52,822 bases of DNA from assembly GCA_913009635.1 (NCBI GenBank), contig CAJVXI010000003.1:1-52822 (forward strand), read 5' to 3'. Of this stretch, positions 1 through 52,822 are shown piece after piece. Position numbers and translations under genes: made by a program. Position 1 is the first letter of the stretch. The number at the start of each line of letters is the position of its first letter. This DNA comes from an uncultured bacterium. Its GTDB lineage: Bacteria; Patescibacteriota; Minisyncoccia; UBA6257; UBA9933. The notes below the pieces were generated by a model that saw only the letters and a program-made list of their open reading frames with translations, made no database searches and was not told the origin of the DNA.

Positions 1-40
1 AGGAGAAGCGGTGGTAGATAGAGGGAGTAAAGCGGAAGCG

Positions 41-155
41 GGCATACGAGATAAGGGAATTTGACTGGAGTTCAGACTTTTTTTTTTTTCAAGCAGAAGA
101 CGGCATACGAGATAAAGGAATGTGACTGGAGTTCAGACGTGTGCTCTTCCGATCT
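41..155. other. Illumina TruSeq P7 adapter contamination (index AAAGGAAT) with a degenerate partial copy upstream
   Basis: CAAGCAGAAGACGGCATACGAGAT-AAAGGAAT-GTGACTGGAGTTCAGACGTGTGCTCTTCCGATCT at 90-155; partial copy at 41-77. Confidence 0.98.
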
Positions 156-2801
156 CACGAGGATCATTATTTCAGTCAATTCAAATGCAGGATCCCGTTC
201 CTCAATGGGGGCCTCTTTGATCCGCTTGGCAACTATGATTGGGTAAATACTGATATTCTTCTTCCAAACGAACTATTCTCAAATGACTATAAGACTAAAG
301 AGGGCGACACGGGTACTGGTATTTTAGATGTTTTTGATCGCTATAACTTCACCGTCAAAGAAGATGAGCCGCTTGAAAAAGAAGTTGCCGTGGATCCAGA
401 GATGCTTGGAAAGGTATTTGAGAATCTCTTGGAAGTAAAGGATCGTAAATCCAAAGGCACATACTACACTCCGCGAGAGATAGTTCACTATATGTGTCAA
501 GAAAGTTTGACGAACTATCTGGCGACAGAACTTAAAGGTAAAGTGAGTAAAAATGATATTGAGATGCTCATAAAATATGGCGAGACCGTAGTTGAGCATG
601 AAGCCGAGGTAGAAAGCCGTGGTAAAGAAACCAAAATATATTCGCACAAACTCCCGAAAAGCATTCGCGACAACGCCAATCTTATAGACGAAAAACTGGA
701 AACAATTCGCATCTGCGACCCGGCTGTTGGTTCGGGCGCTTTCCCGGTAGGAATGATGAATGAAATCATTCGTACGAGAAACGCGCTTACGAATTATCTC
801 AAAACTAAAAAAGGCCGAACGATTTATGACTTCAAACGTCATGCCATCCAAAATTGCCTTTATGGCGTAGACATTGACCTTGGTGCGGTAGAAATCGCCA
901 AGCTTCGGCTTTGGCTTTCTCTTATTGTGGACGAGGAGGATATCAAACAAATTAAGCCATTGCCGAACTTGGATTATAAAATCATGCAGGGCAACAGCCT
1001 ACTCGAAGAATTTGAGGGTATTAAGATTTTTGATGAAAAATTGCTACGCATTTCAGTAATAGATTCCGAAATATTAGATCCAGTAAATCAAAAGATTATA
1101 GGGTTGCAAAGCAAGCTTTTACAGTTTTACCAAAAGAATCCCAAATGGATGCAAAAAGGAGAACATCAAAACAAGCCGCAAGAAGTGATTATTTTAGAAT
1201 CGCAATTGCGGGACATTTTAAAAAAGCACAAAAAGATTCAAGAACAATCAACAGAACAAAAGGACTTATTTGCTTCTATTGCGGAGTCGCGAGCGATTAG
1301 AGACGAACTTGATAACTATCACAAGCAATTTTTTGGAGAAACCAATCCAGAAAGAAAAGAAGAATTAAAAAGGGCAATAGAAAATTTGGAATGGGAACTT
1401 ATTGAAGCGACTCTTAAAGAACAGAATAAGATTTCTGTTCTTAAAAAACTTGAAGAATTTAAGCGATTAAATATTAAACCCTTTTTCCTTTGGAAATTCA
1501 ATTTTGCTGATGTATTCGAAGAGAAAGGCGGATTTGATGTGGTGATAGCAAATCCGCCATACATAAGACAGGAGGAAATTAGTTACAAACAAGCACTGGA
1601 GAAAAAGTATGAAATTTTTAATTCAGTTTCAGATCTCTATACTTATTTCTATGAACGAGGATTCAAATTATTGCATGATCGTGGAGTATTAATATTTATA
1701 ACATCGAACAAATTTTTACGAGCACAATACGGCACTTTTTTGAGAAGATATTTACAGACGAATACAACCATTAGAAGTATTATTAATTTCGGAGACCAAC
1801 ACATGTTCAAGGCTATAACCAACACCCTGATTTTTATAGCTACAAAAGGAAATGGCGAAAACAATAAACTGAATTATTCGGACAATATTAATGAACCAGA
1901 TAAAATTAAATTCTCGCAAAGTGAATTACAAGATAGTGAATGGACGATTGAAAAACCAGAAGTAATTCATTTAAAAAACAAAATTGAGGGACTAGGAATA
2001 TCACTAAAGGATTGGGATGTAAGAATAAATTATGGAATTAAAACAGGATACAATGAAGCTTTTGTCATTGACAAGGAAACGCGAGATAAAATTGTTTCTA
2101 GAAATTCAAGTGCCGCTGAAATAATCAAACCAATTATCAGAGGAAGAGATATTGAAAGATATTACTACAATGAGTCCGGATTATATTTAATCAATGTCCA
2201 TAATGGGTATAAGGTAGATGACGGTTCTAAAGTAGAGGCAGTGGATATTAAAGATTATCCAGCGATTGGGTCTCATTTAGACCAATATCATAAAAAACTA
2301 GCAGAAAGACAAGACAAGGGGAAAACCATTTATAACTTGCGTGATTGTGCTTTTATACAAGATTTTTCTAAAGAAAAAATCATATGGATTGAACTTACAA
2401 ATAAAAATAGGTTTTCTTATTCTGATAAAGAAGATTATTTATTGGCCGGGGCATTTTTTATGGTTGGAGAATCACTAAAATATTTATTGGCATTTCTAAA
2501 TTCTAAATTATGTTATTTCTACTTTTCTTTAATCTGCAATAGTTCTGGGATGGCTACTATTCAATGGAAAAAATTCGCATTAGAAAAAATTCCCATTATG
2601 AAAATAAACGGAAAAGAACAAAAACCACTCATTGATCTTGTTAATAAAATTATCACAATCACTAAAGACAAAGATTATTTAGAAAACCTCAACAAGCAAA
2701 CCAAGGTTCGTGATTACGAAAAACAAATCGATCAAATGGTCTATAAACTCTACGGCCTCACGCCGGAGGAAGTTAAAGTTATTGAAGATTGTATAAAATA
2801 A
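156..2801 (+). CDS. Type IIG (Eco57I-like) restriction-modification N6-adenine methyltransferase, 5'-truncated by the adapter
   Basis: FLNGGLF, GKVFENLL, GTYYTP, motif I DPAVGSGAF, motif IV NPPY, TaqI-C-like target recognition region, YKLYGLT C-terminus. Confidence 0.9.
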   Translation, partial: HEDHYFSQFKCRIPFLNGGLFDPLGNYDWVNTDILLPNELFSNDYKTKEGDTGTGILDVFDRYNFTVKEDEPLEKEVAVDPEMLGKVFENLLEVKDRKSKGTYYTPREIVHYMCQESLTNYLATELKGKVSKNDIEMLIKYGETVVEHEAEVESRGKETKIYSHKLPKSIRDNANLIDEKLETIRICDPAVGSGAFPVGMMNEIIRTRNALTNYLKTKKGRTIYDFKRHAIQNCLYGVDIDLGAVEIAKLRLWLSLIVDEEDIKQIKPLPNLDYKIMQGNSLLEEFEGIKIFDEKLLRISVIDSEILDPVNQKIIGLQSKLLQFYQKNPKWMQKGEHQNKPQEVIILESQLRDILKKHKKIQEQSTEQKDLFASIAESRAIRDELDNYHKQFFGETNPERKEELKRAIENLEWELIEATLKEQNKISVLKKLEEFKRLNIKPFFLWKFNFADVFEEKGGFDVVIANPPYIRQEEISYKQALEKKYEIFNSVSDLYTYFYERGFKLLHDRGVLIFITSNKFLRAQYGTFLRRYLQTNTTIRSIINFGDQHMFKAITNTLIFIATKGNGENNKLNYSDNINEPDKIKFSQSELQDSEWTIEKPEVIHLKNKIEGLGISLKDWDVRINYGIKTGYNEAFVIDKETRDKIVSRNSSAAEIIKPIIRGRDIERYYYNESGLYLINVHNGYKVDDGSKVEAVDIKDYPAIGSHLDQYHKKLAERQDKGKTIYNLRDCAFIQDFSKEKIIWIELTNKNRFSYSDKEDYLLAGAFFMVGESLKYLLAFLNSKLCYFYFSLICNSSGMATIQWKKFALEKIPIMKINGKEQKPLIDLVNKIITITKDKDYLENLNKQTKVRDYEKQIDQMVYKLYGLTPEEVKVIEDCIK

Positions 2802-2818
2802 AAAAGCTACCTCAAATT

Positions 2819-4141
2819 ATGGTATCAGACCAACAAATTATTCAAAAACTAAAAACGATCGACTCATGTAGATTTGAGTTGATGATTGATAATTTATTTC
2901 ATCAAGGAGCTTTCCCCGAAATAGTTAATTCAAATGCCTCCATTGAGATATTCGGTGTTAACGTCGAGAAAGAGCGCACTCGAAAGTCATCTCTTCGATC
3001 CGATGCGGAATTGATTACAGGAGAAGTGAAAATCGAAAGTAGTACACAAGAAAATTGGCAGCTAAAACTCAAAGAGGTCATCAAAAAAAATAAAGATCGA
3101 GTAATCAAAAAATTTGTTTTCTGTACAAATCAAGATACCGGCTCTAAACAGATAAGCGTTAATCGAAAAAGCATAGATGCTGACGAGTACTGCCGAAAAA
3201 ATTTACACTGCAATGATTGTTTTATTATTGGGCAACAAATACTGGTATTACAACTGCAAAACCCAATATTTTTTTACATAAGAAGAAATTTTTTAAACAT
3301 CTCTGAAGACTTCTTTTATTCGGTTGAGGGATATAAAAATGTCCTTAACCAAAACAGCTCATTAGTATGTAGCGTTGATCAATCTGAAATAGAAAGATAT
3401 GCCAAGGTTTTGTCTGATAATCTTACCTTTGATCCCGCACAAACAATTTTATTACACAACGATGATTATATAACACTACTGCATACAATCGCTGCTTTGG
3501 GTTGCCAACAAATAAACAATGATTTACAAAACACTATAAGTCAGGACCTGTGTTTTATAAAGTGGCCGCAAAATAGGGTGAATTTAGAAAATGTTAGCAC
3601 ATCAGAAGTAAATGACAGCATTCCAACCATTGTTTTTATTTGGGGAGCTCATGAGATTTCGAATCTTTCTGAATATTTAATGTTCAACAAACAAAAGGCT
3701 ATGCTGATTTTCGTCTGTAAGTCAGCATTTAAAGACGACGTGCAAAATAAAATTAAAAACTTTGGGGGATCAATTACAATACAAGATTTATATATTTCAG
3801 AAATTGATAAGCGAGAGGTAAGTACTGATGAACGAGAAACGCACAAACAAAAGATTAATACTGTCGTCGAAACGCTGACTGAAATTCTTCTTAAATATGA
3901 AGCATTGGTCTATTTTTATTCACCCTTTTACACGGACGACTCAGGTGTAAAAAAGAAAATCAGAAGTGTCTTGCAAATCGATCAAAATAAACTTAATAGT
4001 CTTAATAAACTTTTATTACAAAATGACCTTGCTTCTATAACTGGAAGGATACTTTGGCTTAAACAACCTGTTATAGCTAAGGAATTATTAAACGACTATC
4101 TCGACAATAAAACATTAAACATTGATGATTTAATAACATAA
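2819..4141 (+). CDS. Hypothetical defence protein with N-terminal PD-(D/E)xK/Mrr-like nuclease domain
   Basis: FE..DA..KIESS.QENW..KL..FVFCTN pattern resembles N-terminal nucleases of STAND proteins; no intact Walker A; ATG at 2819. Confidence 0.5.
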   Translation: MVSDQQIIQKLKTIDSCRFELMIDNLFHQGAFPEIVNSNASIEIFGVNVEKERTRKSSLRSDAELITGEVKIESSTQENWQLKLKEVIKKNKDRVIKKFVFCTNQDTGSKQISVNRKSIDADEYCRKNLHCNDCFIIGQQILVLQLQNPIFFYIRRNFLNISEDFFYSVEGYKNVLNQNSSLVCSVDQSEIERYAKVLSDNLTFDPAQTILLHNDDYITLLHTIAALGCQQINNDLQNTISQDLCFIKWPQNRVNLENVSTSEVNDSIPTIVFIWGAHEISNLSEYLMFNKQKAMLIFVCKSAFKDDVQNKIKNFGGSITIQDLYISEIDKREVSTDERETHKQKINTVVETLTEILLKYEALVYFYSPFYTDDSGVKKKIRSVLQIDQNKLNSLNKLLLQNDLASITGRILWLKQPVIAKELLNDYLDNKTLNIDDLIT

Positions 4142-4146
4142 TTGCT

Positions 4147-6573
4147 ATGAAAAAAAACAAGGCTCAACTTAGAAAATTAATGGAACTGAATAATCAGAAA
4201 GCGGATGAGTATCTTGCTAAATTTGCATGCGAGATTATTGCCGATATTAAAAAATCTAAAGATAATGATTCGATACTCGAAAATCTGGACTTACTAAAAG
4301 AGTTTATTTATAAAGTGCCAAACGAAATGATTGAAATAATGCGCTATATAATCGAAAAAAAGCCTACTTCCCCTGTCATTCACAAATCTAAATTCGGAGA
4401 ATTTGATGGCAAATCACATAAAGATTTAATCCTAATAGGAATTGAGCTTCTTGATCATATTAGATACATCGTCCACGATGAAGTATTGGAATTAATAAGA
4501 CAACTCTCTCAGTGGGAAGATTCCGAAGTGAAAAATAAGGCATTAGAGGTTATTAAGAAATTTGCAAAGTACGATTTCAATATTCTTACTAAAAGTAAAA
4601 TCGGCTATGGTGCTCAGCGCGAGATTTTAAATTTTATAAAACAATGGTCGTCTAATAAACAAAAACAGAATTTTGATTTCATCATTACTGCAACCAAAGA
4701 ATTGTTAAATAGTTCTATTGAGGGCAATACATGGAAAGATGAAAAAACTCTAGTATATCACTCTGGCGTGGTTGGCCCAACGGATTTCTTAAAACGAATT
4801 AGACGAGAAACAATAGAATTGCTTTTTGAACTATACCCAACAATTAAGGACTCCAAAAAACGGCTTCAAATAATCTCTACACTGGAAGAGGCAACGCGCA
4901 GGCCATCAAATGTGTTGTATGGAGATGATGTAACGCAGATGATTTTGGATGATATCGACCAGCTTATTGAAAACTACAGAAGTATTGTTTTTAATGATTC
5001 CCAAAAAATGCGAGAGGAGCCAGCTATAGTTGCGGAGATTGAAAAAGGACTCTATTGGCTTGCTAGAAATGAAAAGTTTAAGACTCAAAAAGTAATAAAT
5101 TTGCGTAAAGATATATTAAAAGATTCTTTCTATAGTCTATTTCGTCTCTTGGTTGGAGATCCAGTTACTTATAAAGAAGAAGAGGGGTGGGATACCGCGG
5201 ATAAAAAGCGCGCTGAAGCTATTGCGGAAAAGGTCCTGGAAATCAGTGAGAAAAATCTGCGTGGCTGGATTACAAAACTCAACATCATCGCTGAGCAAAA
5301 AGAAATTACAGAAGAATGGCATTTTCAAGAATTCAAACGATTTCTCCGCAAAATAGCAAAAGAAAAATCAGCACTAGCTGACAACATTCTCGCTAATGCT
5401 TTTAAAAAGAATAGATCACTAAAAGCGTTTACTGCAAACTTTCTCGATGGATTTAGAGACTCCACTGAATTCGATTTATGGGATAAGTATGTAACGGAAA
5501 TTATTAAAAGAAAAGAGGCGTTGCTCGTAAGTGCTATTTGCTTCTCGCTGAACCTCGCGGGAGAGGTTGATCTAAAAAAAGAAATAAGAAATCGCGATAT
5601 TGAGCTCCTCAACGACATTGTTAAAAAGCAAAATACTTTTGCTTTTCTGAGAACCAACAAAGATGGCCACTTTTTACTTCACTATGCGCTCATTAATACC
5701 CTTACAAGGAATTATGTGCGGTCCCCAAAGAAAATAGAGGGGCTTATTGTCGAAGAAATGGCGCGACATTCACAATATATTTCGATGTATTTCCAAAATC
5801 TCCAAATGTCGACATGGAAAAAGTGGATGGATGTCTCAAAATGGAGTGAAAAAGGAGCTGAGTTTCTCAAACAACAAATGATTGAGCTTCCAAGCCTTGA
5901 TTGGCATGCACAGGGCTTACTTCTTAATCTGGGCAAAGAAAATTTCACGATCATTATAGAAGTGTTTCTTGGGAGAATTAAGAAAGATAATGAAAGTAAA
6001 AAAAGACGAAGGTGCCTACTTCGGGAAGATCGTTATGAAGCAGTGCCGTATCATTTCAATCCTGATTTAAGAGAGCACATCGCATCGCATCCATGCTATA
6101 AAAAGGTAGTCTGCGAATGGTTCACAGAGGCGACTGTAGATTGGAGTGTTTATAACTGGGACATAGGACAATTCTTACAGCGCGTAGGCGGTCCATCGCT
6201 CTCTGAAATTTTGATGTCGCTTGTTGAAAAAGGAGACAAAGATAGCTTAATGAAGGTTACACGGATTATGGGTCCGTTTTGGGACGGCAACTTTGATTTG
6301 TGCATCGAGATTGCACGAAGAACGGAAAACGAAAAAATTCTCGGTCAGTTAGAAAGTGTTATGTATGCTACGGGAGTCGTTTCCGGAGAGTATGGAATCT
6401 CAGAAGCGTACGAGCGTAAAGCCAAAGATCTTGAGCAATACACCAGAGATAAAGATCCAAGAGCGAGAAAATTCGTGGAGAAGATGATAAAGAGCTTTAA
6501 AGAAGGCGCAGAACGCGAACGACAACGAGCTGATGAAGAAATCCAGCTTCGAAAAATTGAATTTGAAGGATAG
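4147..6573 (+). CDS. Large alpha-helical repeat protein resembling the C-terminal sensor region of STAND/Avs-like proteins
   Basis: 808 aa, helical; C-terminus ATGVVSGEYGISEAYERK..RKFVEKMIK..ERQRADEE resembles STAND ATP-binding protein tails (from recall). Confidence 0.5.
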   Translation: MKKNKAQLRKLMELNNQKADEYLAKFACEIIADIKKSKDNDSILENLDLLKEFIYKVPNEMIEIMRYIIEKKPTSPVIHKSKFGEFDGKSHKDLILIGIELLDHIRYIVHDEVLELIRQLSQWEDSEVKNKALEVIKKFAKYDFNILTKSKIGYGAQREILNFIKQWSSNKQKQNFDFIITATKELLNSSIEGNTWKDEKTLVYHSGVVGPTDFLKRIRRETIELLFELYPTIKDSKKRLQIISTLEEATRRPSNVLYGDDVTQMILDDIDQLIENYRSIVFNDSQKMREEPAIVAEIEKGLYWLARNEKFKTQKVINLRKDILKDSFYSLFRLLVGDPVTYKEEEGWDTADKKRAEAIAEKVLEISEKNLRGWITKLNIIAEQKEITEEWHFQEFKRFLRKIAKEKSALADNILANAFKKNRSLKAFTANFLDGFRDSTEFDLWDKYVTEIIKRKEALLVSAICFSLNLAGEVDLKKEIRNRDIELLNDIVKKQNTFAFLRTNKDGHFLLHYALINTLTRNYVRSPKKIEGLIVEEMARHSQYISMYFQNLQMSTWKKWMDVSKWSEKGAEFLKQQMIELPSLDWHAQGLLLNLGKENFTIIIEVFLGRIKKDNESKKRRRCLLREDRYEAVPYHFNPDLREHIASHPCYKKVVCEWFTEATVDWSVYNWDIGQFLQRVGGPSLSEILMSLVEKGDKDSLMKVTRIMGPFWDGNFDLCIEIARRTENEKILGQLESVMYATGVVSGEYGISEAYERKAKDLEQYTRDKDPRARKFVEKMIKSFKEGAERERQRADEEIQLRKIEFEG

Positions 6574-6578
6574 CTATT

Positions 6579-6692
6579 ATGGACGAACAAAAAGAACGAC
6601 AACAGGAAATAAGGGAAAAATTAGAAAGTGAGGGTCTTGACCCCGACGAGTTTAATGAAGACGAACAAGAAGAACTTGTTGATATTCTTTAA
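6579..6692 (+). CDS. Small acidic 37-aa protein (not in ORF track)
   Basis: MDEQKERQQEIREKLESEGLDPDEFNEDEQEELVDIL*; fills the gap between neighbouring genes. Confidence 0.5.
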   Translation: MDEQKERQQEIREKLESEGLDPDEFNEDEQEELVDIL

Positions 6693-6705
6693 TTCAAAAA
6701 ATGAG

Positions 6706-7182
6706 ATGCCAAATAACAGATTCCATAATAAACTTTGGCAAATAGCCTTTGGGAAATGCGGCTACCCTTTTGTTTCGGTAGACAAACAGATGGACGAATA
6801 TTCTCAAAAATTACCAGGGAATAAACATCGACAGAAAGATCACGATCCATTAAGAGCTGGTGACTACGAAAATCCCGAGCCAGAAAAGGACAAATGGAGA
6901 ATTGTTTATCGGCTTTACCATATGGCAGTAGATTGTTGGTGGTCTAAATTATTAAAGAAAGAGCAGGAGAAATGGAAAAAGAATATTAGGAATGGGTATT
7001 ATCCTTCTGAAATAGACGAGTATTTTTGGAAAATAGTAGATGCGGCAGTAATAGATCCTTTTAATGTGTATAAAATATTGCCCTGGAAATGTGAACCCTT
7101 ACCCCATGGATGGAGGGAGTATATTAAAAATAAATCACCCAACAAAAAATTAGGAGAGATATGGCACGAGAAGAAATTTTAG
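6706..7182 (+). CDS. Hypothetical protein, possible metal-binding hydrolase
   Basis: H..MD..G.KHR..DHD..H..D pattern; ATG at 6706 avoids overlap with the upstream small ORF. Confidence 0.55.
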   Translation: MPNNRFHNKLWQIAFGKCGYPFVSVDKQMDEYSQKLPGNKHRQKDHDPLRAGDYENPEPEKDKWRIVYRLYHMAVDCWWSKLLKKEQEKWKKNIRNGYYPSEIDEYFWKIVDAAVIDPFNVYKILPWKCEPLPHGWREYIKNKSPNKKLGEIWHEKKF

Positions 7183-7727
7183 AAAATCTAAATAAGGTAT
7201 TAAATAAACCTATCGAAAAAGAAAGGGTAGTTTATACAATGGTGGAGATTCGGAAATTTATTGAAAGATCGGAAAGTATTGCCACTAAGTGGAAAGATTT
7301 AAAATACTGGTGCGACTGGGTTGTTCACACGCATTTAGATAGAAGTTTTGCTAAGGAGACATTAAAAAAAATGGAAGAATACACAATCAACAATCCCAAT
7401 AGTAAATTCCATCACTCTTACTTTAATGAACAATTTATTTCACTAGAAAAATTGAGATGGCAACTATATGAATTTCTCAAATCTAACGATTTACCAACAG
7501 AGATTATTAACATTCCACCGTGGGATGATTTTTCGAAATATTTAGTTGAAACTTTGCGAGATTGTCCTCTTGAGAAAAATGACGGTTTAGTACGCAAATT
7601 TTTCTTTTCTAAACGCGATCATATTCCAGAAACCGAGGATTATTCTATTGATTGGGAGATTATATTTGACGGGACTAGGCCTAATTTATATGGAAGCGTT
7701 TTGCGTTTTAAAGATAGTAAAAAATAA
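7161..7727 (+). CDS. Hypothetical protein
   Basis: 188-aa ORF with GGAG upstream, co-oriented in the cluster. Confidence 0.7.
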   Translation: MAREEILENLNKVLNKPIEKERVVYTMVEIRKFIERSESIATKWKDLKYWCDWVVHTHLDRSFAKETLKKMEEYTINNPNSKFHHSYFNEQFISLEKLRWQLYEFLKSNDLPTEIINIPPWDDFSKYLVETLRDCPLEKNDGLVRKFFFSKRDHIPETEDYSIDWEIIFDGTRPNLYGSVLRFKDSKK

Positions 7728-7729
7728 CT

Positions 7730-8344
7730 ATGCATTCTCACCCAATAAAACATTGGAAGAACAAATTTATGAAAGCTGAAAAATATCATTTTACATCTGC
7801 GGATAAAAAATTTAGAAAAAATATTGAAAAACAGTATGGAGGAAAGATAAGCGACGAAGATTTTTATAAACTCATAAAAAAGCAAAAAAGGTGGTTGAAA
7901 GAATATATGGAAGCAGTAAAAAAATGGGCCCAAGAAAAACCATGGGAAGCAGAACAACTTTCAAAACTTGTAAAAAGCTGGGAGGAAAAAGAAAAGAATA
8001 AAAAACTCTATGATAAAGTGGCTAAACTTAAAAAGCTGACAGTTATTGAACTTGAAAAATTACTGACTCCGGTTTTAGAAAAAGAGGGATATATTAAACT
8101 TGAATTTTCTCAACTGGATCTACAGAAGGATGTTATAATCAGCTTTACTATACAGGATACAAAGACTGGCCAGCACGAATACGATAGCCGAATGAAACTC
8201 AAAAAAGTAATTGAAAAAACATTAGTAAATACAAATTGGAGATTAATGAGCGAAGGAATCCATTACAGACTTGGCATTCTTACTGGTCAATTGAGGGGAC
8301 GTGAACGCGAAGAAGATTTGGCTAAGCTGATTGGAACCAAATAA
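7730..8344 (+). CDS. Hypothetical protein
   Basis: 204-aa ORF tightly coupled to neighbours. Confidence 0.7.
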   Translation: MHSHPIKHWKNKFMKAEKYHFTSADKKFRKNIEKQYGGKISDEDFYKLIKKQKRWLKEYMEAVKKWAQEKPWEAEQLSKLVKSWEEKEKNKKLYDKVAKLKKLTVIELEKLLTPVLEKEGYIKLEFSQLDLQKDVIISFTIQDTKTGQHEYDSRMKLKKVIEKTLVNTNWRLMSEGIHYRLGILTGQLRGREREEDLAKLIGTK

Positions 8345-8348
8345 TATT

Positions 8349-9563
8349 ATGGCAAAAAGTAAATATAGAGTCTATGCAAAAATAATTGGATACGTGCTCT
8401 CCGCTAAGGACGAAATTTGTTTATATGATTGCGTAATCAAAAAAATGCCGTTTAAGGAACAGAAGCGACGAAAATTTGTGGCAATTGAAGCAGACATTAA
8501 AGATCCAGGCAACCCTCGCTACCACAAAAGCTACATTACACAGAAAGTTTTTACTGATCCACGTTTTATTAAAACGCATTATGTTATTTATTGCGACGTT
8601 GAAGTACATGATGAGAATGTGGCTTTAGGAGTAGCGGTAAGGCTTTTTAATAGAGTATGTGGATCTTTGGCGTTAACGACGTCATCGTGGTTTAATAATA
8701 AACACAACCGCAACGACTATAAAAACTACGAATACCAATTATGTCGTGTATATAAACTTGATGAGGATGGAAGCGAAATACCTGTAAACAATCTGAGAAT
8801 AAACGGTGGCGCTTGGTCGATGATATGTAATCCTGGCAACACGAATTTTAAAGATCTCGATTTTAATATGTTAGCGAGGATGCTTTATTGCCGCGACGAA
8901 GTATTTAATAAGTCTTTCAAGTATTTACTACAGGCAGAGAAAGACTTTTACCTCCGCTTTCCTCCTCAGATGTTAACGATCAACTTATTCAAGTGTATAG
9001 AGCTCATCATCTTTTCGTTTGAAGGAAAAAGATTTGCCGGAAAGTTGCGCAAGGCTGTAATTGAACTTGGTCTTACACAAGATGATATCAAGCAAATCAA
9101 GAAATTAAAGGAAGCTCGGGATAGCGGTGATGTAGCGCATCCCAGAAAGGGATCTCGCTCCGACTTTTATCCACCGCAATTTCCAATTCCGGAAGATGTA
9201 AATTTTCCTAATTTCTGGTATTCAGGCTTAGTTTCTAAGGTTTTGCTTCAATATTTTCTGTATATTGATAGCTTAATAACGATGAAAATAGCCATAAACA
9301 AAAACGATCATCCCGATGAAATCATATCCGTGAATTACGGAAAATATTACGAAATCTCCCCAACCGTACGAGGAAGAAAAAGTGTGGTTTTACTGCTCAA
9401 GAAAAAGCTATCAGAATATTTCGAGGTTCCTTATGTTAATATTCGGTTGAGAAAGTACAATCATCCAGAGATAATATTTCAAATAAAGGACCATCTAAAA
9501 TTTAAGCTTAACACTTCAAAACCCGGAAGAAGGCATAAACTTATTATATTTCCTTTCTCATAA
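8349..9563 (+). CDS. Putative HEPN-domain protein
   Basis: LFKCIELI followed by RDSGDVAH (R-X6-H), the HEPN E...RxH layout. Confidence 0.5.
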   Translation: MAKSKYRVYAKIIGYVLSAKDEICLYDCVIKKMPFKEQKRRKFVAIEADIKDPGNPRYHKSYITQKVFTDPRFIKTHYVIYCDVEVHDENVALGVAVRLFNRVCGSLALTTSSWFNNKHNRNDYKNYEYQLCRVYKLDEDGSEIPVNNLRINGGAWSMICNPGNTNFKDLDFNMLARMLYCRDEVFNKSFKYLLQAEKDFYLRFPPQMLTINLFKCIELIIFSFEGKRFAGKLRKAVIELGLTQDDIKQIKKLKEARDSGDVAHPRKGSRSDFYPPQFPIPEDVNFPNFWYSGLVSKVLLQYFLYIDSLITMKIAINKNDHPDEIISVNYGKYYEISPTVRGRKSVVLLLKKKLSEYFEVPYVNIRLRKYNHPEIIFQIKDHLKFKLNTSKPGRRHKLIIFPFS

Positions 9564-9724
9564 AACCTTTTTTACAAATGAGACACCAAAATTCCCCTTT
9601 ATAGCGTCTCATTTGTCTCATTTCTTAATTTTAACCCTGACCGAGATGCCTCAATTTCGTTCTGGAATTATTCCCCAAAAAGCTTTATACTGTCTTAGAT
9701 CGGTCAGTTCTGGACCGAAGTCGC

Positions 9725-9876
9725 CCGCCTTCGCTCCGCCGAAGCTCGCAAGAGCGAAGGCGAGCTTCGCCAGAGCTACGGCGTGACAAGTCCGTCTTCG
9801 CCACGCTTCAGCGTGGCTACGGCGTGACAAGTCCGTCTTCGCCACGCTGAAGCGTAGCTACGGCGTAACAAGTCCG
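9725..9876. repeat. REP-like palindromic cluster (CTTCGCC..GCTACGGCG units)
   Basis: Units at 9765-9794, 9795-9835, 9836-9876; the last two hold nested 12-bp hairpins in opposite orientation. Confidence 0.9.
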
Positions 9877-9878
9877 CT

Positions 9879-10014
9879 ATCAATACGCCGAAACTTTTAG
9901 TGAAGGCGATTAATCAATACGCCGAAACTTTTAGTGAAGGCGATTAATCAATACGCCGAAACTTTTAGTGAAGGCGATTAATCAATACGCCGAAACTTTT
10001 AGTGAAGGCGATTA
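9879..10014. repeat. Four perfect tandem copies of a 34-bp unit
   Basis: ATCAATACGCCGAAACTTTTAGTGAAGGCGATTA at 9879, 9913, 9947, 9981; no spacers. Confidence 0.97.
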
Positions 10015-10017
10015 AAT

Positions 10018-10251
10018 ATGTATTACGTTTACAGCTTACAATGCAAAGATGGCTATTATGTTGGATGTGCCAATGATTTAAAAGATAGAATTAATCGACA
10101 CAGAAAAGGACAAATTCCGGCTACAAAAAATAGATTGCCAATAAAATTAGATTTTTATTTTGCAACCAAAGACAAATACAAAGCATACGAATTTGAAAAA
10201 TACCTCAAATCAGGAAGTGGTAGAGCGTTTATTAAAAAACATTTAATATAA
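10018..10251 (+). CDS. Small GIY-YIG nuclease family protein
   Basis: YYVYSL..YYVG..DLKDRINRH..FEKYLKSGSGR. Confidence 0.9.
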   Translation: MYYVYSLQCKDGYYVGCANDLKDRINRHRKGQIPATKNRLPIKLDFYFATKDKYKAYEFEKYLKSGSGRAFIKKHLI

Positions 10252-10473
10252 AAGTTTTATTGAATGTGGTCCACCTATTCAAAAAATTTCGTTTATTAAG
10301 AAAAATAAGTTATAATCTAGAAATAAAAAATCTAAACCTATGATTAGAATTAAAATTGAAAAAATATTAAAAATTTAACATCAACAAATCAACAAAAATT
10401 AACCATATAAACCGTTATTTACAATTAAAAGGTCGAAAATTATTATAAATCCATACATTATAAATCCACACAA

Positions 10474-10842
10474 ATGATTAATAAAACATATCTTTGGCTT
10501 AGTATTATTGCGATTATCCTTATTGCCGGCGGAATTTATTGGTATTCTCAGCAAACATCAATAGACCAAGAATTAACGAATGAAGTAGAAACTCTTTCGG
10601 AAGATATTGCTGATATTGAAGAAATCAATCAAGATACAAGATTAAAAAATCTTGATGAAGATTTATCGGCAATTAGCGGAGAAGAACCAGGCGCGGTAAA
10701 TATAAATTCAATTATTAGCCTGGAAAGCGAACTAAACGATGAATTAGAAAGTTTTTCCGACGAATTATCGAATCTTGACGGATTTGACAGTGACGCGTCA
10801 TTAAATAATCTTGATAGCGATCTTTCCGGCGTTTCTCAATAA
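10474..10842 (+). CDS. Membrane-anchored acidic hypothetical protein
   Basis: N-terminal TM helix, D/E-rich helical body. Confidence 0.75.
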   Translation: MINKTYLWLSIIAIILIAGGIYWYSQQTSIDQELTNEVETLSEDIADIEEINQDTRLKNLDEDLSAISGEEPGAVNINSIISLESELNDELESFSDELSNLDGFDSDASLNNLDSDLSGVSQ

Positions 10843-10884
10843 TAACTTATACTTAATAATATAATTATTAATTTAATTTAAATT

Positions 10885-11751
10885 ATGAAACAACCAAATA
10901 AATTTATTATTTCTTTTACTGTCTGCGCTCTTTTAATGGGGCTTATGACCAATATTGGGTCAGCTCAAACATTAAGACAAAAAGACGCGACCGCAAAAGC
11001 AAAATATCAACAAGCCAAACAAACATACACGAAAGAAGTCAACTTTTATAAAAGCAGCCGTCAAAATCTTATTAATGCCAGAGCTAAATACAGACAATTT
11101 AAAAACGCAGAAAATAAAACCGCTCTTGAAGATACGGCAAGAGAATTTATTAAAACAACAATCTCTGTAATGATTAGTCGATTAGAAACAATTAGAACAA
11201 AAGCCGAACATATTCGCGGTATTTCTGAATCAGAAAGACAAACTATTTTAGCGGAAATTAACGAAGATATTAACTGGCTTAAAGAAAGACAGCCAAAAAT
11301 TGACAACGCGACGCCAACTCAAATAAAAGAAGAAGCTAAAATTATTAGAAGTTATTGGAAAAATATTAAAGTAAAAATCAAAAAAGAAACCGGTCAAATT
11401 TTAGCGGCCAGAATTACTTTTGTAATTACAAAAGCCGAAAACTTCTCTACGAAGATTGCTTCAAAAATTGATGAATTAAACGCCGCCGGGAAAGACACGT
11501 CTCAATTAGAAATTCTACTTGACGATTTTAACCAAAAAATTGATTTAGCTAAAACAAAATATGAAGCAGCCAAAGAAAAATTCGCCGCTATCTCCAATTT
11601 AGCCGAATCCGACCAATTATTCCGTCAAGGACACCAATTTATCAAAGAAGCGCACTCCTATATCAAAGAAGCGTATCAAAAACTTAGAGAAATTGTTAAG
11701 GAAATAAAAAGTGTTAATACGTCCGCTGATATTCAATCAGACACCGAATAG
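10885..11751 (+). CDS. Secreted coiled-coil hypothetical protein
   Basis: Signal peptide followed by long heptad helices. Confidence 0.75.
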   Translation: MKQPNKFIISFTVCALLMGLMTNIGSAQTLRQKDATAKAKYQQAKQTYTKEVNFYKSSRQNLINARAKYRQFKNAENKTALEDTAREFIKTTISVMISRLETIRTKAEHIRGISESERQTILAEINEDINWLKERQPKIDNATPTQIKEEAKIIRSYWKNIKVKIKKETGQILAARITFVITKAENFSTKIASKIDELNAAGKDTSQLEILLDDFNQKIDLAKTKYEAAKEKFAAISNLAESDQLFRQGHQFIKEAHSYIKEAYQKLREIVKEIKSVNTSADIQSDTE

Positions 11752-11776
11752 TAATGAAAAAGTAAGTTTTATTATC

Positions 11777-11850
11777 AAACAAAGCACTGCCCTACAAAAG
11801 CAGTGTTTTGTTTTTTCAACGGCTAACACGCCTATTAGCCGTTGATTTTT
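11777..11850. terminator. Two hairpins between convergent genes
   Basis: AAAGCACTGC..GCAGTGTTTT and TCAACGGCTAA..TTAGCCGTTGA, each followed by a T-run. Confidence 0.7.
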
Positions 11851-11873
11851 TACGTTTCCCTAAATTCTATTTT

Positions 11874-12401
11874 CTAGATTCTAAATTCTAGTTTAACGTA
11901 CGCCACATCACTCGGAGACGAAGAATAAGAAATTTTCATTGTAGCCTTCTTAAAAGTTTGTTTGATTTTCTTGGCCAATCGTACGGCTGTTTGGTTTTCT
12001 GTTAAAGTAATTATTAAAGACGCTGATTGACGCTGATTTTTAGGCTGATTTATGCTGATCAACCTATCCATTGGATCACGCCCATAAGCTCTTTTACAAA
12101 AAGAGTTAATCAAATTAATTAATTCTTTGGAAATTTTCTGAGGAATATTGGTAATCTCAATCTGCCCTTCAAATTGTTTATTTTTTATCATTTTACAAGC
12201 CGGGCAAATAGCAAATTTTACCGGCAAATTCTCGCGAAGTTTTTTTAAATATCTAAGATTATGATGCCATGATTTTTTATAATAAACGGCATTACATTCC
12301 CGACAAAAAACCAAACCAAGTTTTCCTTTTGGAATTTCATGTTCTTCTGTTCTAGGCGCAAATAATTCAGTTTTCCCGGACTTAGAAATATTCTTTCTCA
12401 T
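11874..12401 (-). CDS. Zn-binding NMD3/BCAM0308-like protein
   Basis: CRECNAVYYKKSW, CPAC, RDPMDRLI, TTENQ-like motif. Confidence 0.6.
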   Translation of the reverse strand: MRKNISKSGKTELFAPRTEEHEIPKGKLGLVFCRECNAVYYKKSWHHNLRYLKKLRENLPVKFAICPACKMIKNKQFEGQIEITNIPQKISKELINLINSFCKRAYGRDPMDRLISINQPKNQRQSASLIITLTENQTAVRLAKKIKQTFKKATMKISYSSSPSDVAYVKLEFRI

Positions 12402-12404
12402 ATT

Positions 12405-13535
12405 TTATAAAATAGCATAAATAATTCCTCCTATAAAGACCAATAACAAGCCGTAAATAATAAATGGATTAACCTTTTTAAGAATAACTCCTCTATCTGC
12501 TTCTGTTTTCTTGGCTTTAAGCCACATTAAAATAATCAAAATCCCCGCCAAACCAACGAAAACTCCGCCAACAATCCCGACTAATTCCAAAAAACTCCGA
12601 AATCCGAGCAAATACAAAAATAAAGGAAAAACAACAACAATTAATCCAATTAAAATTCGCGGAAATCTAAAATCATGCTCCAAGCTTTTTTTAGTATTCC
12701 GACCAATCATAATATAAGAACTAAACAAAGAAATTATTCCTAAAATTCCCAACAGCGTCAAAATTAACGATGGCAAACGCCCAACAAGACCGGAAACTGA
12801 ATCTTCGGAAACGGTTTCCGATAAACTGATAATTCCAAAAATAAACACCAAATAAATTAACATCGGAGTTAAACTTCCCAAAATAATGGGAATTTTTGAT
12901 TTTATTTGCGGCTGATTATTTTTTCTAAAATATCCAACCAGCGTTGGAATAGCTGTCCGTCCCGATAAAGAAAAAAGAATTGCCCCGTATGGCAAAAAAA
13001 CATAGCTAAAATTTAATAAAGGCGTTGAAAGCACTTGTTTAAAATTCGCCAATCCATAACAGAAAATAATAAAAATTACTGTCGCGGTACCGATAATAAT
13101 TAAAAACTCCGAAACCGCTAATCTATTAATTCCCAAAAAAACAGCTAAAGAGCCAAAGAGCCAAAAAATTAGAATTTTATAAAAATCAAATAAAACAATA
13201 TTGGGAAAAATTAAATTAAAAAAACTCACAGACAATACTAAATAAGCTGTTAATACAAAAATCATTCCAATAACAGTTATTAAAGTTGCCAACCGTCCGC
13301 CAAATTTTCCTAAATAAATTTCAGCATACCCCGGAAAACGATGGTTTTCTTTAGTACGAACAATAATATCCGCGTACATTAAATGAATCAAAGTAAAAAC
13401 CGCGCTAAAAATTATTAAATAAAATAAACCGGTAAAAATTCCGGCTTTTTCAAAAACATAGGGCAAGGCAAAAATCCCCGCGCCAATAATTGTCCCCGCC
13501 AACAAGCTCGCTGGCAGAATTATATTCCTGAACAT
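12405..13535 (-). CDS. Aromatic amino acid (HAAAP-like) transporter
   Basis: GTIIGAGIFALP, about 11 TM segments; ATG at 13535. Confidence 0.85.
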   Translation of the reverse strand: MFRNIILPASLLAGTIIGAGIFALPYVFEKAGIFTGLFYLIIFSAVFTLIHLMYADIIVRTKENHRFPGYAEIYLGKFGGRLATLITVIGMIFVLTAYLVLSVSFFNLIFPNIVLFDFYKILIFWLFGSLAVFLGINRLAVSEFLIIIGTATVIFIIFCYGLANFKQVLSTPLLNFSYVFLPYGAILFSLSGRTAIPTLVGYFRKNNQPQIKSKIPIILGSLTPMLIYLVFIFGIISLSETVSEDSVSGLVGRLPSLILTLLGILGIISLFSSYIMIGRNTKKSLEHDFRFPRILIGLIVVVFPLFLYLLGFRSFLELVGIVGGVFVGLAGILIILMWLKAKKTEADRGVILKKVNPFIIYGLLLVFIGGIIYAIL

Positions 13536-13539
13536 ATAT

Positions 13540-13677
13540 AAATTCCAAACACCAAGCACCAAATAACAAATAAATTACAAATTCCAATTACCTAAATCCT
13601 AAACACGACGAGTTTCGGCTATTAGAATTTCGGTCATTGAATATTGTTTGAGATTTGGGATTTGTTATTTGAGATTT
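13540..13677. repeat. Family B inverted heptamer element
   Basis: AAATTCC/AAGCACC arm, AAACACGACGAG core, GATTTGG arm; related to 24266-24440 and 40628-40763. Confidence 0.85.
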
Positions 13678-13931
13678 TACGCTTCAAACACCTCGTCTCC
13701 TTCCCTTACTTTATCACTTACTTTAATACCAACTTCCTGACCCTTTTTGGCTTTATCAATGTCTTTATGATCATACTGCATTGAATCAATCTTTTGAGTA
13801 AAATCAACATTAGCGCCTTTAAAATGAACGGTTTCTCCAACCTTCATTGCTTTTTTGAATTTCACAATGGCTACTCCGATATTGCCAAAATAATGAGTAA
13901 CCTCGCCAATTGGTTTCTTTTCCATAATCAC
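13677..13931 (-). CDS. Translation elongation factor-like beta-barrel protein
   Basis: IGEVTHYF..AKKGQEVGIKV..VREGDEV. Confidence 0.8.
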   Translation of the reverse strand: MIMEKKPIGEVTHYFGNIGVAIVKFKKAMKVGETVHFKGANVDFTQKIDSMQYDHKDIDKAKKGQEVGIKVSDKVREGDEVFEA

Positions 13932-14000
13932 TGACTTATGCTGACTTTACACTGACTTATACGGAAATAAACTTCTATATAGATCTGTGTCTAGTCCGTA

Positions 14001-14594
14001 TTAGTCTGTGCTATTGCGACCTTTCTCTTTTTTAATTAATTCTATCACTTTCTCCACCAACTCTTTTGGATTTGAAGAATATACTATTTTCCCCGGACCT
14101 CGATGAGATTCAATAATTATCTTTTTCACTAAATCATCGGTTTCCCAAGAACCTTCTAAAATCCCGATTGGCTTTTGGTCTTCAAAAGCAATAGTGAATT
14201 CATTTAATGTTCCTAAACGACCGCATCCTACAATTACCGCGTCAGACGACCTAGTTAAAAGTAAATTTCTACCTGAATAATTAAAACCAGTATAAATAAT
14301 TAAGTCATGGTAGTCGGTCGGCAATTTATAATCCTGAATATGCTCTTTTTCGGTGGCAGCCGGTGAAAGCCCAATAACAATTCCCCCTTCGCTTTTAGCG
14401 CCTTTTGCCGCCCAAAGAGGAAAACCTGTTGTCGCGCCGTCAACTAAAACAGCGTCTTGTTTAATAATTTCCCTGCCTAATTCCTCGGCTAATCCACTGG
14501 CATCAGGTCCACAATGATCGGTTTCCGCCGCCCCAGAAATGCAGATTTTATATTTATAAGTTGTATGGCAAATATTGTTATCCATAATCAACAA
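14001..14594 (-). CDS. LOG/SLOG (TIGR00725-like) family protein
   Basis: GATTGFP..RNLLL..GRLGTLNEF. Confidence 0.85.
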   Translation of the reverse strand: MLIMDNNICHTTYKYKICISGAAETDHCGPDASGLAEELGREIIKQDAVLVDGATTGFPLWAAKGAKSEGGIVIGLSPAATEKEHIQDYKLPTDYHDLIIYTGFNYSGRNLLLTRSSDAVIVGCGRLGTLNEFTIAFEDQKPIGILEGSWETDDLVKKIIIESHRGPGKIVYSSNPKELVEKVIELIKKEKGRNSTD

Positions 14595-14706
14595 GCCACT
14601 AGCGACTAGGGGTTAGCCACTAGGGTACATTAAAAAATTTTAACATAAAACAAATCAAAACCCTATACCCTAATCACTAGTGGCTAGTGGCTAGTGGCTA
14701 ATGGCT
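14594..14706. repeat. Family A inverted heptamer element without a gene
   Basis: AGCCACTAGCGACTAG..TAGTGGCTAGTGGCTAGTGGCTA; same arms flank 42378-42734. Confidence 0.85.
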
Positions 14707-16093
14707 ATAAAATAACCTCATCATTCATTGAAGGAATATCAACTTCTATGGCAAATTCATCTTTTATTTTTTGAGCTAACGGTATCATCTGATCTCCTTC
14801 CCCTTGGACTATAAATACTTTTTTAAGTTTCGTTCTTTGCGGCTTAATCCAACTTAAAAGCTTTAATTTATCAGCATGAGCTGAATATCCTCCAATCGCC
14901 GCAACCCGGCATTTAACTTGAACTTTTTTTCCAAAAATTTTCACGAAATTTGTTGATGTAAGTCCACGCTTAATAGCCCTATTGCCGTCAAAAATCCTTC
15001 TTCCCAATGAACCCATTGCTTGATAACCAATAAACAAAATAGTGCTTTTAGGGTCAGGCAAGTAAAGACGTTCATGATGAATAATTCTTCCGCCCTGCGA
15101 CATTCCAGATCCGGCAATAATAACTTTTGGTGGCGCCACGTTTTTAATCTTCTTTGATTGTTCTGTTTTTAAGGTAAATTTCAAGCCGGGAAAATTAAAT
15201 ATTAAATCCCCTGATTTTGCCAGATTAATCGCCTCTTTATCAAAATATTCCGAATTGGAAGAATATTTTTTATAAACTTCGGTTAATTTAATAGCCAATG
15301 GACTGTCAATAAAAATTGGAACTTTAGGTATTCTTTTATTTTCCACCAAACTGTTTAATTCATATAAAAGATCCTGAGTTCTTTCCATGGCGAAAGCCGG
15401 AATCATTAATGTGCCACCAACTTTAAAAGTTTCCTCAATTAAATCCTCAAGCATATCCTTTCGTTTATTTAAATTTTCATGTATTCGATTTCCGTAAGTT
15501 GATTCAATTAAAACGTAATCAGCTTCCGGTAAACTTTCCGTGTCTTTAACTAAAGGAGTGGCAACATTCCCTAAATCTCCGGAAAAGATAACTTTTTTGC
15601 CTTCTTTATTGGAAACCCTAATAAAACTTGAACCAAGAATGTGTCCTGCATCAAAAAATTCAGCTTCTAAACCGTTAATTTTTATTTTCTGATGATAATC
15701 TATTCCCTTCCACAAACTCAGCGCACCTTGAACATCTTCGGTATTATAGATGGGCGCAAGGTTTTTCCTTTTAGCTTCCTTCCCTAAAATACCTTCTGAA
15801 TCAAGTAAAAGATACTCGGCAAATTCTTTTGTTGGTTTGGTTGAAAAAATCTGACCACGAAATCCGTCTTTATAGAGTTTAGGCAAACGGCCAATATGAT
15901 CGATATGAGCATGGGTAATTAGAACAACTTTGATTTCTTTTGGATTATAAGGAAATGGCTTAAAATTAAGTCGTTCACAAAAATTACTTCCTTGATATAA
16001 TCCACAATCAACTAATATCTTTGATTTTCCTTCTTCTATTAAATAATTAGCGCCAGTAACCGTCTTGGTCCCGCCATAAAAAATGAGCTTCAT
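14705..16093 (-). CDS. MBL-fold beta-CASP ribonuclease
   Basis: THAHIDHIG, AGHILGS, ESTYG, SAHAD. Confidence 0.92.
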   Translation of the reverse strand: MKLIFYGGTKTVTGANYLIEEGKSKILVDCGLYQGSNFCERLNFKPFPYNPKEIKVVLITHAHIDHIGRLPKLYKDGFRGQIFSTKPTKEFAEYLLLDSEGILGKEAKRKNLAPIYNTEDVQGALSLWKGIDYHQKIKINGLEAEFFDAGHILGSSFIRVSNKEGKKVIFSGDLGNVATPLVKDTESLPEADYVLIESTYGNRIHENLNKRKDMLEDLIEETFKVGGTLMIPAFAMERTQDLLYELNSLVENKRIPKVPIFIDSPLAIKLTEVYKKYSSNSEYFDKEAINLAKSGDLIFNFPGLKFTLKTEQSKKIKNVAPPKVIIAGSGMSQGGRIIHHERLYLPDPKSTILFIGYQAMGSLGRRIFDGNRAIKRGLTSTNFVKIFGKKVQVKCRVAAIGGYSAHADKLKLLSWIKPQRTKLKKVFIVQGEGDQMIPLAQKIKDEFAIEVDIPSMNDEVIL

Positions 16094-16167
16094 ATTGTTA
16101 TTCTAACACAATAATGTATAATAATTATATATACGAATTCTGATTTTTGAAACTAGCTTTTTTTAAC

Positions 16168-16196
16168 TTGACAAAAAATAAGAATTACGCTATAAT
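16168..16196 (+). promoter_or_regulatory. Consensus sigma70 promoter
   Basis: TTGACA-17bp-TATAAT. Confidence 0.85.
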
Positions 16197-16328
16197 TAGC
16201 TTAACCTTAACAACTTAAAAATGGAGAGTTAATAAAATTCTGTAAACGCAGAAGTAAAAAGCATTATTACTTTATTCTTTTTTTAAATAAATTAAAGATG
16301 CTATCTAAAAAAAGGAGGTAATAAAATA

Positions 16329-16508
16329 ATGAGTGTTAAATTAGGAACTGACACAATAAGATGCAAAAATTGTGGCACCCTAAACACATCACAAACTCCT
16401 ACCTGTATTCACTGCGGAGAAAATCCTTTCAATGAACCTGTTTCTCTTCATACAAAAGAAGAAAAAAAGGGATGGAGAATAATCAAAAACATAGAAAGAC
16501 GTAATTAA
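16329..16508 (+). CDS. 59-aa zinc-ribbon protein (not in ORF track)
   Basis: CKNCG..CIHCG; AAGGAGGT SD at 16312-16319; own promoter and terminator. Confidence 0.75.
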   Translation: MSVKLGTDTIRCKNCGTLNTSQTPTCIHCGENPFNEPVSLHTKEEKKGWRIIKNIERRN

Positions 16509-16523
16509 TCTATGATTTTCATT

Positions 16524-16559
16524 AAAGGGCTAGCTTATAAAGCTAAGCCCTTTTCTTTT
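16524..16559 (+). terminator. Rho-independent terminator
   Basis: AAAGGGCTAGCTT..AAGCTAAGCCCTTT followed by T-rich tract. Confidence 0.75.
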
Positions 16560-16627
16560 ACTTCTTTCGCAATTCAAAGAAAAATTTTTCGTGGAAATCG
16601 CTGGCGAGAAAAGAATTTTTCTTGTTC

Positions 16628-18028
16628 TTATTCCCCCTTAATAACTGCCAATGGTTTTAATCTAGCCACTTTTTTTGATAATCCTGCCTGATGAACCACT
16701 TCCACGACATTATCAACATCTTTATATGCCATAGGCGCTTCTTCAGCAACACCGCGCAAAGAATAACATTTTATTAAAATTCCTTTGTTTTCTAAATCTT
16801 TAATAACTTCTTTTCCAGATATAGTTTTAATTGCTTTATGACGCGACATTATACGCCCAGCACCATGACAGCTTGAAAAAAACGCCTGTTCGCTCTCTTT
16901 AGTTCCCTGTAAAATATAAGAAGCAGTTCCCATTGAACCTGGAATTAGAACTGGCTGACCCGGAAAAGCCCGCGTAGCGCCTTTTCTATGAACCAATAAA
17001 TCTCCTTCTAATTTGGCGATATTATGTGCGACATCATAAAGAACCGAAAGTCGTAAGTCGTTGGTCGTTGGTCGTTGGTTAGATAAAACCCTCTCCCAGC
17101 TCTGACGAATATAATGCGTAATCATTTGCCTATTTGCCCAGGCAAAATTTGCTCCGCAAGACATTGCCTTAAAATATCTTTGCCCTTCAGGAGAATTAAA
17201 AGGCGCGCAAGCCAATTCCCTGTCCAGCAACTTAATCCCGTATTTCGGCATCACTCGAAGCATCAAACGAATATAATCCGTAGCAATTTGATGCCCTAAG
17301 CCGCGCGAACCCGTATGAATCATTATAACCACATGGTCTTTATGTAAACCAAAAGTTTTAGCAACTTCATCGTCAAAAATCTCCTCAACTTTCTGAATTT
17401 CCAAAAAATGATTACCGCTTCCCAGTGTGCCAACTTGATCTCTGCCGCGTTTTTTGGCAGTATCAGAAACTTCTGAAACATCAGCCAATTCCAATTTACC
17501 GTTGGCCTCGCAATTTTTAATATCTTCTTCTTTACCGTAACCCTGTTTAACTATTTCTTGAGCTCCGTTTTCTAAAATCCTATCCAATTCTTTAATATCC
17601 AATTTCTTTAAATGGCCTTTGCCCAAGCCGGACGGAACAATTCTTTGAATTTCAGTTGCTAAATTATCAAGATTAGAGCTGATTTCGTTAACTGATAAAT
17701 TGGATTTCAATAAACGAACGCCGCAATTAATATCATAACCAACTGCTCCAGGCGAAATAATCCCATCTTCTTTTACTCGAGTAGCAAAAACTCCTCCAAT
17801 CGGCGAACCATAACCCTCATGAACGTCTGGCATTACCAAAGAATATTTTTCAATTCCAGGTAAAGCAGTTAAATTAACCAACTGCTCCAAACTTTTATCC
17901 TTAAAAACAGAATCCAGCATCTTTTCATCAACATAAATTCTTGCGGGAACACGCATATCTTTTCTGAACGACTTTGGAATCTCCCAAAGATAATTATTTA
18001 TTTTTGTAAGATTTTTCTTTTGAAGCAT
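16628..18028 (-). CDS. rtcB: RNA ligase RtcB
   Basis: MPDVHEGYG, GYDINCG, GTLGSGNHF, HRKGAT, HGAGR, EEAP.AYK. Confidence 0.96.
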   Translation of the reverse strand: MLQKKNLTKINNYLWEIPKSFRKDMRVPARIYVDEKMLDSVFKDKSLEQLVNLTALPGIEKYSLVMPDVHEGYGSPIGGVFATRVKEDGIISPGAVGYDINCGVRLLKSNLSVNEISSNLDNLATEIQRIVPSGLGKGHLKKLDIKELDRILENGAQEIVKQGYGKEEDIKNCEANGKLELADVSEVSDTAKKRGRDQVGTLGSGNHFLEIQKVEEIFDDEVAKTFGLHKDHVVIMIHTGSRGLGHQIATDYIRLMLRVMPKYGIKLLDRELACAPFNSPEGQRYFKAMSCGANFAWANRQMITHYIRQSWERVLSNQRPTTNDLRLSVLYDVAHNIAKLEGDLLVHRKGATRAFPGQPVLIPGSMGTASYILQGTKESEQAFFSSCHGAGRIMSRHKAIKTISGKEVIKDLENKGILIKCYSLRGVAEEAPMAYKDVDNVVEVVHQAGLSKKVARLKPLAVIKGE

Positions 18029-18122
18029 AAAAAAATCACATTTGTTTTAATCTTTTTTTCAGCTTTTACCCTCTTCTCTCTTATTTTTTCTTTTATTTTT
18101 TTATCTTTTATCCTTTAAATGC

Positions 18123-18160
18123 CGCTCTAATAGATTAGAGCGCTCTAACCGATTAGAGCG
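18123..18160. repeat. Tandem CGCTCTAA-N4-TTAGAGCG palindromes downstream of the TrpR-like gene
   Basis: Two overlapping palindromes with 18-bp period. Confidence 0.85.
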
Positions 18161-18194
18161 TGCTTACAAACTTAACAACCCCTGCTTTTATATT

Positions 18195-18548
18195 TTATAC
18201 ACCTTTATACTTAGGAAATTTTGAAATTTTCTTTTTAGGTTTCTCCGGAAAACTACTGTATACTTTTTTCTTTCTTATTGGCTTTTTTAGTCCTTTTTTA
18301 ATAAAACTAATAGTATTATAATGAACATCGGCGATTTCGCTTATTTCCCGATAAGATAATCCTTGTTTTAATAAATAAAGTACAGAAAGTCGCTTTTCCA
18401 AAAGATTTAATTCCGGCGAAGAAAGTACACAGCCTAAAACAATATTTATATCGCTTGATGATTTTGCTTGATGAATTTCTTTAATTAACTCTTGCCAAAC
18501 TTTATCTATAAAATCTTTATCAAAATATTTTTTACTGGTTTTACCCAT
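18195..18548 (-). CDS. TrpR/YerC-like helix-turn-helix protein
   Basis: LSSPELNLLEKRL..GLSYREIS..TIS. Confidence 0.8.
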   Translation of the reverse strand: MGKTSKKYFDKDFIDKVWQELIKEIHQAKSSSDINIVLGCVLSSPELNLLEKRLSVLYLLKQGLSYREISEIADVHYNTISFIKKGLKKPIRKKKVYSSFPEKPKKKISKFPKYKGV

Positions 18549-18623
18549 AATATTAAATAAATATTATATATATTAAAATATATTTATTAATATAAATTAT
18601 AACAAATAATGCCAATTTTATCC

Positions 18624-18664
18624 CGCTCTAACCCATTAGAGCGCTCTAATGTGTTAGAGCGCTC
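18624..18664. repeat. Tandem CGCTCTAA-N4-TTAGAGCG palindromes upstream of the TrpR-like gene
   Basis: Same motif as 18123-18160. Confidence 0.85.
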
Positions 18665-18666
18665 TT

Positions 18667-18730
18667 TATATATATGTATGATATGCGTGTTTTTAAAATA
18701 TATATATGTATGATATGCGTGTTTTTAAAA
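18667..18730. repeat. 32-bp tandem duplication
   Basis: TATATATATGTATGATATGCGTGTTTTTAAAA x2. Confidence 0.85.
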
Positions 18731-18785
18731 ATTATAAAATAAAAATAAAAAAGCAGCGCTGTGAAGCATTGCCTAAAATTGTTTA

Positions 18786-19211
18786 TTATATATCAAACAC
18801 TAAATCTGTCTGCCATACGTTAACTTTTAGTTTAATATCAACATCCTGATAGGTTACAGCTTTTATATCCTCATCAAATCTTTCTATCGGATAAGATATT
18901 AATTCTACCTCTAATTGATATTCTTTTTCGTTTAATACTTGATACTTAATACTAGATACTAAATACACACACTGATTAATTTGCGCTTTAGCTAAAATCT
19001 CATTAAGAAAATCCACTAAAAGCGAATTTATATCCATTGATTGAATTTTGATTTTAGTTTTTGGTTTTTGATTTTTAGTTTTTAAGTTTTTAATTTTTGA
19101 TGATAAAATTTGCGCCATTGCTTCCGTGGCGTTAATAAACAATTCCTCAATTGTTTTTCCGTAAATTCTCATTCGCAATTCAGCTGGATGAGGAAGAATT
19201 TCGTATTTCAT
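18786..19211 (-). CDS. Archease
   Basis: HPAEL..G.TIEELF..DFLNEIL..IKAVTY..VFDI. Confidence 0.9.
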   Translation of the reverse strand: MKYEILPHPAELRMRIYGKTIEELFINATEAMAQILSSKIKNLKTKNQKPKTKIKIQSMDINSLLVDFLNEILAKAQINQCVYLVSSIKYQVLNEKEYQLEVELISYPIERFDEDIKAVTYQDVDIKLKVNVWQTDLVFDI

Positions 19212-20506
19212 TGAAATTTCAACTTTAATATCTCTATAGCAATTTCTCGGTCATCAAAATAAATTCTTTTATCTTTAAAAATTTGACTGGTTTCGTGCCC
19301 CTTGCCTGCAATTAAAACAATATCATCTTTTTCAGCCAAAGAAATCGCTTTTTTAATTGCTTCTCTCCTATCTATAATTTCATATAAATTTATATTGGAA
19401 ATTCCTGATTTTATCTCAGATAAAATTCTATCAGGATTTTCGCTACGCGGATTATCAGAAGTAGTAATGATGAAATCCGCCATTTCTGAAGCGACTTTTC
19501 CCATTTTGAACCTTTTGGCCTTATCGCGATCTCCTCCGCAACCAAATACTACAATAATTTTATTTTTACAAAACACCCTTAAGGCAGAAAGGGCTTCCTT
19601 TAACGCGTCTTCGGTATGAGCGTAATCAACAAATACTGAAAAATTTTGTCCTTCATTAATTTTTTCCATTCTGCCAGGTATGGGCTTAACGTTAACCAAT
19701 GATTTTTTAATTTGTTTAATCGGGATATTTTGAAACATAGCCACGCAAATTGCCGCAGCAGTATTATAAACATTGAATTCACCAATTAAGGGTATTTCAA
19801 AATCTTCTTTATTAACTGTAAATTTTGACTTATCAGGTAATAAATTAATATCTTCAATCTCTAAAATATGATTTAATTTTTGATTTTTAATTTTTAATTT
19901 TATTTGATATCCATATTTATTTTTCACTGCTGGTTTTAAAAAATAATCTACATTTTTATCATCCAAATTATAAACCCCAAAACTATTTTCTTTCTTCGCA
20001 ATTTTTTCAAATAATTTAATTTTAGCAGTCCGATAATTCTCAAAACCGCCATGTCTTTCAAGATGCTCAGAAGATAAATTGGTAAAAACCGCCATATCAT
20101 AATCAATAAAGCGGTGTCGGTATTGTAAAATTCCCTCAGAAGAAGTTTCAATAACCGCGTAATGACAACCCAGCTTTAACATTTTTGCCAATAACTTTTG
20201 CAATTGAAATCTTCCCAGCATTGTATGGCCTGTTTTATTCAACCACTCTTCTTCGCCAATTCTAAAATTAACAGTAGTGGCCATACCCGTTTTAAGGCCA
20301 TTAGAATTAAAAATATGGGCAATTAAATTACAAGTAGTAGTTTTCCCTTTAGTTCCAGTGACGCCAATAACAAACATTTTTCGCGACGGGAAACCGTAAA
20401 TAAAAGCTGCTAAAGCTACTAAAAAATAATGATAAATCGGCTGAAATAACCGATAAAGAAATTTGGGAATAATATATTTTTCTAAAAACCTTAAAATCTT
20501 ATTCAC
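19208..20506 (-). CDS. murE: UDP-MurNAc-dipeptide--diaminopimelate ligase
   Basis: GVTGTKGKTT, DYAHT, GCGGDRD, DNPR, AGKGHE. Confidence 0.9.
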   Translation of the reverse strand: MNKILRFLEKYIIPKFLYRLFQPIYHYFLVALAAFIYGFPSRKMFVIGVTGTKGKTTTCNLIAHIFNSNGLKTGMATTVNFRIGEEEWLNKTGHTMLGRFQLQKLLAKMLKLGCHYAVIETSSEGILQYRHRFIDYDMAVFTNLSSEHLERHGGFENYRTAKIKLFEKIAKKENSFGVYNLDDKNVDYFLKPAVKNKYGYQIKLKIKNQKLNHILEIEDINLLPDKSKFTVNKEDFEIPLIGEFNVYNTAAAICVAMFQNIPIKQIKKSLVNVKPIPGRMEKINEGQNFSVFVDYAHTEDALKEALSALRVFCKNKIIVVFGCGGDRDKAKRFKMGKVASEMADFIITTSDNPRSENPDRILSEIKSGISNINLYEIIDRREAIKKAISLAEKDDIVLIAGKGHETSQIFKDKRIYFDDREIAIEILKLKFQ

Positions 20507-20523
20507 AATATTAATAATTCATT

Positions 20524-21840
20524 TTATAAATTAAGATAGCTTAATGGATTTAAGTCACCACCAACCGGCATCGGTCCGCAAACGCGAGATGACCTGGTTC
20601 CTTCCGGAAAACCCGGCGTTGCCGGCGGAATAGTTTGACTACTGTAAACCACAAAGTGAAGATGGGGGCCCGTAGAACGGCCAGTGCTCCCAACATAGCC
20701 AATATTTTGCCCTCGTTCCACTTTATCTCCTATCTTTACCACCCATCGGGAAAGATGGGCATAAAAAGTGGTTAAATTGTTTTCATGTTTAATAACCACG
20801 AATTTACCGTAAGCACCACGCCTGCATAATTTCTTTCCATTAGTCCGATAATTATCTTGGTTGCCAACAGCAATAACCTCTCCTTTTTCCGCAGAAAATA
20901 TAGGTGTTCCCATTGGCGCGCCTAAATCAATGCCATTATGCCAACTGCGACCCATCCGCAAAACATATGATGTCTTCCCATATTTTTGAGTTAGCCGAGC
21001 TGGTGGAATTGGCACTGGAATTTTTAAAATCCCTGGCCGTGGAGTAGGTAAAGCAGTAGGGTTAATTTTCAAACGCAATTCTTCTTCAAATCCAAAAACT
21101 TCTTTAGCGATTTCTTCCTGTAGTGTATCCAACTCTTTTAATTGTTTTTGATATAAATACTCCTGATTTTTTGTTTGGCTTAAAATTATCTGCTTATCTT
21201 TTTTAACTTCTTCAACTATTTCCTTTTTGTTTTTAAGATTAAAGTTTTCTGCTTTTGTTAATTGTTTTTTGTTGGCTGCGTCATTTAAAGCATAATCCAA
21301 TTTTATTTTTGAACCACCTAAATTAGCAACCTCAACGGATAATTTGTCATTAAGATTGGCTAAATTCTGAATTTCAAAAATTCCGTCTGCTAAACTTTTA
21401 TTCCTAAGAAAAACCATTAAGGCAGTTTCTTCTTCTTGTTGTTGAAGTTGCCGTAAAATCTCAGCAATAGCTTCTCGATTAATAATAATTCTTTCTTCGG
21501 TATCAATAATGTCGTATTGAAGTGATTCAACTTCTAATCCTAGTTTGCCAATCATAACTTCGCTTGAACGAATACCTAATTTAAGCTGATTTACTTGGCT
21601 ATTAATTCTGCTTATTTGTTTTTTAAGAGTTTTACCTTCTTCTTGAGTTTGCTCAAGTTCTTCTTGGGTTTGTTCAATTTGATTATTAATCTCTTGAAGC
21701 TCTAGAGACTTCTGCTCAATAGAATACTTAAGCTCATCAGAATCAGCGCCTCTCACGGCATGATAAGAAAAAATCCCAAACAAACCAAAAATTACAAACA
21801 AAACCAATACCTTAAACAATATTTGATTATTATTATGCAT
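20524..21840 (-). CDS. Coiled-coil M23 peptidase (EnvC-like)
   Basis: Signal/TM, coiled coil, HNGID, YAHL, STGPHLHF. Confidence 0.9.
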   Translation of the reverse strand: MHNNNQILFKVLVLFVIFGLFGIFSYHAVRGADSDELKYSIEQKSLELQEINNQIEQTQEELEQTQEEGKTLKKQISRINSQVNQLKLGIRSSEVMIGKLGLEVESLQYDIIDTEERIIINREAIAEILRQLQQQEEETALMVFLRNKSLADGIFEIQNLANLNDKLSVEVANLGGSKIKLDYALNDAANKKQLTKAENFNLKNKKEIVEEVKKDKQIILSQTKNQEYLYQKQLKELDTLQEEIAKEVFGFEEELRLKINPTALPTPRPGILKIPVPIPPARLTQKYGKTSYVLRMGRSWHNGIDLGAPMGTPIFSAEKGEVIAVGNQDNYRTNGKKLCRRGAYGKFVVIKHENNLTTFYAHLSRWVVKIGDKVERGQNIGYVGSTGRSTGPHLHFVVYSSQTIPPATPGFPEGTRSSRVCGPMPVGGDLNPLSYLNL

Positions 21841-21849
21841 ATTTTATTC

Positions 21850-22425
21850 TTACCTACCTAAAATCTTCAAGGCCATTTTTAATCTTTCTTCAGTTTTCTT
21901 GATTTTTGAAGAAATTTTTCTGAGCGCCTCTTGAATTTCACGCTGTTTATAGCCGAGACCTTTTAGCGCCTCTTCAATATCGCTGTCCGACTCCATCAAA
22001 GAAAGCAATTCTTCATCTTTACTGCTCTTAATCTTGTCAGAAAGCTCTAATATGATTCGATTCGCTGTTTTTTTGCCAACTCCAGAAGTTTTAATCAAAA
22101 GATCTGTCCGTCGTTGATTAACGGCTGTTAATAACCTGTTAATACTTGTTATACCTATAATCCTTAAAGCTGTTCTTGGTCCCACGCCGGTAATTGAAGT
22201 AAGCATCTTAAAAAAGTCCAATTCATCCTCTTTTAAAAAACCGTACAATTCCGCCCCATCCTGCCGAACATAAAAATAACAAAAAATCCTGAGCCGTGAG
22301 CCAAGCTGAGGCAAGGTCCTAAAGGTTTTAGACGAAACAAGGACCTTAAAACCAATGCCGTTTGTCTCAATAACCGCGAAATCTCGTTTTTTTATAATTA
22401 GCTTGCCTAAAAGAGAATGAATCAT
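21850..22425 (-). CDS. ruvA: Holliday junction DNA-binding protein RuvA
   Basis: LYGF, GVGPRTA, GVGKKTANRIILEL, ALKGLGY. Confidence 0.95.
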   Translation of the reverse strand: MIHSLLGKLIIKKRDFAVIETNGIGFKVLVSSKTFRTLPQLGSRLRIFCYFYVRQDGAELYGFLKEDELDFFKMLTSITGVGPRTALRIIGITSINRLLTAVNQRRTDLLIKTSGVGKKTANRIILELSDKIKSSKDEELLSLMESDSDIEEALKGLGYKQREIQEALRKISSKIKKTEERLKMALKILGR

Positions 22426-22492
22426 AAGCAAAGAATATAGGATTTAGAATTTAGGGTTTAGGAATTATAATAGTTATTATATTTCAAAACTG

Positions 22493-22521
22493 TTGACATT
22501 AAAAGCCACGTCCTATATTCT
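22493..22521 (+). promoter_or_regulatory. Probable rpsT promoter
   Basis: TTGACA-17bp-TATTCT. Confidence 0.6.
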
Positions 22522-22586
22522 AAGTCCTATAACCCATTATTTAAATTTTAAAAATTAGAAATTAAAAATTAAAAATTTTTTAATAT

Positions 22587-22847
22587 ATGCCTATTATTAA
22601 ATCAGCTAAAAAAGCGTTGCGTCAAAATGCTCGGCGCCGCCAAAAAAACATTAAAAGAAAAACCGAATTAAAAACGGTTATTAAACAATATAAAAAATTA
22701 CTAGAAAACAATCCAGAAGAAGCTAAAAAACTTTTACCTCAAGTTTATAAAAAACTTGATAAATCAGCCAAGGTTAACGTTATTAAGAAAAATAAAGCTA
22801 GTCGTTTGAAATCACGGTTAACGAAAAAATTAAAAACTTCCAAATAA
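22587..22847 (+). CDS. rpsT: 30S ribosomal protein S20
   Basis: MPIIKSAKKALRQ..IKKNKASRLKSRL. Confidence 0.96.
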   Translation: MPIIKSAKKALRQNARRRQKNIKRKTELKTVIKQYKKLLENNPEEAKKLLPQVYKKLDKSAKVNVIKKNKASRLKSRLTKKLKTSK

Positions 22848-22958
22848 AAAATCCCTGAATTAATCCTTGAATTCTTGTCCGCCTATGGCGGGAAAACAGG
22901 GATTTTTTATTTCTTCCCTTTCTGAAACCGTAATTTTTGAATTATGGCTTTGGAAAGA

Positions 22959-22993
22959 AAGGAGTTTCGGAAAATAAAAATCCGAAACTCCTT
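22959..22993 (-). terminator. Strong hairpin, probable terminator for a minus-strand transcript
   Basis: AAGGAGTTTCGGA..TCCGAAACTCCTT; U-rich tail on the minus strand. Confidence 0.65.
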
Positions 22994-23004
22994 AAAAATT
23001 TTTA

Positions 23005-23140
23005 GAGAGTGTCTTCGACAATCTCTACAACTCTCTTAATAGAGAGCTTTGATGACCTCTTTTTTGGAGAGCCGATGATTGTTCCCGTGGCAGAACCTCC
23101 CCACCCAGGCTCCAGCGCGTTGAGTTTCGATAAGACAACG
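23005..23140 (-). ncRNA. Candidate structured ncRNA (6S-like?)
   Basis: GC-rich non-coding patch; GTCTT.TCGA/TCGAAGAC closing stem and GGAGCC/GGCTCTCC inner stem on the minus strand. Confidence 0.3.
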
Positions 23141-23392
23141 TCAAGGTAAATTATTAGAGTAAGCACTCCAATAATTTACCTTGAGTTAAAATTGCGCGCT
23201 ACCACAAGTGGTAGCGTTTTTTTAGGTACTTCCACACGTGGAAGTACTTCTATATTTATTACGTAATTAATTACGTAATTAAAATTTCAATATTAAGAGG
23301 TCGGACTTCCGATTTAATTTAACGAGGTTTAATCTCCTCTCAAATTTAATTTCAATATTTGGGAGGTTAAACCTCGCGGGAAATCCAACCTC
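23141..23392. repeat. Array of unrelated palindromes plus GAGGTTnAACCTC-type REP-like units
   Basis: Palindromes at 23141-23184, 23197-23216, 23226-23247, 23258-23279; GAGG..CTC units at 23297, 23324, 23363, 23379. Confidence 0.8.
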
Positions 23393-23402
23393 ATACTAGT
23401 GG

Positions 23403-24263
23403 CTAGTGGTTAATCACCAAGTCAAGTAGTACCTCCTCATAATCTAATCTTCCGGATTTAACCAATGGATCATAATCGGCTATTTTTTGAACTAATCTTA
23501 CTGATTGAGCTTGACTGGCTAATATATTAAAAATTTTCGCCGGCTCTTCTTGATTAGAAAACAAAATTTCCAAATTTCTTATTTTTTGCGAAAATGACTG
23601 ACTGCTAATAAGGTCCATTATTAAATAATACGCGTTTTGTTTGACGTTTGGAGTCATAATATAATCACTAATTTCTTCAATTTTATTTATATCAATAATA
23701 TTCTCTTTAACTAAAGACAGCTTCTCTATTTCATTAACCAATCCCCAACTATCCCCGCTAAAACTTTCCGCCAAAAAATTAATTGCTGTCGAAGTCAGAT
23801 TAATCTCTCTCTTATTCACTTCTTTTTTAATAAAATGCCTTAATCTTTCGCCTTCTAACTTATTAAATTCCTGAAATTTAAGCTCAGAAGCCGCTGTTTC
23901 TTTGTTAATTAAAAAATCAAACCCAACAGGTGGCTTGTTGTCTTCAGAAATGATTAACACTAAATTATGTAAAGGAAGCTGTACTTTAAGAAATTCTTTT
24001 AATTCTTTGCGCTGACCAATGGAATAAGCGCTTATTTTAAAAAAAGCATTTTCTAAAATTACCAACTTTTTACTTACAAAAAGCGACTGGGTAGTTGTAA
24101 ATTCTCGTAAGCGGTCAAATTCTTCCTGCTTATCTCCGTTTTGACCAGAAAAATCAAAATATCCTAAATTCAAAGCTGAATATTTTTTGCTGTAATCATC
24201 AACTAATTCTTTTATTTTTTTTTGACGCCGGTAGGAATCTAAACCGTATAAATAAATAATCAT
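23403..24263 (-). CDS. holA: DNA polymerase III delta subunit
   Basis: MIIYLYGLDSY, SLF..KKLVIL, LVNEIEKL; the ORF-track extension to 24350 is repeat-derived. Confidence 0.85.
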   Translation of the reverse strand: MIIYLYGLDSYRRQKKIKELVDDYSKKYSALNLGYFDFSGQNGDKQEEFDRLREFTTTQSLFVSKKLVILENAFFKISAYSIGQRKELKEFLKVQLPLHNLVLIISEDNKPPVGFDFLINKETAASELKFQEFNKLEGERLRHFIKKEVNKREINLTSTAINFLAESFSGDSWGLVNEIEKLSLVKENIIDINKIEEISDYIMTPNVKQNAYYLIMDLISSQSFSQKIRNLEILFSNQEEPAKIFNILASQAQSVRLVQKIADYDPLVKSGRLDYEEVLLDLVINH

Positions 24264-24265
24264 GT

Positions 24266-24440
24266 AAAAGCACCAAATTTCAAGCACCAAATTCCAAATA
24301 AATTTCAAATTCCAATTTCCAAAATTCCAAACACGACGGGTTTTGGTCATTAGAATTTTGGGTATTGGATATTACCCCTCGGTCCTGAGACTCTCGAGGT
24401 CGAAGGATTTGGGATTTGTTATTTGTGATTTGAAATTTTA
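24266..24440. repeat. Family B element with a nested palindromic insertion at 24375-24406
   Basis: AAACACGACGGGTTTTGGTCATT core; nested CCCCTCGG..GGTCGAAGG. Confidence 0.85.
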
Positions 24441-26059
24441 AATTGTATTGCCGTTTTGATAAATTCTTTAAATAATGGATGCGGGTTAAGAGGACGTGAT
24501 TTAAATTCCGGATGAAACTGTGTAGCTAAGAAAAACGGGTGTGTTTCACGTGATAATTCTAAAATTTCCATTAATTTTCTATCTGGAGAAAATCCGGAAA
24601 AAACCAATCCTTTTTTCTCTAATTTTTCAATATATTGAGGATTAACTTCATATCTATGACGATGACGCTCAGAAATCAAGTGTTGTTTGTAAGCATGGTA
24701 AGCAATAGTTCCTTTTTTAATAATTGCCGGATAAGCGCCCAGTCGCATCGTGCCGCCATAATTCTTTTCTGATAAATTCTTTTTCTGTTCCTGTAAAATA
24801 TCAATTACCGGATAAGAAGTTTTAGGATTAATTTCTGTGGTATGAGCTTTTTTTAATTTTCCAACCGAACGGGCAAATTCAATTGTTGCTAACTGCATTC
24901 CATAACAAAGTCCCAAAAAAGGAATTTTATTTTCCCTACAATAACGAATGGCAGCTATCTTTCCTTCCGTTCCACGACCGCCAAAACCGCCGGGAACAAT
25001 AATGCCATCATACTCGTTTAATTCCGATAAACGACTTGGCATTTTTTCATAAACCTCAGCATTAAGCCAAGAAATTATTGGCTTTCTCTTAAAAAAATAA
25101 GCTGCCTGCTTAACAGCTTCAATTACTGAAATATAAGAATCTGCTAAAACAAATTCTCCAGTATTAAAATACTTGCCAACAATTCCTATTTTCACCGGCT
25201 TTTTTGAAAGACGGACGTTTTTAATTAATCGTTGCCAACGCCGCAAATCACGTCCTTTTGACTTAAGATTTAATTTTTTTAAAATAAACTCGCTTAAATT
25301 ATCTTTTTCAAAATTTATTGGAACTTCATAAATGCTTTCTATGTTTGGCGCTGAAATAACAGCCTCATCAAGCACATTACAAAAAAAAGCGATTTTTTCT
25401 TTTCGTTTTTTGTCTAAGGGAACTTTTGCTCGGGCTATAATAATATCCGGCTGAATGCCCGCTGAATTTAATGTTCTAGCAGCATACTGAGTTGGCTTAG
25501 TTTTTAATTCTCCTCCTTCTTGAAGCGGTAAATAACTTACCAGACACGAAAGAACATCTTGAGATTTTCTAGTTTTTAGCATTCTAATTGCTTCTAAAAA
25601 TAAGATGTTTTGATACTCACCAACAGTGCCGCCAATTTCTACAATAACGATTTGAGATTTATTTTTAGTCGCTGCTTTATCAATCTTGTTTATAACCTCC
25701 AAGGGAATATGCGGAACTACTTCAACGCAACGACCGCCATATTCCAAATTTCTTTCTCGATTAATAACTGTCTGATAAATACTGCCTGTAGTCATATAAT
25801 TTGCGCCTGAAAGGTCTTTATCTAAAAATCGTTCGTAATTCCCCATATCTTGATCGCATTCCATTCCGTCATTTAAAACAAATACTTCACCGTGTTCAGT
25901 TGGATTCATTGTACCCGCGTCAACATTTACGTATGGATCAATTTTAATCGCGGTTACCTCAAAACCGCGTGATTGCAAGATCTTCCCGATTGATGCGGCC
26001 GCAACACCCTTACCAACTCCGGACATTACACCGCCTACTATAAATATGTATTTGCGCAT
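24419..26059 (-). CDS. pyrG: CTP synthase
   Basis: GGVMSGVGKG, DPYVNVDAGTM, GLCYGMQ, QFHPEF. Confidence 0.98.
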   Translation of the reverse strand: MRKYIFIVGGVMSGVGKGVAAASIGKILQSRGFEVTAIKIDPYVNVDAGTMNPTEHGEVFVLNDGMECDQDMGNYERFLDKDLSGANYMTTGSIYQTVINRERNLEYGGRCVEVVPHIPLEVINKIDKAATKNKSQIVIVEIGGTVGEYQNILFLEAIRMLKTRKSQDVLSCLVSYLPLQEGGELKTKPTQYAARTLNSAGIQPDIIIARAKVPLDKKRKEKIAFFCNVLDEAVISAPNIESIYEVPINFEKDNLSEFILKKLNLKSKGRDLRRWQRLIKNVRLSKKPVKIGIVGKYFNTGEFVLADSYISVIEAVKQAAYFFKRKPIISWLNAEVYEKMPSRLSELNEYDGIIVPGGFGGRGTEGKIAAIRYCRENKIPFLGLCYGMQLATIEFARSVGKLKKAHTTEINPKTSYPVIDILQEQKKNLSEKNYGGTMRLGAYPAIIKKGTIAYHAYKQHLISERHRHRYEVNPQYIEKLEKKGLVFSGFSPDRKLMEILELSRETHPFFLATQFHPEFKSRPLNPHPLFKEFIKTAIQFKISNHK

Positions 26060-26061
26060 AA

Positions 26062-26148
26062 TTTAGTAATTAGCCAATAGAATTTAGCCACTATAGTTAA
26101 AAATTAAAATTAAAACCATAAACCCTAGTGGCTAGTGGCTAGTGATTA
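26062..26148. repeat. Family A element without a gene
   Basis: TTAGCCAATAG..TTAGCCACTA / TAGTGGCTAGTGGCTAGTG. Confidence 0.8.
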
Positions 26149-26149
26149 A

Positions 26150-27487
26150 TTATCTTTCCCCATAAATTATTTCTTTTGGCGGAATTAGTTTCGGATTAGT
26201 AGGAATAGTAAAATAAAAAGTAGTGCCTCTATTAAGCTCGGATTCAGCCCGAATTTCACCACCATGACGCTTAATTACATTTCTAATAATATAAAGCCCA
26301 AGCCCCAAACCGCTTGGAACAGCTCTAGTAGCGTTTTCAGCCCTAAAAAATTTAGTAAATAATTTATTAATCTGAGTAGGCGGAATGCCAATACCAGTAT
26401 CTTTAACGCTTATTTGAATATACGGCTGGTCCTTAACGCGCTCAAGTCCAACAGTTACTTTACCGTTAGGCACATTATATTTAATAGCATTATCAACAAG
26501 ATTGAATAAAACCATTTTTAATTTTTGCGGATCAACATAAAGGACAATTGAAGGTTCTTCTGGTTTTTGAAAATAAAGCTTAATACCGGATTGTTTTGCC
26601 AACAGCATTAATTCACCAAGAATTTCTTCGAGAAAGCTTATGATATTAACATTCTCAAATTGATAACCAAAACGTCCTTCTTCAATTTTAGAGACATCCA
26701 ATAAATCGTTAATTGTCTTTAAAAGATTTCCGGCAGCTCCGAACCCAGTATCCGCCAACTCTTTTTGGCTTGGCGTTAAAGATTCTTTTGATAAAGATTC
26801 CAAAGCCCAATAAACAGCTGTTGATGGCGTTCTTAACTGATGAGCAGCAACAGTGATAAATTCACTTTTTGAACGCAAAATCGCGATTTCTCGAGTCCTA
26901 TCATGAACTAATTTTACAAACCCCAATAAATGGCCTGATGAATCAATAATTTTATTAGTTGTTACTCTTAATTCTGTTTTTGGTTCTTCAAAAGAAAAAT
27001 CAGCTATTTGAGGGTAAACGCCTACCTCAGACAATTTAATTACTAAAGGAGCTAAAGACGGATAAATTATCTGAGACAATAATTTTAAATTAGGCCCCTT
27101 AGCTTTTTCTAAATCAAATACTTTGCCAATAACTTCTTCTGGTCTAATACTAAAAATCGCTTCAGCTGCCCGATTAAAAATTAAAATCTTAAAATTCGGG
27201 TCGTAAGCAATAACGCCAATATTTAAATTTGAAACAATGCCCGTTAATTCATTACGTTCAAGTTTAATGTCTAAATTTGAACGCGCTAAACGAAGATTAA
27301 CAATAAAAATAATAGTCGCTAAAACAAAAAACGCAATGGCAGTCGTCAAAAACCAAACTCGCGGTAAATAAGGAAAATTAATAACAAGAATTATTAGAAC
27401 TAACGGCAAAAAAATCCAGAACAACCGCATTTCCGGCAAGCCAGCGTATAAAGCAAATTTTTTAAACTGACGCTGAAAAAATTTCAT
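26150..27487 (-). CDS. PAS-domain sensor histidine kinase
   Basis: 2 TM, PAS, AAHQLRTP, NLVDNAIKY, DTGIGI, GLGLGL. Confidence 0.95.
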   Translation of the reverse strand: MKFFQRQFKKFALYAGLPEMRLFWIFLPLVLIILVINFPYLPRVWFLTTAIAFFVLATIIFIVNLRLARSNLDIKLERNELTGIVSNLNIGVIAYDPNFKILIFNRAAEAIFSIRPEEVIGKVFDLEKAKGPNLKLLSQIIYPSLAPLVIKLSEVGVYPQIADFSFEEPKTELRVTTNKIIDSSGHLLGFVKLVHDRTREIAILRSKSEFITVAAHQLRTPSTAVYWALESLSKESLTPSQKELADTGFGAAGNLLKTINDLLDVSKIEEGRFGYQFENVNIISFLEEILGELMLLAKQSGIKLYFQKPEEPSIVLYVDPQKLKMVLFNLVDNAIKYNVPNGKVTVGLERVKDQPYIQISVKDTGIGIPPTQINKLFTKFFRAENATRAVPSGLGLGLYIIRNVIKRHGGEIRAESELNRGTTFYFTIPTNPKLIPPKEIIYGER

Positions 27488-27505
27488 TCTTTTTTAATTA
27501 TACAA

Positions 27506-27695
27506 TAGCGTAATGCCAATATACAAATGCGTACTAATGATACGAATAAATAAATACTAATATATGATGCCAATATACTAATGGATACTAATGATACGAA
27601 TAAATACTAATTCGTATATATTAGTATAATTAGCATGAATTCGTATATTAGCATTTCACATAAGTATAATTAGCATGAATTAGTATATTAGTATT
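27506..27695. repeat. Family D element without a gene
   Basis: Arms closely match the reverse complement of the flanks of the GxxExxY gene at 48309-48707. Confidence 0.85.
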
Positions 27696-28638
27696 TCATT
27701 AAATTTATTCTATCCACTAAGCTCTTAAAACCTAATTCTTCAAAATAAGAAATGGCCTCTTTTTTAGATAAACCAGAATATTTTAAATCCGCGATGTCTA
27801 AATCCAAAGGCGTATCTCGCCGAATAACTGATAAATTACGTGAAAGCAACGCCTGATCTTGAAATTCAAAAATCTTTTTATACGCCTTTTCTTGCCCACC
27901 CTTTTCTAAAAGATTTTCTAAGCTGCCATATTTACTAATTAATGGAGCAGCGGTTTTAGGACCAATCCCAGGCACTCCAGGAATATTATCGGAAGGATCG
28001 CCAACCAATCCTTTATAATCCGGAAGTTGGCTTGGCTTAACCCCATAGCGTTCTTTAATTGCAGCTTCGTTATAAAAAACTGTTTCGCTTATGCCCTTTT
28101 TTATGGTTTCAACCAAAACTTTATCATTATCATCTTCAACCAATTGAAGAATATCTAAGTCACCAGTTAAAATAATAATTCTTAAATCAGAAATCTTTTT
28201 AAATTTTTCCACAGAAGTTCCGATTAAATCATCTGCTTCAAACCCCGGGATTTCAAAAGTTTTTATCTGAAAACTATTAAATAATTTATGCGCTTCAATT
28301 ATTTGAGACACCAATTCATCCGGCGCTTTTGGTCGATGAGCTTTATATTCTTTAAATATCTCTTTTCGAAAAGTTGGTTCTGGCCTGTCAAAAAAAGCGG
28401 CTATGAAATCAATCCTTCGGCCATACTCAGGTCTTCGACTCCGAGACTCAGACTCGAGGAGATTGATGGTGAGCGGAGCCGAACCATCAAATTTCTGTTC
28501 CCGAAAAATTCTTATTAAAATACTTGCCAGTCCATAAATTGCTCCAACAGGTTTTTTGCTTTTAGTGGAAAATGGCGGCAAGGCGTGGAAACAACGATGG
28601 ACCAAAGCATTGGCGTCAATTAATAATAATGTCTTCAT
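27688..28638 (-). CDS. Stand-alone 5'-3' exonuclease (PolA N-terminal domain) with an in-frame repeat insertion
   Basis: LIDANALVHR, YKAHR, FEADDLIG, GDPSDNIPGVPGIGPKTA. Confidence 0.92.
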   Translation of the reverse strand: MKTLLLIDANALVHRCFHALPPFSTKSKKPVGAIYGLASILIRIFREQKFDGSAPLTINLLESESRSRRPEYGRRIDFIAAFFDRPEPTFRKEIFKEYKAHRPKAPDELVSQIIEAHKLFNSFQIKTFEIPGFEADDLIGTSVEKFKKISDLRIIILTGDLDILQLVEDDNDKVLVETIKKGISETVFYNEAAIKERYGVKPSQLPDYKGLVGDPSDNIPGVPGIGPKTAAPLISKYGSLENLLEKGGQEKAYKKIFEFQDQALLSRNLSVIRRDTPLDLDIADLKYSGLSKKEAISYFEELGFKSLVDRINLMKY

Positions 28639-28640
28639 AA

Positions 28641-28755
28641 AAAATTGAAAATGTAAATATCAAAATGTAAAATGACAGATTAAAATGTTAAAATGGGACG
28701 TTAAAATTTAATAATTTTACATTGTCATTTTAATTTTTGATTTTTAAATTTTACA
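28641..28755. repeat. Family C element without a gene
   Basis: AAAATGTAAATATCAAAATGTAAAATGACA / TGTCATTTTAATTTTTGATTTTT. Confidence 0.85.
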
Positions 28756-29240
28756 TTAATAGAACGTTGATTAGCTTTATCTCCATATCCAAAATTTATC
28801 CAAATCACATCTCTTGGTAGTATCTTCCTTATTTTATCCGCCCATTCAATTAAAACAATGTTTTGAGAATCACCAACAATATCTTTAAATCCGAGCTTCA
28901 ACATCTCAGTCGGCTTATGAATCCTATAACAATCAATATGGTGTGCTAGTTTATAGTTTATAGTTTTTAGCCCCGAGGTTTTATTCGAGGCTCCGACTTT
29001 ACGTCGGAGTTTATAGTTTTTAATTAAAACGAAGGTGGGGCTAGTGATTCTTTTTTTTATTCCTAAAGCTCTTAAAAATCCCTGAACAAAAGTTGTTTTT
29101 CCTGAGCCCAAATCGCCTATTAAAGCCAAAACCAGAGCGTTTTTACGAGAATCTTTTTTAATAAGTTTTTTAACTAAAAATTTTGCGGTTTTTTTAGTTT
29201 GATTAGTTGAAGAAGAAATTTGAAAAAGTAATTTAGGCAT
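28725..29240 (-). CDS. tsaE: tRNA threonylcarbamoyladenosine ATPase TsaE
   Basis: GDLGSGKTTF, SPTFVL, HIDCYRI, IEWADKI. Confidence 0.95.
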   Translation of the reverse strand: MPKLLFQISSSTNQTKKTAKFLVKKLIKKDSRKNALVLALIGDLGSGKTTFVQGFLRALGIKKRITSPTFVLIKNYKLRRKVGASNKTSGLKTINYKLAHHIDCYRIHKPTEMLKLGFKDIVGDSQNIVLIEWADKIRKILPRDVIWINFGYGDKANQRSINVKFKNQKLK

Positions 29241-29742
29241 TGTCTTCTTTATTTTTTTTAATAACTGCCACAGCTAAAAAAGATAAAATTAAGCATATTG
29301 CCAAGCCAATAAATAAAATATTTAAATCAAACGACTGATTGCTCGGTAAATTAACTATTTGCGAAACAAGGGCAGAATTTTGAGTTGAATCTTCAATATT
29401 TATCAGATCTCTATCTTTGGTAATAATTTCATCCTCGCTAACAATGTCGGAAAAACCCAATTGGTCAACTAAAGTATTATTCTTATCAAAAAGAAACAAT
29501 GTTTCTCCTTTATTATTTAAATAAATTTTTGTAGTTTTGTAATCAAGAATTAAATATTCGCCCGACTTAATGCTTAAATCGTTAAAATAAAAAACCTTGC
29601 CTGAAACATCTTTTATATACCAATCAGCAAGGTTAATTTCTTTACTGCCATTATTAAACAACTTTATCCATTCTCCGTCAGTGTCTTTTCCGGCTGGATT
29701 GGGAAGAAATTCTTTGATAATCACAGTTGCCTCATACTTCAT
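29233..29742 (-). CDS. Lamin-tail-domain membrane protein
   Basis: EFLPNPAG.D..EWIKL.N, LNNKGE; C-terminal TM. Confidence 0.8.
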   Translation of the reverse strand: MKYEATVIIKEFLPNPAGKDTDGEWIKLFNNGSKEINLADWYIKDVSGKVFYFNDLSIKSGEYLILDYKTTKIYLNNKGETLFLFDKNNTLVDQLGFSDIVSEDEIITKDRDLINIEDSTQNSALVSQIVNLPSNQSFDLNILFIGLAICLILSFLAVAVIKKNKEDNA

Positions 29743-30730
29743 GCTTCACATTTCTTAAATGTTTATACGCTTTCTCGGTAGCGACTCTTCCTGAAGAAGT
29801 TCTTTGAATCATGCCTATTCTTATCAAATATGGTTCAAAAACTTCTTCTATTATTTCCTTATCTTCTCCGATAGCAGCTGCTAAATTACTTGCTCCAACT
29901 GGACCACCGTTAAATTTCTTAATAATGGCTTCTAAGAGCTGGCGGTCTGCGATCTCTAACCCTATTTTGTCAATTTCTAAAAGATTTAAAGTTTTATAGG
30001 CAGTTTCAGAATCAATCATATTTATATTATTTACTTCCGCGAAATCCCGACTGCGTTTAAGCAAACGATTGGCTATTCTTGGCGTAAAACGGGAAGCATT
30101 TGCAATTATTGAAACCGCCCCCAAATCAATTCCTATTCCCAAAATTTCGGCCGAACGCTTAATAATAATCTCTATGTCTTTAACTTCATAATAATCAAGG
30201 CGGAAAGCGGCCCCAAAACGGGAACGAAGAGGAGAAGATAAAAGATTTGGACGAGTAGTGGCGGCAATTAAGGTAAAAGGAGGAAGGTCCAAACAAATCG
30301 TTCTGCTCGCGGGTCCCTTGCCAATAATAATATGAATTTTTCTGCTTTCCATTGCCGGATAAAGCGCTTCTTCTATCACCCTATTAAGCCGATGCGCCTC
30401 ATCAATAAAAAGAATATCTCCATTTTCCAAATTAGAAAGAGTGGCTACAATATCTCCGACTTTTTCCAAAGTTGGTCCGGACGCTATCTTTAAATTAGCG
30501 TTCATTTCTTTGGCAATTAAATTAGCTAAAGTAGTTTTACCCAATCCAGCTTGGCCATAGAATAACAAATGGTCGCTTGATTCGTTTCTTTTCTTAGCGG
30601 CTGCTAAAATAACTCTCAGGCCTTTTTTTATATGTTCTTGACCTATATAATCCTGCCAAGAGCTGGGTCTAAGCATTGAATCTATTACCTGGTCGTCTTT
30701 ATTTGTTTTTGCAATTGATTTTTTCGGCAT
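29732..30730 (-). CDS. ruvB: Holliday junction helicase RuvB
   Basis: LRP..YIGQ, GLGKTTLA, FIDEAHRL, GGPVG, EPYL. Confidence 0.97.
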   Translation of the reverse strand: MPKKSIAKTNKDDQVIDSMLRPSSWQDYIGQEHIKKGLRVILAAAKKRNESSDHLLFYGQAGLGKTTLANLIAKEMNANLKIASGPTLEKVGDIVATLSNLENGDILFIDEAHRLNRVIEEALYPAMESRKIHIIIGKGPASRTICLDLPPFTLIAATTRPNLLSSPLRSRFGAAFRLDYYEVKDIEIIIKRSAEILGIGIDLGAVSIIANASRFTPRIANRLLKRSRDFAEVNNINMIDSETAYKTLNLLEIDKIGLEIADRQLLEAIIKKFNGGPVGASNLAAAIGEDKEIIEEVFEPYLIRIGMIQRTSSGRVATEKAYKHLRNVKHEV

Positions 30731-30771
30731 ATTGAGTATTATAGATTTTTTACCCCGCTCTTTAAAGGGGG

Positions 30772-30800
30772 TTGACAAAATAGTTATTTTATGCTAATTT
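30772..30800 (+). promoter_or_regulatory. Sigma70-like promoter facing a non-coding structured region
   Basis: TTGACA-17bp-TAATTT with TG extended -10. Confidence 0.55.
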
Positions 30801-30809
30801 AATATTAAC

Positions 30810-30980
30810 AGACAGTGCGATGCCACAATAAGAAACCGCTGTTCTGTGGGTAAACGGAGTTTTTTTAGTTATGGATTGTCTGGTTCCGACTGGATAATTC
30901 CTCGAAAAAACTCTGAATCTTCTATTAATTTACGAAGACCACATTGTTTACAATGCCCACAGAATAGCGGTTTTTTGCCA
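30810..30980 (+). ncRNA. Candidate structured ncRNA
   Basis: 18-bp closing stem 30833-30850/30956-30973 enclosing two hairpins with G-U pairs; no ORF. Confidence 0.4.
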
Positions 30981-31005
30981 TAATTTTACCCCGTTAGATA
31001 GAAAA

Positions 31006-31262
31006 TTATGCATCATTTTCGTCATTTTTTAATCTATGTTTTAAATATCTTTTACCCCAGGCTGTTTTAAGATATTTTTCACGATGAACAGCATCTTTAA
31101 TATTATTACTATTCTCACAGTACATAAATTTTAATGGTCTTCTGTCTTTAGTGCTTTCTACCCTTCCTTTATTATGCTCATTAAACGTCCTTTTAGATCT
31201 TCTGTTCTTCCAATATAGAAACCATTATCTTTTAGACTTTTCAAAACATATACGTGATGCAT
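31006..31262 (-). pseudogene. Frameshifted GIY-YIG nuclease flanked by inverted repeats
   Basis: MHHVYVLKSLKDNGFYIGRTEDL then frameshifts, resuming STKDRRPL..REKYLKTAWGKRYLK; IRs at 30984-31008 and 31262-31284. Confidence 0.85.
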
Positions 31263-31323
31263 AATTTTCATCTAATAGGGTAAAGGTTTTGTTCCTCCGA
31301 CGTTTCGTCGGAGACAAAGCCCC

Positions 31324-32988
31324 TTACCATTCAATTAGTCCCGTGGTTCGCTTTATCTCTTCAAAAGTTGTCAATCCAGAGACAACTTTCAAAATTCCAT
31401 CTTGTTGTATTGTAATCATTCCGCTAGCAACCGCAATTTTTTTAATTTCAGACCCAACCACTTCCTGGGCAATTATTTTTTCTAATTCTTTATCCATTAA
31501 AAGAAATTCAAAAATTCCAATTCTTCCCTTGTATCCTAAATCACTGCACTTATCACAACCCTTAGATTGAAAAATTTTAATTTCTTTATATTTATTCTTA
31601 TCAATTTTATCGGGTAATTTTTCTATAAATCTCTTAATCTTTTTTTCTAATTCCTTATCAACTTTTTGAGAAATTTTACAATCCTGACAAAGTTGTCTTA
31701 CCAAACGCTGGGCAATAATTAAATTAAGGGCTGGCGCAATAATTGATGGTTTAACGCCTATGTCAATTAATCGCGGAACAGCTCCTGAAGCTTGATTAGT
31801 ATGAAGAGTGGAAAAAACCAAATGGCCAGTTAAGGCCGCGTGCATAGCAATTTCTGCGGTTTCCAAATCGCGAATCTCGCCAACTAAAATCATATCCGGA
31901 TCCTGACGCAAAATCGAACGTAAACCGCCTGCGAATGTATAGCCAGTTTCAGGATCAACTTGAGTTTGCTCAACTCCCTCAAGATGGTATTCAATTGGAT
32001 CTTCGATGGTAATAGTTTTAATCTCCGATTTTTGAGTATGTTTTAAAAAAGCGTAAAGCGTAGTTGTTTTGCCGGAACCAGTTGGTCCAGTATTAAGAAT
32101 CATCCCATTGGGCCTGCCTAATTCTTTTTCAATAATTTCTAAATCATCGCTTCTAAATCCCAACTCCTTAAGACCCACCTGAATAGATTCTGGGTCAAGA
32201 ATTCTTAAAACAATGGTTTCTCCGTATTCCGAGGGAAGAATTGATGTCCTAATTTCAATATCTTTATCAGGAAGAGCAATAGTGAAACGTCCATCTTGAG
32301 GTTCATTGTGTATGTTTAATTTTAATCTGGAAAGTAATTTGATTCGTGAAACTAAATATAAATAATCATGTTTTTTAAATTTACTAAAAACATCGTGCAG
32401 CAAACCGTCAATTCTTAGGCGTAGTTTTACCTGCTCTTCTCCCGGTTCAAAATGAATGTCCGAAGCCCTATTGGCTAATGCGCCTGCTAAAATAACTTCA
32501 AAAATTTCGGCTGTTTTTATGCCTTCTTTGTCTGCTTTTTCAAACGATATTTTTATACTTTCTAATGAAGTAAGAACTTCTTTAAGTTTTGCCAATTTCT
32601 CTTCTTCTATCTCTACCTTGCCAGTAATCTGTGTTGACTTCTTAAAAACGAATTTATAAAAACTCCATGCATATTTCAAGCCAATTAAAGAAACAACAAA
32701 AATAGAAACCTGATATCCTTTTGATTCAAAATCTTTAATTATTTTTTTTGTTTCAAGGGTGTTTGGATCAAAAACCGCTAAAGCCATTTTCTTTTTTTTG
32801 GCTTCAATAGCCGCGACTTTTATTTTTTTAGCTGTTTCTTCCGCAATCAGGCCCAATGCCTTAATATTAACCGGCGAGATGGTTAAATTAATGTACTCGT
32901 AATTACTTTTTTGAGCTCGACGCTGAGCCGCTCTTTCCTCGGCGCCTCGCCGCATTTGCGCTAATTTTTCTTTAATGTTATTTATCAT
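31324..32988 (-). CDS. GspE/PilB type IV pilus assembly ATPase
   Basis: ASDIHFEP, GPTGSGKTTT, TIEDPIEY, LRQDPD, TGHLVFSTLHTN, CxxC pairs. Confidence 0.93.
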   Translation of the reverse strand: MINNIKEKLAQMRRGAEERAAQRRAQKSNYEYINLTISPVNIKALGLIAEETAKKIKVAAIEAKKKKMALAVFDPNTLETKKIIKDFESKGYQVSIFVVSLIGLKYAWSFYKFVFKKSTQITGKVEIEEEKLAKLKEVLTSLESIKISFEKADKEGIKTAEIFEVILAGALANRASDIHFEPGEEQVKLRLRIDGLLHDVFSKFKKHDYLYLVSRIKLLSRLKLNIHNEPQDGRFTIALPDKDIEIRTSILPSEYGETIVLRILDPESIQVGLKELGFRSDDLEIIEKELGRPNGMILNTGPTGSGKTTTLYAFLKHTQKSEIKTITIEDPIEYHLEGVEQTQVDPETGYTFAGGLRSILRQDPDMILVGEIRDLETAEIAMHAALTGHLVFSTLHTNQASGAVPRLIDIGVKPSIIAPALNLIIAQRLVRQLCQDCKISQKVDKELEKKIKRFIEKLPDKIDKNKYKEIKIFQSKGCDKCSDLGYKGRIGIFEFLLMDKELEKIIAQEVVGSEIKKIAVASGMITIQQDGILKVVSGLTTFEEIKRTTGLIEW

Positions 32989-33118
32989 AAACATAGAAAC
33001 GAATCCTCGCAAATCAATATGCGAACCTTCACGAAATTTCGCATTAATATTCGCAACTTTTCGCTTCTAAATTATATTATACATTATCTTATAAATTTTG
33101 GGAGGTTTAAACTTCGAG

Positions 33119-33146
33119 TTGACAGATGTCAAAAAATGTGTATAAT
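33119..33146 (+). promoter_or_regulatory. Sigma70 promoter
   Basis: TTGACA-16bp-TATAAT; AGGAGGT SD at 33192-33198. Confidence 0.75.
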
Positions 33147-33203
33147 TACAAATAAGAACCTTAATAAAATAATACAAACATTGAACTTAGTAGGAGGTGT
33201 ATA

Positions 33204-33641
33204 GTGAGAAAATTATTGGTTGTAAGTTATTGGTTATTAGTTGTTGGCTTATTGGCTGGATGCGCTACTACAACAGCTACTACAACAAAAGGAAGTGTGT
33301 ATTATCCACCTGATTGCTCTACGTTTTCGGCAAGTGGCGAACAGGCCGCTTGCGAAAAAGGCAAGTCCGACGAAGCAGCGCGTGTTCAAAAAATACGCGA
33401 AATGGCGGCCTATAACTATGGCAAAACCGGACATTATGGTGGGTATAATAATTATGGTTATAATAACTACTCGCCATCCAACTACTGGCCAATCCTGTCA
33501 GTAAGAATAAAGACATGGAGCTATAGCCCAAAAAATTGGAGTAACCGATGGAGAAATAGGCATCATAAACACAATCGCCCACCTTACAATTATGACTATA
33601 ATTGCAACGGATTTCTTCGTTACACTCCGCATTGTAATTAA
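33204..33641 (+). CDS. Lipoprotein, Tyr/Asn-rich
   Basis: Signal peptide with LAGC lipobox; strong SD. Confidence 0.75.
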   Translation: MRKLLVVSYWLLVVGLLAGCATTTATTTKGSVYYPPDCSTFSASGEQAACEKGKSDEAARVQKIREMAAYNYGKTGHYGGYNNYGYNNYSPSNYWPILSVRIKTWSYSPKNWSNRWRNRHHKHNRPPYNYDYNCNGFLRYTPHCN

Positions 33642-33655
33642 TTTAACTGCCTTCT

Positions 33656-33690
33656 GGCCCTATTTAATAAATAGGGCCTTATTTTTTTTC
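33656..33690 (+). terminator. Rho-independent terminator
   Basis: GGCCCTATTT..AAATAGGGCC followed by T-run. Confidence 0.8.
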
Positions 33691-33763
33691 TTGAATATTA
33701 AATCTAAAAATTATAAACTATAAACTAGTCAACTAATCAACTGGTTAACTAATTAATTAAACT

Positions 33764-34378
33764 ATGGCAGGTCATTCTCATTGGGCAGGAATTAAACATA
33801 AAAAAGGGTTAACTGATCAAAAACGCAGTCAGTTATTTTCTAAATTATTAAAAATGGTTACAATTACCGCTCGTCAAGAACCCAATCCCAAATTTAATTC
33901 CCAGCTCCGAACGGCTATTGAAAAAGCAAAAGAGAATAATGTTCCGCAAAACAATATTGAGCGGGCAATCAAACGCGCTTCAGAGATAGGCGAAAATCTG
34001 GAAGAATTAATTATTGGAGCATACGGCCCAGAAGGCACAACAATGCTTATTGAGGTGGTGACCGACAATAAAAATCGGGCTGTCGCGGAAATTAAAAAAA
34101 TATTAAATGACAATAACGCTAAATGGGCAAAGTCCGGTTCAATCCAATGGGCGTTCAAACACACCACAGACCCATACAGACCCAACACAGACTCATATAG
34201 AAAAGAAAAAATCGGTCAGTATAAGTCTGCGTCAAATCCGTGTGAGTCTGCGAAAAGGTGGCAGGCAAAATTTAAACATAAAATACCGGTTGAAATAAAA
34301 GAAAAAATCCAAAATCTGATTAAAGAACTGGAAAATCACGGCGACGTACAACAAATAACCACAAACGCTGAATTATGA
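33764..34378 (+). CDS. yebC: YebC/PmpR family protein with an in-frame repeat insertion
   Basis: MAGHSHWAGIKHKK, YGPEG, TDNKNRA. Confidence 0.93.
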   Translation: MAGHSHWAGIKHKKGLTDQKRSQLFSKLLKMVTITARQEPNPKFNSQLRTAIEKAKENNVPQNNIERAIKRASEIGENLEELIIGAYGPEGTTMLIEVVTDNKNRAVAEIKKILNDNNAKWAKSGSIQWAFKHTTDPYRPNTDSYRKEKIGQYKSASNPCESAKRWQAKFKHKIPVEIKEKIQNLIKELENHGDVQQITTNAEL

Positions 34379-34455
34379 ATCTTGAATTATAAATTATGGT
34401 AAATATAGATTCTTAATCCATAATTCGTTCTTCATGCTTCATACTTCATAATTCT

Positions 34456-34950
34456 ATGTTAATACTAGGCATTGACCCGGGCAGCACAAGAGTTGGTTAT
34501 GGCATAATTAAAAAAGACGGCAACGAATTTAGCTTTGTTAAAAGCGGACTCTTGAAAATTATCTCAAAAAATAAAAATCTCCGTCTTTTAGAATTAGAAA
34601 AATCTTTCAGAAAACTACTTGAACAACATAAACCGGATATCGTTGCTTTAGAAAAGCTTTTTTTTGTTAAAAATCTAAAAACAGGTCTGGAGGTAGCTCA
34701 AGCACGAGGGGTATTGACATTATTGGCTGTCCAACGCAAAATACCCATATTAGAATATACGCCTTCAGAAATTAAGCTAAATGTCGCGGGTTATGGCTCA
34801 GCCGACAAAAAAGCAGTAGCTAAAATGGTTGTTAAAATTTTGAAACTTGACGAAATAAATGGACCAGATGATATTAGCGATGCTTTAGCAATCGCCCTAA
34901 CAGCCGCCAATAATTATAAATTCCAAATTCCCTTACTCGACTTCACATAG
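34456..34950 (+). CDS. ruvC: Crossover junction endodeoxyribonuclease RuvC
   Basis: ILGIDPG, EKLFF, VAQARGV, GYGSADK, DDISDALA. Confidence 0.96.
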   Translation: MLILGIDPGSTRVGYGIIKKDGNEFSFVKSGLLKIISKNKNLRLLELEKSFRKLLEQHKPDIVALEKLFFVKNLKTGLEVAQARGVLTLLAVQRKIPILEYTPSEIKLNVAGYGSADKKAVAKMVVKILKLDEINGPDDISDALAIALTAANNYKFQIPLLDFT

Positions 34951-35087
34951 GCAAAATCCAGGCAGGCAGGCAAACACCAAATAATAAATCCTTTGCCCCG
35001 AGAATTTCTAGGTTAAGGGGCAATGCTCAATTACTAAAACATGTTCGAAATTTTAATAAAAAGGTCGTTTTTACTTAATTTGTAAAT

Positions 35088-35213
35088 ATGGCAACAGATA
35101 ATAAAGATTTAATTGGCGAAACTTGTAATGAATGCGGAGAAGAATTATCTATGGATGGAACCTGTCGTATTTGTTCTCCAAACGAAAGCGAAGATAAAAA
35201 CCTCGTTAGATAG
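35088..35213 (+). CDS. 41-aa Zn-finger microprotein (not in ORF track)
   Basis: MATDNKDLIGETCNECGEELSMDGTCRICSPNESEDKNLVR*. Confidence 0.55.
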   Translation: MATDNKDLIGETCNECGEELSMDGTCRICSPNESEDKNLVR

Positions 35214-35231
35214 CTATCTAACGAGGTTTTT
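35196..35231. repeat. 36-bp perfect palindrome (family G, no gene)
   Basis: AAAAACCTCGTTAGATAG-CTATCTAACGAGGTTTTT. Confidence 0.9.
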
Positions 35232-35406
35232 GATATGCTTATAACATGCACCCAGTTGAGAATTTCAAAAAATATTAAGCACATAAAGAACTATTTTGAT
35301 TAACGCAAAAGCATTTACTTGGAATGGGACTATAAATTATTAATATAGAAAATGAGGTTTTAAATATAATCTAATATTTACGTTTGAAATTCCTCTACTA
35401 GTAAGT

Positions 35407-37569
35407 ATGAAAAAAAAGAAAAAATTATTGCTTAAAATTATCGGCTTATTTTTTTTAATAATTTTTGGCTTGCTTCTTATAGGATTAACCCTATTAGCCA
35501 GGATGGCTAAAGAACTTCCAAACCCAGAACAATTCGTTAATCGTCAAATTACTCAATCAACCAAAATTTATGACCGCACTGGCGAAACTTTGCTTTATGA
35601 AATTCACGGCGAAGAAAAAAGAACAATTATTCCTTTTGAGGAAATTCCAAAGTATGCAAAACAAGCCGCTATCGCCATTGAAGACCAAAATTTTTATACT
35701 CATCCGGCTTTTGACTGGCGATCCATAATTAGAGCGCTATTTGTTAATCTATTAAAAGGCAGAGTAGTTCAAGGCGGTTCAACTATTACACAGCAATTAG
35801 CTAAAAATGCTTTTTTAACTCCGGAACGAACTTTTTCCAGAAAACTTAAAGAGTTGATTCTATCTTATTGGCTGGAACGACGATATTCGAAAGACGAAAT
35901 TTTCAATCTTTATCTTAATCAAATTCCTTATGGCGCCAATGCTTATGGAATTGAAGCAGCTAGCCAAACCTACTTCAACAAACCGGCCAAAGAATTAAGC
36001 TTAGCTGAAGCAGCTATTTTAGCCGCTCTTCCTAAGGCGCCCTCTTATTATTCTCCATGGGGAACTCACGTTGACGAATTAAAAAATAGAAAAAATTACA
36101 TCCTAAGTCAGATGTTTGAATTAAAATTCATTGATAAAGAAGAGAAAATCCGCAGTCAAAACAAGGAGTTAAAATTCACCTCACCGAATATCGGCTCGAT
36201 AAAAGCGCCTCATTTTGTAATGATGGTAAGAGAATATTTAAATAATAAATACGGGGAAGAAACAATAGAAAGGGGAGGGTTAAAAATAATAACCACTTTA
36301 GACTGGCCGCTTCAAGAAATTGCCGAAAAGGCAGTGAGAGAGGGAGCTGAACGAAATGAAGAATTATATAAAGGGAAAAATTCGGCTTTGGTTGCTCAAG
36401 ACGCCAAAACGGGTCAAATTCTCGCGTTAGTTGGTTCCCGTGACTATTTTGATATTGAAAATGAAGGGAATTTCAATGTTGCAAGCCAAGGATTAAGACA
36501 ACCTGGTTCGTCTTTTAAGCCCTTTGCCTATATCACGGCATTTAAAAAAGGCTATTCGCCGGAAACAGTTATTTTTGACTTACCAACTGAATTTGATACC
36601 AGCAATAATCCCCTTAAAAGCTATCGGCCGGAAAATTTTGACCAAAAATTCCGTGGGCCGGTAACTTTTCGCCAGGGTCTGGCTCAATCAATTAATTTAC
36701 CATCTGTAAAAACGCTTTATCTTGCCGGTATTGATGACACCATCAAAACAGCTCAGGATTTCGGCATTACTACCTTAAAACAGCGTAATCGCTATGGCCT
36801 TTCTTTGGTTTTGGGTGGCGGCGAAATAAAACTTATTGAAATGGTTGGCGCTTATTCAGTTTTTAGCCAAGAAGGCATAAAACACAAACAAACTTTAATT
36901 TTAAAAATAGAAGATTCTAAGGGAATTATTTTAGAAAAATATATAGATCAAGCTACCAGAGTAATTGAACCTCAATTTGCTAAATTGATTAATGATATTC
37001 TTTCTGACCAAGAAACCCGAAAAGGTCTTTTCCAGAACAGTTTTAATCTTACGGTGTTCCCAGACCGCGAAGTAGCTCTTAAAACCGGTACTTCTAATGA
37101 CTATAAAGATGCCTGGGCCTTTGGCTATACGCCATCTTTTGTTGTCGGTATTTGGGCTGGCAACAATAATAATCAACCAATGCAAAAACATGGCAGTAGT
37201 ATTTTAGCGGCAGTTCCAATTTGGCATAATTTCTTAAACAAAGCTCTTATCAATCAGCCGTTTGAATCATTTAATAAACCTGAACCAATATTCCAAGTTA
37301 AGCCGACTTTAAGAGGAGAATATATTATATATTATAAATTAGGCGATGAAATTTTTCCTCAAATTCATAATATTCTTTATTATGTAAATAAAGATGATCC
37401 GACTGGACCGGAACCGCAAAATCCAGAACAAAATTCACAATTTAAAAATTGGGAAGAACCAGTTTTATTATGGATTAAAAATAATATCGCAGAATTTGAG
37501 CAATATAATAAACCAATACCAGATAACGCTTATTTAATAGAAGCCCCAACATCAACCATTAGTTATTGA
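35407..37569 (+). CDS. Class A penicillin-binding protein (PBP1A family)
   Basis: AIEDQNF, QGGSTITQQL, RKLKE, GSSFKP, SIN, KTGT. Confidence 0.95.
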   Translation: MKKKKKLLLKIIGLFFLIIFGLLLIGLTLLARMAKELPNPEQFVNRQITQSTKIYDRTGETLLYEIHGEEKRTIIPFEEIPKYAKQAAIAIEDQNFYTHPAFDWRSIIRALFVNLLKGRVVQGGSTITQQLAKNAFLTPERTFSRKLKELILSYWLERRYSKDEIFNLYLNQIPYGANAYGIEAASQTYFNKPAKELSLAEAAILAALPKAPSYYSPWGTHVDELKNRKNYILSQMFELKFIDKEEKIRSQNKELKFTSPNIGSIKAPHFVMMVREYLNNKYGEETIERGGLKIITTLDWPLQEIAEKAVREGAERNEELYKGKNSALVAQDAKTGQILALVGSRDYFDIENEGNFNVASQGLRQPGSSFKPFAYITAFKKGYSPETVIFDLPTEFDTSNNPLKSYRPENFDQKFRGPVTFRQGLAQSINLPSVKTLYLAGIDDTIKTAQDFGITTLKQRNRYGLSLVLGGGEIKLIEMVGAYSVFSQEGIKHKQTLILKIEDSKGIILEKYIDQATRVIEPQFAKLINDILSDQETRKGLFQNSFNLTVFPDREVALKTGTSNDYKDAWAFGYTPSFVVGIWAGNNNNQPMQKHGSSILAAVPIWHNFLNKALINQPFESFNKPEPIFQVKPTLRGEYIIYYKLGDEIFPQIHNILYYVNKDDPTGPEPQNPEQNSQFKNWEEPVLLWIKNNIAEFEQYNKPIPDNAYLIEAPTSTISY

Positions 37570-37579
37570 TTAAACCAAC

Positions 37580-38695
37580 TCAACTGGATTTTATTGGCAT
37601 TATAATATAAAAATATGATATGTCATCCGGCGATTTAATTACTGCCGGTTTATTGTTGCCATTTAATCCAATAACAACATCTTCTGAATTTAAGTTTTTA
37701 AGTCCGTCCAAAAGAAAGCGCCAATTAAAAACAATTTCTAAGGATGGCCCTTTAATTTTAGCGGGAATTAAGTATTGATTTTCTCCTACGCCTTGACCAG
37801 TGGAATAAACTTCAATATTTTTTGTTTTTTCTTTAATACTTATTTTTATTTCACTAAGCCGGTCAATAAAAGTGCTTGTAAGTTTTACGGCATTAATTAA
37901 TTGTTCTCTGTTAATAATTATTTCTGTTTCTGTTGATTCTGGAATAATCGCTTGATAATCGGGGAAATCCCCGCTAATTAATCGTGAAATAATTTCTAAG
38001 TCATTATTTTTAAATAAAACTTGATTAGCATCAAAATAAATTAAAATTTTATCATCGTTTTCTTTAATTATTCGTATTACTTCTTGAATAGTTTTTAATG
38101 GAATAATTGTTTTAAGTTGTTTGTTAATTTGGGTTTTAAATTGATTATTGGAAATTGTTTTTTCTGACAATCTAAAACTATCAGTTGCCGCTAATTTAAG
38201 TGAATTGATTTGAAAATCAAAAAACACGCCGTTAAGTTCTGGCCTAATATTAGACATTTGAGCGGCACTAATTATTGAACATAAAGATTGTTTTAATATT
38301 GATGTTGAAATTTCTAAAAAATTTTGTTCGTTGTTAATTTTTGGTATAATTGGAAATTCCTCTTTTTTAATTCCTTGAATTTTAGCCTGATAATTATCGG
38401 TTTTAATTATTAAATTATTATTTTTAACTTCTAAATTAATTCTTTCTGTTTGAAGATTATTAATTATTGAACTAAAAATATTAATTGGAATTGTTAATCC
38501 ACCTTCTTCAATTATTTTTCCTGAAATAAAATTAGTAATGGCTAATTCTAAATTTGTTGCTGATAATTTAATTTTATTATCTGTGGTTTCAATTAAAAAA
38601 TTTTTTAAAATTGGCAAATTTAAATTTTCTCCGACAATTTTATCAATTTTATTTAATCCCTCTTTTAAGTTACTTCTAAGTATTATTAATTTCAT
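37580..38695 (-). CDS. dnaN: DNA polymerase III beta clamp
   Basis: ATNLE, RPELNGV, ATDSFRL, FPDY, IIMPIK. Confidence 0.97.
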   Translation of the reverse strand: MKLIILRSNLKEGLNKIDKIVGENLNLPILKNFLIETTDNKIKLSATNLELAITNFISGKIIEEGGLTIPINIFSSIINNLQTERINLEVKNNNLIIKTDNYQAKIQGIKKEEFPIIPKINNEQNFLEISTSILKQSLCSIISAAQMSNIRPELNGVFFDFQINSLKLAATDSFRLSEKTISNNQFKTQINKQLKTIIPLKTIQEVIRIIKENDDKILIYFDANQVLFKNNDLEIISRLISGDFPDYQAIIPESTETEIIINREQLINAVKLTSTFIDRLSEIKISIKEKTKNIEVYSTGQGVGENQYLIPAKIKGPSLEIVFNWRFLLDGLKNLNSEDVVIGLNGNNKPAVIKSPDDISYFYIIMPIKSS

Positions 38696-38803
38696 AATAG
38701 TATTAGTAGTGGCTGTTAATAAGTTGATAAGTTAATAAATATCAACTTATCAATTAAATAATTTAACGACCTAGTTTTAATATTCTGTGGAAAAATATAG
38801 AAT
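38696..38803. promoter_or_regulatory. oriC candidate segment with DnaA-box-like 9-mers
   Basis: TGTGGAAAA at 38786, TGTTAATAA at 38714, AGTTGATAA at 38722; AT-rich, between dnaA and dnaN. Confidence 0.6.
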
Positions 38804-40171
38804 TTATTGTTTATAAATTAACTCTTTAATTAATATGACTTTTTGGTTTAAATCACGATTTTTATTGATTTCTTCAGAGATTTTTTCATATGAATGAATG
38901 GCTGTGCTGTGGTCTCTTTTCCCCATCTTTTCCCCAATATTTGGATAGGATAAACTCAGGATATCCCTTAAAAGAAATATTGCTATTTGACGGGGCTCAA
39001 CAATCTCTTTTCTTCTAGAGCGGGCGGTTAATTCATTTGGGGTTGTTTCAAAAAATTCAGCAACCACCTTAATTACTTGATTAGGGCTGATATTTTTAAA
39101 AGATTGTTGAATAGAGGAATCTATAATTTCTTCAATTATAGCGGGTGTTAAATCATCACTTTTGTTTTCTCGATAAAAGGTAATTTTATTTAAAATTCCT
39201 TCAATTTCACGAACGTTTTTTCTTACTTTATTAGCGATTAATCCACAAAGATCGTCTGATAAAGCGCTATTTTGTTCTTGAAGCTTGGTTTTGATGATTG
39301 CTACCCTCATCTCATAGTCAGGTAAGCCGATATCGGCAATCATCCCTCCCAAAAAACGTGAGCGTAGCCGTTCTTCCAGTGTTGGAATGGCGGCTGGCGG
39401 TCTGTCAGACGAGATAATTATTTGTTTATTATTTTCATAAAGAGCATTAAAGGTATGGAAAAACTCTTCTTCGCTTCGCTCTTTTCCCCCAATAAATTGA
39501 ATGTCGTCAATAATTAAAACGTCAATATTACGATATCTGCTTTTAATATCATCCATTCGTTTGTTTCGAATTCCCCAAATTACTTCATTAACAAATTTTT
39601 CCGATGGCACGTATTTTGTTTTTATTCTATTTTTATAAAGTTGTTTAATTTCGTTGCCGATAGCTTGGATTAAATGAGTTTTCCCCAATCCGACACCTCC
39701 ATAAATAAAAAATGGATTATATTTTTTACCAACATCTTTAATTATTGCCGAAGCAGCTGCGTAAGCCAATTCATTAGAAGAGCCAACAACAAAAGAATTA
39801 AAATTATAACGTGGATGTAAATTAGTTTCGGGATCTATTTTTAATTCTGGAAAGCTTGGATGTGATTTATTAATTTTTTCGTGTTGGGTGTTGCGAATTT
39901 TTAACGCAGGCTCTTTGGTTGGTCCCGTTATAACGGTATATTTAATTCCTTTAATGGTTTCATCTAATGAGCGAAGAATACCCAATATGATTTTGTGATA
40001 TTTATTTTCTACCCATTCTTTAGCAAAGTTATTAGCTAAGCCAATTATTATTTGTCCTTCTTTATTTTTTTCAATTAGTTGGCTGTTTTTTAGCCAGGTC
40101 AGAAAATTAGGACGTGAAATTTGAAGTTCTAGCTCTGATAAAGTTGTTTGCCAAAGTTTTTTTAAGTCCAT
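38804..40171 (-). CDS. dnaA: Chromosomal replication initiator DnaA
   Basis: YNPFFIYGGVGLGKTHL, IDDIQF, FFHTFN, RDHST. Confidence 0.98.
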   Translation of the reverse strand: MDLKKLWQTTLSELELQISRPNFLTWLKNSQLIEKNKEGQIIIGLANNFAKEWVENKYHKIILGILRSLDETIKGIKYTVITGPTKEPALKIRNTQHEKINKSHPSFPELKIDPETNLHPRYNFNSFVVGSSNELAYAAASAIIKDVGKKYNPFFIYGGVGLGKTHLIQAIGNEIKQLYKNRIKTKYVPSEKFVNEVIWGIRNKRMDDIKSRYRNIDVLIIDDIQFIGGKERSEEEFFHTFNALYENNKQIIISSDRPPAAIPTLEERLRSRFLGGMIADIGLPDYEMRVAIIKTKLQEQNSALSDDLCGLIANKVRKNVREIEGILNKITFYRENKSDDLTPAIIEEIIDSSIQQSFKNISPNQVIKVVAEFFETTPNELTARSRRKEIVEPRQIAIFLLRDILSLSYPNIGEKMGKRDHSTAIHSYEKISEEINKNRDLNQKVILIKELIYKQ

Positions 40172-40487
40172 AGTTATTTTGTTTTTTACAAAACTACAAA
40201 ATTGTGTGAAAGTACGAAAATTAATTTCGTGATTTTATGTGATTTCGTATTTTTATATGATTGTTTAATTATTATTTTAATTCTGCAATTAGTCAAATAC
40301 GGAAATGTATTAAACTTGTTGATTATTTGTGGAAAACTTTTTTGAATTTTTAATATAACATATTGATTAAATTAGAAAAATGCTTTATTATATAAAGATT
40401 CAAATATAATTATTAATCTTTGGTTATTATAGCTTTGGCTATTGCAATTTTTGTCAATAGTCATCGTCAATAGTCATTGTAATTATT
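40172..40487. promoter_or_regulatory. dnaA-rpmH intergenic region with DnaA-box-like sites
   Basis: TGTTGATTA at 40317, TGTGGAAAA at 40328; very AT-rich. Confidence 0.55.
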
Positions 40488-40622
40488 TTGTCTATCACTT
40501 ATCAGCCCAAAAAAAGAAAAAGACGTCGAACACATGGATTTTTAAAAAGATCTCGTTCAGTAGGCGGAAGGAACACCTTACAAAAAAGGCGGCAAAAAGG
40601 AAGAAAGAAAATTTCGGTATGA
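40488..40622 (+). CDS. rpmH: 50S ribosomal protein L34 (TTG start; not in ORF track)
   Basis: [44 protein letters not shown]. Confidence 0.95.
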
Positions 40623-40627
40623 TTTTT

Positions 40628-40763
40628 AAATCTCAAATTACAAGCACCAAATTTTAAATAAGCACCAATGACCAAAATCTCAATGACCAAAACCCGTCGT
40701 GTTTAGTCCGCCAGTTGGCGGATGGAATTTATTTGTGATTTGGAATTTGTGATTTGGAATTTA
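40628..40763. repeat. Family B element (inverted) with nested TCCGCC..GGCGGA hairpin
   Basis: AATGACCAAAACCCGTCGTGTTT is the reverse complement of the 24266-24440 core. Confidence 0.85.
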
Positions 40764-40770
40764 TTTTTAT

Positions 40771-41097
40771 ATGTTGTCTAAAAAATACCGTTTACCGATT
40801 CAAGAATTTTTAGGAAAGAGCTCTAAAAGTGTTAGGGGCGTATATTTTACAATCAAATCTAAAACTAATAATTTGTTGTTTAGTCGATTCGGCGTGGTTA
40901 TAAGTAGAAAGATAAGCAAGAGCGCGGTAAGACGTAATAAAATAAAAAGAATTATTTTCGATTTTATTAGATTCAAAGAATACTATTTAAAAGCTGGAAA
41001 AGATGTATTGGTTATCGTATCTCCACAAGTCAGTAAGTTGACGAAAATAGAGATAGAGGGAGAGCTGGAGAACATGTTAATAAAATGTAAAATTTAA
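40771..41097 (+). CDS. rnpA: RNase P protein component
   Basis: RFGVVISRK..KSAVRRNKIKR; synteny with rpmH and yidC. Confidence 0.93.
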   Translation: MLSKKYRLPIQEFLGKSSKSVRGVYFTIKSKTNNLLFSRFGVVISRKISKSAVRRNKIKRIIFDFIRFKEYYLKAGKDVLVIVSPQVSKLTKIEIEGELENMLIKCKI

Positions 41098-41208
41098 AAA
41101 TCAAAAATCAAAATGACAATGCAAAATTCTAAAATAAGTTATAAATAAAAACAACTTTAACATTTTAACTTGTCATTTTACATTTTGATATTTACATTTT
41201 TAATTTTT
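41082..41208. repeat. Family C element without a gene
   Basis: AAAATGTAAAATTTAAAAATCAAAAATCAAAATGACA / TGTCATTTTACATTTTGATATTTACATTTT. Confidence 0.85.
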
Positions 41209-41212
41209 ATCT

Positions 41213-41941
41213 ATGGCTAATTTATTTCATGAAATTTTATATCGTCCTCTATTTAACGCTTTAATTTTTTTATACCAAAATTTTTCTTTTCACGATCTTG
41301 GTATTGCTATTATTCTCCTGACTTTTTTAATTAGGCTAATTTTATTCCCTTTGTTTTATAAGGGCGCTAAGGATCAGGCGATTATGCAGCGCTTGGCGCC
41401 AAAAATTAAAGAAATTCAACGTAATCATAAACATAATAAAGAAAAACAAGCTCAAGCAATGTTAGCGCTTTATCGTCTTCATCGAGTTAACCCCTTTTCC
41501 AGTTTTTTGTTACTTATTGTCCAATTACCGATTATAATAGCTTTATATCGAGTTTTTTTACGGGGGCTTTCAAGCGATTCATTTAATATCTTATATTCTT
41601 TTATTGTTCAGCCGGATTCGTTAAATCTTTTTTCCTTAGGAATAATTGATTTAAGCACTCGTAATATTTTTGTTATAATTTTAGCGGTTGTTGCCCAATA
41701 TTTTCAGGGGAGATTGTCGCTTGCTCAAAATAAAAGCAGCGATACTAAATCATTGTCTCCTATGGAAAAAATGGGCAGGCAAATGGTTTTTATGGGTCCA
41801 GTCTTAACATTTGTTTTTTTATACGTGTTTAATCTACCGTCAGCTGTTGGTCTTTATTGGTTAACAACAACAGCATTTTCAGTTGTTCAACAGGTAGCAA
41901 TTAATAAACAATTAAAACAAAATGGAGAACTTACAAAATAA
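41213..41941 (+). CDS. yidC: Membrane protein insertase YidC
   Basis: GIAIILLT..RLILFPL, VQLPI, GLYW. Confidence 0.93.
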   Translation: MANLFHEILYRPLFNALIFLYQNFSFHDLGIAIILLTFLIRLILFPLFYKGAKDQAIMQRLAPKIKEIQRNHKHNKEKQAQAMLALYRLHRVNPFSSFLLLIVQLPIIIALYRVFLRGLSSDSFNILYSFIVQPDSLNLFSLGIIDLSTRNIFVIILAVVAQYFQGRLSLAQNKSSDTKSLSPMEKMGRQMVFMGPVLTFVFLYVFNLPSAVGLYWLTTTAFSVVQQVAINKQLKQNGELTK

Positions 41942-42350
41942 ACTTCAAAAACTTATTAAGCTAATGGGATTCGATGATTTCTCGATTAGTTATGACGCAG
42001 ATGGCAGTCGTTTTTTAATTTTTCTTAACGAAGGTGAAGATTTTAAGAAATTTTTACCATTTTTTGTAGCCGACTTAAATCATTTAGCTAAATTAATTGC
42101 AAAAAAAGATAAACTGGAAACGGTTTTTGTTGATGTAAATAATTACCGGCGTGAGCGTGAAAATTTAATTTTAGAGTTAGCCAGAGCGACTGCTAGAAAA
42201 GTTGTTGCTACAAACGAGGAGATTTCCTTGCCAATAATGAATGCTTATGAACGCCGATTAGTTCACTTGGAATTAGTTGGTCGACCAGATATAAGTACCG
42301 AGAGCACAGGAGAAGGCAAAGAGAGACGCGTGGTGATTAAACCGATTTAG
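41922..42350 (+). CDS. Jag-like R3H-domain protein
   Basis: DVNNYR, MNAYERRLVH, ESTGEGKERRVVI. Confidence 0.88.
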   Translation: MENLQNKLQKLIKLMGFDDFSISYDADGSRFLIFLNEGEDFKKFLPFFVADLNHLAKLIAKKDKLETVFVDVNNYRRERENLILELARATARKVVATNEEISLPIMNAYERRLVHLELVGRPDISTESTGEGKERRVVIKPI

Positions 42351-42377
42351 TTAGCCACTAGCCACTAGTATACCAAT

Positions 42378-42734
42378 ATGATAAATTCGTATAAAGATTT
42401 AATTGTTTGGCAAAAATCTTTTAATTTAGTTATAGAAATTTATAGATTAACTAATTTATTCCCGAAATCAGAAATTTACGGCTTAGTTGCCCAAATTCGC
42501 CGCTGTGCTGTTTCTATTCCCTCTAATATTGCAGAAGGTTTTGTAAGAAAACATCGAAAAGAATACGCTCAATTTATTTCTATTGCCTTTGGATCTGGCG
42601 CAGAATTGGAAACTCAGCTATTATTATCAAAGGCATTAAAAATGATGCCAGAAAAAGAATTTGTTAAATCAGAAGAATTATTAAATGAAATAATGAAAAT
42701 GTTAAATTCATTATTAACATCTTTAAGAAATTAA
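42378..42734 (+). CDS. Four-helix-bundle (23S rRNA IVS-like) protein
   Basis: SYKDLIVWQKS, FPKSEIYGL..QIRR.AVSIPSNIAEG, GSGAELETQL. Confidence 0.93.
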   Translation: MINSYKDLIVWQKSFNLVIEIYRLTNLFPKSEIYGLVAQIRRCAVSIPSNIAEGFVRKHRKEYAQFISIAFGSGAELETQLLLSKALKMMPEKEFVKSEELLNEIMKMLNSLLTSLRN

Positions 42735-42745
42735 CGTACTAGTGG

Positions 42746-43885
42746 CTAGTCGCTAATCACTAATTTGTAAAGTATATTATCGTAGCGGTTGATAAACAGA
42801 AGCTGATTGTCTAAGATCGATAAACGAAAAGCGTCAATAGCTGATTTTGTTTCAGTGTAAATTATTTCAAATGTATTTTGTTCAATGTCCATTTCGTAAA
42901 TAAAATCTTCAAAATAGACGTTTCTTTTTAGATAATCATCCGGCAAAATTGGTTCTTGCGTTGAGCTGTGTGTCTGAGGAATAGCGCAATATATTTTATT
43001 TAAAGTGAGTAGGCACTTATTTGGCAATGTTGAGAAGTCAAAATTTGCTTGAGTTATTCCGTCGTCATTAATTAAATCCAAAGAAGAATTTCTTTTTTGG
43101 TCAACAAAGAATTTTATTCCTAAACTTCCGTCAGCTGACCAATTGGTCATTAAACCTCTTCCAGAGGCTATTTTTTTAAGAGTTTTATTTGTTATATTTA
43201 TTGACCAGATATCAGAATCAATTTGAGAAGATGGTTTTGGAAGCAGTAAAATATTTTCATTGGTTAGCCACTTTAGCTCAAGGTCTTTTTGGGAAAGAGA
43301 AATAATTTTAGTTGTTTTTGTTTCAGATATGTTTTTTGTGATTAAATCGCTTTTTCCGTTGTTGGTTTTCAGATAGGCAATTTTTTTGCTGTCTGGAGAA
43401 AAATCAGCTGCTGTAATTTCAGAAGGAAGTAATTCCCAAATTCTTTCAACTGCATTAAAGATATTAAATTGCGGTGAATCTCTTTTTCCGTATTTTATCA
43501 AAATTCTTTCGCCGTTGGCGCTGCTTTTTATTAATTGAATATTTTCTATTGGCTGAGAACTGATAATTTCATCTTCGGCGTTTTCTATAATTTTGAATAT
43601 TTTACCGTCTTGAGTAATATAGAAGATTTCGGCGGAGATAGTCAGTCCGCCTTCATCAAGGTTATGTCGGATGAAGTAATCAAAAATTGTCTGATCGCTG
43701 ATACTTTTTAGATTAGATGTTGGAGGTATCGGCGATATTGGAGGTGCAGGCGCGGTAATTATTGGAATTGTTGGAGATGTTGGCGGTGTTAAAATTTCCT
43801 GGGATTTTTTCCATGCAAAATAAATTCCACCTGCCAAAGCCAGAATACCAAAGATAACGCCGATTATAATGATTATTTTTCTCAT
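42746..43885 (-). CDS. Membrane-anchored beta-propeller-like protein
   Basis: N-terminal TM, Pro-rich linker, FSPDSKKIAY (PD40-like). Confidence 0.7.
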   Translation of the reverse strand: MRKIIIIIGVIFGILALAGGIYFAWKKSQEILTPPTSPTIPIITAPAPPISPIPPTSNLKSISDQTIFDYFIRHNLDEGGLTISAEIFYITQDGKIFKIIENAEDEIISSQPIENIQLIKSSANGERILIKYGKRDSPQFNIFNAVERIWELLPSEITAADFSPDSKKIAYLKTNNGKSDLITKNISETKTTKIISLSQKDLELKWLTNENILLLPKPSSQIDSDIWSINITNKTLKKIASGRGLMTNWSADGSLGIKFFVDQKRNSSLDLINDDGITQANFDFSTLPNKCLLTLNKIYCAIPQTHSSTQEPILPDDYLKRNVYFEDFIYEMDIEQNTFEIIYTETKSAIDAFRLSILDNQLLFINRYDNILYKLVISD

Positions 43886-43908
43886 ATTTTAAATATTGCG
43901 TTATTTAA

Positions 43909-44340
43909 TTACCATTCTCCGCTAGCGCCACCTCCTTTAAATTCTCCGCCACCCCCACCTTTAAATGTGCCAGCTTCATCCATTGCTTTTTCGATAGACT
44001 CTTGTGTTTTTCCTAATTTTACCAAGTCAGGATTAATAGTATAAAGAATCAGATAGGCGCCTAATAAAAGCGCTAAGCCCCAAATAGCGCCAGTAAACCA
44101 TGCTTTGGCATCTTGCTGTTTTGACGCATTACCGGCGGAAACCGTATATAAAATTCCACCGTAAACCATTACTCCTAAGGCAATAACTCCGACTACGCCT
44201 AAAGCCCAAATATAAACACTACTTACCATTCCTGCCGGTTTTGTTTCGCCTGACCAAGGGTAATCTATACTAGCAGCAACTCCAAGCAGAGGGAAAAGCG
44301 CAATGACAATTATAAAAATTTTTAAAATTATTTTTTTCAT
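43909..44340 (-). CDS. VirB2/TrbC-like pilin
   Basis: YGGILY..SAGN..AK..GAIWGL..YLILYTINP. Confidence 0.75.
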   Translation of the reverse strand: MKKIILKIFIIVIALFPLLGVAASIDYPWSGETKPAGMVSSVYIWALGVVGVIALGVMVYGGILYTVSAGNASKQQDAKAWFTGAIWGLALLLGAYLILYTINPDLVKLGKTQESIEKAMDEAGTFKGGGGGEFKGGGASGEW

Positions 44341-44352
44341 ATATTGATATTA

Positions 44353-45057
44353 TTATTTTATTTGTAATTGAATATTCTTATTTGCAAATTCAAATTGATT
44401 AGCGATATTTTTAATTATCGCTTTAAGATTTATAACGGTTCCTGGCGGAGTTTGCGTATTAATACTTAAACTAAGTTCTTGCGGGTTTTCGGTAATATCA
44501 GCTACTTGCTCATTAGCCCACCATTCAAAAGAAAGTTCGCCTAAATCTTTAATATTAAAAAAGAATGGAAAAACATGGAATAAATTTTCCCCAGCGCTAA
44601 TTTTTTGTTCAGTATAAGGCGCGTCGATTATAGCTTCCGGCATAACTATTGGAATATGAATAATTTTATATAAAGCGTTCGCGCTATAATCAACAACGGC
44701 AATTTTTACTTCAATATCGTTTCCTCGAAAATTATTATTGATAAATTGTAAGGATTTTATTCCTAAGCCGCTGTCTTCGTTTTTAAATAATTTATCGTTG
44801 ATATACCAACGGATTTTATTTTTTGAAAGATTAACGATTTTATTATTATTAATTAATTCAAAATTTATATTAATTGAAGAACCGCGAGTTGGAAAAACTT
44901 TGCCTTGGTACCAGTTTGGCACATAGCTGTCAGCTTGCCAAGAAGTAAGAAATTGGTGAGAAGCTCCAAAAGAAGAAAAAGGGAAGAAAAAAGAGAAAAG
45001 AAAAAATATGGCTAGAAATATGGAGATGTTTTTAAATTTTTTAATATTAGTATTCAT
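44353..45057 (-). CDS. Secreted hypothetical protein
   Basis: Signal peptide, beta-rich body. Confidence 0.7.
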   Translation of the reverse strand: MNTNIKKFKNISIFLAIFFLFSFFFPFSSFGASHQFLTSWQADSYVPNWYQGKVFPTRGSSININFELINNNKIVNLSKNKIRWYINDKLFKNEDSGLGIKSLQFINNNFRGNDIEVKIAVVDYSANALYKIIHIPIVMPEAIIDAPYTEQKISAGENLFHVFPFFFNIKDLGELSFEWWANEQVADITENPQELSLSINTQTPPGTVINLKAIIKNIANQFEFANKNIQLQIK

Positions 45058-45062
45058 TTTTA

Positions 45063-45395
45063 TTATTTTATTATTTTTACCGCTTTTGCCACTTTTACTC
45101 CCTCAGTAGTTGTTGGATGATTAGCTAAATAAATTGTAATAATTAAGCCAACCGTTCTCATAGGTAAGGCGCCTAAATATGGAATACATTCTAAAATATT
45201 AGTGGCTAAATCATAGGTTGACCTCACTCCTTTTATTCTAAAATAAAATTGAGTAACTGGGAAGGTTATAAGATCTAATATCAAAAAGTCGTCTAAACCG
45301 AAAAAAATCAATATTATGCCAATCAAGTCAGTAAATCCAATATACATTATCAATAAAATTGATTCTGGGAGTGATATGCATTTTTCATTATTCAT
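45063..45395 (-). CDS. Small membrane protein
   Basis: Hydrophobic; ECIPYLGALP motif. Confidence 0.7.
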   Translation of the reverse strand: MNNEKCISLPESILLIMYIGFTDLIGIILIFFGLDDFLILDLITFPVTQFYFRIKGVRSTYDLATNILECIPYLGALPMRTVGLIITIYLANHPTTTEGVKVAKAVKIIK

Positions 45396-45398
45396 AAT

Positions 45399-47144
45399 TT
45401 AGCTGTCTTTTTGTCCAAGTAATTGTTCCGGACTCGTTGTAATAACTTGGTCTTCAAAATAAGAAGCAATAATTTGAATTGATACGTGTTTTAAGCCCGC
45501 GAAGAATAGTCCTTCACCAATTGCCGCTTCTAATAATAATTGCTTTTCCGCTTCAGTAAGATTAAAAGTTTTAGCTATTAAATCTATGGTTGACGGCGCT
45601 TGTTTTAATAAAAGCTGCAAAGAAGAGTTGGTGATAATCGGCCGACCAAAAGGCGATTCAAGAAAATCAGCGACATTTTGAGTAATAGTAGTAAGTCCTA
45701 AATAATATTTTCTGCAGCGTTTTGCCAAACTAAAAAGAAAGGAAGCGCTGTCCGGGTATTTCATCATCCACCACGCCTCGTCAATAATCATAATTCGTTT
45801 TTTCATTTTGGCGCGAATAAGATTCCAGATAAAGTTAAGCACAATATACATGGCAATCGGCCTAAGTTGTTCTTCCAAATCGCGAATTGAGAAAACAATT
45901 AAACGGTTTTCAATGTCAATATTTGTTTGTTTGTTCGTGAAGCCAGAATAGCTTCCTCGAGTGTATTTTTCTAAACGCTGGGCTAATCCCAGAGCGCCTT
46001 TTGTATTTTCTAAGATAATTTGTAAATCTTCCAATGTTGGCGGTTGGACTTGGGTAAAATCTTTTTTCTCAGGCGTAATGTCTCGCGAAGCGTATGTTTC
46101 GGTAACCGCTCTATCTAAAAGAGCGTCTTCTTCGGGTGTAATTTCGCCAAGCATTAATTTTATCAGGCCGGTAAGATTAAGAATGTGCGATTTAAAAACA
46201 TCAGCAGCATCTTCATTTTCTGGAATAATAGGGATATCAAAGGGATTGATTTGATTTTCTGAAGTTAAGGAGATTTTAAAAAAGCTTCCGCCAACTGATT
46301 CAGTTAATTTTTGATATTCATTTTCTGGGTCAATAACTAAAACGTCAATCCCCATCATTAAAGAGCGGATAATTTCTATTTTAGTGGCGTAAGATTTACC
46401 AGCTCCGGCTTTAGCAAAAACAACCTGATTCGCGTTTTCTAAAGAAAAGCGGTCAAAAATTACTAAGGTATTATTATGACGATTAATACCGTAAAGAATT
46501 CCTTCGTCAGAAGTTAAATCAGTGGAAACAAATGGGAAAAATGAGGAAACAGGACCTGAATTAAGCGGAGTGTGGATGAGAAGCTTGTCTTGACCAAGAG
46601 GTAGTGTTGACTGAACTCCTTCTAATTGTTGGAAAATTGCCGGCTTAACGTAAACTAAATGGCTTTCAAATAAGGAGTTAATGCTTTCTTCTAAGCTATT
46701 AAGCTCTTCAATTGTTTCGCCGTAAATAGTGATATAAATTCCTACGTTAAATAATCGTTCCCTGGCTTGCTGAAGAGAATCTCGAAGTGATTCAATGTCT
46801 TGAAACGCGGTTTCTAAAAGTGGGTCTCTAACAAGACCTTTTTCTTGTTTTTCTAAAAGTTGAGCCTCAATTTGGGCGGTTTTTTTGCGTAGGCTTCTCA
46901 ATGCTATACTTGTGTCAACTGGGTGTATAAAAATGGAAATATCCAAAAGATTAGGAAGATTAATAATTGAATTAAACCAGCCGGTTGCCAGGTAGCGCGG
47001 GTAAGTAAAGATAAAAATTGTCTTCGCGAACTTATCGCCTAATTTTAAATAATTAGGATTGACTTCCATGGCTGCCGGCGCAATAACGTTTTTAATATCT
47101 TTTTCTCCAGCCGTATAAGGTTGAGGTATTTTAATCTTTTCCAT
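45399..47144 (-). CDS. VirB4/TraC-like ATPase
   Basis: AKAGAGKS, IDPENEY, IDEAWW, RCRKY..TQ. Confidence 0.9.
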   Translation of the reverse strand: MEKIKIPQPYTAGEKDIKNVIAPAAMEVNPNYLKLGDKFAKTIFIFTYPRYLATGWFNSIINLPNLLDISIFIHPVDTSIALRSLRKKTAQIEAQLLEKQEKGLVRDPLLETAFQDIESLRDSLQQARERLFNVGIYITIYGETIEELNSLEESINSLFESHLVYVKPAIFQQLEGVQSTLPLGQDKLLIHTPLNSGPVSSFFPFVSTDLTSDEGILYGINRHNNTLVIFDRFSLENANQVVFAKAGAGKSYATKIEIIRSLMMGIDVLVIDPENEYQKLTESVGGSFFKISLTSENQINPFDIPIIPENEDAADVFKSHILNLTGLIKLMLGEITPEEDALLDRAVTETYASRDITPEKKDFTQVQPPTLEDLQIILENTKGALGLAQRLEKYTRGSYSGFTNKQTNIDIENRLIVFSIRDLEEQLRPIAMYIVLNFIWNLIRAKMKKRIMIIDEAWWMMKYPDSASFLFSLAKRCRKYYLGLTTITQNVADFLESPFGRPIITNSSLQLLLKQAPSTIDLIAKTFNLTEAEKQLLLEAAIGEGLFFAGLKHVSIQIIASYFEDQVITTSPEQLLGQKDS

Positions 47145-47580
47145 AAGAGTGTTCGCGAATTAGCGAATTCGCGCGAATATACGAATTTAATTTAAAATTA
47201 GAATTAAGAACTCGTCGGTATTTGATGCCATCCTTAGTAAAATATATTATAATCGCTAATTTGTAATTGCCCGATTTTAGATAATTCATAACTTGTTTAA
47301 TAAAAGGATATCCTAAATTATACCTTGCTTTTAATTCAACGACAATTTTACCGTTAATAACAAAATCTAATCGATATCGTCCAATTTTATTATTTTCATA
47401 TTTTATATCAATAATTTTTTCGCGTTCGTATTTTAATAGCTCATTGTCTAATTCTTTGCTGAAAGCTTTTTGATAATAATCTTCTTTTAAGCCATAACCC
47501 AGATTATTATATGTTTTAAAAGCCGCGCCAATTATTTTATAACTTTCTTTTGGATAAATAATTTCTTTGTTATTCGCCAT
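47131..47580 (-). CDS. GxxExxY (PD-(D/E)xK-like) protein
   Basis: LGYGLKEDYY, RLDFVI..VVELKA, QVMNYL. Confidence 0.92.
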   Translation of the reverse strand: MANNKEIIYPKESYKIIGAAFKTYNNLGYGLKEDYYQKAFSKELDNELLKYEREKIIDIKYENNKIGRYRLDFVINGKIVVELKARYNLGYPFIKQVMNYLKSGNYKLAIIIYFTKDGIKYRRVLNSNFKLNSYIRANSLIREHSYGKD

Positions 47581-47606
47581 ATTCGCAAATATTCGCTAAT
47601 TAGTGA

Positions 47607-48254
47607 TTACTCTTTTGCTATTTTTAATTCTTTTTTCTCTATCGCGCTTGGATTGTAAAGATTATAAAATAATTCAATCAATTCTTCATTATTAAGAGGC
47701 ACTATTCGGAGACCGATTTGCGTAAGACCATTAACTACTCGGTCTGTTTTGTGATTAAGCTGTTGGATTTTTTGCTCCAAAGTTTGCTCTGTTTGAGACG
47801 ATTGTATTTTTTTGCCAAGTTTAAACATATTTAAAAGTTTTTTACCGCCAACAGGAATTTTAATTGGGTCATAAGGAACTACAACAAAGAAAGTTTTTGC
47901 CATTACCGCGTTTTGCTCCACAAATGAACGTATAAATTCTATGTATTCAGAAATTTGATTTTTTAATAGCCCGTTGTCTTCTTGGCTTTTGCGTTCAGCT
48001 AATTTTTTAAGGTAGCCGTCAATATTAAGTTTCCGCGAATGTATTATAAATTGGACAGAAAAGTCCAGTGTATTTAAAAAATTTTGATAGGTATAAGTAA
48101 TAATATTTTGTTCTTCTTCTGATTTAAGTTCAAAATTAATTCCAGCCACCATTAAAATTCGGCGTAACGAACCGTTTTTTAAAACAATTACGCCGTTAAC
48201 AATGTCTTCTATATCAACAAATTGCTGAGTGGAGCCACTTTGTTTTTGTGCCAT
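47607..48254 (-). CDS. TraC-like VirB4-associated protein
   Basis: STQQFV, INFELKSEEEQ, FLNTLDF; lies between PrgI and VirB4. Confidence 0.75.
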   Translation of the reverse strand: MAQKQSGSTQQFVDIEDIVNGVIVLKNGSLRRILMVAGINFELKSEEEQNIITYTYQNFLNTLDFSVQFIIHSRKLNIDGYLKKLAERKSQEDNGLLKNQISEYIEFIRSFVEQNAVMAKTFFVVVPYDPIKIPVGGKKLLNMFKLGKKIQSSQTEQTLEQKIQQLNHKTDRVVNGLTQIGLRIVPLNNEELIELFYNLYNPSAIEKKELKIAKE

Positions 48255-48308
48255 AGTAATGTAATGCTAATATACTAATTCATACTAATTATACTAATAA
48301 ATACTAAT

Positions 48309-48707
48309 TTATGTAAATTTATTTCTTGTATCCGTATCTATCCGAATTATTCTCATTGGCTTAATGTATTGAGATCTAAAGTTTATTAATAATCCAAGTT
48401 TAATATCTGCAATTTGTAAATAGCGTTGTATCTGGCAATAATCTTCGCGAGTAATAATTCTTTTAGTTTTTATCTCGATAATAATTTTATTGTCTATTAA
48501 AAAATCAACTATATTACCGGTATCGCCAAGAATAAACTCTCTTTTATAAGAAATTTTGATTTCTTTTAATTGTTTTTCTATTTTATCGGCATACTGTTTT
48601 TCGCGTGCATATCTTCCTATTTCATTATGAATATCAAAACAAATACCGGTAATAATATAAGAAAGTTCAGGGTAAATTAATTTATTATTTTTGTTATTCG
48701 TATTCAT
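48309..48707 (-). CDS. GxxExxY family protein (variant motif)
   Basis: [40 protein letters not shown]; ATG at 48707. Confidence 0.9.
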
Positions 48708-48744
48708 TAGTATCATTAGCACGCATTCGTATATTGGCATTGCG

Positions 48745-49275
48745 CTATCTATAATCAACGCGTTTGGCAATTTCCTTTTCTCCGGTAATTTTTCTAAAAA
48801 GCTGAAATTTTTCTTTGGGCTTTTTCCCCCAAAAAGGTGTTCTTATGGTTTTTTCTCTTTTTGGCACGGGATTTTTGGTGGTCAAAAGATTTTGCCATAG
48901 TTTTTTTATGTTCGGTGTTTCAGAAAAAAATTTTTCCAATTTTTCTCTTTTAGAAATAACAGCTTCTGTTGTTGGAATTTCAATAAATTTTTCTTCTACT
49001 TCTCTTTGCCAAAGATAAAGTCGTGGCCTCCAGATAAAGCCCATAGCCAGCCAGAGGATTTCAGGAAGTGGTTTTCCGTTGTATTTTATAAGAGCTAAAG
49101 CCAGCGCTATTATCGTTAAAAAAACCGAAATTAAAAACCATAACCACATTTGTATGATAAAAAAAAGCATAAAACTAATAAGTCCAGCACCGGCTAAATA
49201 TAAAAATTGCCTTAAGCTTAAAGGTCCAATAATTTTATTTTCAACATCAATAAATTGTGGGACTTGAAATTGCAT
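48745..49275 (-). CDS. PrgI family protein
   Basis: [24 protein letters not shown], 2 TM. Confidence 0.85.
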
Positions 49276-49332
49276 AAAATTAATTCAAAATGTAAATATC
49301 AAAAATCAAAATGACAAATTAAAATGTCAAAA

Positions 49333-49434
49333 TTATTTCTTGCTTTTTAAAGTTAAAATGCTAGAAGCTAAGATATTTGCTATTTCAATAAGTTCATCTA
49401 ATAACCATTTTAATTCTGATTGCTCTTTTGAATT
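49333..49434 (-). pseudogene. C-terminal remnant of a four-helix-bundle gene inside family C arms
   Basis: NSKEQSELKWLLDELIEIANILASSILTLKSKK*, no start codon. Confidence 0.65.
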
Positions 49435-49442
49435 TTACACTG

Positions 49443-50555
49443 TCATTTTGCATTTTGATTTTTGATTTTTGATTTTAATTCAAACGTTCTTAAATCAATA
49501 ACATCTTCCTCCTCTGACACGGACTCATGCTGACTGGACACGGACTTATACTGATTTTTTATTGGAAGATTTCCGGGTGGTTTAGATTGAGCACTTTGTT
49601 TAATTTCTGTGGATTGATGATTTTCTTCTTTTTTATCGGCTGGTCTGTATGAGTCTGTGTTAGGTCTGTATGGGTCAATGTTTTTGCCAAATGGTGAAGG
49701 CGTTTGCAGGCCGCCATAATGAACAACTCGTGGTTTGGGAATTTCAATTTTAGCGAGTTTTGGAGCTTCGGTAGGGGCTGTTTTAGGTATTTCTCTTGGA
49801 ATTTCTATTTTAGCTTTTGTTGCGGGTTTTATTCCTTGTTGTTTTTCTTTTTTAAGAAAGCCAAATAACCCGCTTAAAGAGCGTTGTTTAGTGTTGGTTA
49901 GTGGCGTGATTTTTTTCTCTTCGTGGATGATTTTCGGCATTAACACGGACTCATGCGGACTGGACACGGACTTTTGTGGACTTTCAACTTTTTCAATTTT
50001 CAGCGACTCCACTCCCGAAACTGTTTCTTTTGGAGGAATAATTTCTGGTTTATTTTTTTCTTGTTCTTCTTGTGATAAAATTTGTCTGTGTTTGTCAGTG
50101 TTCTGTCCGTGTATGTCCGCGCTTGCTTTCTGTTGTCTTAAGTCAACAATTTCCTTGCTATCCGTAGCTTTGGCGAAGGAGGGTTTTTCATCAATAGGCA
50201 TTTTTGCTGGAACAAATTCTTGTTCTAGTGGAGTATAATTTTTTTCTAAATCGTCTCTAATTGGCGTAAAAATTTTCCTATCAAATTCATCAGCGATATC
50301 ATTTGAGTTCTTATTATCTAAGTGCAGGTTTTCGCTAATTTCTTGGCTCATTTTATCAAGCGGCACAAAACCTAAAAGAACCAATCCGATTAATTGTTCA
50401 ATCATTAAGGTTTTCTCCTTTTTTAAGTAATGAGATTGACAGATTCGGCGAATGGTTTCGGCATTGTTTTCGGAAGTTAAAACATCCTTGATATTTTCAG
50501 GCAGAGAATTAAATCTTTTTTGAAATTGTTGTTCAGTTAGCAACGAGTAGTTCAT
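49443..50555 (-). CDS. Hypothetical protein with a disordered C-terminal half carrying several repeat insertions
   Basis: Helical N-terminal domain; PSFAKAT, DPYRPNTDSYR, KSVSS.HESV segments. Confidence 0.75.
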   Translation of the reverse strand: MNYSLLTEQQFQKRFNSLPENIKDVLTSENNAETIRRICQSHYLKKEKTLMIEQLIGLVLLGFVPLDKMSQEISENLHLDNKNSNDIADEFDRKIFTPIRDDLEKNYTPLEQEFVPAKMPIDEKPSFAKATDSKEIVDLRQQKASADIHGQNTDKHRQILSQEEQEKNKPEIIPPKETVSGVESLKIEKVESPQKSVSSPHESVLMPKIIHEEKKITPLTNTKQRSLSGLFGFLKKEKQQGIKPATKAKIEIPREIPKTAPTEAPKLAKIEIPKPRVVHYGGLQTPSPFGKNIDPYRPNTDSYRPADKKEENHQSTEIKQSAQSKPPGNLPIKNQYKSVSSQHESVSEEEDVIDLRTFELKSKIKNQNAK

Positions 50556-50679
50556 GGTTTTAGTTTTTTTTAAATTTAAGCATTCTCTTTTTTCTCTTCA
50601 GTTTTCTTTTCTGTTATTGATTCTCCTTCAATAGTCATTTCGCCTTTGTCGGTCATTACTTTAAATTTTTGTTTTTTCT

Positions 50680-51880
50680 TTTTGAATAATCCAGATACGG
50701 TTCCCCGTCAACATAGTAAACCGAAACTGGATAGGTGATAGTTTTTCCGGTTTGGTAGGTCATGATGGTAGAAAATGTAACACGACGACTCAGGTGATAA
50801 TTAAGAACCAGATTAGCCACATTTGGGATATCATAATTGGAAGGATAAGTTTTTCCATTGTTAATACTGTTCCAACTTTTTCCTCCATTCACAGTAACCA
50901 GTGAACGTGAATAGGTGTATGTGAGCCATCCTTCCAGTTTGCGGTTTGTCCTTTTAATAAGAATCTCTACTCCATATCCTTTTTCATTACCCTGCAAAAC
51001 AACTGTTTCCACATTTGGACTGTTCAAAAACGATGCGCCGTCTTTGAATTCCGGAGAACCAGACTCCTGTTTGTAATAGACTTCAACGGACACTTCCAAT
51101 CCGCTTTTTGGCATGGTGCGGAATACTCCAAAAGAAATTTGATTACTTCTTGAAGGATGAATATGGTAATCTGCCAATTTCCACTGAACATTGGGGGAAA
51201 TAGCAATTGTATTATTCAGCATAAACAGATTCTGATGCATCTGATTGAAGGCCAGTTTGATGGATCCGTTTTCGTCAGTTTGAAATTTGACTGCTGCACG
51301 GATGTCCGGCTCGGAATACCAATGTATCGGAACATTTTTTCCATAAATAACAGTATCGCTGACATAACGCAAATCAATCGGCATTCCGGGAGTATAATGA
51401 TACACAGTGGATGGCCCCAAAGGAGAGAATATTGTAAACCTAAAACCTGCCATAATACTTAAAATGGGTAACGGATTATAGATATCAGTAGCATACAATG
51501 AAGCTGCTAAGCCTTGTTCTTTACCCAATGCTACAGGGATCAGCAATGACTTGGTTCCGTAAGGAATCACATTTCCCCGGTCAAGTTTGTACATGACTGC
51601 ATCACCGCCAAAGTTAAGTGTATTATAGTTGCTTATCGTTTTGGTGAAATCAGCGCGAACTTCGTATTGTCCCATTTTATAAGCTTGCTGGTAAGCACTG
51701 GAAAGCTGTTCTTTATCAACAGTGCTGAAAGTATATTGTGAGGCAATAAGTGTAAAATCTCCTCTTAAAGAGTTTGTAAAATTATGACTGATGTCCAAAG
51801 AAGCGCCGTTGTTGGAATAATTATAATCATCAATTGTCGAAAGCCTGAAATGATCAAAGCTATGGTAGTAGAAAAATGAC
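50680..51880 (-). CDS. Fragment of a TonB-dependent receptor (Bacteroidota-like, probably chimeric)
   Basis: Beta-barrel motifs GYGVEILI, GWLTYTYSRS, YQTG; truncated at both ends. Confidence 0.7.
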
Positions 51881-51883
51881 ATT

Positions 51884-52270
51884 TGTGTTTTCTTCCCACT
51901 AGAGTCTCAAATAAGTAAAGAGTTCTTATCAGCTACTAATTCTTTTAGAGACAAAGAATTAAACAAAGATAAGGAAATTACAGGATTTTTCGAGAAGAAT
52001 GGTAGAGTAAGAGCTGTTAAGCTAAGGGGCGAAAGGTCTATGGGCTACCTAGTACCTTTAGAATCAATAGAAGAGTTCACTGGAAGAACAATTGAAGATT
52101 CTGAAGTAGGGAAAGAATTTGATACTATAGGAGATACATTAATGGTTAAGAAATACATTGTACCAGTTAGAAATAATGAGGGTAACAGACAGGGTAAGAT
52201 AGAGAAAAGGATCTCCAGACTTGTAGAAGGACAGTTCAGATTTCATGTTGATACTGAGAACTTTAGAAGA
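51884..52270 (+). CDS. Fragment of a phage-type DRB0094-family RNA ligase N-terminus
   Basis: In-frame CVFFPLESQI..GFFEKNGRVRAVKLRGERSMGYLVP..KKY. Confidence 0.55.
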
Positions 52271-52380
52271 AAGGCAGGAACTTTACTCAAAATTGTAGGC
52301 CGCTACTCAGAACTTCGTCTTATTTACTGCCCCTGTGAAAGTTTCATATATCCCCGACGTATTCTATTGCTTGTGATATT

Positions 52381-52713
52381 ATGGACTGGGGTATGAAGAA
52401 CCGACTGTCAAGGATTATTAAACCGAAAGATAATAGGACTGTCATGCTGGCCGTTGACCACGGCTATTTCATGGGCCCGACAACTGGCCTGGAGAAGCTG
52501 GATGAGATGGTGAACCCCCTATTGCCCTTTGCTGACACATTGATGCTGACCAGAGGTGCGCTTCGGAATTACATCGCCCCGGAGATTGATGTTCCCATTG
52601 TGCTCAGGGTATCTGGCGGTACCAGTATTCTTAATGACAATCTATTGCATGAGGGCATTATCACATCAATGGAGGAGGCAGTGCGTCTGAACGTTGCTGG
52701 CGTCGCATTCTCA
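52381..52713 (+). CDS. lsrF: LsrF-like class I aldolase/thiolase, 3'-truncated by the adapter
   Basis: MDWGMKNRLSRI..MLAVDHGYFMGPTTGLE. Confidence 0.85.
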
Positions 52714-52779
52714 AGATCGGAAGAGCACACGTCTGAACTCCAGTCACATTCCTTTATCTCGTATGCCGTCTTCTGCTTG
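52714..52779. other. Illumina TruSeq adapter (index ATTCCTTT)
   Basis: AGATCGGAAGAGCACACGTCTGAACTCCAGTCAC-ATTCCTTT-ATCTCGTATGCCGTCTTCTGCTTG. Confidence 0.99.
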
Positions 52780-52822
52780 AAAAAAAAAAAAATACTAATA
52801 TAGATATAGCATAAATCAAGTT

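Follow-up and report, generated by a model that had tools for sequence, protein, structure and literature searches.

What is the palindromic stretch that separates a 5'-3' exonuclease gene from a histidine kinase gene in this uncultured bacterium, and how did it come to lie there? The window, by which we mean the whole stretch of 52,822 nucleotides that was analysed, is contig C3 of a 713-kb genome (G000; 26 contigs, 98% complete, 33-36% G+C). The initial annotation had taken positions 27506-27695 for a gene-less copy of a GxxExxY cassette found elsewhere in the window. We consider it probable, at roughly 0.6, that the locus holds a mobile hairpin-arm cassette in gene-less, non-autonomous form, the full form of which carries a GxxExxY nuclease gene at its apex.

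A gene-less element with the arms of a nuclease cassette

The similarity behind the initial annotation was confirmed at both ends. The left half had been likened to the reverse complement of 48696-48747; the two 38-mers quoted for it differ at 3 of 38 positions, and 48701-48755 on the minus strand aligns at 88% (E = 9.5e-13). The right half had been likened to the reverse complement of 48256-48308, and 48260-48309 on the minus strand aligns at 90% (E = 2.7e-13). The same arms occur in the same order, as expected of a gene-less relative of the cassette, and both arms are duplicated as had been noticed (Table 1). The annotated stretch is real, although its limits were drawn slightly too narrow: identity with a copy at C1:61108-61305 sets the unit at 27505-27702.

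Table 1. Features of the window discussed in the text
Feature	Position	Strand	Basis or remark
Gene-less double hairpin element (family 1)	27505..27702	left-to-right polarity on +	homology to GxxExxY cassette arms
Left arms, two in tandem	27513-27565 and 27567-27619	+	direct repeat D1, 83% alike
Right arms, two in tandem	27620-27658 and 27660-27698	+	direct repeat D2, 92% alike
Histidine kinase gene, downstream of the element	26150..27487	-	HATPase_c 7.9e-30, HisKA 6.3e-12
5'-3' exonuclease gene	27688..28638	-	PF02739 2.8e-42, PF01367 9.8e-30
Filled cassette (left arm, GxxExxY gene, right arm)	48255..48744	-	inverted arms
GxxExxY gene, predicted PD-(D/E)XK nuclease	48309..48716	-	PF13366 70 bits vs 22; TIGR04256 64.5 bits vs 35
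Second GxxExxY cassette	47121..47625 (gene 47131-47580)	-	TIGR04256 102.3 bits; arms with GCGAAT motif
PF05635 gene (23S rRNA intervening-sequence protein, Avd-like)	42378-42734		133.8 bits

The left arm (about 53 nt) and the right arm (about 39 nt) are imperfect reverse complements of each other. Each left arm contains four copies of TAC[G/T/A]AAT (starts at 27522, 27532, 27541, 27555, 27576, 27586, 27595 and 27605), and each right arm has four of the complementary motif, with starts from 27610 to 27687 and spacings of 10, 9, 10, 8, 22, 10 and 8. Motif spacing within the arms of this family is mostly 8-10 nt, or about one helical turn. The 198-nt element is predicted to fold as a single rod, with a free energy of -48.2 kcal/mol compared with -30.1 for shuffled sequences (sd 3.3, z -5.5). 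A search of Rfam assigned the element to no family, the top match being a miRNA precursor below threshold (19.5 bits; gathering score 110).

Dispersed copies of the element within the genome

A search of the genome with window positions 27495-27705 returned 51 matches, which merged into 15 regions with E values from 1e-13 to 1e-107. We refer to these copies as family 1. They amount to 13 loci if the contig ends at C5:47295 and C20:1 form one locus. Four loci are doubles of about 200 nt, namely 27505-27702 itself, C1:61108 (100% over 198 nt), C1:27485 (97%) and C1:14817 (96%). Six loci hold singles of about 95-104 nt, the filled cassette is one locus, and arm numbers are unequal at C10:11533 and at the C5/C20 contig ends. 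Both contigs terminate within family-1 copies (C5:47295-47416 and C20:1-186), C20 starting with at least three tandem left arms, which indicates that the repeat broke the assembly. Base composition predicts 3.9 occurrences of the short sequence GCGAAGCG in the genome; 44 were counted.

The region is AT-rich and made of short repeats, and the initial annotation had itself named a low-complexity background as the way in which the similarity might be spurious. The alignments stand above that background, with E values of about 1e-13, and exceed shuffle controls. The 12-mer core, allowing up to two mismatches, occurs 13 times against 5.39 expected, a count attained by 0 of 100 dinucleotide shuffles, and the right-arm 15-mer occurs 7 times against 0.68 expected from dinucleotide shuffles. 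Conserved copies are also found in other genera and in metagenomes (see below). We regard chance similarity of AT-rich, low-complexity DNA as already refuted.

What did not survive was the view of the two loci as the clearest filled/empty pair in the window. They are members of a set of at least 13 dispersed loci, and the nearest kin of 27505-27702 are the gene-less doubles (96-100%), not the cassette (88-90%). Genuine filled/empty comparisons are those of the same site between genomes, not of the 27.5-kb and 48-kb loci of the window. The pairing had also implied a history, in which a full cassette at the exonuclease-kinase junction lost its gene there. In-situ decay does occur, given that a partly deleted cassette lies at another junction in another genome (L127, see below); for this junction we consider it very improbable. 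A GxxExxY gene was found at the junction in 0 of 6 syntenic relatives (tblastn, E <= 1e-5), which was the check that the initial annotation had proposed, and independent decay would not yield a copy identical over its whole length at C1:61108, duplication included, with two more at 96-97%. Since the identical copy is on another contig and shares the arm duplication, the element appears to have spread as a gene-less double, and the copy at 27505-27702 probably arrived already gene-less and doubled.

Junctions occupied here are empty in relatives

The element at 27505-27702 is antisense to both of its neighbours. Element sequence makes up the final four codons and the stop codon of the exonuclease (27688-27702), whose C-terminus departs from those of the congeners G001 and G002 precisely at the element boundary, and 17 nt of non-element spacer are left before the kinase (27488-27504). 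Judged from sequence, the element has replaced most of the old spacer. The exonuclease-kinase synteny is kept in 6 of 25 relatives. In G001 the junction is empty, with a 72-nt spacer that contains a hairpin followed by a T run, and a TATAAT box; by eye, the hairpin and T run suggest a terminator. In G002 and G026 the junction is occupied by unrelated repeat elements. The exonuclease gene itself has a 26-residue in-frame insert after residue 51 (window ~28408-28485) that is absent from G001 and G002, and the exonuclease of G011 has a different insert at that position.

Three further family-1 junctions were compared in five genomes each: L14-L24, that of two very large genes, which are probably rpoB-rpoC, and one on contig C11. 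The junctions were empty in 3/5, 2/5 and 3/5 genomes, respectively, with spacers of 0-35 nt or overlapping genes. The family-1 copies at these junctions span stop to start, and one provides the stop codon itself. No target-site duplication was found when the three occupied junctions were set against their empty counterparts; a spacer of 0-5 nt had been replaced, and AGCG is present at both element ends and absent from the empty sites. Different, unrelated hairpin families were seen at one and the same junction in different genomes. Because orthologous junctions are empty in close relatives, we conclude that the copies are insertions.

The junction of the filled cassette gave a similar picture. 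The cluster of PrgI, VirB4 N-part and VirB4 C-part genes is conserved in relatives, G014 giving no match, and the PrgI-VirB4N junction that holds the cassette in G000 is a 47-nt spacer in G001. No GxxExxY gene (tblastn, E <= 1e-4) was detected at the PrgI-VirB4N junction in 23 relatives' loci or at the N-C junction in 25. The second cassette of the window separates the gene for the VirB4 N-part (47607-48254) from that for the C-part (45399-47144). We considered whether it had split VirB4 and rejected this, since the split is old: of 26 loci from relatives, all but one encode the N-part in a frame of its own (214-324 aa). In the window, VirB4 is encoded as two genes (45399-48254), whose products are about 215 aa (N-part) and about 580 aa (C-part) long; only in G029 are they fused (816 aa).

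Stop-to-start placement, folding and arm mismatches

Placement relative to genes is regular. In G000, 11 of 13 loci lie along the direction of transcription, with the left end at or over the upstream stop codon and the right end 0-24 nt before the downstream start; counting right ends that precede a same-strand start by 2-30 nt gives 11 of 13 loci in G000 and 11 of 15 in relatives. The metagenomic matches listed represent 76 distinct sites, and as judged from 250 nt of flank the element fills a stop-to-start junction at 43 of them. The stop codon lies 2-10 nt before the left core at 32/38 of these listed sites, and 9-22 nt separate the end of the right core from an ATG at 32/37. Family-1 copies fill the tiny intergenic gaps of an ultra-small (CPR) bacterium. 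Several copies, together with a member of one other hairpin family (C4:16230), end in TTAAGCGAAGCG directly followed by ATG; this type of right flank was seen in 6 of 13 family-1 copies in G000 and in 4 of 76 metagenomic sites among the matches listed.

The translation context may explain why such insertions are tolerated. A Shine-Dalgarno-like 4-mer at -20 to -5 precedes only 34 of 370 long ORFs in G000, and a genome that barely uses Shine-Dalgarno sequences loses no ribosome-binding site when DNA is inserted just before a start codon. Leaders in G000 are rich in A and T, and 62% have T at -1. Insertion at gene junctions would then be almost harmless, and copies would persist because the rod fold brings the stop codon of one gene and the start codon of the next to the two feet of the hairpin. 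This argument fits 27505-27702 only loosely, since that copy is antisense to its neighbours.

Tight stop-to-start spacing is also what would be expected if the copies were host RNA structures, such as an RNase III site, an mRNA stabiliser or insulator, or a termination-initiation coupler, that had been spread by selection. All family-1 copies fold as rods (z -2.2 to -7.3), G000 encodes RNase III (247 bits against a cut-off of 166), and this enzyme is reported to excise rRNA intervening sequences of like architecture (PMC4990558). We nevertheless think that such a function is an improbable explanation for the copies. Presence and absence vary among congeners, unrelated hairpin families share one junction across genomes, and the reverse strand folds equally well or better in 9 of 11 copies. 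Both orientations occur at the 76 metagenomic sites listed, 33 being sense only, 22 antisense only, 4 both and 17 neither, which is a mild bias. For the antisense copy at 27505-27702, a scan of 27350-27850 found neither terminators nor promoter-like sites, 3.3 of the latter being expected, so that an outward promoter is also unsupported.

The arms themselves argue in the same direction. At the variable base of the outermost motif, a mismatch between the arms is kept in 52 of 62 metagenomic copies (L187-L266), and the two sides co-vary there against Watson-Crick pairing (Fisher p = 1.3e-4, a value overstated by the relatedness of the copies). Low-pairing stem positions recur about once per motif, and the conserved mismatches of the metagenomic copies are uncompensated. 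When 75 metagenomic copies were aligned with MAFFT, RNAalifold found the outer stem only; as the search pattern had already fixed that stem, the result is uninformative. We conclude that the arms are not tuned or selected for perfect pairing. Conservation of the mismatch means that the element has two distinguishable ends, and it weakens accounts that rest on hairpin stability alone.

The filled cassette and its predicted nuclease

The arms of the filled cassette (48263-48308 and 48696-48741) are 46 nt long, inverted and 83% complementary. The cassette fills the entire gap between the PrgI stop codon (48745-48747) and the start of the VirB4 N-part gene (48254), and the start codon of the nuclease gene (48716 or 48707) falls within the left arm together with the first codons. 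In 38 GxxExxY sequences, in-frame copies included, E36, K80, Q92 and Y96 are invariant and D68 and E78 are at least 90% conserved; this set corresponds to the catalytic E, D and ExK of PD-(D/E)XK enzymes plus QxxxY.

The AF2 model of the protein (pLDDT 91.4) matched the BpuSI nuclease domain and 3ijm (Z 8.2 each), the Cas4 protein SSO0001 (Z 7.5), Hjc (6.7) and the homing-endonuclease domain 3r3p (Z 5.4), and the top Foldseek match was Cas4 4ic1 (E = 9.6e-4). No sequence relatives of either GxxExxY protein of the window were found in the PDB. On this model, the product of 48309-48716 is a predicted nuclease with a PD-(D/E)XK, restriction-endonuclease-like fold. Because its structural neighbours are generic PD-(D/E)XK nucleases, we assign it to no sub-family.

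Contigs of three DNA runs were compared with 45400-49400. Single contigs from two of the runs, X3 and X4, span the right arm of the cassette and the second cassette with 0-1 differences, and they cover the GxxExxY gene fully (X3) or mostly (X4). The only joints that skip a gene have sides just 20-38 nt long with extra letters between them; they probably derive from other loci or organisms, and we conclude nothing from them.

Distribution of arms and gene across genomes and metagenomes

Of 24 genomes from the same family, 11 contained family-1 DNA (73-96% identity), compared with 0 of 16 from other families of the order. A metagenome scan gave at least 121 stretches with a family-1 element, and viral contigs gave two exact-pattern matches. 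Close homologues of the nuclease number 523 in total; the 120 listed are 63-100% identical, and their source names span several CPR groups.

We examined the flanks of the six closest genome_contigs homologues among the matches listed (63-70% amino-acid identity), whose contigs are labelled Portnoybacteria, Komeilibacteria, Saccharibacteria and others. When the arm alignments were compared with the best of 200 shuffles, both arms exceeded it at three of the six loci and one arm at two, while at the sixth one arm merely tied. On these alignments, arms and gene have been inherited or transferred together across CPR phyla. At L127:1400-1950, on a contig labelled Wolfebacteria, a family-1 cassette occupies the same PrgI-VirB4 junction with its nuclease gene truncated at the 5' end and a 79-aa frame left. 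We regard it as a plausible intermediate toward a gene-less copy.

No GxxExxY gene was detected by tblastn within 1.5 kb of 27 family-1 loci from relatives. Only 10 of the 50 other family genomes searched yielded the close nuclease subfamily (E <= 1e-25), and G014 and G021, the relatives richest in family-1-like matches, did not. Across 24 genomes, family-1 copy number was not significantly correlated with the number of GxxExxY genes (rho 0.29, p = 0.17) or of Y1 transposase genes (rho 0.35, p = 0.10).

Sister elements and the question of the mover

G000 has six GxxExxY paralogs, two of them in the window, and the arms of each bear their own short motif. Both arms of the second cassette recur gene-less at 10 or more loci, for example at C13:19152-19237, where they reach from stop to start codon. 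Two further paralogs lie in frame within essential genes: RecG (C9:23114-25759, 881 aa) has a PDDEXK_3 domain at 470-582, between DEAD and Helicase_C, and LepA (C19:2696-5014, 772 aa) holds a complete GxxExxY domain. Both inserts keep all catalytic residues, and apart from the insert each host gene contains a gene-less palindrome that is likewise in frame. G008 (902 aa) and G027 (888 aa) share the RecG insert at the same position, and 23 of 25 relatives, including both congeners, lack it; the right arm of this insert recurs at about 10 loci. By the recurrence of their arms, two paralogs thus own gene-less arm families. Copies of the RecG-insert arm family also occur in the window, one (34170-34260) read in frame inside ORF 33764-34378, which may be YebC-like from its N-terminal sequence, and one (13923-13965) in the gap ahead of 14001.

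Other genes are found in cassettes of the same build. G000 has 12 PF05635 matches, one of which lies in the window (Table 1). In relatives, the PrgI junction is taken up by a four-helix-bundle gene of PF05635, bounded by inverted arms of its own (G008, in two copies, and G028), and a PF05635 cassette occupies the VirB4 N/C junction in G007. Since these non-nuclease cassettes lie at the very same junctions, nuclease cargo is unnecessary for the architecture.

Y1 (HUH) enzymes of the IS200/IS605 and REP/RAYT kinds work on DNA hairpins and leave no target duplication on insertion, and the gene-less copies could accordingly be REPIN-like hairpins moved by such transposases, with GxxExxY as cargo or passenger. 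Two RAYT/IS200-like Y1_Tnp genes in G000 score above the cut-off of 23 (C8:30984-31736, 44.5 bits; C15:2667-3527, 40.9 bits), the genomes richest in family-1-like matches have several (G014 five, G021 three, G000 two), and the compared junctions are free of target duplication. The Y1 genes have hairpins of their own, however: a small GC-rich repeat particular to each gene flanks it and even interrupts it in frame. This repeat is the expected cognate substrate and is unlike the family-1 arms. These hairpin regions (C8:30984-31771 and C15:2667-3555) contain hairpins that recur at a handful of other genome sites. Moreover, a Y1_Tnp match is absent in 6 of 11 family-mates carrying family-1 DNA, the correlation given above is not significant, and family-1 arms co-travel with the GxxExxY gene across phyla. 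We consider mobilisation by a Y1 enzyme unlikely.

How, then, might a non-autonomous copy of the nuclease cassette arise and move? Gene-less copies would have arisen through deletion of the gene between the arms, for which the 5'-truncated intermediate at the same PrgI junction (L127) is our reason. A nuclease that recognises the arms, most likely GxxExxY, may then mobilise the copies in trans by cleavage and repair-copying, a step that we propose only tentatively. In favour of GxxExxY as the mover are the co-travel of arms and gene, the repeated pairing of a paralog with a gene-less family and the homing-like occupancy of the RecG site; against it are the patchiness of the subfamily (10/50 genomes) and the PF05635 cassettes of the same build. 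As a guess, we favour the nuclease, itself a doubtful candidate, over the still less likely Y1 enzymes, and leave the rest to host functions or other factors.

A broader and speculative reading, which we hold to be possible but do not expect, is that GxxExxY proteins are the mobilising nucleases of undescribed selfish elements of CPR bacteria, a PD-(D/E)XK counterpart of REPIN/RAYT. Each paralog would have its own mismatched arms and gene-less family, insertion would be exactly between stop and start or in frame, as in RecG and LepA, and the elements would be harmless by folding out where Shine-Dalgarno sequences are not used.

Significance and comparison with known systems

GxxExxY/PDDEXK_3 is a large family, of which the closest subfamily alone has 523 homologues. 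A Pfam-based survey gives its function as unknown (PMC3424549). Our literature search by family names, based on partial texts, found no study of its function; there the family figures only as a domain-table entry or as functionally uncharacterised, and the remaining papers deal with algae and an algal virus. Nor did the partial texts contain published cassettes of this build between protein genes; they cover CPR rRNA insertions, Coxiella intervening sequences and MITEs, and to that extent the wider element picture appears undescribed. If GxxExxY proteins drive hairpin elements, the family gains a function, and it would be explained why genomes of about 0.7 Mb carry so many palindromes, both where genes meet and within essential genes. 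In practical terms, such elements break assemblies and alter annotated gene ends, as at the exonuclease C-terminus.

Bacterial MITEs (Correia/NEMIS) and the Rickettsia palindromic elements are short, non-autonomous hairpins with inverted repeats that lie in or between genes. Family 1 shares with MITEs its terminal inverted repeats, shortness and many copies. Relatives of the family-1 element are read through in frame, as are the Rickettsia elements. Unlike MITEs, family 1 has neither a target-site duplication nor a DDE-type parent insertion sequence; a longer form with the same arms does exist, and its gene is a predicted PD-(D/E)XK nuclease, not a recognised transposase.

REP/REPIN sequences with their RAYT genes are multi-copy hairpin repeats in gene gaps, accompanied by a single-copy enzyme gene flanked by inverted repeats, with a patchy distribution. 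Family 1 resembles them as a hairpin repeat of about 100 nt in gene gaps, with a single-copy enzyme gene between inverted copies, a patchy distribution and no target duplication seen. It differs in its enzyme, which is PD-(D/E)XK and not HUH Y1, and in that the gene lies within the hairpin apex. Its arms are long and AT-rich with four short motifs, unlike those of REPINs, its copies abut stop and start codons, and the Y1 genes of G000 are flanked by other hairpins and not by family-1 arms.

I-Ssp6803I is a PD-(D/E)XK homing endonuclease. Like such enzymes (I-Bth0305I, 3r3p), GxxExxY is a small predicted nuclease in a selfish insert, and the same site is occupied in distant genomes (the RecG site in G000, G008 and G027; the PrgI junction in G000 and L127), with most relatives lacking the insert. 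The match to 3r3p is no better than those to many other PD-(D/E)XK proteins. Unlike homing endonucleases, GxxExxY cassettes lack an intron or intein and have inverted arms and gene-less derivatives at unrelated sites; because those sites are many, homing alone is an insufficient explanation.

The cassettes also resemble in build the intervening sequences of 23S rRNA with an S23p/IVP reading frame (PMC4990558, PMC11270868). The terminal inverted repeats of these sequences form a stem with the reading frame at the apex, and their distribution is sporadic and apparently reflects horizontal acquisition. The GxxExxY cassette likewise has complementary ends that form a stem, an apex reading frame and a sporadic distribution that suggests horizontal acquisition. 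In relatives, the junctions that hold GxxExxY cassettes in G000 are occupied by PF05635 (IVP) cassettes built in the same way. Family 1 differs in lying in gaps between protein genes or within reading frames rather than in an rRNA helix, in its nuclease cargo and in its many gene-less copies. If GxxExxY proteins do drive hairpin elements, this bears on the origin of rRNA intervening sequences, since cassettes of the same build lie at mRNA junctions.
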